In this document: positions 1 through 64,000 of the stretch, in pieces
How positions within the stretch are numbered: the stretch's first letter is position 1
Layout of the letters: each line of letters begins with the position of its first letter
DNA from: Eledone cirrhosa
Lineage: Eukaryota
Direction: 5' to 3'
Length of the DNA: 64,000 nt
NCBI GenBank assembly: GCA_964016885.1
Contig: OZ024741.1
Location: forward strand, 126,232,001 to 126,296,000
Notes under the pieces: generated by a model
Databases searched by the model: none
Told to the model about the DNA's origin: nothing
What the model saw: only the letters and a program-made list of their open reading frames with translations
Program-made: the position numbers and the translations under genes

Positions 1-262
1 TCTTCGCGGGGAATTTCTTTCCCAGGGCGCGTAGGGATACATCCTCTTCTACTGGCGCTGATTGGCTGAACTGAGCCAAATCACGCACAGAGAATGTATG
101 TGAGCCCGCGGAATGTAGGTCACTACAAACCCATACCACCACCTACACAGACATAAACAAAAACCAAACCTAAGCAAAAAAGAATGGAATGGTCTTAACA
201 GTCTAAAGAACGACAAAACCCTAACAATCAAAGAGGAGGATAAAGGGTGTGCAATAATCCTT

Positions 263-2121
263 ATGAGGACAGATTACTACACGACTCTAGTACTCTCAAC
301 TCTAGAAAACCATACATATTACGAAAAGGCCCAACACTACACACAACAGAAAATAATGAGAAACCTAAAATCCCTAATAACCCTTTACAAAGAAGGCCTT
401 ACCGACAAGGAATACAACTTCATCACAAATTTCAAAAGCAGAACCAGCCTCTTCTACGGTATCCCAAAGACACACAAAAGCGAAGTAATAGGCAGAGCCT
501 GCAAGTAAGCCACAGACATTTACATCAATATACCCCCTCCTGATGACCTTAAATTAAGACCCATAATAGAAGGTACCACATGTGAAACACACCACATAAG
601 CAACTCCCTAAATATTCTGCTTAAACCTTTCCTAAAACACATAAAAAGCTTCATAAGGGATGACCTTGACATGCTCAACCACCTCCCAACAACACTTAAT
701 AATGGACATACCCTACTAGTAACCTTTGATATCATCAATCTATATTCCAATATCCCACACAACCTAGGTATAGAGGCAATACAATTCTGGCTTGAAAATT
801 TCCCTAATGAACTTCCGCAGCGCATCCCTAAAGAATTTGTGTTGGAGGGACTCAAATTCATCTTGGAAAACAGCTTCTTCGAATTCAATGCCAAATACTA
901 CAGACAGAAATCTGGGACTGCCATGGGCACGAAAGTAGCCCCTCATACGCCAACCTTGTCATGGGATATTTGGAAACCACTCTCAACCGCAAAGTTCTAG
1001 ACAAATACAGTAACCACTTCTACCGACACATAGAAAAAAACTGGAAGAGATATCTGGACGACTGCTTCATCCTCTGGCATACAAGTATAGAAAGACTGAT
1101 TGAGTTTAAAACCCTTCTAAATGGACTCAACACAAACTTACAATTTACAATGGATTACAGCCATGAACAACTCCCTTTCCTCGACATCCTCATCAAGAAA
1201 ACAAACAACAAAATAGAAACAGACATATACTACAAACCCACAGCCTCCACACAATATCTTCCATTTAACTCGTGCCACCCTCGCTATACCAAAATTGCAA
1301 TTCCTTATAACCTAGCCAGAAGGAACTGCACAATAGTTTCAGATAAATACACATGCTACACACGACTAGAAGAATTAAAGAACGCACTTATCAGCAGAAA
1401 CTACCCACCTTCCCTAATCAACAATGGATTCCAACGTGCCCTAAAGCTCAACATCCAGGAACTCAGACACCCCAAACCCAGGAATGAACCGCAACAGAAA
1501 ACTCTACTACACATCTCCACACACAACCCCCTCAACAATGAGGCATTCGAGACCATCCTCCAGAACATTCCTTTACTAAAATGACACTCAAGAATGAACA
1601 AAATCCTCCAAACACACAACATCATAAACAGCAAAAGACAACCTAAATCCATAAAAAAACATCCTCACACAAGCCAAAATCCAATCAACCCTCACGATGA
1701 ACCCTACAGTAAAAATAATGCGGAAGGCCCAACTGTGGCATCTAATAGATAGTTCAACATACCATTTTAAACAAGGACAACATTTCACAGTTAAACACAA
1801 CTTTACATGTGCATCTGAAAACCTAATCTATGTTTTGACCTGCTCAGGTTGTCAAGAGCACTACATAGGACAGACAAAAAAAACAGCCTTCGACAACTTA
1901 TGACCGTCCATAGATCACAAATCAAAATACGGGAATACAGAAAATTTGCTTTTAGTGAACATATCGCCAATTGTACACCTAACCAACATCCAAACTTAAA
2001 AATTTTCTCCATTTACAAATTCATAGACAACGCCTCTTTCATCCATCGTACCAATAAGGAAACGTACTTCATTAACAAATTCCAACCTCTACTTAATGGA
2101 CTAAACTTCAGACTAAACTGA
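263..2121 (+). pseudogene. Frameshifted RT + GIY-YIG endonuclease polyprotein of the PLE
   Basis: ORFs 263-508, 671-1000, 961-1584, 1697-1903 and 1849-2121 are colinear pieces broken by stops and frameshifts. Confidence 0.88.
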
Positions 2122-2566
2122 AACTGGAACGAACAATGAACCAAAACCAAATCACTATGTTCTCTAAAGCGTTACTCCCTTACACCCTATCGAATCCTCT
2201 TTCTTATATAAATGAATTACCCCCTCTCATTTCTCTATCCCCTACCTGACCAGCCTGAATTATCTCCCCCTGCATATTAACTCTCTAAATAGGGAAATCA
2301 TATCAAACCCCAGACTACCATTTGCCTCCATCATGGATCAACTAAGCACTCTTGCCATAATAACACATTTTGAACTGCTTATCTTCAAGGACTATGTCTG
2401 TAAATAATATTATTTTTTTCTTACCCATTATCTTATCATGTTCCACATTACCCCCTTTTTTCTTTTTTCTTTTCACTTCAAAAACCTTGTTTGTAAACAT
2501 TATTCTTTCTTCACCATTTCCTTAACATGTTCAACATCCCCAACATTTTACACCAATACAAATTCC

Positions 2567-2602
2567 TCCCTTTGATAATGCATAAAATGCTGAAACCGGT
2601 AA
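2567..2602 (+). ncRNA. Degenerate minimal hammerhead ribozyme in the PLE 3' region (U3-A8 core)
   Basis: TTGATAA-T-GCA-taaaa-TGC-T-GAAA-CCGG-TA; palindromic ACCGGT stem III; stem I no longer pairs. Confidence 0.5.
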
Positions 2603-2794
2603 TAAACAATTATTAAATATATAAATAAATAAATACATGCCATTGTCAATTAATAAATAAATTAACTAATACCTAAACACTTCACACAAAATAAAATATT
2701 TTGTTTTAAACATTTTCTAACTCAGAAAAAAGAGAAAAAAGTAATCTGGAAAAAAAAATTTTTCTTCCTAATAATCGTCTTTTTATCCCTATTT

Positions 2795-2846
<52 letters not shown>

Positions 2847-3333
2847 ATATATGTATATATGTATATATATGTATGTATGTATATATGTATTGTATGTATG
2901 TGTATATATGTATATATATATGTGTGTATATATATATACATATATATACATACATACATAATAGATCAATTCATATCTAAATATTGTATAAAATTACCGT
3001 TATTTATTTCACGTCAAAATAAATAAAATCTGAAACGAGGAACGTCAAATGAACGGTGTTGAAGAAAATAACTAATAAAATGTAGCCTCAAGACACAACA
3101 AGCAATAATAATAAATATATTTATGTTGTACTTTGAGAGATGATTTCTGCTGCAAGGCATGAAACTTTAAAGATAAAACTGGTGTTAATAGATTATGACG
3201 AAAAAAGCAACACTGAATTTTACATGAAGTTTAAAAAAAGCACCACAAATATTCAACTTTAATACTTTCTGGCAATTGAACAAAATAGATAAGAGACGTT
3301 TATGGATAAGAGATTTTATTTTAAAAAAAAAAG

Positions 3334-3371
<38 letters not shown>

Positions 3372-3527
3372 CAATATACAGAGGGGAAAGACACAGAAGA
3401 GTGTGTTTTTCTTTACAGGAATTTCAAACCACCAGCGTGAGGAGAATATAAGCTAATAGAGGAATAGGAAAAACATTAAAATTAAAAATATAAATTAAAA
3501 TGAAAAACCAACCTCATACCTAGGTCA

Positions 3528-3605
3528 CACATATACACACTCACCAGGAGAATGTTTCGCTATTTAAGTGGGTTCCAATTCGGCCCTGAGGGTCATCAGT
3601 ATGTG
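3528..3605 (-). ncRNA. Type I hammerhead ribozyme
   Basis: Reverse complement reads CACATA-CTGATGA-...-GC-GAAA-CATTC...GTGTGTA-TATGTG; stem I CACATA/TATGTG; GUA cleavage triplet. Confidence 0.7.
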
Positions 3606-4111
3606 GAAGGCCGATATTGTCCGCACTACTAGAGAGAACTAAAGAAAACTACCTGTCGCACGTGTAGATATGAGGGAAATGTGTGCGCGAGGCAGTAACC
3701 GGTGGCATGAACAGAACAAGCTGCTAGAGATGGCAGCCTATACTATTCAATTTATGGTGCTCAACAGAAGAGAGAGCGCAAGGAGCAAATATCAAGTAAA
3801 ATAACGGAGCAAAGGACTCGCGTATAATCCTGTAATGAAATGAGCTCAAAGGAAAGAGTTTTGCTGAGCACTTTAAAATACAATATATAGAGGGGAAAGA
3901 CACAGAAGAGTGTGTTTTTCTTTACAGGAATTTCAAACCACCAGCGTGAAGAGAATATAAGCTACTAGAGGAATAGGAAAAACATTAAAATTAAAAGTAT
4001 AAATTAATGAATAGTATAGGCTGCCATCTCTAGCACATTTTCCTCATATCTACACGTGCGAAAGGAAGTTTACTTTAGTTCTCTCTAGTAGTGCGGACAA
4101 TATCGGCCTTC

Positions 4112-4189
4112 CACATACTGATGACCCTCAGGGCCGTATTGGAACCCACTTAAATGGCGAAACATTCTCCTGGTGAGTGTGTACATGTG
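4112..4189 (+). ncRNA. Type I hammerhead ribozyme (inverted copy)
   Basis: CTGATGA at 4118-4124 and GAAAC at 4159; same family as 3528-3605. Confidence 0.65.
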
Positions 4190-4415
4190 TGACCTAGGTA
4201 TGAGGTTGGTTTCTCATTTTAATTTATACTTTTAATTTTAATGTTTTTCTTATTCCTTTATTCTCTTCACGCTGGTGGTTTGAAATTCCTGTAAAGAAAA
4301 ACACTCTTCTGTGTCTTTCTCCTCTATATATTGTATTTTAAAGTGCCCAGGAAAACTCTTTCCTTTGAGCTCATTTAATTACAGGATTATACGCGAGTCC
4401 TTTGCTACGTTATGT

Positions 4416-4451
<36 letters not shown>

Positions 4452-4461
4452 AGCATTTTAA

Positions 4462-4585
4462 AGGGTCCGTCGAGCTGCCGATTATTGAGTCGGGTAAGAT
4501 CGATACAGCTGATCAGTGGCGAAACACGCGTCACCTACCAATAAATGCAATGAAGGAGTAACCAATCGTCCTTGTTATCCTTTCA
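4462..4585 (+). mobile_element. Short (TA)-inserted element with a variant hammerhead motif; homologous to 22612-22745
   Basis: GGT-CCGTCGA-GCT...GGC-GAAAC-ACGC-GTC-ACC. Downstream CCAATAAA..AATGAAGGAGTAACCA is shared with 22700-22727. Confidence 0.55.
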
Positions 4586-4765
4586 ATATATATATATATA
4601 TACATAATTACATAAGCGGAGAAAGCTATTAGCTATACTCCGACCAATTTCCCACTCACTCAACAAACATTAGGAAATACCGGAGTATATTCCCAATTAA
4701 ACGTTTGGGGTGCTAACTATATTGTATTGTGTGGATAATTGGTTGTATTATTTTATATGAGATAT

Positions 4766-4952
4766 GAGGGCGGTGGATTGGCAGTATCGGTAGAGGGTCG
4801 GACGCCATGCTTTCCAGCATAGTTACGTCCCTTTACGATCTGAGTTCAAATCCCGCCGAGGTTGATTTTGCCTTTCATCCTTACGGGGTCGATAAAATAA
4901 AGTACCAGTAATGCATTGGGTGATTCCTGGCCTTGTGCCTAAAGTAGAAACA
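4766..4952 (+). mobile_element. tRNA-derived SINE, family A, full length with target-site duplication (TSD)
   Basis: A box TGGCAGTATCGG, B box GAGTTCAAATCC, body GCCTTTCATCCTTACGGGGTCGATAAAATAAAGTACCAG; 19-bp TSD ATTATTTTATATGAGATAT at 4747-4765 and 4953-4971. Confidence 0.9.
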
Positions 4953-5421
4953 ATTATTTTATATGAGATATATTAAATAATTCATTTCCCATACGAATCG
5001 TTTCGTTATAAGATTTCTACATGGTGGGTGAAATTATACCAAGTTATGTAGAAGCTTGTGTAAGATCAATGGATTCTTATGCAAGTGGAGTCTTATAAAT
5101 CTTCAGTGGGTGCCCAATAATATTAATATTAATAACTAAATCAATATCAATATTTAGCGATAATCAACATCAGTGCTAGAAGGAACTGTTAGGTTGTAAG
5201 TCCAGCAGTTCTAAAGAAAATCTCACACTGTCCCAAAAATGGGGGGAGGAGGCTACCGCCAAAAAGTAATATACACGCAGGTCATTGAACTCTGACAAGA
5301 ATTCAAGCCTCGTGCGAAGAACTCAATTGGGATATGAAAAAATAAATATATGTGTGCACTGTTTAAGGACACATAGAGATATTTTCTCAGGCAAAATAAC
5401 AGATATGAGATACAGGAACAC

Positions 5422-5453
<32 letters not shown>

Positions 5454-5842
5454 GTATGTATATATATTATATATATACACAAAATTTAGTACAGCATCAT
5501 CGAAGCTCAGGTTGCGGCCAAGCTAACGAATGCAGTCGAGGTGTGCAGCTAAGCATTCAATAAGGTATATTACCTTAGAGTTATAACATTACGTTTAGAC
5601 AGCTTTGCAAATTGAAGACAACGACCGATAGACGAGCCGCAGTGACCAAAGCGACGAAAAAAACTGAACCAGGAAAATCTGACTAACCTGGACCATCGCG
5701 TCGATACCACATATAACACATAACATATGACATATAATATATAATATACATCACATATAACATATAATATCTCCGCTAGGTTTCTGTAAATCCGAAATCG
5801 ACAAAATCCACTTGCAGGGGCCATATGTATGTATATATATAC

Positions 5843-5890
<48 letters not shown>

Positions 5891-6021
5891 GTGAGGTTTT
5901 TTTTTACAAAATGAAAAATAACCGAGGTGTCCTACACGAGTGGAAGTATAAAGAAAAAGAGATGAAATCGAAAATGCAACTGAAGTTTTATCTTTTTTTA
6001 AATATATATATTTATTTGGTT

Positions 6022-6059
6022 CCTTTACCGGTTTCGCAGTTCTTCTGCTTTTCAAAAGG
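6022..6059 (-). ncRNA. Minimal type I hammerhead ribozyme, U3-A8 variant
   Basis: Reverse complement reads CCTT-TTGAAAA-GCAG-aagaa-CTGC-GAAA-CCGG-TA-AAGG. Stems I and II pair fully; stem III is the palindrome ACCGGT. Confidence 0.8.
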
Positions 6060-6106
6060 TGAGTTGAGATGGAGGGTCTGTGGTTTTTCTCACATCTGGT
6101 TGGTCT

Positions 6107-6177
6107 CTAAAAAAAAAATTTACTGGTTAATAGCTAGACTCTGAAGATTAATACAAATATAAATTAGCGAGAATCGC

Positions 6178-6235
<58 letters not shown>

Positions 6236-6308
6236 GCGATTCTCGCTAATTTATATTTGTATTAATCTTCAGAGTCTAGCTATTAACCAGTAAATTTTTT
6301 TTTTTTAG
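6107..6308. repeat. ~74-bp inverted repeat flanking a (TA)n tract
   Basis: 6107-6180 is the reverse complement of 6233-6308; the spacer is pure (TA)n. Confidence 0.9.
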
Positions 6309-6834
6309 TTAATTCTATTGACTGATTAACTATTCTGTCTTAATTCGTTTTGTGATATTTTGCAATTTTCCAATAACCACACATACTGAATTCATCCGCC
6401 AAAGCTAGGGGTTCTCTCCCTTCTGACTCCGCACGTGGGTTCAGATAACGGTCAGTTCCTTAGCTTTGCATAGAACTAAATGCCTGTTGAAAAAGTGACT
6501 TCCTTGTTCGATCATCATACTAAAAGCTTAACATTTTTTGTTTAAGCACACAGTACCTGATTTAGGAGTTGCAGAAACCCCATATTGGATTTTACCACCG
6601 TTTCCAGAAGGGCCGTGTATATTCTTCAAACATATTTTATTATTTGTTTGAGCCGAATAGCTTGTTCGCTTCTATGGCTTTGCGGTTAATGGTTTAACCA
6701 TCGCCTCAGTGTGTTTGGCCTTTTAACGTATGTTTTTGCTCTAGTTCACTCGTTTCTATGGAGCGCTTTCCACACATTTCGGAAGTTATTTTTCGCTAAT
6801 TTCCAATAGCCTAAATGCGACTCTCGCTAATTTA

Positions 6835-7402
<568 letters not shown>

Positions 7403-7508
7403 GATTCCAGTTCCTCAGTGAAACAACAACCCAACCAGGAATATCAGAGTATTGACAAAGTTAAACACCTCAACAACATGTGTACTCGTCTCTACCACAC
7501 TAATTCAG

Positions 7509-7563
7509 ACTGCCTGAAGAGGTCACACCCAAAGATGGATGTCACCGAAATATATATAGCCGT
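7509..7563 (+). ncRNA. Type I hammerhead ribozyme motif
   Basis: GC-CTGAAGA-GGT...ACC-GAAA-TATATA-TA-GC, followed by AATAAA; lies between TA tracts. Confidence 0.6.
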
Positions 7564-7632
7564 AATAAACGAAGCCAAATTTTAAACATTTGACTTATTT
7601 ATTTTATTTTATTATATATATATATATATATA

Positions 7633-7664
<32 letters not shown>

Positions 7665-7863
7665 TTATATGCGTGTGTATATATATGTATATATATGTAT
7701 ATATATATATATATGTATACATATATATGTATATATATATATATATGTATATATATATGTATATATATATATATGTATATATATTCTCATCTCGGGAACA
7801 ATTTTGAATAGCGCCAGTTCGTAATTCCAACTCGGAAATTTTATATTCTCTGAGTGAAAAGAC

Positions 7864-7948
7864 CCTTCTGACGAGAGTTTATCTTTTCAATGGAGGCCCG
7901 CAAGGACTATCCATTTATTTTTGAGACTCGAAACCGTTTCGGTAAAGG
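7864..7948 (+). ncRNA. Type I hammerhead ribozyme with expanded stem II
   Basis: CCTT-CTGACGA-GAGT...ACTC-GAAA-CCG-ttt-CGG-TA-AAGG; all three stems pair and the core is canonical. Confidence 0.85.
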
Positions 7949-8428
7949 TAACCATAGTAAGTACAGTGAATTTTTTGAAATATATTTTGAAACTTTTTCT
8001 TATTTGCTAAAACTTGATTATATATATATGTATATATATATATATATGTGTATATATATGTGTGTATATATATATGTATAATCTCTCGTCCATGATTTCA
8101 CCAAGCTTAAGCTTATAAATATCATGTACTTGTCTCTTCCTACCTTTCTGTTGCAATACCATCTTTGTTTGTTTACATGTCTCGCTCGCTTCACCCTATT
8201 TTACCTGTCCCAATAACTTTATTATTTAGTTATTGCTCGCACCAACCAGAGGTATATGATATTTAAAGCGATGAAATACTTACGAAGGTTGGAAGATCAC
8301 TGTTGAAGGACTAATTTTATTCATATGTAACCCATGTGCAACCACGCAGCACTCCATTTTTCTTATATTTATATATATGTATGTATGTATATATATGTAT
8401 ATATGTGTATATATATGTATATATGTAT

Positions 8429-8463
<35 letters not shown>

Positions 8464-8544
8464 CATATATGTATGTGTGTGTGCGCATCTCTCTCTCTCT
8501 CTCATATATATATTTTTTATTCTAGTCGATCGACTTTCGTCAAA

Positions 8545-8740
8545 TCGGACCGAGGAAACTATGTTTCCGTTGGTCTTTCCAATTGCTAATACTATCTATC
8601 GGTCGCAACTCCAGGTAGAAGGAGCAACGTGAAATAAAGTGTCTTGCTCAAGGACATAACGCATCGCCTGGTTCAGGAATCGAACTCACAACCTCACGAT
8701 TGTGAATCCAATACTCTAACCACTCAGCCACACGCCTTCA
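8545..8740 (-). mobile_element. tRNA-derived CORE-like SINE, family B
   Basis: Reverse complement: GTGGCTGAGTGGTTAGAG (A box), GAGTTCGATTCC (B box), GTCCTTGAGCAAGACACTTTATTTCAC (CORE-like). Confidence 0.8.
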
Positions 8741-8741
8741 C

Positions 8742-8750
8742 TATATATAT

Positions 8751-8793
<43 letters not shown>

Positions 8794-8888
8794 TATATAT
8801 ATATAATATAATATATATATATATATATAATATATATAATATATAATATATATATAATATTTATATATATATAATATAATATATATAT

Positions 8889-8972
<84 letters not shown>

Positions 8973-8983
8973 ATATAATATAT

Positions 8984-9015
<32 letters not shown>

Positions 9016-9251
9016 ATATATATATATATATATAATATATATATATAATATATATAATATATATAATATTATATATATAATATATTATATAATATATATA
9101 TATATATATATATAATATTATATATATAATATATATATAATATATATATATAATATATATATTATAATATATATATATAATATTATATATATAATATATA
9201 TATATAATATATATATATAATATATATATAATATATATATAATATATATAT

Positions 9252-9282
<31 letters not shown>

Positions 9283-9286
9283 ATAT

Positions 9287-9352
<66 letters not shown>
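8742..9352. repeat. Long imperfect (TA)n/(TAA) microsatellite
   Basis: About 610 bp of almost pure A/T. Confidence 0.97.
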
Positions 9353-9354
<2 letters not shown>

Positions 9355-9687
9355 TACCGATAGAAATGACTTCTACATGACTAGAATTATTTCACTCGTT
9401 TAAAAATTACCATGATTTAAACTAATGAAACAGTGATATAGGTGTTATTTCTATCTGAAACAAATAATGTACATTCACTAGTTAATGTATTGGCTACTTT
9501 ATTTAACCCTGATCACTAGTTATTCATCTATAGAAACCAATCTCTCTCTCTCCCATTATATATATATATTTATATATATATGTAAGTTTGCACGCGAGAA
9601 GTTAACTTATAAACAACACAGCAAAACGATACAGTACGATGAAGATATATATTAGTTCAACGCTCTCTTGATCTAGTAGGAACAATG

Positions 9688-9723
9688 TCTTAACAATTCG
9701 GGCGTTAGCCTTTCATCAGAAGA
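9688..9723 (-). ncRNA. Degenerate minimal hammerhead motif
   Basis: Reverse complement reads TCTT-CTGATGA-AA-GGC-taac-GCC-C-GAAT-TG-TT-AAGA; GAAA is mutated. Confidence 0.55.
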
Positions 9724-9788
9724 TAGAATAATAAATAAAAAGAACTAGAAAGATAAACGAGAGGAAGAAAAGGATATATATATATATA

Positions 9789-10683
9789 CGAGGTGTGTCA
9801 GAAAAGTTCCAGGACTGATGTCACAAGATTTATTTCAAACCCAAACTTCACACTAAGAGTTTTTTCCTTCAAAGTAATCCGCCTGGAGTCTAATGCACTT
9901 TTCCATCCTTTTTTGCCACGTTTGCATGCACTCCTGGAAGGATTCTTCCGGGATCCTCCACATTTCCGTCGTCACGGCCTTTTTGATGTCGTCCACATCT
10001 TCAAAACGGGCCCCCTCCGGGTCGTACTCGAAGATCCATGACTCATCACCGGTGATGACTGTCCCTAGCAAGTTCGGTTTCAAGACGCTCGAGGATGTCC
10101 TGGCACACTTGCATGCGTCGACCCTTCTGGTCATCGTTCAGCAGTTTTGGCACCATCTTCGCGCAGACTTTCCGCATGTCCAAATCTTCAGTGAGAATCT
10201 TCCAGACGCTGTCCCGATTCATGCCCAGCTCGCTTGCCATCAGTCGAACAGCCAGCCGACGATCGCTTCGCACCATCTACCTGACGCACCATCTGCCTGA
10301 CGCGCTCAACGTTGACCTCAGTCCTAGTTGTTGAGGGCCTTCCGCTCCTGGGGTAATCTTGCACCACTCAAAAACACGTGAGCGTGACATCGTCTCATCT
10401 CCATACACTTGCTGCAGCAATCTCAGTGCTTCTGACGGAGTTTTCCCCAACCGCACTAGAAACTTCAAGTTTGTTCGTTGCTCTGTGCTCATTGCTTGAC
10501 GACCTGAAACAGAGGACATGTATATAAAATTATGAAGAAAAAAGTTTGATCGCTACAGAGAGCTAAGATTACAGTTACATACTCCAGGGGGGTTACTTTG
10601 AAGGAGAAAACTCTTAGTGTGAAGTTTGGGTTTGAAATAAATCTTTTGTGACAATAGTCCTGGAACTTTTCTGACACACCTCG
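9789..10683 (-). mobile_element. Internally deleted mariner transposon with ~90-bp terminal inverted repeats (TIRs), inserted in (TA)n
   Basis: TIR CGAGGTGTGTCAGAAAAGTTCCAGGACT at both ends with TA flanks. Transposase pieces: EQRTNLKFLVRLGKT..SRSRVFEW, RKVCAKMVPKLL, ITGDESWIFEYDPE, EKCIRLQADYFEG. Confidence 0.93.
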
Positions 10684-10758
10684 TATATATATATATATAT
10701 ACATATATATTTTCAGCCCCATGGATTGTGTCTATTATATTCCTTTGTTAAATTTCGA

Positions 10759-10816
10759 ATACCTGATGATGTCACCGGATTCATTCTGAACCCGATCATT
10801 GAAATGTTCATAGTAT
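10759..10816 (+). ncRNA. Type I hammerhead ribozyme motif
   Basis: ATAC-CTGATGA-TG...CATT-GAAA-TG-tt-CA-TA-GTAT; stem I ATAC/GTAT. Confidence 0.65.
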
Positions 10817-11277
10817 AATAAACCTTTAAGGAATTACACCAGCCCAGCCTCCTGTTATTGTATAATAATTAACTCCGTACTCGTACCACCAACAACACAA
10901 ACGAAGACGGGTGAGTTGCATTACGTCGAGTGCTCTCCCTAATATTACATCAAGGTTGACTATACAGAATGACCAGTTCTATCCAGTGGTGAACCAACAA
11001 ACTTAAATGAATATATATATATATACATAAATCTAATGCATTTGCAATATCATTAGATTTGCTACTAAGCGGCATATATCCGCACACAAATGAAACTTAG
11101 CTACTGGATTTTCCGGTGTATATAACAATATTTTATACATATTCATTTGATATAAAAATCTGGTCGCGTCTCATAAGTCGAAGGTATAAATATAATATAT
11201 AGGCTAAGTTTTTCCTCCAAACCTTCTTCAGTAAGAGTATGTCTTATATATCTAAAATACATTATTTCATTTGATTT

Positions 11278-11395
11278 ACGGACTGAGTTCAAATCCCGCC
11301 AAGGTTAACTTTGCCTTTCATATTTACGGGGTCGATAAAATAAATACCAGTAATACACTGGGATAATTGCTGGCCTTGTGCCAAAAGTAGAAACA
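11278..11395 (+). mobile_element. 5'-truncated SINE family A with TSD
   Basis: B box and body present; ATTATTTCATTTGATTT duplicated on both sides. Confidence 0.85.
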
Positions 11396-11826
11396 ATTAT
11401 TTCATTTGATTTGTTGATATTGATGACCCAGGAGACAATGATTGAACAGTAGCTGATTTTTGTCGTTTGATCTTTCCGATATCGATGATATATTAATAAG
11501 CATGTTATGATGAAGAGGTTAATCTCCTAGGCACATCCTTCTACAAGTAAATAGCCTTGTGCCACTATAAACAAATTAGTATTTGGAGCTGCTCTAATCA
11601 ATAACTATTTCGTCTCGGCAAACCATTTCGTTTTTATTCAAAGGAAATCGATATTGATTTGACGGTCTTTTCGACGTATGTTTCTTCTCAATGGATTTAG
11701 CCGGCAAATTGATAGATTTGTTAGTGTGGGATTAAATATTTCGGTATTTCTTCCGGCTCTTTGCGTACCAAGTTCAAATCCCTCAAGATGTCAACTCTGC
11801 TTTTCATCCTTGAGGGGTGGATATAT

Positions 11827-13188
11827 CTAAGGCGGGTAAAATTGCCGAGATCCATGGACGAGTTCTCTCCAGCGGTCTCTGTCCCTCATTATCGCTGCCA
11901 TGTCCTGCATCTCCAACAGACCAGTGTCTGTCCTTAGGGCATCAACATACGTTAACCTTGGTCTTCCTTTTCTAGTGTGTCCATGTAGGGGCTCCCAAAG
12001 GAGCACTGAGTGCAATGTCAACTCTGGATGTCGGTGAGCATGTCCAGCCAACCTCAGTCTCCTCTGTGTCACTTTTGAGCTGACTTTTGGGATGCTCCCA
12101 TACAGCTCTGAGTTTTTCATCCTCAGTGTATACTGATTAATGTTCAGAGCCATCCTCAGCATTCTCGTGTAGCACCTATCCACCATCTGAGTGAGTTTCT
12201 TGGTCAGTGTCCAAGTCTCAGACCCATACAGCAGCACAGACTCCACTACAGCAATGGAGAGGCGGATTTTCAGGTCTCTACGAAGGTCCGACTTCCACAC
12301 CGATCTCAAGCTGTGGCACGCCGCCCAGGCCTTGCTCTTCCTCTCAACCACATCATCTTCCGTATTCCCAATCTTTGTTCCCAAATACAGGAAGTCCTCA
12401 ACCAATTCCAGCGGCTTCCCGCCTACATTAGTGATACCCTCTGGCTTCTCAACATTCTCTACCAGATATTTTGTTTTAGTCTCATTCATTCTCAGCCCCA
12501 CACTCATCGACACAGTCTCAACCTCCCGCATCAAATCCTCTGCCTCCTTCACTGTATTTGTCACCAAAACTATGTCGTCGGCAAATTCAGCATCCGATAC
12601 CTTTTTCGCCCTAACTCTCCTGCTCTGAGCCGGTGCTACAGTAAAGCCAGAGTCCTGGTGTTTCTCCAGTGCAAGGCGCATACAATAGTTCACTACGATG
12701 ATAAAAAGGTAGGGAGCCAATGTATCTCCCTGGAGCACTCTAGCCAGTATCTCAAAGAACTCTGTCATCCCATTAGGTGTAATGACTTGGGCTTTGGTGT
12801 TGGTGTAGAGCAGTGATATCAGGTCCACTATCTTCTTGGGGATTCCATAAGCCTGTAAGATCTTCATCAGGCAGTAACGGTCCACAGAATCAAAGGCCTT
12901 CCTAAAGTCAATGAAAACTATGACCGCAGGAAGGCAGTTTGCTCTAGCTCCCTCTAATATCCTCCTCAGCATCAGGATGTGACTGGTGGTTGATCTACCC
13001 TCTCTGAAGCCGTTCTGGTTGTCCCTGAGCTTCTTCTCCATCTCAGGCTGGATCCTGTTAAGAATCATCCTGTTGAGAGTCTTTGCCACAAGTGACGTCA
13101 GTGAGATCCCCCGGTAGTTATTGCTGTTAGAGAGATCTCCCTTCTTTGGCACTGGGACGATGTTACTGATCCTCCACTGATTCGGGGC
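11827..13188 (-). mobile_element. 5'-truncated RTE-type LINE, open RT and C-terminal ORF (441 aa)
   Basis: PKKGDLSNSNNYRGISL, QNGFREGRST, FIDFRKAFDSV, LQGDTLAPYLF, FADD, LLYGSETW, GRPRLTY. Confidence 0.93.
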
Positions 13189-13659
13189 AACTCAGAATAT
13201 GTGTGTGTGTGTGTGTGTGCGTGTGCGTGTGCGTGTGCGTGTGCGTGTTGGTTGGAGCACTCAACGAAATGAGCAGGTGAGTCTGTTTACTCCGGAGTAA
13301 CTCAACAGGTTAAAATGAATTTCGTTTATTCATATTCACTGCAATACATATTTCGATGATAACCATTGTTCAACAGCTATGACCTGATCAGGCAGCTAGA
13401 ACTTTAACAGAAAAAACAGAAAAACATAATGGTGGGGCATATCCCCGTTTATCTTTTAAACGTTAATCTGTCTAAGCATAATCACATTTATTTTGCTATG
13501 TTACTTTTTTTATTACATTAATTTAATGTAACATGAAAAAGAAAAAAAAATACAGTTTATAAAGCGGTTGAATTAAGAAGCGTTGAAAAAATTTGAAATT
13601 TCAAATATGTGCGTCATAATGCAAATGGCCTAATAGTCTATACGTATAATTGTTTCGAC

Positions 13660-13862
13660 TATAGGTATAAGGCTAGCAGTTTTGTGGGGAGGGGAAAGTC
13701 GATTAAATCGACCCCAGTGTATTACAGGTGTTTTATCTTATCGACCCCGTAAGGATGAAAGGCAAAGCTAACCTCGGCGGGATTTTAACTCAGAAGTTAA
13801 AGGGACGTAACTCTATGCTACGAAGCATGTTCTCTGACGCTTTATCGATACTCCGAATCCAA
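13660..13862 (-). mobile_element. SINE family A
   Basis: Reverse complement of the family A body and B box. Similar minus-strand copies at ~14645-14825, 19530-19668, 20050-20190, 32080-32260, 36160-36310 and 37952-38058 (the last with TSD AGTGTTAGTAAGTAAT). Confidence 0.8.
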
Positions 13863-16164
13863 AATATAATGACCGAGAAAAATCGGGTGAGGTAGACGGA
13901 GAAACGTGTACAGATGCGCTTGCTATTATTTATAGCTATCAACTATTATTGTGGTCATTTGAGTTGGGAGGCACACATGTTATAAGTTTTGTGTTTACAA
14001 AATATTTTCACACCAAAACTTCAATTAAGATCATTTAATTTTACGCTATGTGAGATGAGCATGAAATTAAATTATATCGGATTAAATAAATATCATATTC
14101 AAAGCGTTCGAACGAGAATAATGTAATCGATTTGCTCGGGTAATTTTTGTTGTTGATTAATGTGATATTAAAACAATTGATGATATGGTATTTGTTTATA
14201 TAATCTGTTCATTTCTATAGCTAATATCATTGTACTATGCATATTTCTTGTGGTCCAGACGCTTCTACCAGGAACGTGTCGTGTGAGATGAAACTGGTGA
14301 CGTGCAGCGAAGCGCGAGGCTTACAGTCGTGTCATACTTAAGGTGTTGGGTATGTTAAGGATTTAGTGCATCTGCCGGTGGTGTCTTCCCATGGCCCTGA
14401 AACTCAACCGCTAGTAGGTATAGACCCACAGGACTGTGAGTGGATATGTACAGAAGAGTGATTTTCTAAATTAATATTTTTATTTTTCGTTCTACGTTCA
14501 AATTAAAATCCAGTTGTAGTGGGATAGATTTTCTTACCGATATATAAACGTACCAGTAATATACTACAATTCTATCGATGACATTGTCTTCAGGAAAAAT
14601 AAACTAGCCAACGAATCTTAAAAACAAGGTACAGACACGTTAAATAATTTTTTGGGAGGGGGAAGTCGATTGAATCAACCTCAGTGCACTACTGGTACTT
14701 ATTTTATCGACCTCGTAAGGGAAAAAAGGCAAAGCTAGCCTCGGCGGGATTTGAACTCAGAACGTAAAGGGCCATAACTATATGCCGCTAAGCATGTTGT
14801 CTGACGCTCTACCAATTCTGCTAAGACACTGACATGAAGCACGTTAAATAATGTAAGTATAAACACCCCAGTGGCTAATCAACAAAGTATTTGAAATTGT
14901 TATACAATAAGAATGAGAACTGTTTATATGGTCACCGAATAGTGTGAGTATATTATGTTTTTAATAAAGCATTTGAAACTTTGAACTTAGCTCACGGGCC
15001 CTCAGTACCCTTTTGCGGAACACCAGATATCTGCGGTGCACAGGTTGCGAACCACAGAAATATAGACTTCTAATATTGGCTTTGAGTCAATGTTGTTATA
15101 AATATTATGAGATGCTATATTTCATTACTGTCGACGAATTGAATGATATATAGTTTTTTCATTACAGAATATTTAAAAAGAATTCTTTGGTTTCATGCCA
15201 AATAATTTTAAAATCTATTCTAAAAAGACCTATGTATGTATGTATGTATGTATGTATGTATGTGCACAGATATAATGTTATATATATATATTATAGTTGT
15301 TTTGCTTAATAAATGAGCAAAAGAAAAAAAAAGCTTCAACTTAATGAATTTTCTGAAATAAAATCCATAGAAATTATAACCGGATATCTTATATATCTGA
15401 ATGACAAGTTCCAATGATAACAATTAAATAATGACAAGTTTATGGTTTTATTGTTTTTTTAAACCGTATTTCATTGAATTTATTGAGAAAACATTCACAC
15501 GTCACTTTTCTGATTTTTTCAAAATACCGGTGCTGTGTTGTAGCGAGCAAAGTGTTGTGAGTGTGCGTGTTATAATTCTTAAATAGGATTACATGGGTTT
15601 CATTTGGAGACACAGATTGTCATCACTCGAATTATCAAGGTCGAAACACCCGAGGAGTTGAATAATAATTATACATGAAAGGTGAGACAACGAATGAGCC
15701 TCTACTTGGTTGCTCAATTTGGTAGACAAATTTCTTAAATCACACTATTCTTAAAAAGATAGGACCCACACGCTGTCCAAGATACACAAGATAATAAACA
15801 AGAATAAATATAAGGAATGTACAAACTCTATATCCTCTGTTAGACAGCATACTTCAGCTTTGTTTCCCAGACAAGATGGCAAAGGCTTTGGCGCGAAGAC
15901 AGAACAGTCAGCATTATCCGCTCATCAACTATGCTATCTCACAGAGCTCCTTTCTCAGATGTGTGAGAAATTTAGTGGAGGTTGGGCGGAGTACAAACTC
16001 TACACCTTTGTTTGGACAATATTTCTTCGTTATACTCCAATGGACAAGGTGGCGAAAGTATTGCCTCGAAGAACAGACAGTAGTATTGAAATATATATCT
16101 TAGTTTGTATTAACACTTCACTGCATATTCCTAACAGTGAAGATGTGTAGCTTACTGTTTGGAT

Positions 16165-16450
16165 TGTTCATCACAAAGCCGTGAGGTCGTGAGTTCGATT
16201 TCTGTCATCTGTATCGGTCCTTGAGCAAGATAGTTTATTTCACGTTGCTCAGGTTCACACAGCTGGAAAAAGTGAACTGTATCTGTAATTCAAAGGACCG
16301 TTCATACACCGTGTCAACCTGAATCTCCCTGAGAATTACGTTACGGGTATGCTGTCTGTGGAATACTCAGTGACTTGCACGTTAATTTTATTAACAGGTC
16401 GTCATGTTCGAACAAGTGGAATGAATACTCGTCGTAGAAATCGACTGAGG
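16165..16450 (+). mobile_element. CORE-like SINE family B
   Basis: GAGTTCGATTT..GTCCTTGAGCAAGATAGTTTATTTCACGTTGCTC. Related copies at ~16955-17150 (-), 26498-26830 (+) and 26980-27270 (+). Confidence 0.7.
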
Positions 16451-17329
16451 TCCAAAACACATATTGCTTGTCTGTGTTATTGCCTTTAGTAAGATTTCAG
16501 ATTTTTTTTGTATTTTTGTGTTGTGACTTTTGGATAATTCACAAAAAAATACGTTAAAACAAATTAAAAAAATGATATGCACTCTTGGCTATGTATCAAA
16601 GTATCTGAAGATGGCGTTTATCGAATCTATTCTGAAGTCATGGCTGTGTGGTTAAGGAGCTCGCTTCGTGACTACATTGCTCAGGTCCTGTGGCGCGGTG
16701 CCTTCGACAAGTGAAAAATATATATATTTATAAAAAGATTCAGGACCCCCGACAGCTGAGCTCTGGCCATTTCGACAGCTAGATCTGAACGCATGCATGC
16801 TCCTGTAACTCCCGTAACATCCCAAAAGGATGAAAAGCAATGTTGACCTCGATAGGATTTTATCTCACAGTGCAGATTGCCCGAACGATTATCACGAATC
16901 ATACTATTGAATGTTCCATGTTCCGTGGCGTTAGGCGACCGAGAGCACAATACCCCCCCCCCCTTGGGCAGGACGCCAGTCCATCGCAGGGTTAAACCCC
17001 CAGCTATTGCTGGTACTCATGTTTCAGTTGAGTATACTGGAACAACATGAAATGAAGTGTTTTGCTCAAGAATTCAACACGCAACCAAGTCCAGGAACTG
17101 AACCCACGACATTATGGTCGTAAGTCCAACACCCGTACCACTGGGCCATCTATGTGTGTGTGTGTGTACACACACACACTCACACACACACATTTATATA
17201 ATGTGTGTGTGTGCATCCATTTCCCGTAATGTAGCGGTTCACACGAAGTCGATAAGATAAGTACTTTGCCTGAAGAAATAAATACTGGGGTTGAAATGAT
17301 CGTTTAAATGAAGTCTAATGACTGAAAAT

Positions 17330-18827
17330 CATCATCATCATCATTCGTCGACTACTGTCGAGATGATGGATCTCACTCTCATGCCCCAGAATTCCCTGTC
17401 CCCCATCGCTGCCCCCAGGTCCTGTCTACTGATTCCCGTATCCCTAGAGATAACGTCAGGGAATGACAGCTTCCTACTCCTAATCAGACTGGAGTCAGGG
17501 TTCCAGAGCAAGAGAGCGGATATGATTTCATTGCTGGCACGGTGACAGTGGCCAGCAAATTGAGCTCTCCGGGATTTTAGAAGGGCAGAGGCTCGAGGGA
17601 GTTTGCCATAGATTTTAGACAAGGTGGGATGTCGTTTCCAGGATAGGTTTTGCACTCTCATTAAGAGGCGGGTATATGTGCCATCCAATCTCCTCTCAAG
17701 TTGTGATGTTAGTGTCCAAGTTTCGGATCCATAAAGTAATATGGGCTTAATGGTTGCTTGGAATATTTCCAGTTTTAGCTTGTTGGTAAATTTGAGATGT
17801 CCATATGGCGTGCATGTCATTGCACGCTGACCATGCCATACCCTTCCTGGTTAGAAAATCTTTTTTGGAGGAGGAGATATATGAGCCAAGATACTTGTAA
17901 TCTTCCACCTGCTTAAGGGTGGTACCATTAAGGGTTCTGATGGGGTAGTTTGGGATGTTTGCGCATCTGTTCACATACTCAGTCTTAGATTCGTTGAGGT
18001 ACAGTCCAACACAGTTGGACGCTTGCTCTAATGACTTCAAAAGACTCTCAGCATTTTCCAGTGACCGACTGATCAATGCGATGACGTCAGCAAAGTCGGT
18101 GTCGGTCAAGTATTTTGCTGGGTAGCGTGAGCTTCTCCTAGGCTGTAGTTGGTATCCCCTATCCTGAATCCTATCCACAGACATGCGCAAAACATAATCC
18201 ACAACAATGATAAATAGATACGGAGCAAGGGTATCGCCCTGTAAAATTCCAGCGAGGATTGAGAAAGGTGGTGTTTCCCATCTGGGGTCAGGACAGTTGA
18301 TTTGGTATCTGTATACATTACACGTATGGCCGCGATGATTTTATCAGGAATCCCATAGAGTTGTAGAATTTCAAACATCCCCGACCTGTCTTCTGAGTCG
18401 AAGGCTTTTGAAAAATCAACAAAGATGAGTGCAAGGTCTAGATTGCGGTTTTGGGACTCCTCTATAAGTCGGCGAAGGCAGAGAATCTGGCTAAGTGTTG
18501 ATCTACCTCTCTTAAATCCATTCTGGTTGTTACGAAGGATTATCTCAAGAAATGGGATTAAGCGGTTAAGAAGAAGCTTGTTGTATATTTTTGCAGCAAT
18601 TGCCATGAGAGAAATTCCTCTATAGTTGGTGGCTAAAGAAAGATCTCCTTTTTGGGGCATGGGGATAATTTGAGCTGCATGCCAGACGCTAGGTGGTTTA
18701 TTGGTCTCGAAAGTATGGTTACATAAGTTGAGCAAAAGGATGTGGAAATGCTCATCCTTCTAAATCAGGGTAGGTATATTATCCGGCCCAAAGGCTTTTG
18801 AGGCTTTGAGCTGTTTGATGGCTTCTT
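17330..18827 (-). mobile_element. 5'-truncated RTE-type LINE, frameshifted, with (TGA)n tail and 11-bp TSD
   Basis: RT motifs across ORFs 18106-18735, 17747-18202 and 17341-17820; (ATC)n at ~17328-17343; TGACTGAAAAT at 17319-17329 and 18828-18838. Confidence 0.93.
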
Positions 18828-19384
18828 TGACTGAAAATAGTAAGAGATTAAAAACAGCTTCCATTAATTCTAATGGTGCTATAAATCTTAACGCAAGGTT
18901 CTTTTTACAAAACACCCAAATAAGGTAAGACAAGCCCATTGAATATTTTCAATTATTGTATGAAATTAAAAAAAAATAATTTCACAATCCTGTTCAGGAA
19001 CGAGTGACAAGATCCCAGATCTTCCTCGCTTACCAAGTGGGGTGGGACCCGTCAGATCAGACCAATGTTTCCATTGGTTTTTGAAATTGTTGATACTATC
19101 TCCCTGTTGCAACATCAAATGTCTTGGTAAAAGGCACAATGCATCACCCGACCCAAGAATCGAACTCAGAACCTCACCGTTGTGACTCCGGGTCTCTAAT
19201 CGCTAATTCTACAATAGTTGAATAATTGAAGAAACGAAATAATTCAGATAACCAAAATGAATTCCACTGCAGTTTATTGTATATCACAATTGTAAAATAT
19301 GGTAAAAATACAAAACATTGGAGAAACTTTAAATTATACCCTTGTACCGAAGAATTTCTCTTGTCATTAATGTAGCAGAATTCA

Positions 19385-19830
19385 ACTGATGTTATAAAAA
19401 CGATAACGCTTAACGATATCACTGTAGAAGTATTGACAAAATCATGATTTACTTTGAAAATAAACTTAAAGCCAACTGCCAAAACTCACCATTTTCTATA
19501 GAGTTGAACGAGTCTGTCATTGCGGATAATAATTGTTTCTACTTTTGGCACAAGGCCAGCAATTACCCAGTGCATTACTGGTACTTTATTTTATCGACCC
19601 CGGAAGGATGAAAGGCAAAGTTAACCTCGGCGGGATTTGAACTCAGATCATACAGGGAAGTAACTCTTTTCTTGCGGATAACAATTCTGCTTTATTAATA
19701 GCATGTGTATAGTACTTTCATGAACAATGCATTGCAAGAAGAAACGCTATCAGCGTGAATTCTAATTAAAGATAGAATACGAAGATGTACCGATATTTAC
19801 TGCTCCGAAAAAAGTTTCACAAATAAAGAA
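19385..19830 (+). mobile_element. Degraded hAT (Charlie-like) transposase fragment interrupted by a SINE
   Basis: Manual translation SIDKIM..NSPFSIELNES..ALLIACV..LQEETL resembles the hAT RRIDEM..FSLQLDEST..ALLLAYVR..EELLF block. TTGCGGATAA is duplicated around the SINE. Confidence 0.6.
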
Positions 19831-20644
19831 AGCATTATCGTGTTTGATCAAATCAGTCCCTAAGCGTTCCGTATTCTTTATTGGAAAATATCTGATTTCA
19901 TTCTTTATTCTACCTGTTCATCCATACATGCAGAGTCTTAGGGTCACCATCGTGACATAAGGTGTGTATTGGGAAGATTAAACCAAGTGAAACCCCATCA
20001 CTTTCCAGGTCGAAACATTGCCGATTTCTTGTAGAGCAAGAGAGAAAGAGGGAATCGATCCCAGTACTGGTGTAATATTTTATTTATTAATCCCAAAAGA
20101 ATGAAAAGTAATGCTGACCTCGATGGGATTTGATCTCAGAGTGCAGATTGCCCGAACGATTATCACAAATCATACTATTGAATGTTCTATGAAACCTACC
20201 AATAATATGAATGGAATGGACCTCCGCGTTTTCGACGATAAGTGTTTCAGTTTTTTTATCAAGAAAATAGCCTGCTCAGGAAATTAGTGTGAAAGTGGTT
20301 GAGCATTCCTTAAATACCTTTACCTTAAAGGTAATGTGACACAGCTGACCCCTTTTAATTACAGGTACTGACCATTCAACGGACATCCAAACAGTTTCCG
20401 TTTACCCAATTTCAAACACAATGCTTGGGCCATCTCGAGAGTAAATGATACTTACCAAAAATTTCGCGAAGTGGGAACGAATTTGCGACCTTTCGTTTGT
20501 GAAGTGAACTTTTAAAGCATTTACTTATAATGTTTCCACATAGCTATACATCAAATGAAATCGAATTGAGAGGATGTTTCGACAGCTTTGCGAAGATAAT
20601 AATGAGAAATGTATTAGATTGCTACTACGTACAGATTGTGCAGA

Positions 20645-20975
20645 CACTAAAATGCTTAGGGTTGTACAAAACATAAATTGGTATTACTCATGAAACTTTA
20701 TATGGAAACTTGCCTAAAATAACAACTACAATTGCTCAAAGACGGTTACGATGTGCAGGATATTGTTGGAGAAGTAAACAGGAAGTTATACACAAGCTCC
20801 TATTGTGAGAACCAACTCACGAGAGACACAGTAGAGGAAGACCTCGAACATTAATCGATCAACTCCCAAATTATAGAAAACTCAGTAGGGAACAATTGCC
20901 AGGAGCAATGGAAAATCGTGAATTGTGTAGAGCCTTTATCAGGAATGGGCAACTTTGGTTGCAGTGGTGATGACT
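20645..20975 (+). mobile_element. Old RTE LINE 3' fragment
   Basis: Translates as MLRVVQNINW..LYGNLPKITTTIAQRRLRCAGYCWRSKQE..LL*EPTH..RGRPRT, matching the C-termini of the two RTEs above. Confidence 0.8.
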
Positions 20976-21824
20976 ATACAAAGAAGGCTGTTGACTTTTG
21001 AAAGGTGAAATTTTGGCACATTTGATCAATTCATGTTAAAGCTGTCTGAATACTCAGCTGAAAATAAGTGCCAGCAATAACTGAGAGTTTAATTCTGCGA
21101 TGAACTGGTGTCTGTCCAGCCCAGGGGAAGTTTTGTATTCTCAATAGCTTCATGTCAAAGAAACGTGGATAAGCACCAGTCTAATGAGCCTCGGAGCTCG
21201 AGGCGGACTTAGAACTTAAATTAGATATTGCAAAACAATTTAGAGACATTTTGGTTCTTAAGGTATTGGATTGGATGGTGAATCATTTCAATTCAAACGC
21301 TGCGGAAGGAGACCTTCTATTGCAAGGAAGAACTTGTAGAACCGTAATATGTTGAAGAAAGTAAATTTAACAGCCATTTCCACCAAAGTTTATAGCAAAA
21401 TAAAAATTCTTAAATGTCTGCTTTATATCCAACTATGTGGAGGATGATATCTAATTTACTGTTGTCTTGCCTATTTTGTATGTAAATCATATTTTCACCA
21501 AAGAGAAATTCTCTGAACATCACCGAAAGAGGAGACTTTAATTTCCTCCAACTGCTAGCTTTTCTGAATTAGGTTCGATTTACGAGAGGAATGTGAAATA
21601 ATCTCAAGTAATTTAATTGTGTTACACCGGATATGTTACTTCTTTTTCTATTAAAATATAAGAGGCTGCAGTTCTTCACTTTCCCCTGATGAGGCCCTAA
21701 GCTATATGAAATAAAAAATAATAGGGCCCTAAGCTATATGAAATAAAAAATAATTATACATGATTATAATCTATTAATGATTACAAAATTAAATTATATT
21801 AATGTTAATGATAAATATATATAT

Positions 21825-21858
<34 letters not shown>

Positions 21859-21882
21859 ATATATATATATATATACATATAT

Positions 21883-21944
<62 letters not shown>

Positions 21945-21971
21945 TATATATTTAATATATATATATATATA

Positions 21972-22568
21972 ATATAAAATATTAAAAAAATAAAGAATAA
22001 AACAATGAAACAGTTCCTTATATTAAACAAAAAAAGTTCATTATTTAACGATCGTTTCTAGGATATATATGTGTTAGAATTGGCATGCATATTCAACAGA
22101 TCTATGTACAAAATTATACAAAATTATACAAACTATCAAGATTAAATATACATACCAAACACACATATATGCCGTCTTCAGAAATAATTATTTCTGAAAT
22201 AATTATTTCTGAAATAATTATTTCTGAAGACGGCATATATGTGTGTTTGGTATGTATATTTAATCTTGATAGTTTGTATAATTTTGTATAATTTTGTACA
22301 TAGATCTGTTGAATATGCATGCCAATTCTAACACATATATATCCTAGAAACGATCGTTAAATAATGAACTTTTTTTGTTTAATATAAGGAACTGTTTCAT
22401 TGTCTTATTCTTTATTTTTTTAATATTTTATCTTGACTCTGTATTCCGTTTATCTTTCACCGAAAGTGATTTTTCATTGCATCTCTTCTTTCCATGATAT
22501 CCGGACTACATTGAGTTCTTCATACGGATTGGACACTACCGTAAACTCTTGGTAGATTTATCTACATA
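21972..22568. mobile_element. Fold-back palindromic hammerhead element, copy 1 (~230-bp arms centred at 22202/22203 plus ~135-bp unique extension), in (TA)n
   Basis: Mirror-image ORFs 22085-22291(+) and 22114-22320(-); centre is 3x GAAATAATTATTTCT. Confidence 0.9.
22217..22365 (+). ncRNA. Type I hammerhead with 116-nt stem II (mirror copy 22040-22188 on the minus strand)
   Basis: ATTATTT-CTGAAGA-[GG.ATATATGTGTGTT/AACACATATATATCC and TGGTATGTATATTTAA/TTGAATATGCATGCCA]-GAAA-CGATCG-TT-AAATAAT; 7-bp stem I; palindromic stem III. Confidence 0.75.
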
Positions 22569-22611
22569 TATATAATATATATATTTAATATATATATCAT
22601 CCCTACCACAG

Positions 22612-22843
22612 AGGTCCGACGAGCTTTTGATTCCAGAGTCTGGCTAGATTAATACAGATCGAATCTTGAACTGATCAGTAGCAAAAGGCGCGTCACCAAC
22701 CAATAAACGTAATGAAGGAGTAACCATTCGTTCTTATTTTATTATACTACACTCTGTCTAGCTCTACATCTCGATACTGACGTGAACCTAAACATCGAGT
22801 GCTCACCCGGATGAACCTACAGTAACTCCGCGTTACACTCCCT

Positions 22844-22846
<3 letters not shown>
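22612..22846 (+). mobile_element. (TA)-inserted element with a decayed hammerhead (CCGACGA core); family of 4462-4585
   Basis: GGT-CCGACGA-GCT...AGC-AAAAG-GCGC-GTC-ACC plus the shared downstream sequence. Confidence 0.55.
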
Positions 22847-22885
<39 letters not shown>

Positions 22886-22892
22886 ATATATA

Positions 22893-24996
<2,104 letters not shown>

Positions 24997-27900
24997 CGTT
25001 TGATGATTTAGTGTTAAAGAATAATAACTAATGATAAAATAAAAATATACTTAAAAAACGAAGCTTCCGAGGGTGTGAGACCCCAAGGTATAGCTTATTT
25101 AGCTTGTAGATAAGACCAGTACCGAGGTGGCTGCTACAAACATGCTATTCTCACGAAAATTACAAACGTAGACACTATGTATTAATAGGTTGGCGAGTAG
25201 TGTATTAGGTAATACATGTCCCATTTTTGGGGTTCCCCTGATCCTCCTCCTTCGTGCATTAGATTTTTGGGCCAAACTCCAAAAATTGTCATTAGTGTCG
25301 TCTCGACGTTTTCCAATAACTCCCTAAAAGGTGACACAGTTGGTCTCGTTACACACACTTCTTCTCATGAAGTGAAATGATTAGTGGTCCAGTTACATCA
25401 ATCCCTTGCTGGAGCGGCATAAACGATGAAGTGGGAAACTGAAAACATGTATGGGTACAATCAAGTTATATTTTGAGCTAATAACTGGTTATTGTATAAG
25501 GTGTTTCCAAAAATTAGATATCATTCGAGATGTAAGTATCCAAGAAACTACCACAGTTTATTGTGAATAAATATTATAATGTTGGCAAAGTTTGAGAAAT
25601 AAATCTTATGTTGCTCAACATTAAGTCTGCCCAGTCTCGTTGTCTTAGAATGTATAGTTTCTGGGATATTTATATCTCAAATGATATCTATGTTTTTAAA
25701 ATACCCTGTATATATATATATCTGCTGTTGGAACCGTGACTGGCTGACCATATTAGCGTCTGATATCTGTAATCGCTCTACATAGGAAATATCTGTTCAC
25801 TGTGGATGCTCTGCTTAGAGCTAGTTTACGGTGTCCGCCATCGGAACCATGACTGTCTGATAACGTGTTGAACGTCTGCGATCGCTGTGCATAGGAAGCC
25901 TCTATTTGCGATCATGTGAACTCATAGTTTGGAGCCGGCTCTTTTACGACTGAGCTAGAGCTAAACGATAACACAATCTAACACCATGGTTCTGTCATTT
26001 TTGTATGAAAAAGCATATTAGTGGAATGCTGCAGAGTTGGTTTTTGATATCGTTGTCAGATATATTGTTTATAACATTTTTTTATATATTTATCGTCTTA
26101 ACTGACATTTTCTTTTAGTGTGTTCACATGATGTTTCATTTTTTTAGACAAACTAGACGGCAAAAACATTTCATATCAAAAGCATCATTTATTGTGATTG
26201 AAATAACTGGAGATGTAGTTCTTTTATTTTCACTTTGTCATTAGCAAAATAAATTTATAAAAATGCAGAATAAATAAAAATCAAATAAACACAAAAAAAT
26301 AGAAAAACAAGCAAACATTCTTATAAAATATCTAGTGTTAAATTTATAATAAAATGGAGGTCATGCGACATCTCGCGTTCACCATAATAGTTTCTTACAT
26401 TCACACAAATTAACTATTATAACACGTTATGAGGAGACAGTGGGAAGCATTGACAATCGAACTAAAATATTTTATCCGTTTCTGTGTTGAAACAAGCATG
26501 GCTAAGTGTTTAAGAAATTTGCTTTGCATTCATGCGGTTGTAGGTTTAATCCTACTGTGTGGCATCTTGAGCAAGTGTTTTAGCTTAGATTTAGTTTCCC
26601 AACCCCGAACCTTGTGAATGAAAATGCGGAGGTGAAAACTGTATAGAAGCCCGTTAGTTTGCTTGCACTTGTAATTCAAAGGTGGAACCCTGTCGCATGT
26701 TGTGTATCGTTGATTCTTCTTGGGATTTACATTAATGGGTACACATGACTATAGAATATGCAACCACTTAGACATTAATTTCCGAGTTGGAAGTTTAGAT
26801 GACTGAACAACCGAATGATGATCATAGGAACCGTTTGTTTGTTTATTCGCCTGTGTTATGAGTATAAATCCACCTGGGTCAGGTCGACATCTTCTTTCAT
26901 CTGTGTCCTCAGTAGATAAAATCAGTGAAGGTAATACACCTGGGTAGGTTTGGTGAAATACATCTACACGTGGACGCAACATGGCCAAATGGCTAAGAGG
27001 TTTGCTTTGCAATCATGATGTACTGGTTTCGATCCCACTGCGCGACATCTACCTTAGCTTCGCCTCCTTTGAAACCTTGTGAGTGAATTGGACGGATAGA
27101 AATCCCATCAGATTGATTGTAATTATAATTCAAATGGTTAGATTTGTCACATGCCATGTCATGTGAAATCATATTATCCTGTTTTATGTGTACACAGGTC
27201 TGTGGAATATTCAGCCGAATACACGTTAATTTCACGAGCAAAGAGTAGAATACTCGTAATTGAAAGTGATGAAGGTTTATTCGTACAAATTGATTTTGTT
27301 TCATAAAAAGAAATCCGTTATAGATAATAAAAAGCAACGTCGTCTTTCATCGCTTCCTCCCGTTCCCAACACTTTCTCGATTCTTCGGGATCATCCACCT
27401 TTCATTCACCAGGGTGAGGACGCAGAGTGAAGTTGTCAGTTTTGTCATCAACGATCGTGCATGAAACAGGCCGCAATATTGGCTTACATGATAACCAGTA
27501 GCAGATCATGTTATATGACCTGACACAATATTCGACATGAAGGTGTGTGGCCTGGTGTAGAGAGTGTTGGACTTACGATCATAAGGTTGTATGCTCGATT
27601 TCTGAACCATGCGATACTTTTTGAGAAAAATGTTTCATTTCACGTCCTTTTACATGACGGGAATGGGACTCTTACCAGTGACACACCCGAGAAACCTATG
27701 AAAAGCAACCTCATAGAAGGCCTCGAAACTTGCTTATGTGTGAGCTATAAAATTATTTTTTTCTATCATGATCTACTGACAATTCGGTGGATGATGCACT
27801 GGCTTAGACAATGAAGTGTTAAAACAATTAATGTAACCGAGACTTCCAAAGCTAAATCTTCTGCCTGGATGACACAATGAAGTGCCTGGTTTGAATATGA

Positions 27901-28971
27901 CATCATGAACTCGTGACCAATGAACTGATATTCTAAATAGTCCACTTATTCCACTGTGTGGAGAAAAATAATCTGAAACATAGCCATCATGAATTGCTAA
28001 ATCTACACCCGATATACTTCCAAAATCAATACATTGATATACAATATAGTGAAAATCGATATCAGATGTCACCATAGATATCTCTAAATTTACAGTTAAA
28101 GAGAGAGGTAATACTGCTCATATCTACATCACATAGGTAGGTAAACATAAATAACCCTCCTTCTCTCTACAGTTTTATATTTACTCGTTCTAGACATCAT
28201 GGCAGTTCTTTGTATTTACAAATGATAGTTTTCAACGAGGAGACGTATTGATTTCTTTTAAATATAGATTTCAATCGATCAACTGCAAGTTCAACGTTTT
28301 TATCGTTGAAGAATTGTTTTAATAATGTGTTACTTTTCATCAAAGCCGCATGTATGCGACAAGTTGAGCTCACAACGTAGAGATAATAATATAATGATGT
28401 ATTTCTTATGAAAGACACTGCCAGTGCTTTTCAAATAGCTTTGAAAATAATCAAGAATTTGGTGAGATTTAGTAATAAAACTAACTTTTTTCATATTGAG
28501 TTGGCACTTGAAATATAACTTGAAATATATACTGTAATATAAAATTATGATGGAAGTTTTTTTTTTAAATTATAAATATTTTTAATGAAAGACTGCCAAT
28601 AATTTTCAAATCAAGAATATGAAATCGTGTGAGTATTGCCAAGAGGTATATGCTTATTTCATAGACCCCCTCCAAAAAAGACATATAGCTACGTTCCACG
28701 GGACTTGTCGAAACTTCTACAAGATTATAAGATCAATGGACAGCTTCTAGTTTCTTGAAGTCCTTATATGAATGGCTTAATATTTGTGTTCAGCGATATA
28801 CATTGCATCTAGCATTCCACGTCACAGGGCTCCTTTCTTAGCTACAATACCGATTTGTGAGCAAAACTCTAACCCCCCCCCCTCCACCACCCCGGCTTGA
28901 CTACATATCTTAGCAGCACTCCGATGACCAGAGGGTGAAGGCGTTGCCATGGAAAATAGTCATCGATTCCC

Positions 28972-29175
28972 AGCTCCTTTCTCAGGCGTAATGGTATGTT
29001 CCATATGAAGAATTATAAACAGGAGGAAAAGCTTTAGCGGAGCTCCTTCCTCAGGGGTGACGACCTTCTACCGGTTGAAAATTATGCAGTGAATGAAAAT
29101 GTTTCGCAGAGTTCATCTCTCAGGCGTGATGCTATCTATGTAAATAATTATACAAAGGACGAACTTCTCGCATCT
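28972..29175 (+). repeat. Three diverged ~69-bp tandem units
   Basis: Units start at 28972, 29041 and 29110 with AGCTCC/AGTTCA..CTCAGG and an internal AATTAT. Confidence 0.7.
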
Positions 29176-30243
29176 CTTTCACCTTTTCCTTTGTCAACAA
29201 ATTATTATAAACACTTTAGCAGAATATATATTATATTAGAATTAGAATTTGGTAAGACAAGCAGACTGGCACCAAAGGAATATTTTGTGATATATCGGGA
29301 AGAAATCCATCTTGCTAACAATGACACATAAAAATGGAGGGGAAATGGCAAATGAATAATTTCTATTATCAATCTGACAAGTCTGAAAAAATCTATATAA
29401 CAAAAAAAAAATCAATAGAAAAAAATGTTTCTGAATGAATATATTATTGTTATGGAAATATATTATTGTTATGTATGTAGTGTATATATATATATATGTG
29501 TGTGTATATATATATATATGTGTGTGTATATATGCAGTGTGTGTGTGTATATATGCAGTATGTGTGTGTGTGTGTATATATATGCAGTATGTGTATATAT
29601 GTGTATGTATGTGTGTGTGTATGTATGTGTGTATTGATATATAATGTGTATGGAAATATTATAGATATGTGTGTTCATATGTATATGTATGAGTATTATG
29701 GAGATAGAATGTGTTTGTGCGTGATATCTGTGCGCTTATGTTTGCTTATGTGTATGAGAGGGTACGTATGTATATGTTATGGAACTATAAAATATTTGTC
29801 AATACATGACTGGGGGTGTGTGATGTATGGATATAGATGTGCGTGTGGGTATGTATATAAGATAAAGAGCCTCCACGCAGCACCCGTCTAAAATGTTTCT
29901 CCCTAATTTACCCCATTTTCTACGCCCGTCACGTGCAATCGAGTATGACGTGGTAACATATACTATACTTTTGCTAAGGGTTTTAGATATCTATATAGTC
30001 GTCGTGAGTTGTCTCAAACACTTTCTCGACTATACTTGCCTTGATCAAGTGGAACATCTAGAGCTGTAGCAGAAGCGAGTTGGTATTTTGTATGTTGACA
30101 TATCAAGGGTCAAATGTAAAATCCGATTTGGTATGATTTGAATGTAACGAGGCGTAACAAATATACAATGTTGAAATGGTTCTACCAAATTAACCATCAG
30201 CCTGTCTACTACTTACCTTCGTTTCTTTCCATGTTTTGCACAC

Positions 30244-30785
<542 letters not shown>

Positions 30786-31072
30786 ACTTATGTGATTCAG
30801 TCATCGACAAATAATAAAAACCTGTTGGATACAGTTTTAAACATATCTCCCCTGTAAATATATATGAAATAAAAACGCACACATACACACATAAGTATAT
30901 ATATGAAATAAAACAACACATACTATTACACACACACACATACACACATATATATGTATATATATGTATATATATGTATATGTATATGTATATATATGTA
31001 TATATAAATTGTTTTTGTAAAAAACGATACTTTTTTAATAAAACCACACTCGTACCAGCATACACATGAATG

Positions 31073-31169
<97 letters not shown>

Positions 31170-31266
31170 AAATGTAATAATTCCGTCGGAAAGGTCCAGG
31201 AAAAAAGAGTGCTAAATGTAGGTTACAGAGCTTATTAGTTATGTAATAAACAAAATAAGATAATTA

Positions 31267-31327
31267 TTTCATTTACCAGTGGTTTCTTGAAAGCAAACAA
31301 AATTTGCTTTCAGTCATCAGAATGAAA
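31267..31327 (-). ncRNA. Type I hammerhead ribozyme
   Basis: Reverse complement reads TTTCATT-CTGATGA-C-TGAAAGCAAA-ttttg-TTTGCTTTCA-A-GAAA-CCA-c-TGG-TA-AATGAAA; 7-bp stem I and 10-bp stem II. Confidence 0.88.
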
Positions 31328-31730
31328 AAATCCTGGTGTATTTATTGATAGTGGATTTTAAAAACAAAAAATATAATCTATATGAAAGTGAGGCTGGGCT
31401 GCTTATCTCAATATTATAGTTCTGGTATGTCAAATTAATACCATTGAACAACTCTGTATCATAGACAATCTATATATTTCCAAGGGTACTTAGTACCCGT
31501 GGGCATATTAACTTCATTTAATATTCTCCGTTATGTAGAGAACAAATCTGTTGTTCTATTTGGCTGCTATTTTTAGTGGCGGTGTAGACAACACGTCTAT
31601 GTTTACTTCCGCTTTTGCTACGGACTGGTTCAAGTATAGGTCAAATTTTGGCCTCATTCGATCCTGTACTAGCTAGCAGATGGCAATATATTTTGCCGTT
31701 CCTGGGACTTTTTGTCCTAGGAAAGGAAAA

Positions 31731-31813
31731 TGCTCTCTGATGAACTTCACTTTTCCATTGGAGGTCCCTTGGATTTCTAATGTTTTGTGAAGCGAAACCG
31801 ATCGGTAAAAGCA
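31731..31813 (+). ncRNA. Type I hammerhead ribozyme with expanded stem II
   Basis: TGCTCT-CTGATGA-A-CTTCAC...GTGAAG-C-GAAA-CCGATCGG-TA-AAAGCA. Confidence 0.8.
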
Positions 31814-31892
31814 CTGGAGTGGGTAAATATTTAAATTATATTTTTTAATTTATTTAAAAAAATTGTTTGAATTTTGCTTGTTCTGCTTATCT

Positions 31893-31969
<77 letters not shown>

Positions 31970-32036
31970 CATACACACATATATACACATACATATATAT
32001 ATATATATATCTCCATACATACACATACACATAAAT

Positions 32037-32071
<35 letters not shown>

Positions 32072-32429
32072 CACACACATAATTGTTTCTACCATTGGCA
32101 CAAGGCCAGAAATTACCCAGTACATTACTGGTACTTTATTTTATCGACCCCGTAAGGATGAAAGGCAAAGTCAACCTCGGCAGGATTTGAACTCAGAATG
32201 GGAAGGGCTGTAACTCTATGCGTCAAAGCATGGCGTCCGACCCTCTACCGATACTGCCAAACACATAATCATACATATATACACACGTACATACACACAC
32301 ACATACATACACACATATATACACGCATACATACGCACACACATATATAGATATATTTACACACACCTACATAGCACACATACAATTAATTATAATAAAA
32401 AATAAAAAACAATGAACAACCATATAATG

Positions 32430-32476
<47 letters not shown>

Positions 32477-33006
32477 GCATATATATATATACATACACAC
32501 ACACACATATATATATATACATTTATATAAATATATATACATGTATATATACATGTATATATATATTTATATATATACATGTATATCCCCACTGAAAGTT
32601 TCGTGAAATAGTCTTTTCAAGACTATACAGAGCATTTGTAGTTTTTCCAAATTGAAGGATGAGTATTTTAAACTTTATTTTATCATGAGTTAAGGCTCTA
32701 TTGATTTTCTATGGATTTCACTAAATTCTGTTGGATGAATCTATATCCTGATTCTTTTTGAATTGAGTTTGAATTATTTTTCCCACATCTTACGTTAACT
32801 ATTTTCCCATTTTTACGCTATAGTCACTTATATATTATGAAATACTGTGTGTTTCTTGCTCATAATAATTTCTATACTTTTCATATATATATATATATGA
32901 AAAGTATAAAAATTATTATGAGCGAGTGCTTTGCTAAACTCATCATTTCATATAAGTAGGCCGAATTTACTTGCAAACCGCCAGAGATTCGATTTTACTG
33001 ATTTCC

Positions 33007-33048
<42 letters not shown>

Positions 33049-33051
<3 letters not shown>

Positions 33052-33610
33052 GATAAATCTACCAAGAGTTTACGGTAGTGTCCAATCCGTATGAAGAACT
33101 CAATGTAATCCGGATATCATGGAAAGAAGAGATGCAATGAAAAATCACTTTCGGTGAAAGATAAACGGAATACAGAGTCAAGATAAAATATTAAAAAAAT
33201 AATGAATAAAACAATGAAACAGTTCCTTATATTAAACAAAAAAAGTTCATTATTTAACGATCGTTTCTAGGATATATATGTGTTAGAATTGGCATGCATA
33301 TTCAACAGATCTATGTACAAAATTATACAAAATTATACAAACTATCAAAATTAAATATACATACCAAACACATATATATGCCGTCTTCAGAAATAATAAT
33401 AATCATTATTTCTGAAGACGGCATATATATGTGTTTGGTATGTATATTTAATTTTGATAGTTTGTATAATTTTGTATAATTTTGTACATAGATCTGTTGA
33501 ATATGCATGCCAATTCTAACACATATATATCCTAGAAACGATCGTTAAATAATGAACTTTTTTTGTTTAATATAAGGAACTGTTTCATTGTTTTATTCAT
33601 TATTTTTTTA

Positions 33611-33619
<9 letters not shown>
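33049..33619. mobile_element. Fold-back palindromic hammerhead element, copy 2 (opposite orientation to copy 1; hammerheads at 33405-33553 + and 33249-33397 -)
   Basis: Near-identical to the reverse complement of 21972-22568; symmetry centre 33401; (TA)n on both sides. Confidence 0.9.
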
Positions 33620-33682
<63 letters not shown>

Positions 33683-33692
33683 TGCATATCAA

Positions 33693-33773
33693 TTTCCTGA
33701 TGACGGAATGATTTTCTATATGTTTCTTCGGAAAATATATTTACTCCATTCCAGAAACTAATTAGTTGGAAGT
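33693..33773 (+). ncRNA. Type I hammerhead ribozyme (first tandem copy)
   Basis: TTTC-CTGATGA-C-GGAATG...CATTCC-A-GAAA-CTAATTAG-TT-GGAAGT. Confidence 0.78.
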
Positions 33774-34216
33774 GATTTTTTAGTAAGTAAGTTAATTTTA
33801 TAATTTTCTTATTTCACGTCTCTCATATTATTGTTCTGCAACCCCATGCATTGAACCACAATGTTAATAAGACAAAACCTATATATTTGCTAGCATTGAT
33901 ATGCATCTGTGTGTATATAAATGTTACTAGATATAAATTCCTTATAATTATCTCCAATTCATTTGTCGAGCAATATTTGGCCATGACTGCTACTATGGTA
34001 GTAGGCTGGCCGCTGTCTTATTAACCACTCGCTTTCCACTGATTGACATCGATGTCACGTGATTGATTCTTTTTGAATTTGCCACAGACGTAGAGGCAGT
34101 GATTTTCTCAATGGCTAGGAATCCAGTCCACGCTTCGCTATTTCCTTTCCACTGAATTATTTTTTTTTATAAGTTTCCAGAGTCCTCGCTATGCCTGGAG
34201 ACTTACACGGAAAAAG

Positions 34217-34299
34217 ACTTTCCTGATGACGGAATGATTTTCTATATGTTTCTTCGGAAAATATATTTACTCCATTCCAGAAACTAATTAGTTGGAAGT
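34217..34299 (+). ncRNA. Type I hammerhead ribozyme (second tandem copy)
   Basis: ACTTTC-CTGATGA-C-GGAATG...CATTCC-A-GAAA-CTAATTAG-TT-GGAAGT; 6-bp stem I with one G-U pair. Confidence 0.82.
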
Positions 34300-35010
34300 G
34301 ATTTTTTAGTAAGTAAGTTAATTTTATAATTTTCTTATTTCACGTCTCTCATATTATTGTTCTGCAACCCCATGCATTGAACCACAATGTTAATAAGACA
34401 AAACCTATATATTTGCTAGCATTGATATGCATCTGTGTGTATATAAATGTTACTAGATATAAATTCCTTATAATATATATATATATATATATATATTAAC
34501 ATATTCATTTATGTTTAGTGGTTCACCACTAGATAAAGCTTGTCATTCCATTTAGTTTATCATGATGTAATGGAAAGAAAAGCACTCTACATTGCGCAAC
34601 TCACCCATCGTTGATGCTGAATCATGTGGTTGGCTCAGGAACGGAGTTAAATATTGGTATGATTAAAATAACAAGAGACCAGATTGGTGAGGTTCCTTTA
34701 AAGTTTTATAGTTGCAAAAATACTATATATATTTCAATGGCCTGGTTACGTAAGATCCTGGTGACATTATCACGTTCGGATTGTATAATTAGTTAATCTA
34801 TAAAGGAATTATGGCATACACGAATAGAGAAAATATGGAAAAAAATATTTAATTCGAAGATGGCCTATTATTGTTACCGTAAACCTTCCCCTATTTTTGC
34901 TAAGGCTGGGTGTGTGACGATGGTCACAACTTAAAAATTCATAACGAAAGGCCTTCAAATGTTTTTCATAAACATCCCATATATTATTCAACATACAATA
35001 CAATACGTAC

Positions 35011-35263
<253 letters not shown>

Positions 35264-36805
35264 GCAAGTTTTATAAGTAACTAGCATATCTGGTTTTGCC
35301 CAGGTTGAAAAGTAGTTATAACTCTGCACGAAATTGTTCTTTGTTCTTCATAAAACAGTATTGGATCTCACTTGAAAGTTACTTTCTATGCAAGAAATAC
35401 TTTTTCCAAAACGTTTATAACAGTCCTGTGTCTTATGCCCTGTGTTGTAGACAGTGAAAGAGTGAGTATGTGTGTAAAAGGTTCATAATACACTGTGGTA
35501 GTTGCGGAGAAATAGGCGATAGCTACGTACAAATCAAAGAGGAATACTGATACAAAAAGGGAAGGTGACAATTATGTGACAAGGAGTAGAAAGATATGTT
35601 TAAAACATTACTAGAAGATGGGATATACCAACATTTACAATTATGTAATAAGGAATATATAAGATTACTGAAAAATGTATAAACAAAAATAGTGAATGAA
35701 TGTGTTATAAAATGTATATGAATCTGCTACGATGCCATTGTTTTAGTTTCAATATAAAATGTCGGTTTAATTCATTTGCTATATAATTGTAATTCAGAAA
35801 TTTATATATATTCCATAGATTATTAGAATATAAAACGTATTGACAATAACGTTATTACGTTTAATTATAAAAAGACTTAATGTTAACAATATCTTTGAGA
35901 TTAACCAAGTATAATAAAAAGAACATTGAACTAAATGATTCTTCAATACAAATATATACAAATCTCTAGAATCAGAGAAGATCGATTGATGGTTCCGTAA
36001 ATCCTGGAGCAGTCGTAGGAATGCCGTATTGACACACGACATTTCTAGAGCGTTTGAAAAAACCTGGCGAAGCCCATCTCCTCTCCAGGTTTGACTGTAT
36101 ACAGCAGATTTTTTTCCAGAGAATGATAGAGAGTGAGAGGTGAAGTGAAAAAGAGATATAGAGGAAATAACAACCTGACTGGTATTTATCGACTTCGAAT
36201 GGATGAAAGGAAAAGTTGACCTTGGCGAGATTTGAACTCAGAGAACAGAGATTTGGAACGAAGACCGCAAATCATTTTATCCGACGTTTTAACGACTCTG
36301 CTAATTCGCCTTCTATATTCCATCGATTATTAGAATATAAAACGACAAACGTATTCACAATAACGTTATTAAGTTTACTAGCAGTTTCTGGTCTTCTGCT
36401 AGCATGTGTAGTGTGCATATTGATATTATATGCAAATATACAAGCATGTAGATATGATACGTCAAATAAAATCGTAATTGACAATATGCACAGAAATTGA
36501 AGAGAGACTGTGTTACACTCTCTTCTGTAATCAGTAAAGTAATCCGTGATACATTTAAAAAAGACGATATTATATATAAACTGTATTACGGTGAAATGTA
36601 ATGAAAACGAAAAAGGAGAAAATTAGCGACAGAAATATAAACGTTAGGATATAACGATGCAAATATATGAATGTTTATACAAGTGATAGCGTCCATTATA
36701 TCATAAACGGAAGTATGAACATTTGAAAATTTAAAAAGAAGTGAATCTTAAAATAAGTAATAATTATATATACAAATATTTATGTTTAATCAATAGCTAC
36801 GAAAT

Positions 36806-36992
36806 TTGGATTGGCAGTATCGGTAGAGGGTTGGGCACCATCCTTTGCAGCATAGAGTTACTTACCTTTGAGGTCTGAGTTCAAATCCTGCCGAGATTAA
36901 CTTTGCCTTTCATCCTTACGGGGTCGATAAAATAAAGTACCAGTAATGCACTGGGATAATTGCTGCCTTGTGCCAAAAGTAGAAACAATTAT
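36806..36992 (+). mobile_element. SINE family A
   Basis: A and B boxes plus body. Further plus-strand copies at ~59254-59440, 62772-62995 and 63003-63195. Confidence 0.85.
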
Positions 36993-37065
36993 TTATTCAA
37001 AGTAATCCAACTTATTTTACTAAAGGCAAAAAAAGAAATGTATTCAGGACACCTTTATTATATTA

Positions 37066-37692
37066 TCTATATATCTAAAACAGAGAATGTCTGTCTGTCT
37101 GTCCGATCACTAAAACTCGAGAACCACCCAACCGACTGTTTTCAAACTTTACACATGTAATACTTATGGTCCTGTGAGTGTTTTGAGCAAAAAGAATTTC
37201 AAATTTTCTATGCCCTGCGGACCGCATTAGGCGGTTTAGCAATCTCTCTCTATAACTCTTAGTCTTTCTCTTTTTAGATAGATACATAGATATAACGTTG
37301 CGCCTTTATAATATCTGTCTGTATGTCTGCATTACGACATTATGACGTAGCTGTGTGTGTGTGTGTATATATGTATATATAGTGTATATATATATATATA
37401 TATAGTGTGTAACGTTTTTCGAAATATTTACTTCTACGTTCACATATTGATCTTTTAGTTTCAGAAGATCCCGTTAAGGGTGAAAGCAGCGATTCTTTGC
37501 TTAAACTTTAATCTGTTATTTTAATATAGATATATATATATATTTATATAGTCGTGTACAGATATTTTTGCATACACAATAACAAAATATAAACAAACGT
37601 ATTTATTTCACGAGATTCGATAAGGATAAATATATATCAAATATATAAGAACCCTAGAGCAAATCCCCAGCAACGCCGGGCCATTCTGCTAG
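37066..37692 (+). mobile_element. Non-autonomous Helitron
   Basis: 5' TC start (A|TCTATATATCTAAAA..GTCTGTCTGT); imperfect subterminal hairpin CCCAGCAACGCCGGG at 37666-37680; 3' CTAG|T; inserted between A and T with no TSD. Confidence 0.8.
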
Positions 37693-38979
37693 TGCTTAAT
37701 AAAACACAAAACGTCAACAATATCTCGTAAATTAACCGAGTAAAATAAAAACAAATATTACGCTAAATGATGCTTGAATACAAATATATAGGAATATATA
37801 GAATCAGAGAAGATAATATATGTTTATAAAACGTAAGTATATATGAAAATTGGATAGAGTAGACAATAGATCATTAGGTTAACAACTTTGAACAAAACAT
37901 GCACTTATTTTCCGCTTAGATTCAACATTCCTTTTAGTGTTAGTAAGTAATTGTTTCTAATTTAGGCACAAGGCCAGCAATTACCCAGTGCATTACTGGT
38001 ACTTTATTTTATCGACCCCGTAAGGATGAAAGGCAAAGTCAACCGCGGCGGGATTTGAAGTGTTAGTAAGTAATGATTTATTATTAAAAATATGAATATC
38101 TTTTCATTCGTACACCTGATTATGTTTCATTTCCACGTGACATATTCAATAATATATTTTCAAATATATATTATTATCTTATCCCATCCACATACACACG
38201 CACAAATAGATATATACACACTAAAAAACGGACAGATACACACACACACTGACACACTGACACACTCACTCACACATTCACACTAATTTTCTCACTCAAA
38301 CAGAAATATAATTTTAAAAAAAGCAAACACAAGGAAAGAAAGAATAGGGAAATATAGAACAGAAAAAAAAGAGAGGAAAAAATAAGAAAAAAACGGGAAA
38401 GGGAGGGGATGGAAAGAGCTCTCGTGTCGCAGAAGAGAGGGGGTGATGGTGAGGGTGATGGGACTTTTGGCCTAGGGAAAGGGGGCAGGAGTGCTGCGCC
38501 CCACGGACAAGACAGCAAAGGCATTCTAATATAATTGTCCGGCATCATGGACAAGGGTCATTTCCCATTGCCTCGGGTCGATCCATAACTTGTCAAGGAA
38601 ATCGGATAGACGGAAACTGTTTGGAAGCCTATCTGATGCTCTATACCTGTAATTTAAAGTGCTAATCGTGTCTCACATTAACAGACCTGCCAACTCTCCC
38701 CGTCTGACGGGGAGATCACCCGTCCATTTTATGGTGGGTGAGAGATGTCTTCTCTTGTGAAAATGGTTATAGCTTTCATTATGTAAAATCACCCCATTTT
38801 TCTTCATTTCTCTCCGTTTTGGGGCACATTTTTTCATGGTACTCCTCGTTTGGGTTTTTAGAGGTTGGCAGGTTTGCACTAAATCAAACTGGTTGAGAAT
38901 TACGTTAGGGGTGCACGTATGGAACGCTTGGCCACTAACAAATTAATTTTATTAGCAGGCTGTCACGTCTAAACTTATT

Positions 38980-39415
38980 TTTCTTTTTCGTCCACTTATT
39001 TCTGGGAAGGTCGTGGGAACAGAGTCCTCAAACACTCCTTCCACCGGGTCATATCAGATGCAACAGTCTCCAATTGATCCAGCTGGCTTCCCCAGCAAGA
39101 CCAGCCGAGCTCATGGATGTTATCCCACCATCTTGCTCAGAGTCTACCACTTGCCTCTCGGTTGGTTTTGCCCGTAAAATCTGTCCAGCGATTCTTTCCT
39201 GAGACATTCAATAATATCGGAGCTGTAATCTTTTAATTCGTAGAAGTAGCGGCTCTAAATGGAGCGATTCTCTGATCTTCGAGCTGCGTACTCTATTAAG
39301 TAATGAAATTCTGAAAACCCTTTCGGGGACCCCACTTCGGACGCTTGTATTCGGGACCGTATTTTTTCGGTCATTACCTAAGCTTCATGACCATAGGTAA
39401 AGTTTGACACGAATA
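38980..39415 (-). mobile_element. Old RTE-clade LINE 3' fragment
   Basis: Reverse complement translates as FTYGHEA*VMTEKIRSRIQASEVG, resembling the RTE LTYGHESWVMTER..RIQAAEM block. Confidence 0.65.
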
Positions 39416-39985
39416 CTGAATTGAAGTACACACTGAAGAAAATATATGATTACCATGAACAACAGCTGGGCTGGAGGGATAACGATGTGACGAACTAGCT
39501 TCAGTATGGAGTTTTGTTGTCTCCACGTTTCACGTCTAATTAAGCCAATATAATCCCCGCCCAATGAGACACTATTCTCGAAACAGACGTTTTCTTAATC
39601 TTTTTTTTTGTTTTATCAAGGGAGTTAATTATAGCAGTTGGCTTGACAGCAGTCTATTTTTACAACACAGAGATAAAAAAGTTATGTTTTATAAAGTGTG
39701 CTAATCTAGGCAATTGACGTGACTACAGTATATTTTTACAACACTAAGATAGATAGCTACGTTTATTGTAATGGCAAAACAGACACACATAAGTGAATGA
39801 TTTAGTTTCTCTTATGACAACATATAACACACGCATACGCTTCACCCCAGGATTGAAACTGTTTAATATATTTTGAAGCTGTCAAAAGATTACATATTGT
39901 TTTACTGGCCTAGCTACATACAGAACTACATAATTCTCTCTCTCCTTCTCTCTCTCCCTCTATCTCTTTCTTCCCTTTCTCTCGT

Positions 39986-40059
<74 letters not shown>

Positions 40060-40875
40060 GCTCCATCATCTCAAGATTACAAATTGTAATCAACGTGTTT
40101 TTGGCAGGTCACCTCTCTTCTTCTTTCTTTCCCCATTTATCTGACTATCTGTCTCATTACCCCTCTCTTTCCCTTCACTCTTCCTCTTTATTTATATAAT
40201 CTTATTCCTTCTCCTTCCTTTCATCTCCTACGCCTGGAACTAATACAATTCATCGCGTTACATTTTTCATATGTAAACAATGTATAACCGGACAACGCCC
40301 TTCTATATCTCCAATGGAGAAAAGCCTACGCAGTATATACATATAATTCATAATAAATTTTACTACGCTCTCTTTATTGTAATCTCGCCAATCAACCTAA
40401 GCACCATTGAAGCAAGCTTCCTGATAACATTCATTAACATTTATTAACATTCTATTCTACTTAAATATATTCCTCTTATCAGTATGTTTTTTTCTTACTA
40501 AATACACTATGCCAGATATTCAATGATTCTAAACCACTATTCCCTCTTTAAGTATGATTTACTTTTTCTGAATTTTACACATCATACATTCGATGTTATA
40601 CACACTAAACATTAATACCGGGATTCTGTACATTACAAATAACATATTCGTACAATACATATTCACACGTTACAAATCTTCACGTAAGATTCTCACATTA
40701 CAAATTAATATATTTGCACATTACTCATGTTCCTATATTATAAGCTGATTTTAGGAATTCAGGTTTAATTCATGAACTGTCTTCTACCAAGCGTTGTAAG
40801 CAAAATTAGGTAGAAGGAAACTGGGTGAACGCCGTCGGACCTGTTGTATCTGTAATTAAGAAACCCAGTCATACC

Positions 40876-42072
40876 CAGAGGGTTGCCCCCAAAGTAAAGA
40901 AACTAATGTTTTATTTAAATGCATATTAGACGTACATGAAATTATAAGAAAATACGACACTTGGTACGTCACACTGGTTCCAATGTTTTTCTATTGATTG
41001 TAGTAGTACCGGAAGTCATTTTCTGTGATTATTCATAGCTCGTCGGTTACAAATTTTTGTATGTTTTCTACAGTCCCAAAATAATGAGCCTTCTGCTTCG
41101 ATTTCAACTTGGAGAAGAAATAGAAATCACAGGCAGCCAGATCTGGTGTGTAGGGAGGATGTGGAAGAGTGGGAATGTTTTTCTTCTCCAGAAATTCTTT
41201 AATTGAAAGTGCTGTGTGAACAGGCGTGTTATCATGGGACAGTACCCATTCTCCTGCAATGTCCTTTCGGATTTGCTGGACCTGTTTTCGAAGTCTTTCC
41301 AAGACATATTTGTAGAAGGTGCAATTAACTGGCTGCCCTGCTACAGCAGTCGAAAAATGAAAATCATAGTTTTCACCTTGGATCTTCTCGTGTATGCTTT
41401 CTTAGGGTGAGCAGTTTTCGTGTGTTACTCCTCACTTTACTGTTTTGCTTTTGGATTGTATTTGAACATTCACGACTCATCTCCTGTTATTACTTTATCC
41501 AAGAAATTTGGCGCAATTTCCAGTCTTAGCAAATCCTGACAAGTTTCCAGACCGTCCTTTTTTTTTTGCTCCACAGACAAGTGTTTGGGCACTAGTTTTC
41601 TGTTATAATTCTGTGAACTGTCTTTTATAGAAGTCCGTTTCTTCTGCAATCATCCTAACATTTAATTGGCGATCTTTCGTCATAACCGTTTGCACCACTT
41701 CCACATTTTGTTCATTTGATGACCAGATAAACTTTCCAGAACGAGGTTCGTCTGCAACATTTCCTTACAAACCTTACTTCTTGATTGAGTGGCATCTCCA
41801 TAAGCTTGTGTTAAAAAATTAAATATTTCTGTTGCCGATTTGTTGAGTTTTACACAAAGTTTGATCGCGTACCGTTGAACGATATTTTCCTGTATCGCAA
41901 ACGTAACAGAGTATAAATACCTCTATACATAAAAAAGCAATAACTCACGACTGACTCAATAGATCATGTTAAAACAAGTATATACGTGAAGCTAAGGTCA
42001 TAACAAACACAATAGAGCGTTATCATGTAATACATAGGAAAATCAGTACTCTTACTTTTGGGACAAATCTCA
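40876..42072 (-). mobile_element. Degraded, near full-length mariner transposon
   Basis: WVLSHDNTPVH..LPHPPYTPDLAACDFYFFSKLK (HDNA and YSPDLAP-D motifs); imperfect TIRs GAGGGTTGCCCCCAAAGTAA / TTACTTTTGGGACAAATCTC. Confidence 0.85.
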
Positions 42073-42882
42073 TATACCAGCGTTAAGTAAACCTGCCATA
42101 TTCAGATTTTCTTTAAAGCGAAAGTATTGTCCAATAGGTTAGAAGTCACTTGAGACTATCATAGACAGAGCACATACATGGTCATGGATAAGAGTATTAT
42201 AAAATTGATTAGAAGGCTGACTTTGAGATGTAGACATATAGAGAAGCTGGGTATATAGAAGATTTTTGCTCAACACAAAATATAGACATTGACATGAGAC
42301 GACGACTTGGCTGACTTGTTAGAATATCCGATAGAATATTTTGCGGTTTTTCTGCGCTCAAATTTCAAATAAAACAAAGGTCAATTTTAGCCTTTCGAAG
42401 TCAATAAAGTGCCAGTCTATTACTGAGGTCGATTCCTCCAATGACTTCCTTTCTCATTTTCTTGCTTTCGTTTTCTCTATAGGAGAAATCAGTTGCGTTA
42501 AAACCTAGAGAAAGATGGTTTCTGCCAGGCTTAAAATATCTAAGACATACCATGTATCAAGACTTTTCCTCCACCTCCTACGACTCAATCAGGAGTATAG
42601 ATTCATAGATAGATGGATTGATATGTGCTATCAAATAGATTAGGGGTCTATGGGATGTGGGTGTACAGAAAACGTTTGGGAAAATCATGGGCAGAACGGA
42701 AATCCAATGATGAAGCAATACAAATTGCAAAAATTAAGATAACTTTATTAAACACCACCAAAGACTGAAAAATAATATATTTCGAACATTTGATTAAAAT
42801 AGAATAGTTTGCAGATGTAACATATAAAGTAACAGACAGGTATGGTAGGGTAGAAATGTAATCGACATTCCATTCCATCGAA

Positions 42883-43760
42883 TATTGCTGGCCTTGTGCC
42901 TAAATTAGAAAGTATGATTTCTATAACTGCTGAATTGAAGGCAATAGATTGGCAGTATCGGTAAAGCGTCGGATAACATACATTACGGCATATAGTGACG
43001 ACACTTTACGTTCTCAGTTCAAATCCCACCGAGGTTAGCTTTGCCTTTCATCCTTACCGGGTCGATAAAATGAAGCACTAGTAATGCACTGGGGTCGATT
43101 TAATCGACTTTCTCCTCCTCCAAAATTGTTGGCTTTGGTGCCTAAATCAGAAACCATTATTATTTTTGGTGGCGGTGGATTGGCAGTATCGGTAGTGGGT
43201 CGGACGCCATGCTTTGACGCATAGAGTTACGGCCCTTGCCATTCTGAGTTCAAATTCCGCCGAGGTTAACTTTGCCTTTCATCCTTACGGGGTCGATAAA
43301 ATGAAGTACCAGTAATGCACTGGGTAATTGCTGGCCTTGTGCCAAAAGTATAAACAATTATTATTTTTGGTGGATTGGCTGAGTCGTTAGTGTGTCGCAT
43401 TGAATGCTTGGCGTTACCTGTTCTAACTATTTACGTTCTGAGTTCAAATCCCACTGTGGTCAAATTTACTTTTTATCCGTTTGGCGTGAGATAAAAGTCT
43501 GAATCATTGACTGTGTAATCAACTTAAACATCTCCTCAAATTTCTGGCCTTCTGCTAACATTAGAAACCATTGGGGAATTGGCAGTATCGGTAGAGGGTC
43601 AGACGCCATGCTTTCTAGCATAGTTATGTCCCTTTATGATCTGAGTTCAAATCCCGCCGAGGTTAACTTTGCCTTTCATCCTTACGGGGTCGATAAAATA
43701 AAGTACCAGTAATGTACTGGGTAATTGCTGGCCTTGTGCCAACAAGTAGAAACAATTATT
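42883..43760 (+). mobile_element. Cluster of 4-5 head-to-tail SINE family A copies
   Basis: Heads at ~42945, 43172, 43368 and 43575, each ending ..AGAAAC(A/C)ATT or a close variant. Confidence 0.88.
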
Positions 43761-44977
43761 ATCTAATCCCTCACTTCTTCAACCTTATGAAAATCCTCAT
43801 TATCACAACCATCGTCATTATCCCTATGACCATTGCCGAAGAAGATTATTGTAATTTTACTTATCTTATCTCATCTTATCTTTACAACTATTTCGTAACC
43901 GTTAGTTTAAATACCTAACTATCTTTCTACCACAACTAATGACAAAACTATTATTTTAATTTTAATCTTTTACTGCGTTTTAACAGTGTTTCCGTTATAT
44001 TCTACGAATATAACTATTTAATAAATAGGTTAATTGCTTTCTCCCTATCACTCTCTTCCACCATCTCTCTATCCCACAGTCTCTTATATTTGAATTAATA
44101 AGCCTAAATTCCAAATACTGCTCAAAATAACTATAACAGGTTGGTATAATATTTTTAACAGGCGTGTTATTTACAAACGCAGTTATATATTTTCTCAATT
44201 AGATGATAAGTGGTTCTTTTGTTTGGAATTAAACTGAAATAAATGTGGAATTTCCATGTGTTAAGAAAATAATTTGTTTCTTAATGCATGAAAACATAGG
44301 AGGATGAAAAAGTTTGAAGTTTCTGGCGCAGTTAGAAAGACTTTAATTATATTTCGCTAACATATATTTACTGTTTGCCAATCCAGACCTAATGATTTAG
44401 AATATAAATCTAAATGGATTTCATAAATAATTATAATTATTAACAATATGTGGCAGAGAACATCGTTTTGAGCTACACATGCTAGAATGTACATCCAAAT
44501 CTCGTTCAAATAAAATACAACTGTCTTAAAAAATGAATGGTACACCGGATAATGGATTCCTACATACACGTTGTAGCTGGGAAACTGGTATAAACAGAGA
44601 ACAGAATACAAAACAAACAAATCTAGTCAATGAGGCAGCCTCTACGTGCTTGCTACATGTTCTAAAATTAGCAGCCGAACCTCCCCAAAATCACGCCCTA
44701 GGATAATATATTTACGTCACGAAAGCTAAACAAGGGAAGCAAATGACAATGTGTTGGATGGAGAAGTGAGAGCTCGAAGAAAGAATTAAAGTAGTAAACA
44801 TCATCCATCGCACAGCTTAATGCTACCATATAGCCCTTTGGTGGTTTAAACAGAGTTTACTCTGTTGCAAGCATTTGAAAAAAGGCCTCTTGTCTCAGTA
44901 TACCTCTCTGTCTCTATCGCTTCCACCACTCAATGAAGCTTTTAAAAGGTTTATGGGTACTCTGACTAAACACCAAT

Positions 44978-44978
<1 letters not shown>

Positions 44979-45070
<92 letters not shown>
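44979..45070. repeat. (CTAT)n tract upstream of the Tx1-like array; further tracts at 50893-50986, 56809-56833 and a short one at ~58858
   Basis: Direct reading. Confidence 0.97.
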
Positions 45071-45302
45071 ATGATCTAGCTGTCGTCTGTTCTACAGTGC
45101 GGATGTCATTCACTTCGCACAGAAGTTTTGTTCAAATTTATTGAGGAAATTTTGTGAGTTCAAACTTAATTTTGATACAATTGTGTAGCTTGACCCTCCG
45201 TCTGAACTGTCAGGCGGTGGGTCAGCTCATCTTTACCCCTCCTAGAGGTGAAAAACCTGTTTTAAAAAATTTTGTCTAAAAAATTTCAATCGTCTAACAG
45301 AA

Positions 45303-47204
45303 ATGTTAAACGCAGCGAACGAAAATAGTGGTGGGGGGACAGCGGTAAGAGTTGTAAGCTCGCACGCTTTAGTCCTCCCTTCCTTCCCAACTAACGTCAT
45401 AGAGAAGGAAGGAAAAATTAAAATAAAAACAGACGAATCTGCGGAGAAAAAATTAAATGACGAAAACACAAATCTGGACTTGGATTCCAACAACGAAAAA
45501 AAAAAATTTGAAAAATTGCATGACAATACTAATAACACAAACAAAGACACAACAAACACAAAAATAACAGTTGAAAATAACACCATATCAGAAAACAAAG
45601 CAGACGACAAGATTTCATTTGCACAGAAAACAAAGAAATCTTTGACTTATATAGCGGAAAACATTTCAGATGTGGTACGAAGGATCACGGACGCCAAACA
45701 ATACATAAGTGAAGGAGAGAATGGTATTTTATCCGTAAAAATGCCTCAAGAATTCACGAAAGACATTGAAAGCCGAACGGTCAAGTTTCGGACCATCAAC
45801 AACAGTACAAAAAAACCTGAACAGCCTTCTCAAGCAGATATCAAAACAGTACTCACAGAAGTACTTAATGAAACCACTTTCATAAGAAAAGACAGACTGT
45901 ATGGAAGCCTAGCAATTATCATGAAGAACGAATCGGCGGCAAAAAAATGTGCTTTGTCACCGATTCGTTCGAAAAATTTCACCTTTTATCCATCTTATAT
46001 GGGGAAAAGAACTCAACGCATATGGCTGGATGCAATGATGCCAGTTGTGGACTACTGCTGGCTCATAGCTGGCTTCATGGATCCAGTGAATGACAACGTG
46101 ATTTCCATTGGGAAAACCACAGGCAATGCGTTCAGTGGAACAGGTATAGAGCTGGTAGTGCAAATGAAGCCTGATCGCATCGCCCAAATACCCGACAGAA
46201 TCCTATTAGAGGACCACGGGTATATAAACATTAGCGTGGAGGGGAGAAGGCCGTCCTGCCATATCTGTGCAGGCAGAGGGCACCTGAAGGCCGCTTGTCC
46301 CCAACTCAACAAAAAGAAAACCCTGCTACCAACACCAGCTCCACCACCACCACCACAACAGATAAACAAACAACAAAACTCAGTCCCACCCAACCCGTCC
46401 CTCAGTAAAACCACAACACCACCACAACACAAACAGTCACAACACATTACCCCCCCAAAAAATACAGGCCCACCCAACCTCTCACTCAATAAAACAACAC
46501 AACCATCGCAGACACAACACACAACACAGTCTAACATAGTGACATCCATCTCCCCCACAAAGAAAACCAACACGGAAACATTACCAGCAAACATACCTCT
46601 TCCCTCCAACACTGAAGATAACCCAACGAATTCGGAGGAAGAAACGGAGTCCTTCAGACAGATTAAAAGGAAAAAAAGAAAACATGTGCAAAACACACAA
46701 GGACAAACAACCCCCACCCAAATCTCAACACAATCCAACAAAACAGAAAACACCCCTCCAGCAACAAACAAAACCAAACCTGCCCCTCCCCTCTTCGAAA
46801 CACTCACACCATCGGAAAAAAAGACATTACACTATACTTACATCAACAGAAACAATAATAAATTAAATGAACTCATAAACAATAATCCTTCGGTACAAAC
46901 CGAAGGTGTAAACTTTGTTTCGTCAGAAAACTACCCACATTTAAAACTAATAAAGATCCCAATGAACCTCTACCAAAAACTAAAAAAGGATTTTAAGGAG
47001 GACGTAGGACCACCCTCTGTCAAACCCATAAACCGCGTCCTACTAAAAAGCTTTCCCCCTCCCCTTCCCCTCCCCAACACAACTCCAAACACCCCAACCC
47101 CACCACACACTGACGACCCCACACCACCACAAGACACCCCTTCACCCAACACCCCCGACCCCATGGAAGTCGTGCAACTCGAACCCCGGGAAGCGGAAAG
47201 GTAG
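45303..47204 (+). CDS. ORF1 gag-like nucleic-acid-binding protein (633 aa)
   Basis: CHICAGRGHLKAAC zinc knuckle, basic KRKKRK patch, Pro/Thr-rich C-terminus; open in both copies. Confidence 0.9.
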   Translation: MLNAANENSGGGTAVRVVSSHALVLPSFPTNVIEKEGKIKIKTDESAEKKLNDENTNLDLDSNNEKKKFEKLHDNTNNTNKDTTNTKITVENNTISENKADDKISFAQKTKKSLTYIAENISDVVRRITDAKQYISEGENGILSVKMPQEFTKDIESRTVKFRTINNSTKKPEQPSQADIKTVLTEVLNETTFIRKDRLYGSLAIIMKNESAAKKCALSPIRSKNFTFYPSYMGKRTQRIWLDAMMPVVDYCWLIAGFMDPVNDNVISIGKTTGNAFSGTGIELVVQMKPDRIAQIPDRILLEDHGYINISVEGRRPSCHICAGRGHLKAACPQLNKKKTLLPTPAPPPPPQQINKQQNSVPPNPSLSKTTTPPQHKQSQHITPPKNTGPPNLSLNKTTQPSQTQHTTQSNIVTSISPTKKTNTETLPANIPLPSNTEDNPTNSEEETESFRQIKRKKRKHVQNTQGQTTPTQISTQSNKTENTPPATNKTKPAPPLFETLTPSEKKTLHYTYINRNNNKLNELINNNPSVQTEGVNFVSSENYPHLKLIKIPMNLYQKLKKDFKEDVGPPSVKPINRVLLKSFPPPLPLPNTTPNTPTPPHTDDPTPPQDTPSPNTPDPMEVVQLEPREAER

Positions 47205-47237
47205 GTCTCTACACTCTCCTTTGGCTCTGCCGCCCAC

Positions 47238-50200
47238 ATGGATGTGTTAAGAGTAGGATGTTTGAATGCACGTGGCCTGGGCTCAACTTGGAAGCAAGCA
47301 AAGCTTCTAAATGACCTCAGGTCATGTAGTATAAATGTAATGGTTATCTGTGAGACTCGAATCAGCGTCGTGTGGCAACTGGCCCCCACCTTCGATGACT
47401 TTGAGGTGCATGCATCTCTCTGTCAACCTGGAGATGGGGGTGGGGTTGTCGTACTGCTGCAAAAACACCTGGGTCTTGCCGTACAGGTTGTGCACTCGGA
47501 CCCGGAGGGTCGTTTGTTGGTGCTAGACGTTGGCAGTAGTGAAAGTGCGGCCTTGAGACTGGTCGCCGTCTACTCCCCTTTCGGAGCTGAACAGCCCGAC
47601 TTCTTCCAGCGTTTGGAGACTTTTCTGGGAACGTCGCGTTCCCTGCTTCTAGCGGGGGATTGGAATGACATCCTGGATGCACGTTGGGACTATGCAGGAG
47701 CATGTCCTAATAGAGGGGGGTGTAACAGCCTCAAGGGGTTACTCGACCGCTTTAACTTGGTCGATAGATATCGATTAGATTTTCCAACTGTGCCTACCTG
47801 GACTTGGAGAAACCACAGTGGTCAATCTAGATCGTACTTAGATAGATTCTTAGTTAGAAGTAAGGATAGGGACATATTAAGCTGTCCAGAAATGCGCACG
47901 GTTGGCTACACGGATCACAAATTAGTGACCTGCGTGGTCAATCTCGAGAAAACACATAGACAGGGTCCCGGTTACTGGAAACTTAATTTGTCTTTACCGG
48001 CAAAAGAGACTTACAGAAACCGGATTAGCAGATTAGTTAAGGAGAGGTTGACGGGTGCAATCGTCAACAACTGATGGTGGGCATCTCTCAAAAGAGAGAT
48101 TAGAACAGAATCAATAAGTTATAGCAAGATGTTAGCTGCCGATAGGAATAGAAACGAGAAAGAATTAACAGGTAAATTAGAAGAGGCAATCAAGAGCGAA
48201 GATGTGGCCAGAGTGCTGGCATCGAGGACGGCCTTGAACCAGTTTTTCGATGCAAAGCACGAAGGCTGCGTCATTCGAAGTAAAATACGTGCTCTAGGTA
48301 ATGAGGGGGCCAAAGCCGTTGGATGGGCCCGCGTGACAGAAGCTAAGAGTGGAAATCGATCCACCATCCGGTCGTTGCAAGACGAAGATGGACGGGTGAT
48401 CCGGGAGCCTAAGCAGATGTGCGAGGCCTTTCAAAGGCACTTTGCCCGATTGTTCGGGGGAGGCGAGGGTCCGGGCGGGGGCGTGGATTTCGGTCCATAC
48501 CTCGACGGCCTGCCGCGTCTCTCGAATGAAGAGGCAGAGTCCTGCGAGGGACCAATCTCGGCTGATGAAATCGGAGATGCGCTGAGCCAATGCAGCAGAC
48601 GCAAATCTCCAGGTCTCGATGGTATACCTTACGAACTTTATTTAGCAATGCCGGTCTTCTTCTCCGAACTCCTCGAAGCGGTCTACTGCAATTGGCAGCA
48701 GAACGGGAGAATTCCTTGTTCTGTAGCCAAGGGCGTAGTCACGTTGGTGAGGAAGGACGAGAACAAGGGGGATAATATAAATAATTTTCGGCCCATAACC
48801 CTGCTAAACACAGAGTTAAAGATTTTGGCCAAGGTGTTAGCAAAGAGGTTGGCGCTTGTCGTGGGTGGCCTGGTGGGAGATGCGCAGACATGTGCTATCC
48901 CATCCAGGTCCATTCACGATAACCTCCACCTCATGCGATACATCATAGAGAGGGTTGGCAACAAACCCGGCTTCGGTGGGGCCCTGATCAACTTAGATCA
49001 GTCTAAGGCCTTCGATAGGGTCGACCATGGTTACCTGGATGCGGTGCTAGCGGCGGCTGGGTTCGGTCCTGTTTTCAGAGGCTGGATCACTGCCCTACAT
49101 AGCAACCACATCTGTTCTAGGATCAAGGTGAACGGCTACCTTTCGAAGCCGTTCGAAATCACACGATCCATTCGACAGAGGTGCCCTCTCTCCTCCCTTC
49201 TGTACGTATTGACTCTCGAGCCTTTACTGAGGAAGTTGGAGTTGTTGCAGGGTATCCCCCTGGAACCAGGATTGAGCAAAGCGGTGTCGGCCTACGCCGA
49301 TGACGTAACAGTAATGGTATCAACCGACTCGGAGATCGAGGCGATCGGTACCTTACTGGAGGAGTACGAAAAGTTGTCAGGAGCGAAACTGAACCGGGAA
49401 AAATCCATCGGGCTGCAACTCGGAACGTGGAGAGGCAGACCGATGCCTCCTGACGGTGTCGTCGGACACTGGACGGAGAGCCCGGTAAAGTTGCTTGGGG
49501 TCTGGTTTGGACCGGACCTCCAGGTGGAAAAGAACTGGAACGAGGTTACGAACAAGGTGTTTGCACTAACCCAGAAATGGGCCAAGTGTAAGCTGTCCCT
49601 AAAAGGCCGGGCGGAGGTGGCGAACATTTACATAGCGTCCGTCACTTACTACCGCCTGACTGTCGTGCCTTGCCCTAAGGAAACACTCACCACCATGGAA
49701 CGCATGCTCTTCCAATTTCTTTGGAAGAAGCGTCCTCCTATGGTGAGAAGATCCATCTGCTGCCAACAACCTTCGAAAGAAGGGCTGGTGATGCCGTGGT
49801 TGATGATGCGTAGGCACGCATTAAGGCTACGGCACCTACAGGTATTCCTCACTGGTCAACCGGTGTGGGCTCCGTTCGTGAAACGAGCCTTTCCGAGACT
49901 CGTCTCGCTCACCGAGCTACAGTCCTGGGTCAAGCAAAGATCCGGAAAACTGGGAGACTGGCACACTGAGTGTGCTCAGGCGCTCAGGGCTCTCTGGCAA
50001 GCGGGCCAGGCCATCGGTGGAGAATCCACCTCAGCATTCTATAGAGGGCTGGTGGCTAGCAGGGGCGATGACACCCTTGGAGAGTCGCTGGACATGGAAG
50101 AAGACGAACTGGCCAGCCTGTTCGGTAGGACTTTCGGCCCAGGACCAATGGACAACTTCCAGAAGTCACTGGCCTGGCAGTGCTACCGGGGGCTCTACCC

Positions 50201-50678
50201 GTTCGAGAGAGGCTCTACAGACACGGGCGCCCGGGCAGGGATCCCTCAAAAAAGATTTGCCCTAGATGCGTGCGTCACGAAGAAACCGTTGCGCACGCAT
50301 TGGTGCAATGTCCGGGCGTGGCTGATCTGTGGGGCTACGCCGAACGACTGTTGTCGCGGGTGGCGCCGATTAAATTGACCGCCGAGTCCGTGATGACAAG
50401 CAAACCGCCCCCCCCCCCTCTTCACAAAGGAAGCAAAGGCGGTTTTTCTGTGCGTAATAGCCATGTTGAAAGAGGTTGTTTGGTGGACACGATTGAAAGG
50501 TCTGAGGTCAGGCAACTTCCTCTCTGGCCATAGTCTGGTCTACTTCTTCCGATATCACTTCGGAAGAAGGATAAGAATGGAGAGAGAGGTGCTTGGCCAC
50601 AGGCAGTTTTATGAAAGGTGGGTGATAGTGGCGAGAATGGCTCGTGTAAATGGGCCTTCTCTGTATACCATCCTGTAG
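47238..50678 (+). pseudogene. ORF2 (APE endonuclease + RT), disrupted
   Basis: LNARGL, ICETR, AGDWN, YLDRF, TDHK, PGLDG, DQSKAFDRV, AYADD. TGA at 48072 (CGA in copy 2), QR instead of QG in RT motif B, and frameshifts near 50190 and 50410. Confidence 0.92.
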
Positions 50679-50892
50679 GTAAAGAAGTAAAGGAGAGGGG
50701 AGCACCTTCTCCATGTGCTCCCCGGGCAAAGGATTGCACACTTTTTCGGGGGTGTGTGGAACCCCCATCACGTCCCCTCCCTTTTGAGGTTATTTTCGAT
50801 TATTTTCATGTTACACCCTTTTTACTCGATTATATGTAAACTCCCCCTTTCTATTTGTCCCTTCTTTTTATGCCTTTATGGTAAATAAAGAA

Positions 50893-50986
<94 letters not shown>

Positions 50987-51221
50987 ATGATCTAGCTGTC
51001 GTCTGTTCTACAGTGTGGATGTCATTCACTTCGCACAGAAGTTTTGTTCAAATTTATTGAGGAAATTTTGTGAGTTCAAACTTAATTTTGATACAATTGT
51101 GTAGCTTGACCCTCCGTCTGAACTGTCAGGCGGTGGGTCAGCTCATCTTTACCCCTCCTAGAGGTGAAAAACCTGTTTTAAAAAAAAATTTTGTGTAAAA
51201 AATTTCAATCGTCTAACAGAA

Positions 51222-53123
51222 ATGTTAAACGCAGCGAACGAAAATAGTGGTGGGGGGACAGCGGTAAGAGTTGTAAGCTCGCACGCTTTAGTCCTCCCTT
51301 CCTTCCCAACTAACGTCATAGAGAAGGAAGGAAAAATTAAAATAAAAACAGACGAATCTGCGGAGAAAAAATTAAATGACGAAAACACAAATCTGGACTT
51401 GGATTCCAACAACGAAAAAAAAAAAATTGAAAAATTGCATGACAATACTAATAACACAAACAAAGACACAACAAACACAAAAATAACAGTTGAAAATAAC
51501 ACCATATCAGAAAACAAAGCAGACGACAAGATTTCATTTGCACAGAAAACAAAGAAATCTTTGACTTATATAGCGGAAAACATTTCAGATGTGGTACGAA
51601 GGATCACGGACGCCAAACAATACATAAGTGAAGGAGAGAATGGTATTTTATCCGTAAAAATGCCTCAAGAATTCACGAAAGACATTGAAAGCCGAACGGT
51701 CAAGTTTCGGACCATCAACAACAGTACAAAAAAACCTGAACAGCCTTCTCAAGCAGATATCAAAACAGTACTCACAGAAGTACTCAATGAAACCACTTTC
51801 ATAAGAAAAGACAGACTGTATGGAAGCCTAGCAATTATCATGAAGAACAAATCGGCGGCAAAAAAATGTGCTTTGTCACCGATTCGTTCGAAAAATTTCA
51901 CCTTTTATCCATCTTATATGGGGAAAAGAACTCAACGCATATGGCTGGATGCAATGATGCCAGATGTGGACTACTGCTGGCTCATAGCTGGCTTCATCGA
52001 TCCAGTGAATGGCAACGTGATTTCCATTGGGAAAACCACAGGCAATGCGTTCAGTGGAACAGGTATAGAGCTGGTAGTACAAATGAAGCCTGAACGCATC
52101 GCCCAAATACCCGACAGAATCCTATTAGAGGACCACGGGTATATAAACATTAGCGTGGAGGGGAGAAGGCCGTCCTGCCATATCTGTGCAGGCAGAGGGC
52201 ACCTGAAGGCCGCTTGTCCCCAACTCAACAAAAAGAAAACCCTGCTACCAACACCAGCTCCACCACCACCACCACAACAGATAAACAAACAACAAAACTC
52301 AGTCCCACCCAACCCGTCCCTCAGTAAAACCACAACACCACCACAACACAAACAGTCACAACACATTACCCCCCAAAAAAATACAGGCCCACCCAACCTC
52401 TCACTCAATAAAACAACACAACCATCGCAGACACAACACACAACACAGTCTAACATAGTGACATCCATCTCCCCCACAAAGAAAACCAACACGGAAACAT
52501 TACCAGCAAACATACCTCTTCCCTCCAACACTGAAGATAACCCAACGAATTCGGAGGAAGAAACGGAGTCCTTCAGACAGATTAAAAGGAAAAAAAGAAA
52601 ACATGTGCAAAACACACAAGGACAAACAACCCCCACCCAAATCTCAACACAATCCAACAAAACAGAAAACACCCCTCCAGCAACAAACAAAACCAAACTT
52701 GCCCCTCCCCTCTTCGAAACACTCACACCATCGGAAAAAAAGACATTACACTATACTTACATCAACAGAAACAATAATAAATTAAATGAACTCATAAACA
52801 ATAATCCTTCGGTACAAACCGAAGGTGTAAACTTTGTTTCGTCAGAAAACTACCCACATTTAAAACTAATAAAGATCCCAATGAACCTCTACCAAAAACT
52901 AAAAAAGGATTTTAAGGAGGACGTAGGACCACCCTCTGTCAAACCCATAAACCGCGTCCTACTAAAAAGCTTTCCCCCTCCCCTTCCCCTCCCCAACACA
53001 ACTCCAAACACCCCAACCCCACCACACACTGACGACCCCACACCACCACAAGACACCCCTTCACCCAACACCCCCGACCCCATGGAAGTCGTGCAACCCG
53101 AACCCCAGGAAGCGGAAAGGTAG
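51222..53123 (+). CDS. ORF1 gag-like protein (633 aa), copy 2
   Basis: Same length and motifs as copy 1, with a handful of substitutions. Confidence 0.9.
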   Translation: MLNAANENSGGGTAVRVVSSHALVLPSFPTNVIEKEGKIKIKTDESAEKKLNDENTNLDLDSNNEKKKIEKLHDNTNNTNKDTTNTKITVENNTISENKADDKISFAQKTKKSLTYIAENISDVVRRITDAKQYISEGENGILSVKMPQEFTKDIESRTVKFRTINNSTKKPEQPSQADIKTVLTEVLNETTFIRKDRLYGSLAIIMKNKSAAKKCALSPIRSKNFTFYPSYMGKRTQRIWLDAMMPDVDYCWLIAGFIDPVNGNVISIGKTTGNAFSGTGIELVVQMKPERIAQIPDRILLEDHGYINISVEGRRPSCHICAGRGHLKAACPQLNKKKTLLPTPAPPPPPQQINKQQNSVPPNPSLSKTTTPPQHKQSQHITPQKNTGPPNLSLNKTTQPSQTQHTTQSNIVTSISPTKKTNTETLPANIPLPSNTEDNPTNSEEETESFRQIKRKKRKHVQNTQGQTTPTQISTQSNKTENTPPATNKTKLAPPLFETLTPSEKKTLHYTYINRNNNKLNELINNNPSVQTEGVNFVSSENYPHLKLIKIPMNLYQKLKKDFKEDVGPPSVKPINRVLLKSFPPPLPLPNTTPNTPTPPHTDDPTPPQDTPSPNTPDPMEVVQPEPQEAER

Positions 53124-53156
53124 GTCTCTACACTCTCCTTTGGCTCTGCCGCCCAC

Positions 53157-56100
53157 ATGGATGTGTTAAGAGTAGGATGTTTGAATGCACGTGGCCTGGG
53201 CTCAACTTGGAAGCAAGAAAAGCTTCTAAATGACCTCAGGTCATGTAGTATAAATGTAATGGTTATCTGTGAGACTCGAATCAGCGTCGTGCGGCAGCTG
53301 GCCCCCACCTTCGATGACTTTGAGGTGCATGCATCTCTCTGTCAACCTGGAGGTGGGGGTGGGGTTGTCGTACTGCTGCAAAAACACCTGGGTCTTGCCG
53401 TACAGGTTGTGCACTCGGACCCGGAGGGTCGTTTGTTGGTGCTAGACGTTGGCAGTAGTGAAAGTGCGGCCTTGAGACTGGTCGCCGTCTACTCCCCTTT
53501 CGGAGCTGAACGGCCCGACTTCTTCCAGCGTTTGGAGACTTTTCTGGGATCGTCGCGTTCCCTGCTTCTAGCGGGGGATTGGAATGACATCCTGGATGCA
53601 CGTTGGGACTATGCAGGAGCATGTCCTAATAGAGGGGGGTGTAACAGCCTCAAGGGGTTACTCGACCGTTTTAACTTGGTCGATAGATATCGACTAGATT
53701 TTCCAACTGTGCCTACCTGGACTTGGAGAAACCACAGTGGTCAATCTAGATCGTACTTAGATAGATTCTTAGTTAGAAGTAAGGATAGGGACATATTAAG
53801 CTGTCCAGAAATGCGCACGGTTGGCTACACGGATCACAAATTAGTGACCTGCGTGGTCAATCTCGAGAAAACACATAGACAGGGTCCCGGTTACTGGAAA
53901 CTTAATTTGTCTTTACCGGCAAAAGAGACTTACAGAAACCGGATTAGCAGATTAGTTAAGGAGAGGTTGACGGGTGCAATCGTCAACAACCGATGGTGGG
54001 CATCTCTCAAAAGAGAGATTAGAACAGAATCAATAAGTTATAGCAAGATGTTAGCTGCCGATAGGAATAGAAACGAGAAAGAATTAACAGGTAAATTAGA
54101 AGAGGCAATCAAGAGCGAAGATGTGGCCAGAGTGCTGGCATCGAGGACGGCCTTGAACCAGTTTTTCGATGCAAAGCACGAAGGCTGCGTCATTCGAAGT
54201 AAAATACGTGCTCTAGGTAATGAGGGGGCCAAAACCGTTGGATGGGCCCGCGTGACAGAAGCTAAGAGTGGAAATCGATCCACCATCCGGTCGCTGCAAG
54301 ACGAAGATGGACGAGTGATCCGGGAGCCTAAGCAGATGTGCGAAGCCTTTCAAAAGCACTTTGCCCGATTGTTCGGGGGAGGCGAGGGTCCGGGCCGGGG
54401 CGTGGATTTCGGTCCATACCTCGACGGCCTGCCGCGTCTCTCGAACGAAGAGGCAGAGTCCTGCGAGGGACCAATCTCGGCTGATAAGATCGGAGATGCG
54501 CTGAGCCAATGCAGCAGACGCAAATCTCCAGGTCTCGATGGTATACCTTACGAACTTTATTTAGCAATGCCGGTCTTCTTCTCCGAACTCCTCGAAGCGG
54601 TCTACTGCAATTGGCAGCAGAACGGGAGAATTCCTTGTTCTGTAGCCAAGGGCGTAGTCACGCCGGTGAGGAAGGACGAGAACAAGGGGGATAGTATAAA
54701 TAATTTTCGGCCCATAACCCTGCTAAACACAGAGTTAAAGATTTTGGCCAAGGTGTTAGCAAAGAGGTTGGCGCTTGTCGTGGGTGGCCTGGTGGGAGAT
54801 GCGCAGACATGTGCTATCCCATCCAGGTCCATTCACGATAACCTCCACCTCATGCGATACATCATAGAGAGGGTTGGCAACAAACCCGGCTTCGGTGGGG
54901 CCCTGATCAACTTGGATCAGTCTAAGGCCTTCGATAGGGTCGACCATGGTTACCTGGATGCGGTGCTAGCGGCGGCTGGGTTCGGTCCTGTTTTCAGAGG
55001 CTGGATCACTGCCCTACATAGCAACCACATCTGTTCTAGGATCAAGGTGAACGGCTACCTTTCGAAGCCGTTCGCAATCACACGATCCATTCGACAGGGG
55101 TGCCCTCTCTCCTCCCTTCTGTACGTATTGACTCTCGAGCCTTTACTGAGGAAGTTGGAGTTGTTGCAGGGTATCCCCCTGGAACCAGGATTGAGCAAAG
55201 CGGTGTCGGCCTACGCCGATGACGTAACAGTAATGGTATCAACCGACTCGGAGATCGAGGCGATCGGTACCTTACTGGAGGAGTACGAAAGGTTGTCAGG
55301 AGCGAAACTGAACCGGGAAAAATCCATCGGGCTGCAATTCGGAACGTGGAGAGGCAAACCGATGCCTCCTGACGGTGTCGTCGGACACTGGACGGAGGGC
55401 CCGGTAAAGTTGCTTGGGGTCTGGTTTGGACCGGACCTCCAGGTGGAAAAGAACTGGAACGAGGTTACGAACAAGGTGTTTGCACTAACCCAGAAATGGG
55501 CCAAGTGTAAGCTGTCCCTAAAAGGCCGGGCGGAGGTGGCGAACATTTACATAGCGTCCGTCACTTACTACCGCCTGACTGTCGTGCCTTGCCCTAAGGA
55601 AACACTCACCACCATGGAACGCATGCTCTTCCAATTTCTTTGGAAGAAGCGTCCTCCTATGGTGAGAAGATCCATCTGCTGCCAACAACCTTCGAAAGAA
55701 GGGCTGGGGATGCCGTGGTTGATGATGCGTAGGCACGCATTAAGGCTACGGCACCTACAGGTATTCCTCACTGGTCAACCGGTGTGGGCTCCGTTCGTGA
55801 AACGAGCCTTTCCGAGACTCGTCTCACTCACCGAGCTACAGTCCTGGGTCAAGCAAAGATCCGGAAAACTGGGAGACTGGCACACTGAGTGTGCTCAGGC
55901 GCTCAGGGCTCTCTGGCAAGCGGGACAGGCCATCGGTGGAGAATCCACCTCATAATTCTATAGAGGGCTGGTGGCTAGCAGGGGCGATGACACCCTTGGA
56001 GAGTCGCTGGACATGGAAGAAGACGAACTGGCCAGCCTGTTCGGTAGGACTTTCGGCCCAGGACCAATGGACAACTTCCAGAAGTCACTGGCCTGGCAGT

Positions 56101-56594
56101 GCTACCGGGGGGCTCTACCCGTTCGAGAGAGGCTCTACAGACACGGGCGCCCGGGCAGGGATCCCTCAAAAAAGATTTGCCCTAGATGCGTGCGTCACGA
56201 AGAAACCGTTGCGCACGCATTGGTGCAATGTCCGGGCGTGGCTGATCTGTGGGGCTACGCCGAACAACTGCTGTCGCAGGTGGCGCCGATTAAATTGACC
56301 GCCGAGTCCGTGATGACAATCAAACCGCCTCCCCTCTTCACAAAGGAAGCAAAGGCGGTTTTTCTGTGCGTAATAGCCATGTTGAAAGAGGTTGTTTGGT
56401 GGACACGATTGAAAGGTCTGAGGTCAGGAAACTTCCTCTCTGGCCATAGTCTGGTCTACTTCTTCCGATATCACTTCGGAAGAAGGATAAGAATGGAGAG
56501 AGAGGTGCTTGGCCACAGGCAGTTTTATGAAAGGTGGGTGATAGTGGCGAGAATGGCTCGTGTAAATGGGCCTTCTCTGTATACCATCCTGTAG
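53157..56594 (+). CDS. ORF2 APE + RT, open for 932 aa; a single premature TAA at 55953-55955 separates the C-terminal zinc-finger region
   Basis: Intact APE and RT motifs (RQGCPLS, YADD); ORF 55971-56594 continues in the same frame with CPRC..ETVAHALVQC. Confidence 0.88.
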
Positions 56595-56832
56595 GTAAAG
56601 AAGTAAAGGAGAGGGGAGCACCTTCTCCATGTGCTCCCCGGGCAAAGGATTGCACACTTTTTCGGGGGTGTGTGCAACCCCCATCACGTCCCCTCCCTTT
56701 TGAGGTTATTTTCGATTATTTTCATGTTACACCCTTTTTACTCGATTATATGTAAACTCCCCCTTTGTATTTGTCCCTTCTTTTTATGCCTTTATGGTAA
56801 ATAAAGAAATCTATCTATCTATCTATCTATCT

Positions 56833-58855
56833 AGACATGCGCAATCCCGATCAGGTCTATACACGACAACCTCCACCTCTTGCGATACATCATAGAGAGG
56901 GTAGGGTGTAAACCCGGCTTCGGTGGGGCCCTGATCAACTTGGATCAGTCTAAGGCTTTCGATAGGGTTGACCATCGTTACCTGGATGCGGTGCTCGAGG
57001 CGGCAGGCTTCGGACCCGTGTTTTCGGACCGTGGATTGCTGCAATGCACAACAGCAACATCTGCTCAAGGGTCAAGGTGAACGGCTACCTATCGGAGCCG
57101 TTCCATATTACGCGATCCATTCGACAGGGATGCCCTCTCTCCTCCCTTCTGTACGTACTGACTCTCGAGCCACTACTGCGGAAGTTGGAGCTATTGCAGG
57201 GCATCCCTCTGGAACCGGGACTGCGGAAAGCGGCGTCGGCCTACGCCGACGACGTGACAGTAATGGTGTCGAGCGCCTCGCAAATCGAGGAAGTCGGCAC
57301 CTTACTGAAGGAATACGAAAGTTTCACAGGAGCGAAGCTGAACCGGGACAAGTCCATCGGTTTGCAACTCGGATCGTGGAGAGGTAAACCGATGCCTTCC
57401 GATGGCGTCGTCGGACGCTGGACGGAAGGACCGGTAAAGCTGCTCGTGGTCTGGTTTGGTCCGGACCTCCAGGTGGAGAAGAACTGGAACGAAGTGACGG
57501 CCAAGGTGTTTGCACTCACCCAGAAGTGGGCCGAGTGCAAACTATCCTTGAAAGGTCGAGCGGAGGTGGCGAACACTTTTATAGCGTCCGCCATCTACTA
57601 CCGCTTGACCGTCGTGCCTTGTCCAGCCAAAACGCTCGCCAAAATAGAAACGCGCGCTCTTCCGATTCCTTTGGAAGAGGCGGGCTCCTTTGGTGAGAAG
57701 ATCCATCTGCTGCCAACACCCTTCTAACGGAGGGCTGGGGATGCCGTGGTTGACGATGTGCAAACACGCGCTCAGGCATCTCTACGTATTCCTCACCGAA
57801 CAACCGGTGTGGGCCCCGTTCGTGAGTCGAGCCTTCCCACGACTCGTCTCGCTGACCGAGCTGCAGTCCTGGGTCAAGCAAAGACCGAGGAAAATGGGCG
57901 ACTGGCACATCGAATGTGCTCAGGCGCTCACAGCCCTCTGGCAGGCGGACCCGGCGATCAGTGGAGACTCCACTTCGTCATTCTATAGAGGGTTGATCCG
58001 CAGCAAGTGCGACGACGCGCTCGGTGAAACTCTAGGCGTAGAGGAAGATAAACTGGCCAGTCTGTTCGGTAGGACCTTCCGCCCGGGACCGATGGACAAC
58101 TTCCAAAAGTCCCTGGCCTGGCACTGCTACCGAGGAGCTCTACCAGTTCGAGACAACCTCTACAGACATGGGCGCCCGGGCAGGGACCCTGAAAAAAAGA
58201 TCTGTCCGAGGTTCGTGCGAGACGAAGAAACCGTCGCGCACGCATTCATACACTGCCCGGGCGTCACTGACCTGTGGGGCTATGTAGAACGACTATTGTC
58301 GCGGGTGGGACCAATCTGGTTGACCACCGAGTCCATTGTCATGATCAAACCGCCACCCTCCTTCAAAAACGAAGGAGAGGCGGTTTTTCTTTGTTTGATA
58401 GCTATGGCGAAAGAGGTTGTATGGTGGACAAGGTTGAAAGGGCTGAGGTCAGACACCTTTCTCTCTGGCCAACAACTGATTCTTTTTTTCAAATACCACT
58501 TTGGAAGAAGAATCAGGATGGAGAGAGAGGTGCTGTACCCCAGCAAGTTTTATGAAAGGTGGGTGAAAGTGGCGAGAATGGCCCGAGTGAATGGGCCTTC
58601 TCTCTATATCAACCTGTAGGTTGAGGAAAAGGAGGAGGAGAGGAAAGGAGTACAAACTCTTCGTACTCCTGGAGATGAGGGTTGCACATTTTTTCGGGGG
58701 TATGTGTTACCCATATAAACTGTCTCCCCTATTGGGGAAAATCGACTAACTTTTAAAATTACATTTGTGATAACATTTTACACGTTTTTATTGTATGTAA
58801 ACTTCCCCCTTTGTATTTGTCCCCTTGTTTTGTGCCCCTGTGGCTAATAAAGAAA
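56833..58855 (+). mobile_element. 5'-truncated copy of a divergent subfamily of the same Tx1-like element
   Basis: Starts at the QTCAIP codons; many synonymous differences from copies 1 and 2; frameshifts; ends AATAAAGAAA before a short ATCT/ACAT tract. Confidence 0.92.
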
Positions 58856-59504
58856 CATATCTATCTACATACATACATATATATTGGTTGTCTGCTCAAT
58901 ACAAAGCTTGATCACTTCAGCGTACATGATGCTCAGCGTACAATTCTGGCATATCTTATGTAGCCTTTTAGACCAGACATACTGCTAAAAAGATATCCAC
59001 ATAAATTGCACATTAGTTTTGATGCAGCTTGAACTCTTTGCATCGTCAGATCATGATGGAGATCTACATGTCTCTTTAAATCTCCTAAAAATGTGCATAT
59101 TTTGTGGCATATGTGGCATAAAGGTGAACTGGCTGGTATGTTCTGTAGTCAGTGGGAAACTCCTTATTGTGTGCTCTTATATGAGAATGAAGTCCAACCT
59201 CTAAACAAGTAGATTTTGCCACAAACAGTAAACGTATCCCCTTGCTGACTGTTTTGGCAGTATCGGTAGAGGGTCGGATGCCATGCTTTGACGTATAGAG
59301 TTACGGCCCTTGCCATTCTGAGTTCAAATCCCGCCAAGGTTAGCTTTGCCTTTCATCCTTACGGGGTCGATAAAATAAAGTACCAGTAATGCACTGGGAA
59401 ATTGCTGGCCTTGTGCCAAAAAGTAGAAACAATTATTATTAGCCTTTTAATATTAACTTACTTGTTTTGCTCAGAAGTTTTCACACCGTCTCTCTCCCAT
59501 ACTC

Positions 59505-59998
<494 letters not shown>

Positions 59999-60018
59999 TG
60001 TATACATGCATATATATA

Positions 60019-61019
60019 TCGGATCAATCCAAAAGTAATGTCATTTTTGGTAGTAGGCTTTGAAGAGATAGAAAACACAAGTTACGTACTAACTTGATCA
60101 AGTATATATTCACCATATAAACTAATCCAATTTTTTAACGCTGTAAAGGTTTCTTATACCATTCCAATATAAATCAAACAGTTTTGAGGAGAAAAAGGCA
60201 CGTAGGTCCAGTTCAAGTGACTCTAAGGAACTGTAGTATTTTTCATTAATAAAATGGAGCAAACTTCGGAATAAATTATGAAGCAAGTTCAGGAGAATTT
60301 GGAAAATGTGGAAACCTTTCCTAGCTACGTTCCCAATCTTGGAATATATAATACTTGCACTATGAGATCGGGTGTTGTCGTGATGGAAAATGATAACACA
60401 CTTTCTTTTGACTAGAGAGTACCTTTTTTCTTTCAAGTTTTCATTCAGTTGATTGAGCTGTTCACAGTAAGCTTGAGTTGTGAATGACTGATTCTTTTTG
60501 TGGCAAAGTTTCTAAGTGTATTACACCCGTTATATTCCACCCAACACTGAAAAAGATCTTCTGAGGATGAAGATCTTGTTTCGGATGAGGTTTTGCTTGT
60601 TGTCCTGATTGAACCTACCACTGTTAACATTTATCATTCTCATAGAGTATCATTTTTTCATCATCGATTACCAGACAGTTAAAAAATGAAAACTTAAACT
60701 CTCAAGAATGAAGAACAGTGTAGATGTTGACGCGTTCTCTTCGATTATTTTCAGTTAGTTCACATGGAACCTACTTGCTAAGCTTAGACACAATTCCACT
60801 TCTTGCAAATGGCAATGGGCAGTTGATGTCACTGAATTAACCTTTTCTGCTAACTCTTTAACAGCTACATGGGAATTGTTTTCAATAGTGGCTGTCAGCG
60901 TATCATTATCGAAAGAGACAAGGCAGCCAGAGCGGTGGCCATCTTCCAAGTCAAATTCCTCTTGTCGAAATTTATTGATGGTACTTACGAACATTAGGTT
61001 CAGTTCTGCCTTTTGTAGC
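60019..61019 (-). mobile_element. Degraded mariner transposon lacking its 5' end
   Basis: FDLEDGHRSG, IIFHHDNTRSH, LFRSL, FFSSK..YWNGIRNL; TIR-like TCGGATCAATCCAAAAGTAATGTC after TA. Confidence 0.8.
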
Positions 61020-61071
61020 TGGGTTGAGAACTCAACTATGTATATATGAAAGGTTGTAAACTTGCAGTATA

Positions 61072-61167
<96 letters not shown>

Positions 61168-61374
61168 CATATATGATGGTTATTGCTTTATCTTGTCTCA
61201 ATATTACCTCAATCATTACTGCAAGTTTACAACCTTTCATATACACATAGTTGAGTTCTCAACCCATATATATATATATGAAAAGTAAATATCTCATTAT
61301 AAATCTCACCAAACGGCTCTACAACGAGTTTGTTTACATTTAAAAAGACGCCTGGTAATTACTTTTACTTTAAG

Positions 61375-61443
<69 letters not shown>

Positions 61444-61570
61444 CACTTAACATTTAATATTCTACCATACTATTTCATTCTAATACCATTATCAATTTTA
61501 AAGGATTGTAAATAAAACGAGTAAATCAGACAAAGTTGGAATTCCTTTTATTAATATACACACCCGTGTA

Positions 61571-61611
<41 letters not shown>

Positions 61612-63574
61612 GTGTGTGTGGTTTTATATATATATATATATTGCCAATGTCGTTTCATGATGAATTCAATTTCGTTTTATTTTCCAAGCAATTAAGTAAT
61701 AAATATCTATTATATTATGTTTTCCAAAAATTTAATATGGAAATTGAAACTCAAAACCCGCCACTACATCTTCCTGAACGAACAAACTTTACGGATGTGA
61801 TGTAAAATTTGGTTAATAGATTATCTAGATATAATATAAGATTACATTTCCTCAAAACATATTGAGTTAGCAAAGTTATATAACTAACTGAATACGTAAT
61901 TCATAAATAATATTTAAAAGTCTAGACTCCATCACATAGGAATACAGAAAAATGCAAATCAAATTCATCTTAATATTGAAATGATATCGATAGCAACCAA
62001 ACATCTTAGCGTCTTTCCGATATCGATCAAACATGCTTTATTGATGGTTATTCATAACTCGTTAGAACGTCTAATAGAATGCTTTGTGGTATTCGTGCCG
62101 CCTCTCTGGGTTCAAATCTAGCCGAGGTCAACTTTGCTTTTCATCCTTTCAATGTCGGTAAAAAAGTACCAGTCTAGTACCGGGGTCGATTCTTCCTCTA
62201 TATCTCTTACTCACTTCTTCTCTCTTACTTTCTATCCTTCTCTGGAAGAAATCTTCTGAATTCAGACCCGTAGAGACATGGTCTCTGCTAGGTTTAAAGC
62301 GCCTAAGAAACGCGGTATGTCAATACGGCACCCTTAGGCCTCCTTCAGGAGTTACGGGACCATACCATTCCTAACTTTTATGTCAGACATTTAACGAACT
62401 ATGTAACTAAAATAACATTGTATGTATGTGAATGTGTTTAGCCTTGAGATTGAAACAAATAATAATCTGACATTGACAGTGAAATATATTTTAAAATGCA
62501 GTTCGCCATTAGGCAATTGAATGGACCTCCGTCGGTTCCGACAATGATTGCTCCAGTTGTTCAATCAACGGAACAGCCCACTGTTTCACTCACACATCTA
62601 AGGTGATTCCGAGGCTAAAAAAACTTGCTTAAGGTACCAAACTGCGATTGAACGCGACACATTATGACTGCTAGCCTCTTAAATGACTGTCATAATTGTA
62701 TTCACTTCCTAGAATATCTAAAACGTGTCAGTAATGTATTTAGACGCATATTTATAAAGACATGTAGAGTGATGGATTGGCAGTATCGGTAGAGCGTCGG
62801 ACACTATGCTTTGCTGTATAGAGTTACGTCACTTTACGTTCTGATTTCAAATTCCGCCGAGGATAGCATTGCCTTTCATCCCGATGGGGTCGATAAAATG
62901 AAGTACCAGTAACGCACTGGGGTCGATTTAATTGACACCCCCTCCCCCCGTTCAAATTTCTGGCCTTGTGTCTAAAGTAGAAACAATATTTATTAAGAAA
63001 ATAGTGGATTGGCAGTATCGGTAGAGGGTCGGACGCCATGCTTTGCAGCAAAGAGTTACGGCCCTTGCCATTCTGAGTTTAAATCCCGCCGAGGTTAACT
63101 TTGCCTTTCATCCTTACGGCGTCGATAAAATGAAGTACCAATAATACACTGGTATAATTGCTGCCTTGTCCCACAATAGAAACAAATATTTATTAAGACG
63201 TGTTAATGTTTCTGTGTAATCGAAATCCTGGAACAAACCCAGTTCCCCGTGTTAGCGAAGCAAACTTGTTAACCACTCAGCTAAGCAACAGTTAAATTCT
63301 CAGTGCAAATGAAATACAAATTTCAGTTATATTCCTGTCTGAAGCACTTTTCATTTCATTTCCATATGATAGTCACGGATGTCATACAGTCCCCCCCCCC
63401 CCCATCCACATACACTTGGCGCTCGAATAAGAACTCATTACTAACAAAGGGTTTGATTCTTCTTGATTCTATCTCTCATTAAAAGAGAATCATTTCATGT
63501 TAAAAGTAGTTAAGATTGCAAATGTACTTGAAATGTACCGGCAGACTATGCAGCTAATTTATGAATCGGTGAGA

Positions 63575-63670
<96 letters not shown>

Positions 63671-64000
63671 CAACTTTATTTTTTCGTGAAAGTTCATATA
63701 ATGTATGGTGGATCAAAAAGAGAAAATTGGAAGTAAATAATGGACCTAAGAAAAGAGATAAATATGGGAAGAATTTTTCAAATAGGATAATTATGACTTC
63801 CCTCTAAGATTAACAGTAATGTGTGTTGGACCTTCGTCGGATCTGACGATGATTCTTTCCAGTCGTTCGAGCATCAAAACTGCTTGCTCGTGAAATTATC
63901 CTGCCAATAACTGAGTATTCTACTGATACTTATAGATTTAACGGAATTCTCAGAATAATTTAGCGTAACATAGTGTTTGATTAGTTCTCAGGTTTGATTC

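Follow-up and report, generated by a model that had tools for sequence, protein, structure and literature searches.

Architecture of the array

The locus raises the question of why three retrotransposons should be stacked in one orientation at runs of a single tetranucleotide, and whether this reflects target choice by the elements or some other process. In the window, that is, the whole 64 kb stretch of Eledone cirrhosa DNA analysed, three plus-strand elements occupy 45074-50892, 50990-56808 and 56833-58854, preceded by perfect runs of 22 (44981-45068), 23 (50893-50984) and 6 (56809-56832) ATCT units. The array, described in an earlier note on this DNA as three same-orientation elements each following a (CTAT)n repeat, is confirmed as real. 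ATCT at the joints is not a matter of chance, because only one other plus-strand run of at least two ATCT units lies in the window (61572-61611) and ATCTATCT occurs in just 5 of 3332 background 30-mers. That other run is an unoccupied (ATCT)10 on the plus strand; it terminates a different dispersed repeat, other copies of which contain Tx1 insertions.

All features of the array lie on the plus strand. The 5′ target tract (44979-45073) consists of the 22 perfect units and ATATG, with a single-copy left flank. Copy 1, a full-length family A non-LTR element of 5819 bp, contains ORF1 (45303-47204; 633 aa counted from the first Met) and a broken ORF2 region (47238-50678) with APE, RT and zf-RVT domains, interrupted by a stop codon at 48072 and, close to 50187 and 50408, by frameshifts. 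Joint 1, (ATCT)23 plus ATATG at 50893-50989, leads into copy 2, also full-length family A, whose ORF1 (51222-53123) carries predicted tandem RRM-like domains and a CX2CX4HX4C knuckle followed by a Pro/Thr-rich tail, and whose ORF2 (53157-56594) comprises APE (53181-53840, catalytic motifs present), RT (YADD at 55212) and zf-RVT, with one in-frame stop at 55953. The two copies are 98.9% identical (63 of 5826 alignment columns differ). Beyond joint 2, (ATCT)6 at 56809-56832, lies copy 3, a 5′-truncated and frameshifted family B element that covers only the last 2022 bp, is 80% identical to copies 1 and 2, and is probably the oldest. The earlier statement that the elements end straight into ATCT with no poly(A) stands for copies 1 and 2, in which the AATAAAGAA terminus abuts ATCT; in copy 3, AATAAAGAA is followed first by the family B tail ACAT, then by only two ATCT units, likely a target duplication, and by the ACAT and AT repeats of the original compound microsatellite (3′ joint, 58855-58884).

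Coding capacity and clade membership

Neither full-length copy in the array retains an intact ORF2, and 14 of 24 other full-length family A copies keep the 1156-codon frame. ORF2 matched the Pfam families Exo_endo_phos, RVT_1 and zf-RVT; its best solved relative was human LINE-1 ORF2p (PDB 8sxt, E 6e-50), with R2 matched at E 2e-18. It thus combines an APE endonuclease, an L1-type RT and a C-terminal zinc finger, as in Tx1 elements of the L1 group. Sequence and Pfam searches with the whole ORF1 protein gave no matches. Its AF2 model (pLDDT 79) contains two beta-alpha-beta-beta-alpha-beta units, the top Foldseek matches of the model were tandem-RRM proteins (E 2e-5, at a low TM of 0.25-0.30), and a weak zf-CCHC match, below the cut-off, was found in 7 of 14 members. 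These predicted domains would make a type I ORF1 (RRM plus CCHC knuckle), which the text of PMC5203782 associates with Tx1. The L1/Tx1-type anatomy proposed earlier was therefore recovered; the assignment is by anatomy, the 20 relative clusters looked up containing no named Tx1 family. Among them were relatives from Argonauta hians (63%) and Patella caerulea (31%). Truncation at the 5′ end (39 of 58 sampled copies) and variable target site duplications identify the elements as non-LTR retrotransposons moved by TPRT.

A short motif upstream of dispersed copies

We sampled 58 copies of the ATCT families A and B from among the matches listed; the family A sample came from one contig and from copies with an identical 3′ UTR, and 20 of 30 family B loci were included. 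TATCT was present within 30 bp upstream in 50/58 copies versus 130 of 3332 background windows (3.9%), and the opposite-strand AGATAGAT in none of the 58. For comparison, the text of PMC4494074 speaks of target preference when more than 20% of flanks fall in one sequence type. Strand-specific targeting of ATCT, as the earlier note had suggested, is borne out, and the random 5′ flanks that it had set beforehand as counter-evidence did not emerge from the tabulation.

Another Tx1 3′ end precedes 25 of the 58 copies. The motif was found in 25 of the 33 others and in 15 of 23 truncated copies not preceded by another element, although truncated family A copies of this kind had it in only 7 of 14. 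Eight copies lacked TATCT, five of them without any trace, and for four of these trace-less copies the missing 5′ element parts were not found in the 10 kb upstream. Only one or two ATCT units stood upstream in 15/58 copies and none in 7/58. The target is thus likely the short motif TATCT and not solely long microsatellites, so that the earlier proposal of an (ATCT)n target keeps its motif but loses its requirement for a microsatellite. On the 3′ side, ATCT was present in the 8 nt that directly follow the element in 58/58 copies, and poly(A) in 0/58.

The 17 informative target duplications (median 14 nt, range 10-19) begin at (A)TCT and have a T before it in every case, but no more than 13 of them match at the A of ATCT. 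They include near-unique sites with one or two units (L095, L082 and L085). Within the host repeat, 10 of 28 Tx1-free copies have TATCT at the same place, indicating that the motif pre-exists insertion, and L253 corresponds to the empty site as reconstructed for L079. Contigs from public runs, in which a gap at these sites is uninformative, showed no true empty allele at L095 or L111. As the tail overlaps the target, the register of the nick is ambiguous. The right flank of L111 is a high-depth repeat, and this locus was consequently not used for the register. The idea that the elements favour the 3′ edge of tracts was discarded, as readable duplications arise only from edge insertions.

The 3′ ATCT tail derives in part from the element. 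Family B tails start with ACAT or ACAC in 20/20 copies, L098 and L102 have a variant tail unit in common, and L097 has one ATCT unit upstream and five downstream. Such inherited, family-specific bases indicate that RNA beyond AATAAAGAA was copied. AATAAA lies a few bases ahead of the 3′ joint, so near that cleavage would fall within the downstream repeat. Genomic target and element-encoded tail, posed earlier as alternatives, are not alternatives; both are present.

Proposed target choice by enzyme and tail

Our results make it likely that two related, recently expanded Tx1-type families prefer TATCT on one strand through nicking of the AGAT strand and annealing of their tail. The APE endonuclease probably cuts the AGAT strand near AGAT/A, the transcript end likely reads through into AUCU units, and this tail would then pair with the nicked end and prime reverse transcription, with the labour divided between enzyme and tail.

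The same genome contains sister families with the reciprocal pattern: upstream of the ATT families, ATTATT was found in 18/23 copies and TATCT in 0/23, whereas ATTATT was absent from all 58 copies of the ATCT families (Fisher p 8e-14). It could be argued that the endonuclease alone sets the target, in line with the strand-specific APE endonuclease inferred in the earlier note, and that the extra 3′ ATCT comes from slippage or later microsatellite growth. In EN trees, built like the RT trees with outgroups that hold no named Tx1 families, the ATT families split from the ATCT and satellite families with support 1.0; EN identity is 60-64% between these groups and 71-85% within them, and the hairpin loops of ATT and ATCT families are unlike. 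The T precedes ATCT in all 17 duplications, including that of L095, whose tail has C, and Tx1L-EN is sequence-specific in vitro according to the text of PMC1950540. Nevertheless, a single target switch on the tree is insufficient as a sign of co-evolution, the inherited tail bases mean that RNA past the terminus is copied, and family B and the satellite-associated family have the same hairpin loop and 82-85% EN identity but different tails and flanks. We therefore regard the enzyme acting alone as improbable. The opposite emphasis, in which the landing site would be set mainly by pairing of a read-through RNA tail with nicked DNA and the endonuclease would be only loosely specific for T/A, is likewise improbable and is offered tentatively.

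Growth of the array

Under combined targeting by enzyme and tail, every insertion would leave ATCT on both sides, and a later copy would likely insert next to an existing one on the same strand, thus forming short interstitial head-to-tail arrays. Copy 3 was probably first, and copies 1 and 2 probably followed as separate insertions. A reading that accepts the targeting but explains this array by DNA-level tandem duplication, through unequal exchange between flanking ATCT tracts, or as an artefact of assembly appears very unlikely. Copy 3 belongs to a separate family and shares 94-97% identity with seven longer copies at other loci, in agreement with the earlier view of it as an independent insertion. 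The argument concerns copies 1 and 2 only; they have the same 5′ joint and five private alignment columns in common, which makes an early duplication possible, and for that step it is a real though lesser possibility. Elsewhere, the adjacent copies L063 and L130 are identical, and five pairs of neighbours have a common truncation point, which may stem from either homology-guided re-insertion or duplication. However, 55 substitutions separate copies 1 and 2 (singletons 25 and 18), copy 2 is nearer to L119 (39), the tree sets the two apart with modest support (0.87, 0.75), and the same 5′ bases are found again at other loci.

The remaining suggestion, that ATCT is merely an element-encoded tail or head and that near-random insertions piled up passively in repeat-rich DNA, is largely refuted and has hardly any likelihood left: tails are partly element-derived, full-length family A itself starts with ATCT and eight copies miss the motif, but TATCT precedes truncated copies that follow no other element, the duplications contain unique target bases, the ATT sisters are reciprocal, and the motif is already there in Tx1-free paralogues.

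Relation to known elements and implications

Same-orientation, head-to-tail stacks at a short repeat are also formed by the telomeric elements TRAS/SART and HeT-A/TART. Unlike those, which are restricted to telomeric repeats or the ends of chromosomes, the arrays here are interstitial, dispersed and short, with no sign of a chromosome-end role: the window is located at 126 Mb on a contig of 416 Mb, and copies are scattered along contigs. The telomere-like array of the earlier note is an analogy only, and a telomere role was rejected.

In Kibi and Koshi the pyrimidine-rich strand is the sense strand, as here. These teleost Tx1-clade elements are specific for the microsatellites (TC)n and (TTC)n, respectively (PMC4494074, PMC3812793, in the text portions consulted), and differ in their repeat; in the present families one or two motif units are enough, and the sisters are found at (ATT)n and at a satellite. 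The (TTCC)n/(TTTC)n-associated Tx1 families of crocodilians (Tx1-1_Crp, Tx1-5_Crp, Tx1-6_Crp, Tx1-1_Gav and Tx1-2/3/5/8_AMi; text of PMC4494074) are likewise APE-type L1-group elements preferring tetranucleotide microsatellites, and the present families are set apart from them by the TATCT/(ATCT)n target and an invertebrate host. The targets of the Kibi, Koshi and crocodilian TTYC group, (TC)n, (TTC)n, (TTCC)n or (TTTC)n, are not those of our families, which have ATCT at 58/58 3′ ends. The octopod Octopus vulgaris has abundant, recently active L1-Tx1 elements (13 active families, 80 in all); the searched text and supplement of PMC13282606 describe no target for them. Human LINE-1 ORF2p and L1-EN have the same APE and RT architecture and catalytic motifs (PDB 8sxt; text of PMC1950540), and pairing of tail and primer at a T/A nick would be the counterpart of the L1 TTTT/AA site and poly(A). 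The elements here differ from LINE-1 in the poly(A)-less joint, the RRM and CCHC-type ORF1 and a far narrower target. The principle of repeat-targeting Tx1 elements (TC, TTC, TTCC, TTTC) is already known, and the TATCT/ATCT target, a moderate surprise, is new relative to the literature searched, where no ATCT/GATA-targeting family was found; the supplements and Fig. 3 of PMC4494074 may list further targets.

How APE-type elements target microsatellites is poorly understood, according to the text of the review PMC3812793. The sister families here are young and partly intact, their endonucleases are 60-85% identical, and their targets differ. They provide a natural series for tests of target choice, and their presence in one genome makes enzyme-swap and tail-swap comparisons possible. 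They also explain the stacks of multi-kilobase insertions at GATA and ATT microsatellites of this genome, which are relevant to marker design and assembly. If pairing of the RNA tail does mainly set the landing site, these elements would be a naturally re-targetable LINE, whose families switch between TATCT, ATT and a TATATC satellite via a new inherited tail.

Structure of the array and its elements

The window holds three same-strand non-LTR elements, copy 1 (45074-50892, +), copy 2 (50990-56808, +) and copy 3 (56833-58854, +), with 22, 23 and 6 uninterrupted ATCT units, respectively, ahead of them, which confirms the earlier note's report of same-orientation elements each behind an ATCT tract. 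Copies 1 and 2 (family A, with their relatives) are 98.9% identical; copy 3 (family B), which the note had described as diverged and 5′-truncated, is 80% identical to both. After copy 3 come ACAT, ATCT twice and then ACAT/AT repeats. The array is a real feature, and the single full-length match of its left flank in a genome search was itself. The window occupies 126232001-126296000 of contig C2 in a 3.0 Gb genome, and the array, which had been likened to a telomere, is not telomeric. Elsewhere in the window, fragments at 119-1584 (+), 11827-13191 (-), 17341-18759 (-), 41033-41401 (-) and 60122-60511 (-) resemble, by eye, Penelope-type RT, RTE-type RTs and mariner transposases; no host exon was recognized by eye.

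ORF2 contains Exo_endo_phos, RVT_1 and zf-RVT domains; among solved structures, human L1 ORF2p matches it best (E 6e-50), and the APE catalytic motifs align. Sequence searches with ORF1 gave no match, and its structural model (14-sequence alignment, pLDDT 79) contains two RRM-like units followed by a CCHC knuckle, for which tandem-RRM proteins ranked top in a fold search with a low TM-score. ORF1 is thus predicted to be of type I, the type tied to Tx1 in the relevant text of PMC5203782. The Tx1 assignment rests on anatomy rather than on comparison with named Tx1 sequences; Tx1 itself is placed within the L1 clade by PMC3747384. Among 20 clusters, the closest homologue with a name comes from Argonauta hians and shares 63% identity, which points to a probable octopod host. 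ORF2 is disrupted in both full-length window copies. Family A is nevertheless young: a 1156-codon frame is intact in 14 of the 24 further full-length members, and median pairwise divergence within the family is 1.1%.

Target motif

Flanks were compared in 58 copies with both ends: 38 family A copies, taken from the best 40 matches listed after removal of two duplicates, all from contig C1 with identical 3′ UTR, and 20 of 30 family B loci (the other ten being the window copy and loci that were chimeric, had internal deletions or had a 5′ end beyond the stretch in view). The earlier note had allowed for random 5′ flanks, yet TATCT lay within 30 bp upstream of 50/58 copies versus 130/3332 background windows. 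It also preceded 25 of the 33 copies not behind another Tx1 end, including 15 of 23 truncated ones (A 7/14, B 8/9). The reverse-strand word AGATAGAT occurred in 0/58; ATCT followed within 8 nt of the element end in 58/58, and poly(A) ended none of them. Readable target site duplications in 17 copies (10-19 nt, median 14) begin at (A)TCT, with T preceding in all 17 and A matched in 13. Three or more ATCT units lie upstream of 36 copies, one or two of 15 and none of 7, indicating that a long microsatellite is unnecessary as target. What stands of the proposed microsatellite specificity is a strand-specific TATCT/ATCT preference for which a long tract is dispensable. The motif is absent upstream of eight copies, five without any trace; the rest of the element was sought in 10 kb upstream of four of these five and not found.

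Targets also exist before insertion. A separate host repeat, often upstream of Tx1 copies, holds Tx1 behind ATCT units in 2/30 copies, and 10 of its 28 Tx1-free copies carry TATCT at the equivalent place; repeat copy L253 agrees with the reconstructed empty site of element locus L079. No true empty allele turned up in public contigs. This dispersed repeat (window 61500-61611; L250-L279) ends in simple repeats that provide TATCT targets, and in its window copy the (ATCT)10 target site, at 61572-61611, is unoccupied.

Proposed mechanism

Tail bases beyond the element end are inherited, as shown by ACAT or ACAC opening the tail in 20/20 family B copies, by locus L097 with one ATCT unit upstream and five downstream, and by a variant tail unit common to L098 and L102. 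The APE nick on the AGAT strand would fall at AGAT/A or close to it, a T/A step resembling the TTTT/AA step of L1 (PMC1950540). AATAAA sits a few bases ahead of the 3′ joint, so that the transcript would probably end within the repeat that lies downstream; the AUCU units which it thereby gains would pair with the nicked-DNA primer, accounting for the missing poly(A). Each insertion leaves targets on either side, and 25/58 copies sit behind the end of another, same-strand Tx1 element. Of 43 distinct 5′ joints of full-length family A copies, a partly query-biased sample, 16 have G and 26 have A as the base preceding the element; copying of the cap may account for the G.

Origin and growth of the array

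Copy 3, which is 94-97% identical to seven longer family B copies, is probably the oldest of the array. Between copies 1 and 2 there are 55 substitutions, and copy 2 is closer to L119, a copy elsewhere in the genome (39 substitutions), although the nearest to copy 1 is copy 2; a tree also places the two apart with modest support. Separate insertions are thus the favored origin. Early duplication, for which five shared private alignment columns and a common 5′ joint speak, is less likely. At L063/L130, L001/L002 and L138/L139, neighbors are identical or segmentally duplicated, which shows that some arrays enlarge through duplication of DNA or represent repeats of the assembly. Adjacent truncated copies at L096, L098, L100 (a chimera of two families), L105 and L112 have equal 5′ break points and 1-3% divergence, for which either duplication or homology-guided 5′ joining could be responsible.

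Sister families and other targets

Sister families were recovered in searches that used portions of two homologues from outside. One group ends 3′ in (ATT)n, with ATTATT upstream in 18/23 copies (4/9 truncated) and TATCT in 0/23, compared with ATTATT in 0/58 of the ATCT families (Fisher p 8e-14). (ATT)n occurs at both ends of these Tx1-like families (L150-L179, L210-L229, L245-L249), many with long open ORF2 frames, and a first look with the ATT-family protein part gave 61,113 candidates in the genome. Another family, nested among the ATCT families, sits in C/T-rich satellite at TATATC: its 3′ end enters the degenerate satellite at TATATC(A/T)A (about 18/30 of L180-L209; L230-L241), and duplications are clear in L235 and L238.

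In the endonuclease (EN) tree, the ATT families form one side and the ATCT and satellite families the other (support 1.0). EN identity is 60-64% across this split and 71-85% inside the groups. This represents one target switch and falls short of proving enzyme-target co-evolution. A hairpin loop influences the selectivity of L1 EN. Because family B and the satellite-associated family have this loop in common but differ in their flanks, targeting may be driven by the tail; specificity set by the enzyme alone, as the note proposed, is one candidate explanation. In the limpet Patella caerulea, a 31% identical relative (P0056 cluster) shows a run of near-consecutive locus tags, which suggests that a Tx1-like element is tandemly arrayed there.

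The Tx1 targets given in the text of PMC4494074 are TC, TTC, TTCC and TTTC, unlike TATCT/ATCT here; PMC3812793 gives ACAY, AC, TC, TTC and TAA across several clades and describes the mechanism as poorly understood. The relevant parts of PMC4640811 and PMC8869645 add no ATCT target, and cephalopod L1-Tx1 families are counted without targets in those of PMC13282606 and PMC8967140. Our literature search found no ATCT/GATA-targeting family, though Repbase, Dfam or the figure and supplements of PMC4494074 may contain one. ATCT appears to be a new target among microsatellite-targeting Tx1-type LINEs, and the young sister families with unlike targets allow direct tests of how targeting works.
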